A stretch of DNA of 30,108 nucleotides, taken from positions 1-30,108 of the IMG/VR virus record IMGVR_UViG_3300030095_004944; one strand, given 5' to 3'. The translations under genes and the position numbers were made by a program. This stretch comes from a virus (lineage: Duplodnaviria > Caudoviricetes). Positions 1-30,108 of this stretch are shown piece after piece. Each line of letters starts with the position of its first letter. Within the stretch, counting starts at the first letter, position 1. The notes below the pieces were generated by a model. That model searched no databases and had not been told where the DNA came from. It saw only the letters and a list, made by a program, of their open reading frames with translations.

Positions 1-3000
1 CCAGAGCAAAAAAGTATTTTATTAAAAGAATATTATAAAGACACAATAGGAGATATAACTCCTGAAGAAGTAAAACCTGTGGTAGACCCTGTAGTAGACC
101 CTGAAGTAAAACCTGAAGATAGAATTAGACCTTCTATAGTAGAAGCTATATTTGCACGTGCAAAAAAATTAGCTGACGAAGATTTTAAAACAGATGCATT
201 AGTTAGAAGAGATGGAGAAAACATAGAAATAGACGATACATTTGTTGCTGGAGAAAATAGTATCTACACACCTAGTGGAGTTTTAAATAAATATAAGCCA
301 TATCAAGACACAGAAGAAATTGGAAAGAAACAAAAAAAAGAAGAAGATAAATATGGGTTTACCATAGATGACAAAAAAGGACTTAAAAAAGTTAAAGAAC
401 AAAAAGCAAATATTTCTAAGTTAAGGGCTATAGCAGGTGATTTATATTTTTTAAACTCTAAACCAAAAGATGAAAAATTATTTGCAAAAGATAAAAAACA
501 ATTAGAAAAAATTAATACAACCATTAGTCAGTTAAATAAGCCACAACAATTATATATAAACAATATAGTAAAAGAATTAAATGGATTTGAAACAAAAAGT
601 GAGCTTACACCACAAGATGCACTTAACTATAAAAATTTATACGAAAGAGTAGAAGACTTAAAAAAAGATTTATCATACACAAAAGATAAACCTGAAATTA
701 AATTAATAAAAGAACAAATAAAAGAAGCTGAAATAATAAGAGATAACTTTAAAAATGAATATTTAAAAAATGACAAATTAGACAAAGCAAAAACTAAAAA
801 ATTTTTTAAAGCAATAGAAAAACCTTTATTTGTTGGAGAAAAAGTAAAAGCAAAACCTAGAGGTAAAAAAGCAGTAGTAGAAGACATAAGTAAATCTGAT
901 ATGGTAAAAACTGTTGAAGGTTACGTAGAAGAAGCTACTGCAGGTTGGAAAAACAAACCTAAAATAAAAGTTGTAGATGGACTACCTAAAGAGTTAAGTA
1001 GATTAAAAAAAATTCAAGATATAGAGCTTGATTCTTTTTCTAAAATAAAAGGTATATTTGATTCTAAAACTGAAATTGTTTATATAGTTGCTCCTAATGT
1101 ATTAAACAAATCAGATGCAGTTAAAGTTATATTGCATGAGTCTGTAGGACATTATGGATTACGTGCCATTCTTGGCGCTAAATACGCAAGCACTATGCAA
1201 AGCATTTACGCCAATGCTGATCCTCAAATTAAAGACGCTATTAGAGTTAGAATGAAAAATGACGGCATCACCCAAAATGGAGCTGTTGAAGAAATGATAG
1301 CAGAAGCAGTAGAAAGTGGTTTTGTAGGAAGAAAACCTGCAGGAGGAACACAAGGATTTTTACAAGCGTTAAAAAACTTTTTAGAAGATGCAATTAGAAA
1401 AATAACAAAAGTTTTAAATAATAGTGGAATACCTATGTTTAAAATAAAAACAGGTGAAAAAACTTTGTTTGAAAGAAGATTGGGGTTAGAAGATGCCGTT
1501 GCTCCTTCCTTTTTTAGAGATGTAACTGTAGCAGATCTTGTTGCTAAATCAGCCGACTTTGTATTTACAGGTAGAACAAAAAGAGCAGAGGGTAAACCTC
1601 CTAGTAAAGCTGAAAGAATTATGTTTAGTAATGCTAATAGCACTTATGATGATGTACTTTTTGACGGTTTTTTAAATCGTAATATATCAAATTCAACTGG
1701 CCCAAAACCAGGATTATTAGAAACAATTACTTCAAATTTGTTTAGGCTTGAATTTTACACTGATGGAGTTAAAAGACAGTTTTTAAAGTTTAAAGTAGCT
1801 GCGATGTACAAAGGTTCTTCTGTAGAACAAAAATTAAAAAAAGAATACAACAATTTAATAAGAGATTCACTAGGTAATATTCGTCCTGATATATTTATGG
1901 TTATGGCAGAACATGCAGATACATTAGCTACTGCAGTTATGAAGTTAGGTAAATTAACTTTTAACAAAGATGTCGGTTGGCAAGCTACTGAAGGAAAGGA
2001 TTCTTTATTTGGTGTAGTACAAAAAATAGCTGATTTTGGTTTAAAAATAGGCGATGCTAAAAAAGGACAAAGAATTGTAAATGATGTATTAGTTGCTATT
2101 AGAGCTGATGATCTACGAGGAAAAGATATAATCCCTGATGAGCTTTTACCAAGTAAAGAAGCTGTAGCAGATGCAAAAAAAATATTAGCTCGTCATGAAG
2201 AAATAAAAGAAATATTTGAGGAATTTACTAGATATAAAAATGGACTTATTGATGCTATGGTGCAGGCCGGACGTATATCAAAAAGTAAAGCTGACGATTG
2301 GAAAGCCGCTGCAGGATATATACCGTGGAATAGAATAAAAGATATAGAAACATCAAAATTTAATGATCCAAAATCATTTATAAAAGAATTACAAACTAAA
2401 GATTTACGTAAATTAAAAGGAAGTAAAGACGCTGAAATAGATGATGTAATAAATAATATGGTTGGATTATCTTTTTGGATGGTAAATAGCACTGTACGTA
2501 ATCATGCGGCTGTAACTATTACAGATGCGTTTGTAAAAAATAAATTAGGTGTTGACAAAATTAGTAAGGGTGACTACGACAAAAAGTCAAACGTAGATAA
2601 AGACAGAGTTGTTACTATTTATAGAAATGGAGAGCAAGAGTTTTACGAATACGAAGATGTTCTTGATGTATATGCGTTTAAAGGACTAGAAGTTGCGAGT
2701 GGCCCTATAATAAATGTTCTTACAAGTGCTTCTAACTTTTTAAGAAAAGCAGTTACAGCTACACCTCAGTTTGCAATTAGCCAATTAATTCAAGATAGTG
2801 GTCGTGCTATGTTGTTATCTGGCACTGATAACCCCTTTAGAGTAGCAAGTGGAGTTTTAAATCCTTTAAGTTATGCGTCTGTGAGACTAAATACAGACCC
2901 AACTGTAGACCAACTTAGAAGTTATGGTATTGTGGGTTCTTATGATTTAATGCAAGGTAGGGCGCAAGAAGAAATACAAGAAGAGTTTGGGTTAAAACAA

Positions 3001-4275
3001 AAAAGCAATACTAGCAAATTTATTTCTTTCTTTGAGAATTTTTCTATAGCCTCTGATGCACAATTAAGAAAAGCTGTATTCCAACAAACTTTAGCTGAAA
3101 CTAAATCAGAAAGATTTCCCGATGGGGACGTTCTTCTTGCAAGGTATAAAGCGCAAGAAATAATTAATTTTAAACGTCAAGGTGCAAATAAATACGTAGG
3201 TATATTAAGACAAACTGTGCCTTTTTTAAATGCTTACATACAAGGTATGGGTGTTTATTTTAGGGCTATGTCTGGTACAGGTATTAGTAATTTAGAAAAA
3301 GCAAAAGCACAAAGGCAATTTTTAGCAAATGGTTTTAAGATAGCAACTTTAGCTTCTATTTATACTTTTTTAGTTAGTGGTGATGAAGAGTATGAAGGGC
3401 AAAATGAATACATAAAAGATAAAAATTTTATTATACCCGGCACTGGTCGTAAATTACCTGTAGCCCCTGAAATAGGGTTTTTGTTTAAAGTTATTCCTGA
3501 AAGAACAATAAATTATATAATTAAAGAAGGCACTAATAATCCTGAAGATGCACAAACTTTTAGGCGAAACATATCAAGAGCTTTTATAGACGCATTTAGT
3601 GGGCCGGGTTTAGCGCCACAAGGTCTTAAAACACCTGTAGAAATGGCTATGAATTACTCGTTATTTAGAGATGCTCCTATAGTTCCAAGAGGTTTAGAAA
3701 ATGTAGCCCTTAGAGAACAATTTACTACTTCTACTTCAGAGTTAGCAAAAATGATTGGGGCTTATTCTCCAGTTCCTTTAAGTCCTATACAAGTTGAATA
3801 CTTTATTAGAGGTATGGGAGGTATTGCAGGAGGGATGTTTGTAGATGCTACAAATGTTATAAGTTCTAAAGTTATGGGTAGAAGAGACTACAATTTTTAT
3901 GAATACCCAATTGTAAAAACATTTTCCTATGACAAGATACCGTCAGGACAAAAGTCAGAATACTATGAGTTTAGAGATGAAATAGATAGGGTTACTGATA
4001 CTGTTAACATTTTAATAAATCGTATGGAGCCTGAAAAACTTATTGAATATTTAGAAAAAAATAATAACCTCAAACTTTATGCTTTAGGTCAATCAGTTAG
4101 AGCAGTACAAAATGCGTTATCAACAACTCGTTCAGCTAAAAAAATTATAGACAATGACAAAGATCTTAGTCCAGAAGAAAAAAGAGATAAAAGAAATAAT
4201 TTAGATATGTTAGATAACGATTTAATATCAATTATTAATATTCCGTGGATTAAGAAAAACATATTAGAAAGATAA
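1..4275 (+). CDS. Large polyvalent/internal virion protein (zincin-like MPTase motif plus C-terminal LPD38-like domain), 5'-truncated
   Basis: Frame is open from base 1 (the track start at 79 is an internal GTG). ILHESVGHYGLR...AVEEMIAE is an HExxGH + EE motif. C-terminal YEGQNEYIKDKNFIIPG..KLPVAPEIGFLFKVIPER resembles LPD38. Confidence 0.75.
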   Translation, partial: PEQKSILLKEYYKDTIGDITPEEVKPVVDPVVDPEVKPEDRIRPSIVEAIFARAKKLADEDFKTDALVRRDGENIEIDDTFVAGENSIYTPSGVLNKYKPYQDTEEIGKKQKKEEDKYGFTIDDKKGLKKVKEQKANISKLRAIAGDLYFLNSKPKDEKLFAKDKKQLEKINTTISQLNKPQQLYINNIVKELNGFETKSELTPQDALNYKNLYERVEDLKKDLSYTKDKPEIKLIKEQIKEAEIIRDNFKNEYLKNDKLDKAKTKKFFKAIEKPLFVGEKVKAKPRGKKAVVEDISKSDMVKTVEGYVEEATAGWKNKPKIKVVDGLPKELSRLKKIQDIELDSFSKIKGIFDSKTEIVYIVAPNVLNKSDAVKVILHESVGHYGLRAILGAKYASTMQSIYANADPQIKDAIRVRMKNDGITQNGAVEEMIAEAVESGFVGRKPAGGTQGFLQALKNFLEDAIRKITKVLNNSGIPMFKIKTGEKTLFERRLGLEDAVAPSFFRDVTVADLVAKSADFVFTGRTKRAEGKPPSKAERIMFSNANSTYDDVLFDGFLNRNISNSTGPKPGLLETITSNLFRLEFYTDGVKRQFLKFKVAAMYKGSSVEQKLKKEYNNLIRDSLGNIRPDIFMVMAEHADTLATAVMKLGKLTFNKDVGWQATEGKDSLFGVVQKIADFGLKIGDAKKGQRIVNDVLVAIRADDLRGKDIIPDELLPSKEAVADAKKILARHEEIKEIFEEFTRYKNGLIDAMVQAGRISKSKADDWKAAAGYIPWNRIKDIETSKFNDPKSFIKELQTKDLRKLKGSKDAEIDDVINNMVGLSFWMVNSTVRNHAAVTITDAFVKNKLGVDKISKGDYDKKSNVDKDRVVTIYRNGEQEFYEYEDVLDVYAFKGLEVASGPIINVLTSASNFLRKAVTATPQFAISQLIQDSGRAMLLSGTDNPFRVASGVLNPLSYASVRLNTDPTVDQLRSYGIVGSYDLMQGRAQEEIQEEFGLKQKSNTSKFISFFENFSIASDAQLRKAVFQQTLAETKSERFPDGDVLLARYKAQEIINFKRQGANKYVGILRQTVPFLNAYIQGMGVYFRAMSGTGISNLEKAKAQRQFLANGFKIATLASIYTFLVSGDEEYEGQNEYIKDKNFIIPGTGRKLPVAPEIGFLFKVIPERTINYIIKEGTNNPEDAQTFRRNISRAFIDAFSGPGLAPQGLKTPVEMAMNYSLFRDAPIVPRGLENVALREQFTTSTSELAKMIGAYSPVPLSPIQVEYFIRGMGGIAGGMFVDATNVISSKVMGRRDYNFYEYPIVKTFSYDKIPSGQKSEYYEFRDEIDRVTDTVNILINRMEPEKLIEYLEKNNNLKLYALGQSVRAVQNALSTTRSAKKIIDNDKDLSPEEKRDKRNNLDMLDNDLISIINIPWIKKNILER

Positions 4276-4314
4276 AAAAATCCCCCAATACTTGTGGAGT
4301 AAGATATTGAGGGA
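4274..4314 (-). terminator. Intrinsic terminator at the convergent junction, ending the minus-strand replication operon
   Basis: Minus strand reads TCCCTCAATA...TATTGGGGGA (stem with one G-U) followed by T7. Confidence 0.7.
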
Positions 4315-4385
4315 CGGAGCGGCCTTTTAATTGCTTGGAAAAGGAAAGTTAAACCAAACAAAAGCCTGAGTGAAAATTAATTCTA

Positions 4386-4592
4386 TCATTCCAATCTCCA
4401 ACAACGCAACCCATACATATCTTTTTCTACAACTTGTTTGCATATAACCTTATATTTACGCCTTTGTGCCTCTTTATTTAAGTAATTAGCCACAGGTTTT
4501 ACGTCCAAACAAGGTATAAAAAAAGAGCTATTAACTGCAAATTTAGTCCATAGTATCTTCATCGGCAAGTTCATTATCGTCAGCATTTGCAA
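4386..4592 (-). CDS. Small phage hypothetical protein downstream of the primase-helicase
   Basis: 68 aa, overlaps the primase end; SFFIPC...GLRCWR pattern recalled from similar phage proteins; exact start uncertain. Confidence 0.65.
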   Translation of the reverse strand: MQMLTIMNLPMKILWTKFAVNSSFFIPCLDVKPVANYLNKEAQRRKYKVICKQVVEKDMYGLRCWRLE

Positions 4593-7422
4593 AAACCTCT
4601 TCGTTAAAAAAGTCTAATTTATCAGTATCAAATACTAAACAACGAACACCATCAGATGCCCCTGCTAACGTACCTGCCATCATACGTTTCTTTTTTATGC
4701 CTTTAAACGCCTTGTTTTTCTTATAAGGCACCAACGAGTCGTCATAACTTATAAAAAATCTACCACAATATTCTTGATATGCCGCATTAGATACATACAA
4801 TATCTTAGTATCAGGCTCAAAACGAGCAACTAAAGACATGCGTGGTTCTTTTATTGCTCCCATTTCTATACCTGTACGTCTGTCTATTTTGCCATTTATA
4901 ACAAGTATTCCGTGATAATACTTCTGTAAAAACCCTCCTAAAGATTCTCCTGATTCTACTAAAGAGTCTTTGTTACTCTTTCTGCTGTTTTTAACTAAAT
5001 TAACCGCATGGTCAAATACAGGCTTTATAGATATGTCATGCAGCCCTAAATTTTTAGCTATTATACCTCCAGTTAATGCTATAGCTGTGCCCGCCGACCA
5101 AAACCTCTCTGTATTTTTTATTTCCGCTGCGGTATCTATTTTCTCGTTTACCTTATTTAATAAGGCAATAACTTCTGGTAAATTCATAGCACAATATTTT
5201 ACAAATGGCTCTATGGCGTGTCCGTAATTATTATTTAATCTACCAAAATGCGTTTTAGACCACTTAGGGTTATCATATGGGTCTTGCTCTACTTTGTCCT
5301 CTAATATACGTAGTAACTCAGGTTCAGGAAAAGACTTAATAGTTAATAAAGCATCTTTTATTCTTCTATTAGATGAGGTAACTACAGGTATAGACCAAGT
5401 TGTATTGTTTTTTCTCTCCTTGTTTGCCTTTGAATCCATTCTGTTTTTGCCTCTACCTGATGTAATGTCATAAACTAACTTACCCATATCTTCAGGTTTT
5501 ATGTCTGTTAACTCATCAATAGTAGGAGTTAAACTTTGCATAGTTCCTAACCTTTGTAGCCTGTGGTTATGTGTATCTTTGTAAGATAAGATTAAGGATT
5601 TTGGGTTTCCGTAAATACTATTTATTGTATGTAAGACAGTTGACTTTCCTGTTCCTCCATCTTTAGAGAACAAGTTTAATAAAAACCCATCAAGCATACC
5701 CTCACCAACAAATTTCATTAAAGGGCCGCCAAACCCCATAAAAAAAGCAAAAGCCCTGTTAACCCTGCTTTCTTCTGCATAAGCATTGATAATATCTTTC
5801 CAAGTGTGAAAGTCTCCCTTTGGGGTAAACATAGGAACTAAAGGTAAAGTAACGATTGTAGGAGGACTATACTCAATATCTCCGGTAGATTTTATTTCTT
5901 TATCGCCTAATATAAACGCACTGTCGTCTTCTAGCCAACCAAACTGCTTTCTTGCTACTTCTGCTTTACCTTGTGCTTGTAAAGATTCTACCGATTTATT
6001 TATATATTGCATGAGAAGATCCTGTTTTTTTCCTAAAGCCGTTACACCGTGAAAAGACACGGCACTTAAAAATTTATCTTTTGCTAAAGCAGAACTTAGG
6101 GGCATTAAAAAATCTCTAACACCATCTTTTGGTAAGTGCAGTCTTAATAAAAGAACTTCTCCTTCTTCAGGATCATGTATTCTCTTGACTACATAAAAGT
6201 CATATGGGTATATACATTCGTCTTTAGGTACTTCATCACTGTTCTTTGGTATATCTGCTTTTCTATATACACCACCTACTTTACCCCTGTAGAAAGGAAA
6301 TGGGTAAGTTGGTATATTATATGTTTTTTTCTTTTCAGTGCTACTCTCAACTGCGCTAACAACATTATCTTCTTTAGATGCTTCTATAATTTCTTTACCA
6401 ATTACTATGGGAGAGGTCACTTTTAACGAACAACCTTTACACAGTTCAGGGTTTTCTTTCTTAAACCAACTACACGTATATGGCCCTTTAGTTAAAGATG
6501 CTTTCCTAAGTGCTTCTCCTTTATTGTAGTTAGGGTATTCCCTAGACATAATACTAATGGCTTTTTCTTTGTCTTCACATCTTTCTGCAATTGATAAAAT
6601 TGATCTCCACAAGGGTTCAGATAATGTTTCTTGATTCTCATAGGCATATTTAATTTGAGCGCAACCTTTATCTTTCATAGATTTAGAAAAGATTGTCTTA
6701 AACGTATTTTTGTAATTAGCTTGTAGGGCTAAAGTAGTAGCATCTAATTGACGAGGAAAGTTTTTACTTTTTAGTTCATCAAATATGGATACCTTTGCCT
6801 TTAAAATATGCTCTATAGAATCTAAATTTATACTATCTTTTTGAGATATAACCTCCACTGGTTTTGGGTTGTCAATGTCTTTAAAATTTAAAGTTTCTGG
6901 TACACGTAGTATTTGAGCAGAGTTTGCTGTGACCCCACCATCTACTAAAAACTTATGCTCCTCACACAAATCTTTTAACGCATTTGCCATAGCAATCCAT
7001 TTTAAAGATTCTATAGCTTTATTTAAAACCCAATAAACGTGAAGACCATTTCCCGAATCAACTATAAGAGTTGGCTTTGGTAATTGAGTAGTCTTACAAA
7101 ACTTCTTTAAAGCAGTTAAACCTTCTTTTTTATCTTTATATGGTTTTAGTTCTCCACAGTCTATGTCTATAAAAAAAGTTTTAAGTTCTTTAGCACATTC
7201 TTTTGTGCGATGTCCTGCATCATCATAAGACGCAAGTGCAACATAAACATCCCACTTTGTTTCTAAAAACTTATCTGTATGTGCTATTAACTCATCTAAA
7301 GTATTACAAAATTTTTGACTTGATTTTTTTCTCGTTGCTCCTGGAGCATCTTTTAAAGATACAAAACAATATGAACCTGTAGAAGGTAAAACGAAAGAAA
7401 AGAAGTCCATTTTTGATAACAT
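4543..7422 (-). CDS. DNA primase-helicase (N-terminal AEP/RepB-like primase, central Cys-containing domain, DUF927-like plus P-loop helicase)
   Basis: FFIDID, SGNGLHVYW and LRVPET primase motifs; PYTC...CKGC; Walker A GGTGKST, Walker B TIDE, SSN sensor. Confidence 0.85.
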   Translation of the reverse strand: MLSKMDFFSFVLPSTGSYCFVSLKDAPGATRKKSSQKFCNTLDELIAHTDKFLETKWDVYVALASYDDAGHRTKECAKELKTFFIDIDCGELKPYKDKKEGLTALKKFCKTTQLPKPTLIVDSGNGLHVYWVLNKAIESLKWIAMANALKDLCEEHKFLVDGGVTANSAQILRVPETLNFKDIDNPKPVEVISQKDSINLDSIEHILKAKVSIFDELKSKNFPRQLDATTLALQANYKNTFKTIFSKSMKDKGCAQIKYAYENQETLSEPLWRSILSIAERCEDKEKAISIMSREYPNYNKGEALRKASLTKGPYTCSWFKKENPELCKGCSLKVTSPIVIGKEIIEASKEDNVVSAVESSTEKKKTYNIPTYPFPFYRGKVGGVYRKADIPKNSDEVPKDECIYPYDFYVVKRIHDPEEGEVLLLRLHLPKDGVRDFLMPLSSALAKDKFLSAVSFHGVTALGKKQDLLMQYINKSVESLQAQGKAEVARKQFGWLEDDSAFILGDKEIKSTGDIEYSPPTIVTLPLVPMFTPKGDFHTWKDIINAYAEESRVNRAFAFFMGFGGPLMKFVGEGMLDGFLLNLFSKDGGTGKSTVLHTINSIYGNPKSLILSYKDTHNHRLQRLGTMQSLTPTIDELTDIKPEDMGKLVYDITSGRGKNRMDSKANKERKNNTTWSIPVVTSSNRRIKDALLTIKSFPEPELLRILEDKVEQDPYDNPKWSKTHFGRLNNNYGHAIEPFVKYCAMNLPEVIALLNKVNEKIDTAAEIKNTERFWSAGTAIALTGGIIAKNLGLHDISIKPVFDHAVNLVKNSRKSNKDSLVESGESLGGFLQKYYHGILVINGKIDRRTGIEMGAIKEPRMSLVARFEPDTKILYVSNAAYQEYCGRFFISYDDSLVPYKKNKAFKGIKKKRMMAGTLAGASDGVRCLVFDTDKLDFFNEEVFANADDNELADEDTMD

Positions 7423-7443
7423 AAAAATGTCCTTTCAGTAAAA

Positions 7444-7466
7444 TAAGGGGGTATAAAACCCCCTTA
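7444..7466 (-). terminator. Intrinsic terminator/attenuator between the HTH gene and the primase-helicase
   Basis: 9-bp stem TAAGGGGGT/ACCCCCTTA, 5-nt loop, followed by TTTT on the minus strand. Confidence 0.6.
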
Positions 7467-7697
7467 GTCCTTTAATTTACTAACTAATTTTTCTACTTTC
7501 TGTAAATGCGGTTCACAAACTTTTGTAGATCCTTTAAACCAATTGTAAACTGTCATACGTGATACTTCTAAGAACTCAGCAACATCAGTTACAGGTATAT
7601 CGTTCTTAACACACATAGACCCCAATTGGACACCTAGTAAACCTTTATCCGCACCCTCGATTGTATCTATAAAGTTTTTTGAATAACCTTTTGACAT
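7464..7697 (-). CDS. XRE/Cro-like helix-turn-helix protein
   Basis: IPVTDVAEFLEVSRMTVYNWFKG HTH signature. Confidence 0.85.
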   Translation of the reverse strand: MSKGYSKNFIDTIEGADKGLLGVQLGSMCVKNDIPVTDVAEFLEVSRMTVYNWFKGSTKVCEPHLQKVEKLVSKLKD

Positions 7698-7700
7698 ATA

Positions 7701-8705
7701 TCACTCCTCGTCATCATCCCACTCGTCCAAGATTTTACCTAAATCTTTTTTAGGAGCAGGTGCTTCTTCTTTTTTAGTTTTAACTTTTTTAGGTTCTTTT
7801 ACTGGCTTAGTAAGTTCTTTTACTTCAACATCTTCAACATCTTCTGCAACATCAACATCTACAGTCGTGCTATCAGAACTCTTAGAAGATTGAGAAAGAA
7901 CCCAATTGTTGTAAGAATTTACCCACTCGTTAAAGTCGTTAAATGTTGTCTGATCTTCTTTACTCAAGTCAAACAAATTCTCAGTGTCAATAGATACTTT
8001 AGGCAAGTAAAATTTAATCCCACTAGGAACTGATTTTTCTTCAGTGCTTAGTTTCAATTCGCATTGAGGAAGAATAAGATTTTTTGTAACCATTTTATTA
8101 ATAGGAACACCCAATGTTTTAAAAGCATCTCTATTATCTACTTCCCATACAAAAGGAATAGGTTCTACAACAGATACTGTTTCGCCTTTTTCATTAGTAG
8201 CTTGATTAAAAGTTGCCAACCCAAAAAGCACTCTAACTCTCTTAATGCTTTTCATTAAGTCTTTTGTTTCCTGCGGTAAGCTATCAAAGTCTTCTATGTA
8301 CTTACTAGATCGACCACAGTTAACACCACCATCTGTATCTTGTAAATCAGATTTTAAATCTAAACCCATAACTGATTTAACGTAACGTCCAGACTCTCCA
8401 TCTCTTACATACCTTTTGTACATAAACCTTTGGTTAAATAATCTTATAGAAAGGTTTTCTTGATATATTTTTGAGCCATCAGTATCAAGACGCTCTAGGC
8501 AAAATTGTCCTGCTTCTACTACTTGATAAGGTACATTCTGTTTACCTTTTATAGTAGCTGTTCCTTCAACACCCTTGTGGTCTATTTTTAATCGTGGCAA
8601 TGTACTGCCTTGTTTTTTTGCAGTTGCATCAGCACTCATACCCATAGCTTTTGCTAAAGCATTTAGATCACTCTCGCTGACGTTGGTTAAAGATAGGTTT
8701 GACAT
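7701..8705 (-). CDS. Putative single-stranded DNA-binding protein with acidic C-terminal tail
   Basis: Located in the replication module; long charged linker ending ILDEWDDDEE; AGGAG Shine-Dalgarno (SD) upstream. Confidence 0.6.
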   Translation of the reverse strand: MSNLSLTNVSESDLNALAKAMGMSADATAKKQGSTLPRLKIDHKGVEGTATIKGKQNVPYQVVEAGQFCLERLDTDGSKIYQENLSIRLFNQRFMYKRYVRDGESGRYVKSVMGLDLKSDLQDTDGGVNCGRSSKYIEDFDSLPQETKDLMKSIKRVRVLFGLATFNQATNEKGETVSVVEPIPFVWEVDNRDAFKTLGVPINKMVTKNLILPQCELKLSTEEKSVPSGIKFYLPKVSIDTENLFDLSKEDQTTFNDFNEWVNSYNNWVLSQSSKSSDSTTVDVDVAEDVEDVEVKELTKPVKEPKKVKTKKEEAPAPKKDLGKILDEWDDDEE

Positions 8706-8720
8706 AAAGTTCTCCTTTTA

Positions 8721-9413
8721 TTAAATGTCAGATGACATGCCCATTACATGCACCAAGTTAGAAAAATTGTTTTTATTTGTTATATCTAAATCTGATTCAT
8801 CAAAAGATGTTTTGAAAGATACGTTAATTGCTTTTTTTACTAATGCAGAATCTGCTTGTTTTAATGCTTCATCAAACTCCTTATCCTCTAAAATACGCAC
8901 TGGTTGAAAAGTTATACGAGTGCCATAATCGTCTGAGTTTAAACACATCTCCGTTACAACTGATGTTATGGGAGCGCCATTTTCAGCTATTTTTTTGCAG
9001 TATATTTGTAAAGGCCATTTCTTTACTGTACCCTGCCCAAATATAGATTTAGATGGTATGTTTAACTGATAGATATGCCCACCAATATCACTTTCTAAAA
9101 CTACAGCAATACGTTGTTGAAACTTACATGCACGACTGTTCCCTGCACCGGAACCTTTAATATTTTGACTGCATGTGACACATGTATCTGCTTGAATCTT
9201 GTCAGAGGACTCATGCGGTTTAACACCATCAATCGAATAACAATCAGGTTTTCTATAATTATTTTCATCATATTTACCTGTGTAATAAATTCTTGATATG
9301 TGTTCAGCCGCACCTACAATCACTACATTTAGTGTAGCTTTATCCTCACGATCAATTTCTCTCCCATCAGAGAGAAACCGCCACATGTTATTTTGAATAC
9401 TTATTCTTTTCAT
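8721..9413 (-). CDS. Putative Cys-containing (Zn-binding) ssDNA-binding/annealing protein
   Basis: PDCYS.DG..P...CVTC...GSG..SRACK pattern recalled from phage SSB-like proteins; replication context. Confidence 0.55.
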   Translation of the reverse strand: MKRISIQNNMWRFLSDGREIDREDKATLNVVIVGAAEHISRIYYTGKYDENNYRKPDCYSIDGVKPHESSDKIQADTCVTCSQNIKGSGAGNSRACKFQQRIAVVLESDIGGHIYQLNIPSKSIFGQGTVKKWPLQIYCKKIAENGAPITSVVTEMCLNSDDYGTRITFQPVRILEDKEFDEALKQADSALVKKAINVSFKTSFDESDLDITNKNNFSNLVHVMGMSSDI

Positions 9414-9800
9414 TTATGATTTTCTACGCACAGTTACTGCATATTTACTGTCTACGTTTAATCCCGGAGGTAGTTTGTCAGGGTTTTCTTCAAGATAAGT
9501 TGACATATTGCCTTGTGCTATTCGTTTTTCTAACAAGTCTAATTGATCGTTGTCTTTAACAAACTCATACATAGAGTTCCAATCCGTTGTCCAATATCTT
9601 TTAGAAACTCTCCTAGACACAGTGCCAAATTCAGTACGTAAACTATCTGCACCTGTTTCTTTGCATACGTCTAAAAGAGCCGTCTCAACTTCTTTTAGAG
9701 TGTCTTTCAAATACTCATCTTTCTTATCGTATTCGATTTGTAACTCCTTACGTTTATCCCTTATTTTTAGATAAACCTTGACCAATTTATCTACTTTCAT
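9414..9800 (-). CDS. Conserved phage coiled-coil protein (Gp157/Gam-like)
   Basis: N-terminal coiled coil, then RTEFGTV..., DW..., LLEKRI..., PPGLNV; own promoter upstream. Confidence 0.55.
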   Translation of the reverse strand: MKVDKLVKVYLKIRDKRKELQIEYDKKDEYLKDTLKEVETALLDVCKETGADSLRTEFGTVSRRVSKRYWTTDWNSMYEFVKDNDQLDLLEKRIAQGNMSTYLEENPDKLPPGLNVDSKYAVTVRRKS

Positions 9801-9837
9801 TTCTTCCCCTTATTAGTATTAAATATCACTATTAATT

Positions 9838-9865
9838 ATTATAAGTAAATCTTTTACAATGTCAA
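9838..9865 (-). promoter_or_regulatory. sigma70-type promoter
   Basis: Minus strand TTGACA-16 nt-TATAAT in the gap upstream of 9800. Confidence 0.7.
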
Positions 9866-11409
9866 GCGTCTTCTAAAATATTATTGTATAAATCTATCAA
9901 CTTATTATGTATGTCGATTTTTGATTGAAGCATCTTGTACATTCTTTTTTCCACAGCCGAACCTTGTAAGTGAACCACTGTGCAAGGATTCTTTTGTCCG
10001 GCTCTATGAACTCTTGCGTTTGCCTGTAAATACGTTTCTACAGACATAACTGCTGACCAGTACACAACAACATTTGCGGCATGTAAAGTTACACCATGAG
10101 ATGCGGCTTGTGGTTGGATAATTAATACTTGTGGTTTATCTTCTGTTTGAAACTTATTAAATATATCCGTTCTTTTATTTACAGAAACATCTCCATGAAT
10201 TACTTCACAATGGTATTTGTTTTTAACAAGATAATCTTCTATTAAATTAATTGCATGTCGATAAGGTGCAAACACAATTACTTTGTGACTTGCTTCGTCA
10301 ATTACTTCAGTTAAAACTTTTAGTCTATTTGATACGTCAAATTCAACTGTTTCTTTGTTGTCTGTATATACTGCACCGCAAGATAACTGTAATAACTTAT
10401 TTAAGTTTGCGGCCGCATTAACTGTTGTTATTTCTTCTCCTGCGGCTACTGCCAACATATTTTTTCTAAGTTGCTCGTAGTATTTGTCCTGTTGTTTTGT
10501 TAAAGGAATATTTCTTGTGGTATATGTCATGTCAGGTAAATCTAAACATTCTTCCTTAGTAAACCTAATTGCAGGTTGTAATGCTTCATGCACTATATCT
10601 TCTGCTTTATCTTTTGGCCGCCAAATAAACTCAGATACTTTATACATAACAAGATCTTTAAAAGACCCAAAATATTTCGGTACGCCAGTGGGATTAATTA
10701 TTCTCGCTAACCCATAAGCATCTGTCGGTGCCTGTGATGCAGGTGTGCCTGTCATCATCCAAATCCATGAATGAGGTTTTATAATAGAGTTTAAAACTTT
10801 CCATCTTTTTGTAGTAACAGTTTTATATGCGTTAGCTTCATCAACTACGATTAAATCAAATTCATTTTTATTAACTTCGTCTCGTACAATTTGTAATCCG
10901 TCATAATTGCATATGACAAACTCTGCATCCGAATTTACTACTTCTATTCTTTTATCTTTAGAATAACTATGTGCTATGCCAACTGACCTGTGTATAGCAA
11001 ACTTAAATAAATCAGATTGCCAAGCCGATTGCATTATTGATAAAGGGCATAGGACTAAAACTCTTTTTATCAGTCCTAATTTCATTAGATAATCAGCCGC
11101 CCATATAACGCTTCCTGTTTTTCCCGTACCTTGTTCGTTAAATACAAACGCACGTCTATGTAATGTCAGGAAAGAAGATGTTTTCTTCTGGTGTTCAAAT
11201 GGTTTATACATACCTCCCCATTTGTAGTTAGCCATGATAGGGGACGGCACATTTTTTATTTTAAGATTTTTTAATACTTGGGCTTCTTCTAAACCCCATT
11301 TGACCATTACTTGGTGTGAGGTTATTGATTTACTTTTTGGTATAACAGAAGTTATTTTTTCCGGTTGCTTTACTTTAAGCAATAAAGCCTTGTTGTTTAT
11401 GATCTCCAC
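9862..11409 (-). CDS. SNF2-family (SF2) DNA helicase
   Basis: NEQGTGKT, VVDEAN, TGTP, HGVTL and QANARVHRAGQ motifs; GTG start with AAGGAGAG SD. Confidence 0.9.
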   Translation of the reverse strand: MEIINNKALLLKVKQPEKITSVIPKSKSITSHQVMVKWGLEEAQVLKNLKIKNVPSPIMANYKWGGMYKPFEHQKKTSSFLTLHRRAFVFNEQGTGKTGSVIWAADYLMKLGLIKRVLVLCPLSIMQSAWQSDLFKFAIHRSVGIAHSYSKDKRIEVVNSDAEFVICNYDGLQIVRDEVNKNEFDLIVVDEANAYKTVTTKRWKVLNSIIKPHSWIWMMTGTPASQAPTDAYGLARIINPTGVPKYFGSFKDLVMYKVSEFIWRPKDKAEDIVHEALQPAIRFTKEECLDLPDMTYTTRNIPLTKQQDKYYEQLRKNMLAVAAGEEITTVNAAANLNKLLQLSCGAVYTDNKETVEFDVSNRLKVLTEVIDEASHKVIVFAPYRHAINLIEDYLVKNKYHCEVIHGDVSVNKRTDIFNKFQTEDKPQVLIIQPQAASHGVTLHAANVVVYWSAVMSVETYLQANARVHRAGQKNPCTVVHLQGSAVEKRMYKMLQSKIDIHNKLIDLYNNILEDA

Positions 11410-11493
11410 GTACTCTCCTTTTAAATACTCGTATCGACCAAAGTATCATTTTTAATAATACTTAGTCTAGTTTAAAACTCGGCAAACACTATT

Positions 11494-11766
11494 TTACTTC
11501 TTTTTTTTATAGTTGCGTGATCTATTTTTACTTTTTGATTCTATTTTATATCCGTCTTTATTTGTACCGCCTTTACTCAATGGTTTCTTATGAGAAATAT
11601 CTTTGCCCTCTCTCTTATCTGCTTTACCATTTTTATTTAAATCTTTACCTTTTTTATCCACAGCACGTCTTGCACGTTGACGTTCCATTCTTGCTTTATG
11701 TTCCCCACGTGCTTTTTGTTTTTTATATTCTTTTTTGTAAGGTCTTTTTTTATTTACATAAGGCAT
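11494..11766 (-). CDS. Small basic HNH-like endonuclease
   Basis: GKDISHKKPLSKGGTN...NRSRN resembles the HNH/beta-beta-alpha-Me motif; start taken at MPYV. Confidence 0.65.
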   Translation of the reverse strand: MPYVNKKRPYKKEYKKQKARGEHKARMERQRARRAVDKKGKDLNKNGKADKREGKDISHKKPLSKGGTNKDGYKIESKSKNRSRNYKKKK

Positions 11767-11767
11767 G

Positions 11768-12433
11768 TTATTCCCCTCGTCCATTGTGCGAACAACTTAA
11801 TACTGCACAATAGTTTCTACAAGTAAAATTTGGTTTAGCGTTCCATACATCTGTATTTAAAGTATTTTCTAAGTCATTAGTATTAGATACCCAATACTCC
11901 CAACACTTATCTTGTTCTCCAGCACTAAAATTTTTCTTAATAAGTTCTTTAGTAATTATAAACAATAACCCTGCTTTTATCTTTTTTATTTTAGGAAAAT
12001 GTTTAAACATAGCTAAAGATAGTATTTCTAATTGCTTTACATCAGCATACCTACTGCTCTTGCCAGTTTTATAGTCTATTAGATATGCTTTGTTATCTCC
12101 TAATACTATTAAGTCTGCGATACCTCTCCACCATACTTTTTTGTCAAAGAACCCACATGGTTGCAAATCCTTAGTTAAACCCATTCTGTATTCACACAGT
12201 CTGTCTCCCTTAATTTCTTTTATCTTACAAAGAGTTTCTTCTAAGTAATTTAATTCTTTTGGTAAAGGAGTGTTTTCTTTCACATAAAATTCAGCCGCTT
12301 GGTGTACTCTGTTGCCAAACAAAAGGGCTTCACTTTGAGGTTCTACAATATCTTTTAATATTTTAAGATGATGGTATTTTTTAGGGCATTGTTTAAATAA
12401 ATTTATAGCCGAATAAGACCATGTATAACTCAT
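11768..12433 (-). CDS. PD-(D/E)XK exonuclease (RecB/Cas4-like)
   Basis: WSYS...CP, GNRVH, RGIAD...IDYKTGK, QL, C-terminal Cys cluster. Confidence 0.88.
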   Translation of the reverse strand: MSYTWSYSAINLFKQCPKKYHHLKILKDIVEPQSEALLFGNRVHQAAEFYVKENTPLPKELNYLEETLCKIKEIKGDRLCEYRMGLTKDLQPCGFFDKKVWWRGIADLIVLGDNKAYLIDYKTGKSSRYADVKQLEILSLAMFKHFPKIKKIKAGLLFIITKELIKKNFSAGEQDKCWEYWVSNTNDLENTLNTDVWNAKPNFTCRNYCAVLSCSHNGRGE

Positions 12434-14256
12434 TTAATCTCTCCATAGTTACCACCAAACCCTACTTCACAATCTAATGGTAAATCTTGACACCAATCTG
12501 GTCGCCATTTCATACAATCTCGCACAAATTCAACTGCTTTTTCAAGGTCACTATCAGGAACTACACAAGCTATAGCATCATGAACTGTAAGCACTACTTT
12601 GTATCTTTTAGATATCTTTAACATCTGTTCCGCAATTATACACCTAGCAAGGGCTTGACATATGTTCTCTATTAACTTACCACCATATATTTTGGTATAA
12701 CTATTTCTAGTCTTGTACTCATATTGGGGTCTGCCATCAGGGTCATACACCTTACGTAAACCTGTGTACTGTTGCCATAATCTATTAGGTAGTAAAAATC
12801 CTCTTTGTTGAGGGTCAAATCTCAAAACCCCATGTTTGCCTAAAGTATTAGCTGTGATATCTACCATGCTATCTAAACATTTATGCCCTTGTTTCCATAG
12901 ATTTGATATATTACTATAAGTTCTTCTATAGACATCAACGATATGTGTTGACTCTTCAAGGGATATCTCTGTGCCAAAAGTTTTTAATTGGCTCTGAAAC
13001 TTAACTGCTCCCATACCATAACCACAACCTAATATAGTGGTTTTACCTACAAATCTCTCAGCTTTTGTAACCTCGTCAACTGATTTGTTATATATCCCAG
13101 CCGACATAATTTTATAAACATCTTCTCCATTTGCAAAAGCATCTACTAAATCATCTTGTTCTGACAACCACGCAAGAACCCTTGCTTCAATCTGAGAAGA
13201 GTCAGCATCAACTATTGTGTACCCATCTAGTGATTGAATCGCTGTCTTTAACTTGTTCGCATCATTACCTCTTGACGGCAAGTTTTGAAGGTTTATTTTA
13301 TCTGACCCTCCCCATCTGCCTGTGTGAGCCGCATAGTATTTAAGGGGAACTGGCATCAATCCACGACTAGCTATGTCAATAAATCTTTCTGTTCTAGTTT
13401 CCTCTAAAGTAGTTTTGTTACCTAATCTAGCGGCTACTAATATCTTTATATCTTCATTCTCATGGTCAGCTAGTTCTTTAAACTCTTCATCAGTCTTTGC
13501 AAAAGCCCATGTCTCCTTGCCTGTTCTCAAACTAATCTTCTTAGGGGGGACAACACCTTTTTTATGTAGCAACTGCGCAAATTTATCGTTACTCATGAGA
13601 ACGTCTTTACAGGTGTTTGAATCTTTTAATAGCTCCGCCTTCCTTATTTTCGTACTATTTAAATGATCCTCCAATAACTTAACATCTAGTTGTAATCTAG
13701 GTTCTGTAAACATCTTGAGGGTAATATCAATAATTTTTAGTTCACCGGGGGGAAAAACACTATAGAGTTTCTCAAATAATTTATATGTGAGATATACGTC
13801 ATTGCGACAGTATCCACCATAGCGTTCTAGTTCAGAGGGGGAAAAATCTGACCTACGTTTACCTAACGCATCTAAAACTTCTGTGCCTTTTTCTCCTAAA
13901 CCATATCTTTTTGAAAGATTAGCAAGGCTTACAGAAGAGTATGCTCCATTAATTGCACGTGCCATACATAACGTGTCAGCTAATTTGTAAGGGTGTATAT
14001 TAAAATACCAAGATAAAATAGCACCATCAAACATCATGTTGTGTGCTAGTACAACAGCTTTATCCCAATTAAATTGAGACAACCATTCTTTTGTTTCTTC
14101 TCTAGTGCCAGAAAACCATTCTGTTTCTTCATCGTTAACTTTTAAACCAACACCAATAACTTCAAATTCTTTACTGCGTATATATTCCTCAGTAGTTATT
14201 TTTGATAGCGAATATTTTTTATCGTAGTAAGTTTCAAAGTCTATAGTTATAAGCAT
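12430..14256 (-). CDS. polA: Phage DNA polymerase, family A, with 3'-5' exonuclease domain
   Basis: Exonuclease motifs DFET, HNMMFD, YCRND; TGRWGG..NLQNLP; motif A DSSQIEAR; motif B R..GKTTILGCGYG; motif C TVHD. Confidence 0.93.
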   Translation of the reverse strand: MLITIDFETYYDKKYSLSKITTEEYIRSKEFEVIGVGLKVNDEETEWFSGTREETKEWLSQFNWDKAVVLAHNMMFDGAILSWYFNIHPYKLADTLCMARAINGAYSSVSLANLSKRYGLGEKGTEVLDALGKRRSDFSPSELERYGGYCRNDVYLTYKLFEKLYSVFPPGELKIIDITLKMFTEPRLQLDVKLLEDHLNSTKIRKAELLKDSNTCKDVLMSNDKFAQLLHKKGVVPPKKISLRTGKETWAFAKTDEEFKELADHENEDIKILVAARLGNKTTLEETRTERFIDIASRGLMPVPLKYYAAHTGRWGGSDKINLQNLPSRGNDANKLKTAIQSLDGYTIVDADSSQIEARVLAWLSEQDDLVDAFANGEDVYKIMSAGIYNKSVDEVTKAERFVGKTTILGCGYGMGAVKFQSQLKTFGTEISLEESTHIVDVYRRTYSNISNLWKQGHKCLDSMVDITANTLGKHGVLRFDPQQRGFLLPNRLWQQYTGLRKVYDPDGRPQYEYKTRNSYTKIYGGKLIENICQALARCIIAEQMLKISKRYKVVLTVHDAIACVVPDSDLEKAVEFVRDCMKWRPDWCQDLPLDCEVGFGGNYGEIK

Positions 14257-14558
14257 TACAAATCTACTTTGTTCAGTAAGTCATCAAACCTTTTACCTTT
14301 AACTACAAACTTCTCCCTCTTGTCTTGGGAGTTAACTCTTATACTAAATATTTTTTTATCCACAAGATGTTTGGTAACACGATAATGTAATGTGCTAGGA
14401 GATGCTATAACATGTTCTATTAAAAAGTCAGTAACTCTAACATCTCCTTTATTCCATTTGTCTTGAGCAAACGCAATTATTTTAAGATCCACAGAATCTA
14501 AACTGTATACTTTTAATAACTTCACAAATCTTTGCAAAGTAGATGTTTCTTGTTTCAT
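14256..14558 (-). CDS. MarR-like winged-helix protein
   Basis: SPSTLHYRVTKHLVDKK recognition helix and DKREKFV wing motif. Confidence 0.6.
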   Translation of the reverse strand: MKQETSTLQRFVKLLKVYSLDSVDLKIIAFAQDKWNKGDVRVTDFLIEHVIASPSTLHYRVTKHLVDKKIFSIRVNSQDKREKFVVKGKRFDDLLNKVDL

Positions 14559-14812
14559 AATTTATTTCTCATTATTGAATAAAAATGCGTTGGTTTTTTT
14601 GAGTTACCTTTTATATCTGTAAATTTTACTTCTACCACCTTATGTTCTAAAAGCACTGGTAAATATCTTTCAATGCTACGTACACTTACTTTCATTTTTC
14701 TTGATAATTGCTTTTTAGATAGAGCGTAGTTTTTTTCTAAACATTTAAACAGTTGTATTTGTCTTCCAGTATGAGGTCTTCTCAAAGAGTTCTCCCCTCT
14801 AGTATTTGACAA
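14555..14812 (-). CDS. Winged-helix DNA-binding protein
   Basis: LSKKQLSRKMKVSVRSIERYLPVL HTH pattern followed by a beta wing. Confidence 0.7.
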   Translation of the reverse strand: MSNTRGENSLRRPHTGRQIQLFKCLEKNYALSKKQLSRKMKVSVRSIERYLPVLLEHKVVEVKFTDIKGNSKKPTHFYSIMRNKL

Positions 14813-15090
14813 GTAGTTAGCATAGTCTCAACATCTGAAATATTTTTTTCATTAACAACAATAGCTATACCATTATTGTTTTGTATATCTCTTATATTTT
14901 TTAGTTGTAATGCTGTAGGTTTGTTCTTACCTGCTTTACATTCAATACCAAAAAAATGTCCTTTATAACAACCTACAATGTCCGGCACACCACTGCTACC
15001 ATAACCACCTGTCATAGGATAGAAATAATATGCCTTGTGTTCTTTCAGTATCGCTACAACTTTGTTTTTAACTTTCTTTTCAGGTGTCAT
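14782..15090 (-). CDS. VRR-NUC domain nuclease (Holliday-junction-resolvase-like)
   Basis: E...GVPDI...GIECKA...PTALQ motif. Confidence 0.88.
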   Translation of the reverse strand: MTPEKKVKNKVVAILKEHKAYYFYPMTGGYGSSGVPDIVGCYKGHFFGIECKAGKNKPTALQLKNIRDIQNNNGIAIVVNEKNISDVETMLTTCQILEGRTL

Positions 15091-15793
15091 TATTTTTTAA
15101 GGGAAAGATATTATCCAGTAGTTGTGTGTATTTTAAAGGATCATGACTTATGCCGGACATCGTTCTAGGATAATTAAATAAAATATTAGGTTGTTTAACT
15201 CTCCACTTTCTAAAAGAAATTATATTTTTTTCTATTTTATCGCCTACAGGGTCTTGTTCAAAAAGTCTAGCTTCCACATAACCTGCTTTTTTGTACTGCA
15301 CCCATTGTAAAAACATATTTCTTTCTTTAAGATATTCTTCTAATACCTGTGTGCTTTTGAGAGATAGTCCATCAAAATGTTTAGTCGATTTGTCACTAAA
15401 TTCCATAAAGTTTTGGTAATTTTCAAATAATATATCTCCGACATATATAAATTTAGGCCTTCGAAATATTTTTTCACCATTAAATTCTTCAACATATGGT
15501 ATACGATGAAATTTATTCTTTAACCATTGGGGCATACTCGAATTGTGTATATGAACTTTAAGAAATTTCAATGGGAATTTAGTATATAAACTTCCATCAT
15601 ATCTTTTAGTCACTTTATCATTGGGGCTATACATTACGATTGGTTCTGGTTCTGGTAACGTAGTAGGAGGTACCCAATATGGTTCTGGTAACGGAAGAGG
15701 AGGTGTCCAATCAAGTTTTTTACTTTTTTTCTTTTTACTTTTATTAAAAATTGCAAATGGTAACTTTCTCTTTTTACTTTTATTCATAGCCAT
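15080..15793 (-). CDS. Hypothetical protein with Lys-rich and Pro-rich N-terminus
   Basis: 237-aa ORF in the operon, AAGGAG SD. Confidence 0.7.
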   Translation of the reverse strand: MAMNKSKKRKLPFAIFNKSKKKKSKKLDWTPPLPLPEPYWVPPTTLPEPEPIVMYSPNDKVTKRYDGSLYTKFPLKFLKVHIHNSSMPQWLKNKFHRIPYVEEFNGEKIFRRPKFIYVGDILFENYQNFMEFSDKSTKHFDGLSLKSTQVLEEYLKERNMFLQWVQYKKAGYVEARLFEQDPVGDKIEKNIISFRKWRVKQPNILFNYPRTMSGISHDPLKYTQLLDNIFPLKNNDT

Positions 15794-15804
15794 AACTCAT
15801 CTCC

Positions 15805-16059
15805 TTATTTTTCCAACTGTTCTATTAAGTACGTCAACGTGTGGTGTGCTTTTTTAATATCTTGTAATCCACCTTTGCCGTCAACATCTTTAACATTCAC
15901 TCTTGCTAAATATTTAACAGTAGTGCCTAATAAAAATCCTTTGAACTGTGCAGGACTTAGCCATTGCTTTAAAACTTCCCACGGCTCTGCCCCCATATCT
16001 TTATAATGCGTACCACCAATTTGTGTGTCAGTTGCATCAGGTTCTTTTTTACTAAACAT
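15805..16059 (-). CDS. DUF3310 family protein (T7 gp1.7/SaV-like)
   Basis: QIGGTHYK...GF..G..VKYL.R...KGG.QDIKKA.H.L. Confidence 0.85.
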   Translation of the reverse strand: MFSKKEPDATDTQIGGTHYKDMGAEPWEVLKQWLSPAQFKGFLLGTTVKYLARVNVKDVDGKGGLQDIKKAHHTLTYLIEQLEK

Positions 16060-16418
16060 TATTTAATACTCCCCTCACTTTTTTCCTTCAGCTTTTTTTC
16101 TTCAGCTTTCATATAGTCTGCTTGCTCTTGTGTCATTGTTGTGCTGTTAAACTTTTTAGAATCAAAAAACCCCAAATCAGTCATCTCAGAAAACTTTTCA
16201 AATACTTTAGCCCCTTTTTCTGGGGATTCATTCATAGCATTAAAAACTAACAGTCCAGCGGCTATTTTTGGGTCAAATGGTTTTTTAGAGTTATCCGGTT
16301 TTTTAGAAGTATTCTTCTTTTTATAATCTGAATACTCTCCAGCGTCCAACCCATATAAATAATTTAGAGCTGGCAAAAAAAGTTTTAACATTTTTTTTCT
16401 TGATATAGGTTTACTCAT
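16059..16418 (-). CDS. Hypothetical protein
   Basis: 119 aa, translationally coupled at both ends. Confidence 0.7.
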   Translation of the reverse strand: MSKPISRKKMLKLFLPALNYLYGLDAGEYSDYKKKNTSKKPDNSKKPFDPKIAAGLLVFNAMNESPEKGAKVFEKFSEMTDLGFFDSKKFNSTTMTQEQADYMKAEEKKLKEKSEGSIK

Positions 16419-17293
16419 TCAATACTCCCTCCAAATATATGTGTACCTATGTGGTTAAATTTAAGTTTTGTATTCGCATACACTTTCCCACCATGCTTTC
16501 TCCACAAAGCACAGAAATGATAATCCTCAGATAATAGACATCCGGTTTCGTCAATACTTGTATCAAAGAATTGTTTTACAAGAGGTCTAACAAACTCTCC
16601 CTTTTCGTTTTGTTTTGTCGATGCCCTGTACTCAGGAACATGTGGTGCTAACTTCTCAAACACTTCTCTTTTAATAAGCATAAATCCTGTGCCACCATGT
16701 CGCACCTCCACCATACCATCTAAGTCAGGCTCTACTTTCTTGACACCATGCGGTAAATTTAAAACAAATGACGATGAGTGATTAGGTAAATCAACTTTGC
16801 CTTTGTTCGCAGCCGTAGAAACTTTACCCCAATCTAGTTCTTTCTTCGGATATATTCCACAAGCTACATCTTTATCTGCTTTGTACAAAGTAGCAATGGC
16901 TTGATCGTTAAAATACATATCAGCATCAATAAACATTATGTGTGAACACTTTGTTTCTTCTAAAAATAATCTAACTAACTCATTTCTTGCACGAGGTATC
17001 AAAGACTCATTCATTAAACTTGCTAACAAAGTCTCTACTTGTAAACCTTTGAGTGTATTAATAGAGTTCATCAACGCAATAGTGTAGTGTCCTGTACACA
17101 TACCACCATACATTGGTGTAGCCACTAAAATAGATTGGACTACTGATTGTGTTAAAGGGGATATGTTCAACCCTACTTTTTCTTTTTGTGATATGTCAAA
17201 CATCTCTTCTAATTTCTCATCAGCATCTTTAAGTTCTGCTTTGTCGTATGGGGTTAGACTATCTTTAAACTTCCCTGCGATCTTGTCGTTCAT
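16415..17293 (-). CDS. Glycosyltransferase, GT-A fold (GT2-like)
   Basis: ATPMYGG, SLIPRARN, MFIDAD (DxD), GTGFMLIKREVF, LSEDY.FC, H.G. Confidence 0.8.
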   Translation of the reverse strand: MNDKIAGKFKDSLTPYDKAELKDADEKLEEMFDISQKEKVGLNISPLTQSVVQSILVATPMYGGMCTGHYTIALMNSINTLKGLQVETLLASLMNESLIPRARNELVRLFLEETKCSHIMFIDADMYFNDQAIATLYKADKDVACGIYPKKELDWGKVSTAANKGKVDLPNHSSSFVLNLPHGVKKVEPDLDGMVEVRHGGTGFMLIKREVFEKLAPHVPEYRASTKQNEKGEFVRPLVKQFFDTSIDETGCLLSEDYHFCALWRKHGGKVYANTKLKFNHIGTHIFGGSIE

Positions 17294-17417
17294 CTACTTT
17301 GTCCTTTTCTTTGTTGTAACAACCTTTACACACCCAACCATTTTTATTTCGTCCACCATAATAACCAACACGTTTAAACTCGCCACACGTCTTACAATAA
17401 ATCCGTGGCTCAGTCAT
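17265..17417 (-). CDS. Small Zn-ribbon protein (50 aa)
   Basis: CKTC...CKGC; start taken at MTEPRIY, overlapping the upstream gene end. Confidence 0.55.
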   Translation of the reverse strand: MTEPRIYCKTCGEFKRVGYYGGRNKNGWVCKGCYNKEKDKVDERQDRREV

Positions 17418-17706
17418 CTTTTTTTGGTTTTTCTGGGCCGTAAATATCGTAGTCTCGTTCCAAGTCGTCCATAAACTGTGACCACATAACGCATGGGGTT
17501 TGTTCTCCAACATATGCACCCTCTATATTAAATTCAATATACTCAAGTGCTTCCTCTGGAGTCATACCATCTCTTGCAATTAAAATTGCAACGATCTTTT
17601 CGCCAGAATAAATAAGACGATCTTCTCGTCTACCACTAGAATCCCAAATGCAAGATCGACCAATCAGGGCTTTGTCTAACCCATCTATTTTAATTAACTC
17701 AGTCAT
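17410..17706 (-). CDS. Conserved phage hypothetical protein
   Basis: DG.D.A.IG...DGM..EEA.EY..FNI.GAY.GE.TP pattern recalled from aquatic phages. Confidence 0.75.
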   Translation of the reverse strand: MTELIKIDGLDKALIGRSCIWDSSGRREDRLIYSGEKIVAILIARDGMTPEEALEYIEFNIEGAYVGEQTPCVMWSQFMDDLERDYDIYGPEKPKKDD

Positions 17707-17921
17707 CTTTCTTTCCCATCAAGCATTTCCCAATGCAAACGCTCACATTCGTATCGTAGTTGTTCATGTGTCATATCATATTCTGCTTTACCTACTGTAT
17801 AGCCATCATCACGACCCACTTGATATGCGTGTTGCCAGTGAGATTTCATTTGCCCTACGTTCATTTCCATAAAAAACAGAATAAGAACTGCTCCAAAAAC
17901 AAAAGATAATATATGTGTCAT
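17703..17921 (-). CDS. Hypothetical membrane-anchored protein
   Basis: Hydrophobic N-terminal helix; ATGA overlaps at both ends. Confidence 0.7.
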   Translation of the reverse strand: MTHILSFVFGAVLILFFMEMNVGQMKSHWQHAYQVGRDDGYTVGKAEYDMTHEQLRYECERLHWEMLDGKER

Positions 17922-18322
17922 TTAATAATTACCTTTCTGACCAACTTTGATGCTTCGCCCATTAGATAATGAATACGTTTGTTTATAACAAATTTCTTCC
18001 ATGTCTTAGAATTAATTATAAGTTCGGGATTAGGTTCTACGTTATTGTTAAAAAATATAGAGGGGCTAACAAAGTTGTTCATACCAACAGCCCCAAGTTT
18101 TTGACCAATAGAAAAAAACCTATAACATTGTTTATTGTTATTGGCTTTGTAGGTTCGTTTAAGCACTTTGCGATTTTGCTCTAAATCTAATAATAAATGT
18201 CTACAATAATTCACATCATACTTAAATTTTTCCGCAAAAAATGATGGTGTGTACCCCTCTGTTTTAGGCTTTGTGTTGATATACTCTATAATTTTTTCTC
18301 TAAGTTTTGATTTTTCACGCAT
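17918..18322 (-). CDS. Hypothetical protein, possible N-terminal winged helix
   Basis: GGAGG SD; KIIEYI...TPSFFAEKF..DVNYCRHLLLDLE pattern. Confidence 0.65.
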   Translation of the reverse strand: MREKSKLREKIIEYINTKPKTEGYTPSFFAEKFKYDVNYCRHLLLDLEQNRKVLKRTYKANNNKQCYRFFSIGQKLGAVGMNNFVSPSIFFNNNVEPNPELIINSKTWKKFVINKRIHYLMGEASKLVRKVIIK

Positions 18323-18602
18323 TTAACTCCTCCAAATTTTTAAGTTCTTTTTGTATGCAAATAATTTCTACAGGAGATACATCTAGCCAGTAAACTGTAT
18401 CCGTTATCCTTTTACCAAACCCTTTCACATACACACCTCTGTCAGTTATATTCACTACAGATATCTTTGTATTTATAATACTGGGTAGTGGAGGTACATT
18501 TATATTAAGAGAATTATGTAAAGAAAACATAGTTCCATTCACATACTCGTTGTCAGTATATTCAAATCTAAATCGTATGTAAAAATTAGTATTGTTTTTC
18601 AT
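18315..18602 (-). CDS. Hypothetical protein
   Basis: 95-aa ORF filling the operon. Confidence 0.6.
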   Translation of the reverse strand: MKNNTNFYIRFRFEYTDNEYVNGTMFSLHNSLNINVPPLPSIINTKISVVNITDRGVYVKGFGKRITDTVYWLDVSPVEIICIQKELKNLEELNA

Positions 18603-18616
18603 AACTAAACCTTATC

Positions 18617-19639
18617 TCAAGCTAATCTTTCTGTCAACACATATAATTCTGTGTCTCCTATTTTAATAAAAGAACCAATACCATGCACTATGGCACTTGT
18701 GACATTTTCCGATCCCTCATGAGACTCTCCTTTCATTAAAAGTAAAGACATACTAGATTGAACAATGTCAGGCATATCTTCTGCGCAAGAAAAAACTTTT
18801 GATTGAAAGGTGTCTCTTTTTATGTCATAAGATTTATGGCGACCAGTATCACAATTTTCAAGAGTTGCAAGTGTATATAACTCACTGCCATTCGCTGATC
18901 CGTCTGTATATCTTCCACATATTTTTACAACAACGTGATAGTTATAATTACATTTGTAATACTTGACATATTTTTTGTAATTAGGGAGTGCATTTTCTGT
19001 TATGTTTTTAAATAGATCAGTGGTAAACTTTACATCTTCGCCAAGAGCCATAATCTCTTCACACAAAGTTTGCACCACCTCATGAGTACATGGTATATCT
19101 TTTGTGAATTTATCTTTCAATGACCGTGAATATTGTGATACAACACTATCTCCAATGTCTACCATATCTCTAACTATTTTATAGAACTCAATAGGTTGAA
19201 ATGAGTTTACAATTTCTCTAATAGCAACTCTTGGTTTAGTAGTTTTAGTCGTACCATTTCGTTTAGATATATTACGACCAGTAATTTTGTAGTTCACATT
19301 GTACAAACCAAGTGAATGTACACTCTCTTTAAACTCAAACTTAATCTCAACGTTAACAATAGGTTCACGTATAGCTGACCAATTAAAGCTATCATAATTT
19401 CTTACTGCTGATGGTGTACCATCTCCACTCATATCAAATCTACTATCACATATTTTTATGTGATAAGTCTGAGGAAATTGAGAGTGTGTTCCATCAATTT
19501 TTCTATTACCGATAAGTTTAATTAAGTTGTATTTACCCGCATGAGTTTTTTCAAGTGCGTACTTTAAATCTTCAAGCCATGTTTGTACACTACTGTCTGC
19601 TGTTTCGATATCTACAGGTTTTTGTTTAGTGGTTGGCAT
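18617..19639 (-). CDS. Hypothetical protein
   Basis: 340 aa; AAGGAGAGTAAAAATG start signal. Confidence 0.8.
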   Translation of the reverse strand: MPTTKQKPVDIETADSSVQTWLEDLKYALEKTHAGKYNLIKLIGNRKIDGTHSQFPQTYHIKICDSRFDMSGDGTPSAVRNYDSFNWSAIREPIVNVEIKFEFKESVHSLGLYNVNYKITGRNISKRNGTTKTTKPRVAIREIVNSFQPIEFYKIVRDMVDIGDSVVSQYSRSLKDKFTKDIPCTHEVVQTLCEEIMALGEDVKFTTDLFKNITENALPNYKKYVKYYKCNYNYHVVVKICGRYTDGSANGSELYTLATLENCDTGRHKSYDIKRDTFQSKVFSCAEDMPDIVQSSMSLLLMKGESHEGSENVTSAIVHGIGSFIKIGDTELYVLTERLA

Positions 19640-19793
19640 TTTTACTCTCCTTTGTATTTTTTACCTTGTCATCATCTGACAATAAGAAATCAATAAACCC
19701 ACAAAATTCTTTCTTTAACATATACAACTTGTGGTGTAAGTACAAAATGTACGTCACCAGGATGCTACAAAAAAACGCTATCTCTTCACTCAT
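19626..19793 (-). CDS. Small protein (55 aa) with hydrophobic N-terminus, not in ORF track
   Basis: Translated by hand: MSEEIAFFCSILVTYILYLHHKLYMLKKEF...ESKNANH; AAGGAGAGTGGAGATG start signal. Confidence 0.7.
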   Translation of the reverse strand: MSEEIAFFCSILVTYILYLHHKLYMLKKEFCGFIDFLLSDDDKVKNTKESKNANH

Positions 19794-19820
19794 CTCCACT
19801 CTCCTTTTGTACTATAGACA

Positions 19821-20129
19821 TTAAGTCCCCCTGATTTTGCGTTTGACATCAACAGTTTCTTTGGTTACAAGTTTGCCATATGTAGGTTTCTTTGCTTCCA
19901 AATCGTAAAATTCAACTGGCACATTTAACTTGTTTGACCTATAGTGTTCGTCTTCCAAACTAGCAATGTGTGATTGCACCCATCGCAAAGCATTTTTTTT
20001 GCTATCAGCTATTACTGTTATAACAAAATCATTAGTTTCTCGGACGGGAACTTTATAAACTTTGTAATTATCGTTAAATAGATTGTCTTCTTCTATGTGA
20101 GGGTTTCCTTCAAAATATCCATTACTCAT
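19821..20129 (-). CDS. Hypothetical protein (102 aa)
   Basis: Start moved to MSNGYF, which has an AAGGAG SD and an ATGA overlap. Confidence 0.7.
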   Translation of the reverse strand: MSNGYFEGNPHIEEDNLFNDNYKVYKVPVRETNDFVITVIADSKKNALRWVQSHIASLEDEHYRSNKLNVPVEFYDLEAKKPTYGKLVTKETVDVKRKIRGT

Positions 20130-20272
20130 TGTGACTCCTTTAATTGACGTTGATAATCTTTCTCCAACACGTCTTGCATTACTTTCCAACCACGTGTTTG
20201 TACCTGTTTAGCTAACTCCAATATTTCTTTGTCATCAGGCACAGATGCCCACCTTTCCTTTTCTTCACTCAT
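20126..20272 (-). CDS. Small hypothetical protein (48 aa), not in ORF track
   Basis: Translated by hand: MSEEKERWASVPDDKEILELAKQVQ...LKESQ; AAGGAG SD; ATGA coupling. Confidence 0.65.
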   Translation of the reverse strand: MSEEKERWASVPDDKEILELAKQVQTRGWKVMQDVLEKDYQRQLKESQ

Positions 20273-20283
20273 TCTTCACTCCT

Positions 20284-20499
20284 TTATTGCAGTTGATCCC
20301 AACCGCCTGATTGTATGTTCATTACATTTATAAGTTCTTTTTTAGTTTTAATTGTGTATTTATAAACGTCCGCATAAACAGGTGTGTATCTTTTGTGATC
20401 ACTTTCATCAGCTAATTCTTTTTTAAGTTTCTCAGCGTCTTTCTTATTTGAAAACACTTCAAAAGAACCACTACCACCACCTACCACATATATAATCAT
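20284..20499 (-). CDS. Hypothetical protein
   Basis: 71 aa; GGGAGAG SD. Confidence 0.7.
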   Translation of the reverse strand: MIIYVVGGGSGSFEVFSNKKDAEKLKKELADESDHKRYTPVYADVYKYTIKTKKELINVMNIQSGGWDQLQ

Positions 20500-20502
20500 T
20501 CT

Positions 20503-20667
20503 TTACTCTCCCTTTCTGTCTACATACTTCTTGCACAACAACGTAATGGCTTGACTGTAATTCAAACTCAAACCCATATCTTTCTCCATGATTGATTTAA
20601 CGTCATCAATTAATTGTCTTGCATCTTGTCTTATCAACAATGCTTTGTAGCTTTTAGGCATTGGCAT
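20503..20667 (-). CDS. Small ribbon-helix-helix-like DNA-binding protein (54 aa), not in ORF track
   Basis: Translated by hand: MPMPKSYKALLIRQDARQLIDDVKSIMEKDMGLSLNYSQAITLLCKKYVDRKGE (strand-helix-turn-helix pattern); AGGAGAG SD. Confidence 0.65.
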   Translation of the reverse strand: MPMPKSYKALLIRQDARQLIDDVKSIMEKDMGLSLNYSQAITLLCKKYVDRKGE

Positions 20668-20899
20668 TTTTACTCTCCTCTACTTTAGTTTTGATTAGTT
20701 CCCACGCACTACTAATTGCCCTAATATCTTCTCGATACTCAAGTTCATGTATCACATCACTCAAAGAGTTTTCAACATACTCCGCAAGAGTTTGCTCTAC
20801 TAATGCAACAGCTTCTTGCAACTCAACTTTTTCTCTAACAGTTTGGTTCTTTGTGTGAACGTCTTGCAGTAACTTCTTGTTGTTTATTTGTTTACACAT
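20654..20899 (-). CDS. Hypothetical protein (81 aa)
   Basis: Start at MCKQ with AGGAGAGTGAAGATG. Confidence 0.7.
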   Translation of the reverse strand: MCKQINNKKLLQDVHTKNQTVREKVELQEAVALVEQTLAEYVENSLSDVIHELEYREDIRAISSAWELIKTKVEESKNANA

Positions 20900-21920
20900 C
20901 TTCACTCTCCTCTGTTTTAAGTCTGACATCTAAAACTTTTGTCATTACTTTCTCTGATGGCTTATGTATTTTTACTGTGTAGCAACTTCTGTCCATGAGC
21001 ATGGCGATAAGAGTTTCGTCTACTTCTTTAAATGTTGGTTTCTCAGACAAATGATAACCATAATCTTTTTTAGCCATTACTTTGTTGTAGATTAAAGTAA
21101 CTATTGAAGTAAAAAGAGATTCGTCACAACACATTTTTTTAAGACGATCAAATTCATAAACAGGGTGTTCAGGTATATGCTTTTTAAGTTCTTGATACGA
21201 CCAAGTTGGGTGTGTTGATGGGAAAAATCTATTTATTGTTTCTGTAAGTGAGTAACTAGATTGATGCCAGTGTCCCTTTCCGTAATTTTTATCATAGTCC
21301 TCAACAATTGCGTTACCTTTTTCAATAAACTTAGGCGAAATATATCCATTTGATACCTTGTCAATAATTCTAAGTTTGTCTAAGAAAGGTTTTATTTGTT
21401 CTCTAATACTATTTGTTTTCTTTCTATCCACAACTTCTTGTACTATCTCGACATTATTAAGACACTCGTTCCCAATAAAAGTTAAAGGTGCGTTTGAAAT
21501 TAAGGGATAGTATTTCCCTCCAACTTCTACCCAAACATAACCATTTCTTTTAGCACACGTGTATGGCGAGAAAGCATCTATTACTTCTGACGTACCAATA
21601 CTTGCATGCTCTCCTACATCAAGAGTTATTCTGCCATCATGGTAGTAAGTAACATAATCGGTGTTATAACTACTGGAACTAAGACCATAATAAATAATTT
21701 TAAACACATCTACTTCTTCAAAATCAGGATCTGTTTCTTTGACAATACGATACTCTGTGGCTCTCCTATTTCCAACAGGTCTTACATCTTCCACACGACC
21801 ACGAATAGGTTTTACACTCTCCCATCTATTTTTTGCTTGTTCATAGCTACATATAGTGTGTCTATGATATGCACCTTGTGTGCAATTACTTGGTCTAAAT
21901 TCATATGTTGGGTTACTCAT
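20892..21920 (-). CDS. Hypothetical early protein (342 aa)
   Basis: Start at MSNP with AGGAGAGTGAAAATG; N-terminal KPIRGR...RP.G.RR motif. Confidence 0.8.
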   Translation of the reverse strand: MSNPTYEFRPSNCTQGAYHRHTICSYEQAKNRWESVKPIRGRVEDVRPVGNRRATEYRIVKETDPDFEEVDVFKIIYYGLSSSSYNTDYVTYYHDGRITLDVGEHASIGTSEVIDAFSPYTCAKRNGYVWVEVGGKYYPLISNAPLTFIGNECLNNVEIVQEVVDRKKTNSIREQIKPFLDKLRIIDKVSNGYISPKFIEKGNAIVEDYDKNYGKGHWHQSSYSLTETINRFFPSTHPTWSYQELKKHIPEHPVYEFDRLKKMCCDESLFTSIVTLIYNKVMAKKDYGYHLSEKPTFKEVDETLIAMLMDRSCYTVKIHKPSEKVMTKVLDVRLKTEESEDV

Positions 21921-22197
21921 TTTCACTCTCCTCTAAAATATTAATCTCAGCTTTGGCGTTCTCAATACAAGCATCGGAATCACTCACACCTATACCTTTC
22001 TCGTAAACAACCACCTCTCCGTCTTTGTCCACAATGTCGTAAACATACTTTTTTATCCCTGTTACCATGTTGCAACTCTCATAAGGGAAATCCATAATTG
22101 CGGATACAATTATGTCGTAGCCTTTGTACTCAACAAGATCGCCTTTCTCTATCATGTTTTTACGTATGTGATTAACAAGGTTTGTTTCCACTTTCAT
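21913..22197 (-). CDS. Hypothetical protein
   Basis: 94 aa; AAGGAGAG SD; coupled to neighbours. Confidence 0.7.
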   Translation of the reverse strand: MKVETNLVNHIRKNMIEKGDLVEYKGYDIIVSAIMDFPYESCNMVTGIKKYVYDIVDKDGEVVVYEKGIGVSDSDACIENAKAEINILEESENE

Positions 22198-22418
22198 ACT
22201 GGCTCTCCTTTTTTAATTATTTCCATGATGCTGTCTGCTTTCTCCAGTAAACCTATGTGAACACCAATCTCTATGTCGCTGATATCAGGGTTTTCTTTTC
22301 TTATTTTGCTAACAAACGCTTTACCAATCTCTATGTCGCTGATATCAGGGTTTTCTTTTCTTATTTTGCTAACAAACTCAGTTTCAAGTTTGCAACACTC
22401 CTCAATGTCCTTTATCAT
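22194..22418 (-). CDS. Hypothetical protein with internal duplication
   Basis: FVSKIRKENPDISDIEIG occurs twice; AAGGAGAG SD. Confidence 0.65.
   Translation of the reverse strand: MIKDIEECCKLETEFVSKIRKENPDISDIEIGKAFVSKIRKENPDISDIEIGVHIGLLEKADSIMEIIKKGEPV
22263..22377. repeat. Tandem duplication: 55 bp identical, period 60
   Basis: 22263-22317 is identical to 22323-22377. Confidence 0.95.
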
Positions 22419-22690
22419 ACTGGCTCTCCTTTTCTTCTACGTACACTTGTTCTAGGTAGTTTCAAACTACTAGGTTTAAATGCTCTCCAAAGTTCATTCA
22501 ATGTAAAAAATACTAATCCTCCAACAGCCATAAGTTTAAGCATATCTCCATAGTTGAAATACGTTATGGCATCTATACCCTCTGGTAAGAAGTAGTCCAA
22601 TGGCTTTACCCAATAGACAAACTGACTCGTTGAAAGAAAAGTAGTCAACGCTACTAGTAATATTAAAAACGCACATTTTCCTTTACTCAC
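22415..22690 (-). CDS. Small membrane protein with two predicted TM helices (91 aa)
   Basis: GTG start after AAGGAGAGTGAAA; two hydrophobic stretches. Confidence 0.7.
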   Translation of the reverse strand: MSKGKCAFLILLVALTTFLSTSQFVYWVKPLDYFLPEGIDAITYFNYGDMLKLMAVGGLVFFTLNELWRAFKPSSLKLPRTSVRRRKGEPV

Positions 22691-22958
22691 TTTCACTCTC
22701 CTTTTGTTTATTTCTATAATCTGAAATCTTTTCCTCAAACACTTCTTCGAGTGCATCACACATATGCTCGTCAAAAAAGTCTAATGTTACGTCATCCTCA
22801 ACGCTGTATAAAACTTGCATACATTCATTGTCATCTAAAAAATCTATTGGCAAATCTAAATCTCCTAATGCTTGTCTAACATCATCAATGTTCCACACAA
22901 TTGCTATTGAATTAGTTTCATTGTTGCCGTACCCATAGTTCAATTTTTCTTTACTCAT
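22683..22958 (-). CDS. Hypothetical acidic protein (91 aa)
   Basis: AAGGAGAGTGAAGATG start; SIAIVW..DDV...L.D.EC..VL pattern. Confidence 0.75.
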   Translation of the reverse strand: MSKEKLNYGYGNNETNSIAIVWNIDDVRQALGDLDLPIDFLDDNECMQVLYSVEDDVTLDFFDEHMCDALEEVFEEKISDYRNKQKESESE

Positions 22959-22970
22959 CTTCACTCTCCT

Positions 22971-24218
22971 TTAGTCAATATCAACATAAACACTCGTACC
23001 AACACCTGCAACTATCTCGCTACTTGTAATACCCCAAAACACAGGGCAATCCCATTTACCCCAATTACCAACATATCCATCTGTGAACATAACAACGCAT
23101 TGTGGGTTGATGTTTTTGTCCTTGATGTACTCTGGTACGCATCTTGGGTCAGTACCTCCACCACCTCTAGGTTTAGTTGATGAGATAATATTATCTAACT
23201 CATGTTGTTCGTATGACTCAGGTTGTTTGATGCTTGTATCCCAATACACAAGTTCAACTTTTTCTGGGTTAATATCTTTGCATATCTTAGTTACTTCTCC
23301 CAAGAACGCTGATATTTCGTGTTGTCCAATAGAACCTGATGTGTCAATACCAATAAGCAATTTACCTGCTGATTCGCCAACGAGTGACGGCAAGTAAATG
23401 TCTTGATGTATCCACCTACGATTTGGTCTACGCCATGAAGATACTTCTCTGTCAGAATTGTTGCTAATTAGAAAGAGTCGCATCATTTCTTTCCAATCAA
23501 TCTTAGGCTCAAGAATCTTCTCAACACCTCTTGGTACGTTGCCACTCATTTTCTGAGCCAACATCTTACCTTGACGTAACGCTGTGTCGATTGTTTCTCT
23601 TATTTCTTTTGCCTTGTCTTCGTCTTTAGACATTTCTTCTGCCTTATCCCACAAGTGGTCATCAAGTGTTTGCCCATCATTGCCACCGCTTGATTGTTGT
23701 CCCTCTTCTTGAGAATCACTACTAGAGGTTTCTCCATTACCTTTACCCTTTCCCTTACCTTTTTTGTATAGATCATCAAAGATTGTCTTGGTATCTTGAA
23801 TGACATCATTGACCCTGTACTTGTCATCACACAACGCACCCTCGATAGGCTCAAGAAATTTCTGACTTGGATCAATGTCATACTTAATAGTGAGATTGTT
23901 AAAATGATCGGTAGCCATATTTGCACACATGGGGTCTTTCTTACGTAGTGGTTGCCACACGATTAGGTGCATAGCCACAATGTGCATAATCTCATGCATA
24001 ATGAGATATCTAAGTTGACCATCAGTAAGACCCTTGACGAAATCATCATAGAACCAAATGTTGTACCCATCTGTACACGCAGTTCTACAAAGACTTGCGT
24101 CATCAGTAACAAACATAGGACAACTTAGAACCAATGGAGAAAACATAACTGTGCGTTTGTCACTTGTCAGACTTACTTTTTGCCTGACAATGCGTTTGGT
24201 TGTGTCTAGTCTTGCCAT
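22971..24218 (-). CDS. Metallopeptidase-vWA protein (DUF2201-like)
   Basis: TACTDG, HEIMH (HExxH), low-complexity linker, MIDAS DTSGS, GGGTD, FTDG. Confidence 0.88.
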   Translation of the reverse strand: MARLDTTKRIVRQKVSLTSDKRTVMFSPLVLSCPMFVTDDASLCRTACTDGYNIWFYDDFVKGLTDGQLRYLIMHEIMHIVAMHLIVWQPLRKKDPMCANMATDHFNNLTIKYDIDPSQKFLEPIEGALCDDKYRVNDVIQDTKTIFDDLYKKGKGKGKGNGETSSSDSQEEGQQSSGGNDGQTLDDHLWDKAEEMSKDEDKAKEIRETIDTALRQGKMLAQKMSGNVPRGVEKILEPKIDWKEMMRLFLISNNSDREVSSWRRPNRRWIHQDIYLPSLVGESAGKLLIGIDTSGSIGQHEISAFLGEVTKICKDINPEKVELVYWDTSIKQPESYEQHELDNIISSTKPRGGGGTDPRCVPEYIKDKNINPQCVVMFTDGYVGNWGKWDCPVFWGITSSEIVAGVGTSVYVDID

Positions 24219-24229
24219 CTCTACTCTCC

Positions 24230-25150
24230 TTAAAGATTAAACTTACTAAGAACATCATCAATATTTCGCTTGACAGTATGTCTTACAGAATCACTTTCAC
24301 GTAACTGTTTCGCATCACAATTAGCCACCGCTTTTTGTGTTTCATTAATCAAGTCAGTAATGCGTGGGTCATCTGTAAGATTTAGGTCATGTGCTACTGA
24401 ACACAAGTCTGTGATGTTGGTAACGATTGTGTCTTTGAATGACTGATGATAGATGGTGTCGGTCTTTGTAACTTTAGGTACTGGCAAGTCTGCAAGTCTC
24501 TCACTTGCTTTTACCAAACCATCTTTGATATCGTCACAAAGTTTTGTCATAGACTCAAACAACTGATTCTCTAACAACCTAGTTTGTTTCGCTTGTATAT
24601 CCACCAACACATCATTAGCAACTTGTACTTTGAAATCGCCATCAGGCACTTGTAAATAATCATGACGAAAATCAAACCTGTACCTCAACTCATCTGGGTG
24701 TGGGTAGTCTGCTTGTGTGATTGTATCTTTCCAATCATCTCTTGAATGTTGTCTCCAGTAATCTATGGAAGATAAAACAGACTTCTCATAGTTATCTTCT
24801 TCAAGAAACTTACTCCAAGCATTGGTGTACAAGTCCTCAAACTGATTCATCTTTGACACAAAGAAATCAAATCGTTTCATGGACAGCAACTTCTCTCCAT
24901 GTGACCACACGTTGGTGTGTTTGTTTACGAATGATCGGGCATCACTATCAACTCTTGTGATTGCTTTAAATCTCTCGTCATTTTGAAACAGATTGACTTT
25001 CATCAACAACCCACGTGTGTCAGCAATCTTTGTTTTCTCCTCATCACAAGACTTCTTGCCGTCCCACTTGGATATGCCAAACCTCACAATTACACAACGT
25101 CTGTATAAGTTGGTAACTGACTCAGCGACTTTGCTTGTAGATAATTCCAT
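24230..25150 (-). CDS. Hypothetical protein (306 aa) between the AAA ATPase and vWA genes (possibly DUF3150-like)
   Basis: Start at MELSTS with AAGGAGAGTGAAATG; the track's upstream extension runs through the palindrome and is unlikely to be translated. Confidence 0.75.
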   Translation of the reverse strand: MELSTSKVAESVTNLYRRCVIVRFGISKWDGKKSCDEEKTKIADTRGLLMKVNLFQNDERFKAITRVDSDARSFVNKHTNVWSHGEKLLSMKRFDFFVSKMNQFEDLYTNAWSKFLEEDNYEKSVLSSIDYWRQHSRDDWKDTITQADYPHPDELRYRFDFRHDYLQVPDGDFKVQVANDVLVDIQAKQTRLLENQLFESMTKLCDDIKDGLVKASERLADLPVPKVTKTDTIYHQSFKDTIVTNITDLCSVAHDLNLTDDPRITDLINETQKAVANCDAKQLRESDSVRHTVKRNIDDVLSKFNL

Positions 25151-25178
25151 TTCACTCTCCTTAATTAATAAAAAATTA

Positions 25179-25198
25179 CTCTCGGAGTACTCCGAGAG
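25179..25198. repeat. 20-bp palindrome copy 1, CTCTCGGAGTACTCCGAGAG
   Basis: Perfect palindrome, intergenic, just upstream of the SD of the gene starting at 25150. Confidence 0.95.
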
Positions 25199-25215
25199 GG
25201 AAACAACAACTACAA

Positions 25216-26346
25216 TTAAGTAAACAACCACTTCATTTCTGTTGCACGTTTAGTAAACGCATCACAATCAATAGCGATCTCTTGCTTTTCTTTACTAGTC
25301 ATAACTGATCTATAAAACACACCCTCATACTCAGGGTCATACCTTTTGAAATATGTGACCAAACTGTCAAGAATATTTTCATCAAGTAACGTCAACGCTT
25401 TTGTGACTACCATAAACTTAACTGCAACATCTTCTTGTTTAGGTAAAGGTGCGTTTGCAGGGTCGGTAACAATCTTATTCCAACTAGGCATCTTGTCAGC
25501 AAACTTCTTTAATGCCAACAAAGTCTGTGAAGCATACGTACCAATAGCACCCTTGAGCATACCTCTCAACACACGCTCAGAAACCTTGTCACTTTTCTTG
25601 ATGATCTTACTCGCCATCTCTAATGTGTATGGACACACAAACGCTTCCACACTTGGTTCTCTTGCAGGGTTGAATATCATCTTGTTGTCATGCCCTTTTG
25701 TATATGAGTCTAGGCAGTTTGGGTTTTCTTTGACGAAATAAATAACGAGTGGGTCAATGTCATTGTCTATTGCCCATGAACCCCAACTGTCAGGTTCGAT
25801 CTCATTGTTGAGTGGGTTAAGTCCTGCACGTGGCTTTTCTACTCCTACTCTGACAGTACGTCTTTTGATGAAAGGTTGCGGTTTATCTCCACACCCATCA
25901 GTTTCAAGGTTAGATGCACAAAATACTATACTACCCTCTGGTGCTACCCAATCATTGAGCCTACGATCTTGAAGAAATGATGCGACTGCGTTTAGTACAG
26001 TTTTAGGTGCCTTGTATATCTCATCAAACATAATACAAACTTTCTTACCTTTAAACTGTGAACCAAAATCAGCATTGGGTACAAACTTACTTACTGTGAC
26101 ACCCTCGATCTTTGTCACAGTTGGTAATGCAAGATCGCCAACGTCCATACGTCCCATGTCAAAGATGTGATAGTGGTAATCATCAGTACCAAACACCTTT
26201 TTAAGTTTGCCCATTGATGCGGTCTTACCAATTCCTGGTTCTCCAATACCATTTAAGGTCAAGTCTGTACCATAAGTTGCGATAGCATCAGCAAAATCAT
26301 TTACTGACATATCTCCCAAATCTGCTACGTAGTCTTGTTTAGACAT
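25216..26346 (-). CDS. MoxR-like AAA+ ATPase (376 aa)
   Basis: Walker A GEPGIGKT, Walker B IMFDE, ASN sensor 1; start at MSKQDY with AAGGAGAG SD; vWA partner nearby. Confidence 0.85.
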   Translation of the reverse strand: MSKQDYVADLGDMSVNDFADAIATYGTDLTLNGIGEPGIGKTASMGKLKKVFGTDDYHYHIFDMGRMDVGDLALPTVTKIEGVTVSKFVPNADFGSQFKGKKVCIMFDEIYKAPKTVLNAVASFLQDRRLNDWVAPEGSIVFCASNLETDGCGDKPQPFIKRRTVRVGVEKPRAGLNPLNNEIEPDSWGSWAIDNDIDPLVIYFVKENPNCLDSYTKGHDNKMIFNPAREPSVEAFVCPYTLEMASKIIKKSDKVSERVLRGMLKGAIGTYASQTLLALKKFADKMPSWNKIVTDPANAPLPKQEDVAVKFMVVTKALTLLDENILDSLVTYFKRYDPEYEGVFYRSVMTSKEKQEIAIDCDAFTKRATEMKWLFT

Positions 26347-26372
26347 AATTACTCTCCTTTTAATTAAGATTA

Positions 26373-26392
26373 CTCTCGGAGTATTCCGAGAG
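26373..26392. repeat. Palindrome copy 2 (centre GTAT)
   Basis: CTCTCGGA GTAT TCCGAGAG, between the promoter and the AAA ATPase SD. Confidence 0.95.
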
Positions 26393-26414
26393 AGAAACAA
26401 CTTGTTATATACAT

Positions 26415-26443
26415 ATGATATATGTATACCTTTACATTGTCAA
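26415..26443 (-). promoter_or_regulatory. sigma70-type promoter for the AAA/vWA operon, overlapped by an inverted repeat (26408-26428)
   Basis: Minus strand TTGACA-17 nt-TATCAT; TATACATAT-gat-ATATGTATA inverted repeat covers the -10 box. Confidence 0.75.
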
Positions 26444-26447
26444 CTAC

Positions 26448-26690
26448 TCACACCTCCTTTCCTATATGCCACTTGCGGTCTAAAGGTAGACCCCAAAATG
26501 TGTTTGCAAGTTTATCTCCAAACCTTGCGTATTTCTTACACCTCAACTCATGGTCAGGACGTTTATCTCCTGCTTCTTTTTTCCCATAAAAATACCCACG
26601 ACTAGGAGTCCAGAACTTGACTTGTCGCCTACACACAGTCCTTTTCATAGGTCTACGTTTGGTTAGTTGAAAACAACGTATAAATCTCAT
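26448..26690 (-). CDS. Small basic hypothetical protein
   Basis: AAGGAGG SD; TGATG coupling to the upstream ORF. Confidence 0.6.
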   Translation of the reverse strand: MRFIRCFQLTKRRPMKRTVCRRQVKFWTPSRGYFYGKKEAGDKRPDHELRCKKYARFGDKLANTFWGLPLDRKWHIGKEV

Positions 26691-26863
26691 CACTTACCCT
26701 CCTTTCTTTGGTAGTCACGATTTATAGAATAATCACAAGCAAGGTTCTCTTTAAGTTTTCTTCTTCTATCAAACCTCGCTTTCATCTCTCGGTGTCTGCG
26801 TTCATGTTCAAACACAAACGCTAGGTCTTTAAGACCAAACCCACAACTCCACTTTTTTCTCAT
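26690..26863 (-). CDS. Small arginine-rich protein (57 aa), not in ORF track
   Basis: Translated by hand: MRKKWSCGFGLKDLAFVFEHERRHREMKARFDRRRKLKENLACDYSINRDYQRKEGK; GGGAGG SD; TGATG coupling. Confidence 0.65.
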   Translation of the reverse strand: MRKKWSCGFGLKDLAFVFEHERRHREMKARFDRRRKLKENLACDYSINRDYQRKEGK

Positions 26864-26880
26864 TACTCACACCTCCCTTT

Positions 26881-27534
26881 CTAAAAGTTTCCTTTAGCTA
26901 CTTGATGGCATACCAATCCATTTCTACGCCACATATCGACAACTTCATCTCGATCGTCTAGCACTAGGGATATACGTTTTTTCCAACCCATCTGCACGAT
27001 CTTTGTATTTTCTTTCCAAGAATAATTTATTCGTTTCTCTATGTATGGCTTTATCTTTCGCCACAAAATTTCTTCTTTGATTATATGGTCTGGTCTATAA
27101 TCGCCAAACTCACGCATGAATAAATTATTCTCTGCACCGATATAACCCTCAGTATGATGTAGATTATTACTTGTTAGCCAACACTCAGTTCCTAATCTAT
27201 GCTCCTCACTTCTAGCGGAACAATAGATAATGTTGTAACCACTATCATGAAATAAATCTAAAATGGTTCTTGTGGTCTCAATAACTTTATCCTCTTCTTG
27301 CTCGGCAAAAAAAGATTTAAAGTCTTTTTTCTTACCCTCAAGATAATGCCGTCTATGTTCACAATCAGAAATAGTGCCGTCAATATCACATATAACAAAC
27401 TTAAAATTAGAGTTCTGTACTGAATCTAAACCCAACATAGAGTCCTCATCATCTTCTGCACCAATGCGTGGGTCATCATTCCCCCAAGCTACCTCATCAA
27501 GTAAAATTACGCTTTTAGTTTTACCATTCATCAC
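26881..27534 (-). CDS. HAD-family phosphatase resembling the T4 PseT/Pnkp 3'-phosphatase domain (no kinase domain)
   Basis: DIDGT, SAR, MR..GDYRPD...K, DDRDEVVDMWRRNG..C.QV. Confidence 0.85.
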   Translation of the reverse strand: MMNGKTKSVILLDEVAWGNDDPRIGAEDDEDSMLGLDSVQNSNFKFVICDIDGTISDCEHRRHYLEGKKKDFKSFFAEQEEDKVIETTRTILDLFHDSGYNIIYCSARSEEHRLGTECWLTSNNLHHTEGYIGAENNLFMREFGDYRPDHIIKEEILWRKIKPYIEKRINYSWKENTKIVQMGWKKRISLVLDDRDEVVDMWRRNGLVCHQVAKGNF

Positions 27535-27544
27535 TCATACCTCC

Positions 27545-27760
27545 TCATTTTTTATGGACAGTTCTTAAATCATCTGGGTTGTGTACGTACTGATACGCTC
27601 CCTTGTTAAAACCAATCGTTACTGTATGCACTTGTGGATTTTTCCTATCTTCAATCTCCTGACAAGGTATGCACGTGACATGGTTCATATCTGCACGACC
27701 TTTTGGGATAGGGTCATAACACAATACACACAATGGTTGATTGTGTTTACCAACTACCAT
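27545..27760 (-). CDS. TraR/DksA-type C4 zinc-finger protein (71 aa)
   Basis: CVLCYDPIPKGR......CIPCQ; start at MVVGK with GGGAGG SD. Confidence 0.7.
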   Translation of the reverse strand: MVVGKHNQPLCVLCYDPIPKGRADMNHVTCIPCQEIEDRKNPQVHTVTIGFNKGAYQYVHNPDDLRTVHKK

Positions 27761-27852
27761 TACACACCTCCCAATGCAACATACACAACAACAAAGAGCA
27801 TGGTCACAAAGACCATGCCCCAAACAACCCACTCCGAAAAATAATTAATCAT
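27760..27852 (-). CDS. 30-aa single-pass membrane peptide, not in ORF track
   Basis: MINYFSEWVVWGMVFVTMLFVVVYVALGGV; GGAGG SD; ATGA and TAATG coupling at the two ends. Confidence 0.65.
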   Translation of the reverse strand: MINYFSEWVVWGMVFVTMLFVVVYVALGGV

Positions 27853-28052
27853 AATCTAATTACCTCCCCCTTTTTTTCTCCCTCCAGTAACTCCACGAAT
27901 GTGACTGAAGATTGTAACAACTTGTTGTCACCACTGCCACGATACGTATTGCGTTTTATCGTGGGTTCAGGTACATACTTCTTTAATGTGGTTTTTAACT
28001 CGTACAACTTTGTTACTTGATCTGGTGCAAGGATATCTCGTAGGCTACTCAT
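27849..28052 (-). CDS. Hypothetical protein
   Basis: 67 aa; TAATG coupling. Confidence 0.65.
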   Translation of the reverse strand: MSSLRDILAPDQVTKLYELKTTLKKYVPEPTIKRNTYRGSGDNKLLQSSVTFVELLEGEKKGEVIRL

Positions 28053-28207
28053 TATTGAACCCCCAAATTTAGATGTGTGTAGTTACGTTCTTGTGGAACA
28101 TCTCTGTTTGCGTCTGCCCACTGCTTGTCATAGAACTTACGCATAGCCCTGTTTTTTTCTTCAGGGGTTAACGAATACTTCTTGTTTTTATTTGACTTGA
28201 TTGTCAT
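28052..28207 (-). CDS. Small basic protein (51 aa), first ORF after the long leader
   Basis: AAGGAGAGTGAAATG start at MTIKSNK. Confidence 0.7.
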   Translation of the reverse strand: MTIKSNKNKKYSLTPEEKNRAMRKFYDKQWADANRDVPQERNYTHLNLGVQ

Positions 28208-28249
28208 TTCACTCTCCTTTAAATTAAAATAAAAATTTACAACAACACC

Positions 28250-28321
28250 AACAGGGTGCTGATATACGCTCGACTCTCGGAGTACTCCGAGAGGAAACCA
28301 AACGCATATCGCCACCCTGTT
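28250..28321 (-). repeat. Palindrome copy 3 (28274-28293) at the tip of a 72-nt extended hairpin
   Basis: Minus-strand RNA: AACAGGGUG/CACCCUGUU, then a 13-bp helix GAUAUGCGUUUGG/UCGAGCGUAUAUC with G-U pairs, a UUUC bulge, and the palindrome stem. Confidence 0.9.
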
Positions 28322-28649
28322 TTCAAAATGACGAAGTTCCTCTGCTATTTCACGGCAGTTCATTGTAGTGAGGTTAGGAACAAAAAAGGATTAAGAAAAC
28401 TAACGTGCCAACACGACACACTCGACAAAACAAATCGTGCGTTAGTAAAAGTAATCACAGAGGTACTCACAACGTACAACGAACAAAGGGAGGAAGTCCT
28501 AAACTGCCATACTCCAATCGATAACTAGATCAACTCCACGACAGAATTGAAATGGTACTGCTACCGATCTTCTACGTTACTGAAGTTCTAAGTATGCTAA
28601 AGATCTCGTGCCTGTATGAGCGTGATACGTTGCCCCTACTCTGTACCAA

Positions 28650-28669
28650 CTCTCGGAGTACTCCGAGAG
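28650..28669. repeat. Palindrome copy 4
   Basis: Perfect 20-mer; extends GCCAA(C)/UUGGU on the minus strand. Confidence 0.95.
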
Positions 28670-28682
28670 GTTGGCGTTTTTC

Positions 28683-28697
28683 AAATTGTTAAAGATC
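28683..28697 (-). promoter_or_regulatory. boxA-like antitermination element
   Basis: Minus strand GATCTTTAACAATTT versus E. coli rrn boxA region GCTCTTTAACAATTT (one mismatch); about 50 nt downstream of the inferred transcription start, between two hairpins. Confidence 0.6.
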
Positions 28698-28706
28698 GTG
28701 GCTACA

Positions 28707-28727
28707 CTCTCGGAGTTACTCCGAGAG
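28707..28727. repeat. Palindrome copy 5 (21 bp, centre GTTAC)
   Basis: CTCTCGGA GTTAC TCCGAGAG. Confidence 0.95.
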
Positions 28728-28754
28728 GTGCTTTCCAACTGTACTACAAATACC

Positions 28755-28783
28755 ATTATATCATAACCATATTAGATTGTCAA
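28755..28783 (-). promoter_or_regulatory. Consensus sigma70 promoter with extended -10 (probable major early promoter)
   Basis: Minus strand TTGACA-17 nt-TATAAT with TGn immediately before the -10 box. Confidence 0.88.
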
Positions 28784-28800
28784 GGGGGGGGTCAAGGGTG

Positions 28801-29178
28801 TAATGTTCCACAATGTTCTGTAATGTTCCATGTAAAAGTACACGATAAATTTCAATTAGATCAACGTGTTGTGTGGGATAGTGTCGGTTTGTTCCAATGT
28901 TCCACAGATTATAAACGCCTGCCGAAAGTCTCTCTTGACTCTCTCTTTTTATTTCTCTTTATGTATATTTATTTTTTCTGGCGGTATATATATTTTTTTA
29001 TTGTAAAAGATACCCCTGTTTTTTACAGTAATTGAACAAGAATATCCTTTTAGATCAATGCCTTATATAATGTTCCTCATGCTGGAACATTGTGGAACAT
29101 TACAAGCACTTTCTCAATTAAATCAATGCTTTATATTGTACTCTTAAAGTAGAAATCTTGGAACATTGTGGAACATTA
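28801..29178. repeat. Iteron-like TGTTCC(A) repeats in inverted arrangement around an AT-rich core (possible origin)
   Basis: TAATGTTCCACAATGTTC at 28801; its reverse complement at 29085 and 29161; partial units at 28821, 28890 and 29068. Confidence 0.75.
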
Positions 29179-29190
29179 TACAGTGTCAAC

Positions 29191-29210
29191 CTCTCGGAGT
29201 ACTCCGAGAG
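29191..29210. repeat. Palindrome copy 6
   Basis: Perfect 20-mer. Confidence 0.95.
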
Positions 29211-29216
29211 GGTCTT

Positions 29217-29372
29217 TTGAAACCAGTTTTCACATACCCATTGTAAAACTCTCGGAGTACTCCGAGAGGAAGATGGTCGCCCTCTCGCCAGCTTGCCCAC
29301 TTGACACCAGTTCTGGCGTTTCCGCCAGCTCGCCGACTCCCTGCCGACCTCCGCCTTCTTTTGACACCAGTT
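29217..29372. repeat. Three direct repeats of TTGA(C/A)ACCAGTT
   Basis: At 29217, 29301 and 29361. Confidence 0.8.
29249..29268. repeat. Palindrome copy 7
   Basis: Perfect 20-mer. Confidence 0.95.
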
Positions 29373-29378
29373 CCGCCC

Positions 29379-29403
29379 AAAAAAAAGCCCGCATAAGCGG
29401 GCT
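29379..29403 (-). terminator. Intrinsic terminator
   Basis: Minus strand AGCCCGC-TTAT-GCGGGCT followed by T7, just after the stop at 29421. Confidence 0.85.
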
Positions 29404-29420
29404 AATGTTAAAGAATTGGT

Positions 29421-29666
29421 TTAACACCAATTCTTTTCAAAGAAGTTTTCTTCCTCGTTAAAAAGCGAATTAATTTTAGCGAGGTCATAAACTGCACAAG
29501 CTAATTCTTCTATCGAATCGGCGTTTTTAGGATCATTTTTTAAACCTAGACCCGTTCGTTTAGAATAAGTTTTATATAACCCTTCTAAACTATTGCGGCT
29601 ATTGGTTTTTAATAATCCCTGTACTACAGAATCGTTTAATTCTTGCTGAGTGTATCTGTAAATCAT
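29421..29666 (-). CDS. Hypothetical protein
   Basis: 81 aa; GGAG SD; followed by a terminator. Confidence 0.7.
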   Translation of the reverse strand: MIYRYTQQELNDSVVQGLLKTNSRNSLEGLYKTYSKRTGLGLKNDPKNADSIEELACAVYDLAKINSLFNEEENFFEKNWC

Positions 29667-29685
29667 TTTAAATGCTCCAATAAAA

Positions 29686-29711
29686 AACCTCTCGGAATGC
29701 TCCGAGAGGTT
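29686..29711 (-). repeat. Palindrome copy 8 (centre ATGC), terminator-shaped
   Basis: AACCTCTCGGA-N4-TCCGAGAGGTT 11-bp stem running into a T tract on the minus strand. Confidence 0.9.
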
Positions 29712-29724
29712 AAGGTTAAGAAAA

Positions 29725-30108
29725 TTACACTTTTACTTCATTAATTATAGAGTCCTGCAAAAAACCGATAAGATTTAAAAAATCTCCATACTTTTCAGTT
29801 TCTCCTTCAGGAATACTATTTTTACAATCGTTAAGTTGATTGTTAGCACTTGTGGCCATCGCTTCCATGCCACCTTTCATATTGCTAGGAATCGAAAGGC
29901 TTAAATGTATTACTGCATCAGATCCAGAAGTTTCAAATTCAACTTTTTTGGCTGGTGCTTTTTTCTTGGCCTTTCCTAGTGTAACTGCACCTCCAACATT
30001 AACAGCCTTTCTAAACTTAGACATATAAGTTTCAACAGTACTGATAGAGTAAAACTCATTCAAACGCAACGCTAATTTTTGCGAGAATGTCGAACCCTTC
30101 ATTGCCAC
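29725..30108 (-). CDS. Hypothetical protein, probably 5'-truncated by the window edge
   Basis: Open frame reaches the last base of the window. Confidence 0.65.
   Translation of the reverse strand: MAMKGSTFSQKLALRLNEFYSISTVETYMSKFRKAVNVGGAVTLGKAKKKAPAKKVEFETSGSDAVIHLSLSIPSNMKGGMEAMATSANNQLNDCKNSIPEGETEKYGDFLNLIGFLQDSIINEVKV

Follow-up and report, generated by a model that had tools for sequence, protein, structure and literature searches.

Palindromes that change together with the first early gene in a group of aquatic phages and may be its operators

A marine phage early region in which one palindrome recurs eight times raises the question of whether the repeat is read as an RNA hairpin, as a sequence-only reading of this DNA had proposed, or as double-stranded DNA, and of which protein would read it. 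We analyzed the 30,108-nucleotide stretch introduced above (the window), in which all copies lie in the 25–30 kb end, together with records of related phages.

Palindromes, promoters and leader of the early region

A pattern search for CTCTCGGA-N3..6-TCCGAGAG gave exactly eight matches in the window (Table 1), where the chance expectation is 0.00 (largest count 0 in 100 shuffles), and the center is GTAC in five copies and GTAT, GTTAC or ATGC in the others. These are the copies listed by the sequence-only reading, and its observation that none occurs in the first 25 kb holds as well, since upstream of 25179 the window contains no copy even with up to four arm mismatches. Its placing of all copies outside coding sequences holds when the RBS-supported starts (25150, 26346 and 28207) are taken, except that a 60-codon ORF, shared with the closest relative alone, covers the copies at 29191 and 29249.

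Table 1. Coordinates of the palindromes and neighboring early-region features in the window
Feature	Position	Strand	Remark
AAA ATPase, PF11348-like and DUF2201 genes	22971..26346	-	conserved early module downstream of P2
Palindrome copy	25179..25198		between AAA ATPase gene and RBS of next gene; minus-strand T-run follows
Palindrome copy	26373..26392		~16 nt downstream of predicted P2 start; 26 nt before AAA start
Sigma70 promoter P2 (TTGACA-17-TATCAT)	26415..26443	-	ahead of AAA module
Leader, non-coding, conserved	28249..28647	-	covarying helices; no Rfam match
Palindrome copy	28274..28293		tip of last long stem of leader
Palindrome copy	28650..28669		downstream of boxA
boxA-like element	28682..28697	-	flanked by two palindrome copies
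Palindrome copy	28707..28727		one additional central base; ~21 nt downstream of P1 start, immediately before boxA
Consensus sigma70 promoter P1 (TTGACA-17-TATAAT)	28755..28783	-	
Palindrome copy	29191..29210		adjoins origin-like repeat tract
Palindrome copy	29249..29268		lost in close relative G001
Palindrome 29689-29708, extended	29680..29711	-	11-bp stem + U-run; directly after gene 1; terminator-like
3′ half of first early gene (gene 1)	29725..30108	-	candidate site-binding regulator; putative recognition helix 29998-30042

Phages of this group carry 5–19 copies per genome, and the sites recur every 0.5–1.5 kb along the early region. Across 12 genomes, a palindrome site lies at +14 to +61 of 28 of the 30 early sigma70 promoters (2.6 at random), and no promoter is overlapped by a site (0/30; 1.9 at random); with the −35/−10 elements free in every case, a classical promoter-overlapping operator of the lambda OR type was rejected. 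Several sites are terminator-like, and the copy at 29689 is predicted to have a dual use as palindrome and terminator-like hairpin. The element between the two copies that follow P1 matches the rrn boxA consensus; such a match, shortly downstream of the promoter on the transcribed strand, is found once and at the same place in 8 of 23 records, while the early strand of the remaining 15 has no boxA match beside the site. A spot just downstream of promoters and by boxA would also suit an RNA signal, a point against reading the sites as operators.

Judged by its sequence, the leader is a conserved structured RNA that has an rrn-type boxA and carries the palindrome inserted in its loops. The stems below the copies at 28274 and 28650 persist where the palindrome differs or is absent; two relatives (L203 and L205) lack a copy at the place equivalent to 28650 and retain the short basal stem there.

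RNA hairpin or DNA site

If the palindromes were RNA hairpins read by a phage protein or nuclease, as boxB/nut-like or processing sites, several observations would fit: the window core has a folding energy of −12 kcal/mol and, in its context, P ≥ 0.9, the order after P1 is hairpin-boxA-hairpin, and one base more or less is tolerated at the center. The last point, put forward from the sequence as loop-length tolerance, is real in several lineages (6 of 12 genomes, and also the Rhizobium phage RHph_TM3_14A, have centers that differ in length by one base) and is the best that remains for an RNA element; the same variation would be unusual for a rigid dimer on DNA.

The two strands, however, fold alike. 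Of 133 sites taken from 16 genomes, the sense strand gives the better fold in 67 and the antisense strand in 62 (p = 0.63), and the mean energy of a site with 15 nt on either side is −17.9 kcal/mol on the minus strand, −16.5 on the plus strand and −16.8 when flanks are swapped between sites. The lower stems noticed earlier on the minus strand are predicted at 28274, 28650, 28707 and 29191, but 25179 has none and 26373 only a weak distal helix; those under 28274 and 28650 are part of the conserved covarying leader, where basal stems remain without the palindrome, and plus-strand stem extensions are predicted at 28650, 28707, 29191 and 29249. In three lineages the cores reach only −0.5 to −1.2 kcal/mol.

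Imperfect copies point the same way. On the transcribed strand, the 19 one-mismatch copies found in 23 records hold 16 non-pairing combinations, two A·C and one G·U; the mismatch is at the outermost arm base in 10, the innermost in 3 and internally in 6, and five of these six internal ones cannot pair. A·C also stands on the transcribed strand in five of the eight copies of each of two relatives (L206 and L196) and in the commonest copy of the nearest alternative type. One asymmetric site of L203 is found in both orientations (2 and 2), two of the eight copies in G002 are inverted, 37 of 164 copies lie within ORFs, spacers are free in the Rhizobium phage, and the symmetry extends to central bases that could not pair in a hairpin. 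G·U over A·C with strand asymmetry, the mark of a strand-specific RNA hairpin, appears only at the apical site of the leader, equivalent to 28274, where three lineages have an imperfect copy, all G·U on the transcribed strand, above covarying stems; G002 has one further G·U copy.

In lambdoid nut sites and the boxB-boxA of rrn leaders, a hairpin stands by boxA soon after a strong promoter, and the hairpin is phage-specific; nut comprises two sites, read through the loop and strand-specific. Unlike nut, the present family has 5–19 copies with fixed arms and variable centers, of which one only adjoins boxA. An Rfam search of positions 22000–30108 returned seven matches at E ≤ 5, none near its gathering score, and four related loci returned none. 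The RNA element proposed as the nature of the family thus finds no support, in view of the absence of strand preference, the mostly non-pairing mismatches, the A·C copies and the many weak cores, and we regard hairpin recognition as quite improbable; the accompanying proposal, that a protein recognizes a specific sequence, is supported by the sequence comparisons.

Palindrome type and gene 1 among relatives

Relatives carry different palindromes, of at least 15 types, at the same positions, and in contigs 97–98% identical to the window another palindrome takes the place of the copy at 25179. In two pairs of phages that are 92–97% identical, palindrome and gene 1 have switched together. G005 and G006 share 96% identity across 10.8 kb; a single base separates them in each arm of every one of the 7 copies, and the two gene 1 products share 23% identity. 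Over matched blocks, L202 and L206 have 87–99% identity to the window, and they carry GGTGGA-type sites, with gene 1 products 18–23% identical to the window type; L204 carries the window's sites and a gene 1 that is 82% identical. L204 and L015 are without gene 2, yet keep the window's sites. Because relatives swap the palindrome and the first early gene together at the same places, the gene 1 protein probably docks at these repeats. The entire block beyond 29189 is replaced in L202 and L206, so that gene 1 could merely hitch-hike there, which speaks against the operator reading.

Gene 1 (full-length orthologue of 232 aa, L026:224-922) is hypervariable, and palindrome type tracks it. Its identity tells same-type pairs from different-type ones with an AUC of 0.97 (raw) or 1.00 (when set against background), for 30 pairs (10 same-type; background 0.60) that are related and not independent and with CTAACA-N1 and CTAACA-N2 scored as separate types, a choice that favors this result. 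Genomes of these two types group by gene 1, contrary to the backbone. Other high AUCs belong to two short off-frame ORFs (raw 0.96, 11 pairs; 0.94, 9 pairs) and to one real family (0.88, 11 pairs). Gene-1 identities overlap, same-type pairs reaching down to 36–38% and different-type pairs up to 43%, and homology is demonstrated for the window sub-clade and the TACTGTC type, the remaining groups being matched by position. Gene 1 gave no significant profile or structure match to HTH, RHH or integrase core-binding domains.

The window also encodes an RHH protein (20503–20667), an HTH protein (7464–7697) and winged helices, and these or a host transcription factor might bind the sites instead. Their recognition elements stay constant while the site changes, however: the RHH strand (YKALLI) is identical over four site types and the HTH helix is nearly constant between types. 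The HTH family reaches an AUC of 0.71 raw, and the site differs between 92–97% identical phages that presumably share hosts, so such a binder is extremely unlikely.

Recombination or gene-conversion cassettes, acting as homology patches or extruded DNA hairpins, could likewise shuffle the early genes with gene 1 hitch-hiking. Mosaic genomes with one foreign site (L202, L208, L200, L207/L027), identical asymmetric copies that share one orientation and so suggest copying, and the gain and loss of copies among relatives agree with this. Cassettes would leave unexplained the fixed promoter offset, the one-base change in both arms of all copies in 96% identical DNA and the gene-1 grouping contrary to the backbone, and gene indels among relatives fall at RBS-like junctions (26450-27530) away from the sites; we consider them very unlikely.

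A candidate operator array and its counterparts

We favor the reading in which the eight palindromes are double-stranded operators for a gene 1 dimer that forms an elongation roadblock below the early promoters, and judge it probable from the sequence comparisons. Gene 1 would be made first, from a promoter carrying its own upstream site, and would accumulate and bind every site as a dimer through a helix whose sequence is constant within a site type and different between types. Bound gene 1 would stall RNA polymerase a short way past the host-type early promoters, which would shut off early transcription as infection advances and also silence any co-infecting phage of matching type. The ±1 bp center could be accommodated by a flexible linker, rich in K/A/S, that joins two helical domains; sites in transcribed leaders would occupy hairpin loops, some doubling as terminator or boxB-like hairpins, and boxA beside P1 may bring host antitermination of the rrn type to the early operon. 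Against this reading, the complete genome G021 has no such palindrome family, nor do the 42 of 64 kb of KPP25 that were examined.

The same binding might instead activate: gene 1 could board RNA polymerase as it passes and, together with boxA and host Nus factors, bring about antitermination, or it could organize the early region in the service of injection, replication or protection. Sites come after promoters and recur along the early region, 8 records have boxA next to the P1 site, several sites are terminator-like, and sites flank the origin-like tract. In RHph_TM3_14A, a cultured phage, 30 copies of TTACC-N5/6-GGTAA occur within 45 kb (shuffles 0.05) and run genome-wide, whereas those of the aquatic clade are confined to the early region. 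None of 30 records, of which 8 are at least 90% complete, yielded a tyrosine integrase (PF00589), and there would therefore be no lysogeny to maintain. Yet 15 of 23 records have no boxA match beside the site, and fast specificity switching in near-identical co-occurring phages would be easier to account for through an immunity-like conflict. Activation is in our view unlikely, if worth keeping in mind.

For the roadblock reading, known systems offer partial counterparts. The c repressor of the temperate Streptomyces phage phiC31 binds conserved inverted repeats (CIR), present in multiple copies in the intergenic early region and also at the autoregulated repressor gene. The present sites resemble them in being inverted repeats that occur in multiple copies between early-region genes; gene 1 is tied to the phiC31 repressor family by no more than a weak language-model lead (0.81, below the tool's threshold).

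Cluster A mycobacteriophages (L5, Bxb1) have many repressor sites, operators and stoperators, mostly off promoters and blocking elongation, and site motif and repressor diverge jointly and define immunity types (PMC6550527). Co-variation of site motif and phage regulator is found for gene 1 as well, as a correlation. Stoperators are asymmetric and oriented with transcription, whereas ours are dyads in both orientations (G002, L203) and, in the aquatic clade, restricted to the early region; Cluster A is temperate, with integrase or parABS. Cluster O mycobacteriophages, without integrase, have 17-bp dyad repeats with many invariant-arm copies at gene junctions and inside genes, proposed there as sites of a dimeric DNA-binding protein, with no effect assigned to it (PMC4351075). 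Multi-copy invariant-arm dyads, intergenic and coding, in integrase-less phages are a shared pattern only. Most Cluster O sites lie away from promoters and a single sequence serves the whole cluster with no assigned binder, whereas here almost all early promoters are followed by a site, and the sites switch between near-identical genomes with a co-varying gene.

More tentatively, in a widespread group of co-occurring aquatic phages that seem lytic and are otherwise nearly identical, an unclassified, all-helical gene 1 protein and its 5–19 dyads below promoters may switch specificity as a unit. This self/non-self lock and key would, with no lysogeny involved, both time the early genes and set up types of superinfection immunity, over a new structured leader RNA that borrows host rRNA antitermination.

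For the multi-copy dyads of integrase-less phages, the Cluster O account gives neither binder nor function. Natural swaps in 92–97% identical genomes name a candidate binder and give matched cognate and non-cognate pairs, so that one small gene and short DNA would suffice to test the question in E. coli. Should the reading hold, it would add a DNA-binding family that is unclassified and naturally rich in specificities, early-gene shut-off through roadblocks downstream of promoters, and immunity-type diversification in seemingly lytic phages.

Palindromes in the window and in related phages

The window, which is the entire 30,108-base virus record and is 48% complete, encodes an LPD38 protein, a DUF927 primase, an SNF2 helicase, a PD-(D/E)XK nuclease and DNA polymerase A, along with an AAA / PF11348-like / DUF2201 module. 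Among cultured phages, the closest polymerases belong to Rhizobium phage RHph_TM3_14A (35%) and Pseudomonas phage KPP25 (34%). Part of window 25000-30108 is found in 20 of the 24 listed sequencing runs, and these 20 are labeled marine, seawater or viral metagenome, one having no label. The early region is transcribed from the minus strand. All eight copies of the palindrome, with their centres, were found as the sequence-only reading had described them, and none lies within the first 25 kb.

In a relative whose AAA is 68% identical (G002), CGTATATAC-CTA-GTATATACG occupies eight positions equivalent to those of the window. A profile of the PF11348-like gene retrieved 80 loci, about half of which carry a multi-copy, genome-specific palindrome. 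When 23 records were read at length, 20 had one clear palindrome family; in G003 and G026 the greater part of the early region is missing, and G021, a complete 65-kb clade member, has no multi-copy palindrome family. The site types include GTAGAAGTC, GTAGGAGTC, TACTGTC-N, TAATGTC-N, CTAACA-N1, CTAACA-N2 and CCTAAC-N4, and further TTAGAC-N, AGTATCA-N3, GCGGACA-N3, GGGAACA-N2, TGGGACA-N2 and GTGCAG-N5. Seven of 16 leader-anchored metagenome loci have GGTGGA(A/G)GT-AC(C/T)TCCACC sites although their matched blocks show 87-99% identity with the window. Likewise, in two of four sequencing runs aligned to the window the changes are concentrated inside sites 25179 and 26373, and the same two runs leave window 29250-30108 almost without coverage. 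Mosaic genomes carrying a single foreign site exist, and thus site types recombine. In the 45 kb read of RHph_TM3_14A (MN988472.1, L174; 1-45000) there are 30 TTACC-N5/6-GGTAA dyads, spread over early as well as late genes. These dyads are unannotated, and the gene at 42239, annotated 'putative integrase', matches the window's primase. KPP25 has no palindrome family within the 42 kb examined.

Features of the window and of two related loci (L202, L206)
Feature	Position	Strand	Remarks
Palindrome copies	25179, 26373, 28274, 28650, 28707, 29191, 29249, 29689		
P1, P2 (sigma70 promoters)	28755-28783, 26415-26443	-	
boxA-like element, rrn-type mimic	28682-28697	-	just after strongest early promoter
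Structured leader, ~400 nt, non-coding	28249-28647	-	covarying helices
Gene 1, 3' half	29725-30108	-	
RHH-like gene, conserved	20503-20667		
HTH gene	7464-7697		
Small-gene cassette (HAD phosphatase and others)	26450-27540		variable; near-identical phages have gained and lost it at RBS-like junctions
GGAACA/TGTTCC repeats, nine	28800-29175		flank A/T-rich core; origin-like; also in relatives
Hairpin and U-run	29379-29436		intrinsic-terminator-like, 3' of gene 2; adjoined by 11-bp inverted repeat
Second palindrome, TATACATAT-N3-ATATGTATA	26408-26428		overlaps P2 -10 box; retained in relatives regardless of main site type; possibly a separate operator, e.g. of the RHH-like protein of the window
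DnaA-box-like nonamer arrays (4-5)	L202:3959-4000, L206:1038-1090		3' of gene 1 in these GGTGGA-type phages; absent at corresponding place in window

DNA dyad or RNA hairpin

The palindrome had been read as an RNA element with G-U-paired lower stems on the minus strand. Lower stems are predicted at four minus-strand sites and at four plus-strand sites, and the natural flanks of the window sites fold little better than swapped flanks. Among 19 one-mismatch copies, 16 are non-pairing, two are A.C and one is G.U (13 of the 19 at arm ends; two G.U copies of G002 stand outside the tally). The strand folding test gave 67 vs 62 of 133 sites (p=0.63), and the cores fold at energies between -12.2 (window) and -0.5 kcal/mol. 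The GGTGGA type has A.C in its majority copy on the transcribed strand and G.U only in the leader's apical copy. One locus (L203) has an asymmetric site in both orientations, and 37 of 164 copies lie inside ORFs, including the polymerase, AAA and DUF2201 genes. The symmetry extends to central bases that cannot pair in a hairpin. A one-base variation of the centre, seen in RHph_TM3_14A and in 6 of 12 genomes, counts against a rigid DNA dimer. The mostly non-pairing mismatches, the lack of strand preference and the copies in ORFs argue against an RNA element, and on balance the palindrome family is very probably a DNA dyad.

Promoters, leader RNA and boxA

The comparison of positions took in 30 strong sigma70 promoters from the site-bearing part of 12 genomes; most of them represent two orthologous promoters of related phages, so they do not amount to 30 independent cases. 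At 28 of the 30, a site follows the predicted start by 14-61 nt (2.6 under random placement), three also carry a site immediately upstream, and no promoter is overlapped by one (1.9 under random placement). The remaining copies lie at gene junctions, and for 49 of the 164 an RBS-led start is no more than 60 nt away. The main rival to stalling of polymerase at these DNA sites is that they serve activation or antitermination. The order after P1 is site, boxA-like element, site. In 8 of 23 records the boxA-like sequence, which we take to be such from its match to the rrn boxA consensus, is single on the early strand and lies ~65-115 nt away from where the P1 -35 box starts. The phiC31 CIRs and nut/rrn boxA are further systems for comparison.

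The ~400 nt of the leader are conserved across lineages with different palindromes and have no match in Rfam, and the leader may itself constitute a new RNA motif. With four sequences, RNAalifold gave 93 pairs, 18 with a double change; with nine, a 23-pair stem (28322-28249) and an 8-pair helix (28447-28398) show four double changes each. The sequences represent only some three independent lineages and the z-score of the single sequence is close to 0, so this covariation is moderate evidence for a conserved RNA structure. At the 28650 position the palindrome is missing from two loci (L203, L205), which retain the basal stem, and in L202 an insertion adjoins the apical copy. The palindrome is thus a passenger in the leader's loops, and this accounts for the lower stems noted earlier.

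Gene 1 as candidate binder and the proposed mechanism

Three other candidates are unlikely as binder: the strand of the RHH-like gene is identical across four site types, the recognition helix of the HTH gene is nearly constant, and the window's site type persists in phages that lack gene 2. Gene 1, the first early gene, adjoins the divergent terminase block, usually has sites on its flanks and, in most genome pairs, shows the lowest conservation of any gene. With a profile built from 44 homologues of the G008 protein, the window-type orthologue was found among called proteins (E 1.2e-5), the match centring on a helix-loop-helix; in other groups gene 1 was assigned by position only. Its predicted structure has two helical domains with a low-confidence linker between, and a comparison with known folds gave no significant match.

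Gene 1 identity is 36-86% in same-type pairs (10 pairs) and at most 43% in different-type pairs (200 pairs), with an AUC of 0.97 raw and 1.00 relative (30 pairs with background at least 58%). The background itself gave 0.60 and real families at most 0.78 relative; raw values of 0.88-0.96 (9-11 pairs) were also reached by one real family and by two off-frame ORFs, both short. The strongest evidence for gene 1 as candidate binder comes from two natural swaps. G005 and G006 are 96% identical over 10.8 kb; each of the seven copies differs between them at one base in both arms, and their gene 1 products are 23% identical; a HAD phosphatase likewise differs. Between the window type and the L202/L206 type, gene 1 products are 18-23% identical; those of L202 and L206 are 38% identical to each other, with the putative helix conserved, and that of L204, which has the window's sites, is 82% identical to the window type. 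Compared with two loci of its own site type (L026, L015), the window's gene 1 is only 76-77% identical despite the shared type, and other matched proteins in those genomes are mostly over 90% identical. Such divergence even within one site type hints at diversifying selection.

We found no published account of the clade's repeats in the literature searched. We propose that the phage array works like the Cluster A stoperators (PMC6550527), but its symmetry and orientation set it outside that group. The array has a pattern in common with the Cluster O dyads, whose function the source leaves open (PMC4351075).

The sites, their positions, the swaps and the co-variation with gene 1 are observed directly, and the mechanism that follows is proposed. 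The role of the sites and gene 1 is probably not prophage maintenance, because the lifestyle search, which covered one temperate strategy, revealed no tyrosine integrase in any of 30 records, of which 8 are near complete. In the mechanism that we favour, gene 1 dimers would occupy the dyads and halt host RNA polymerase once it has initiated, with boxA promoting read-through before shut-off. Stalling would then turn the early genes off and exclude phages of the same type.
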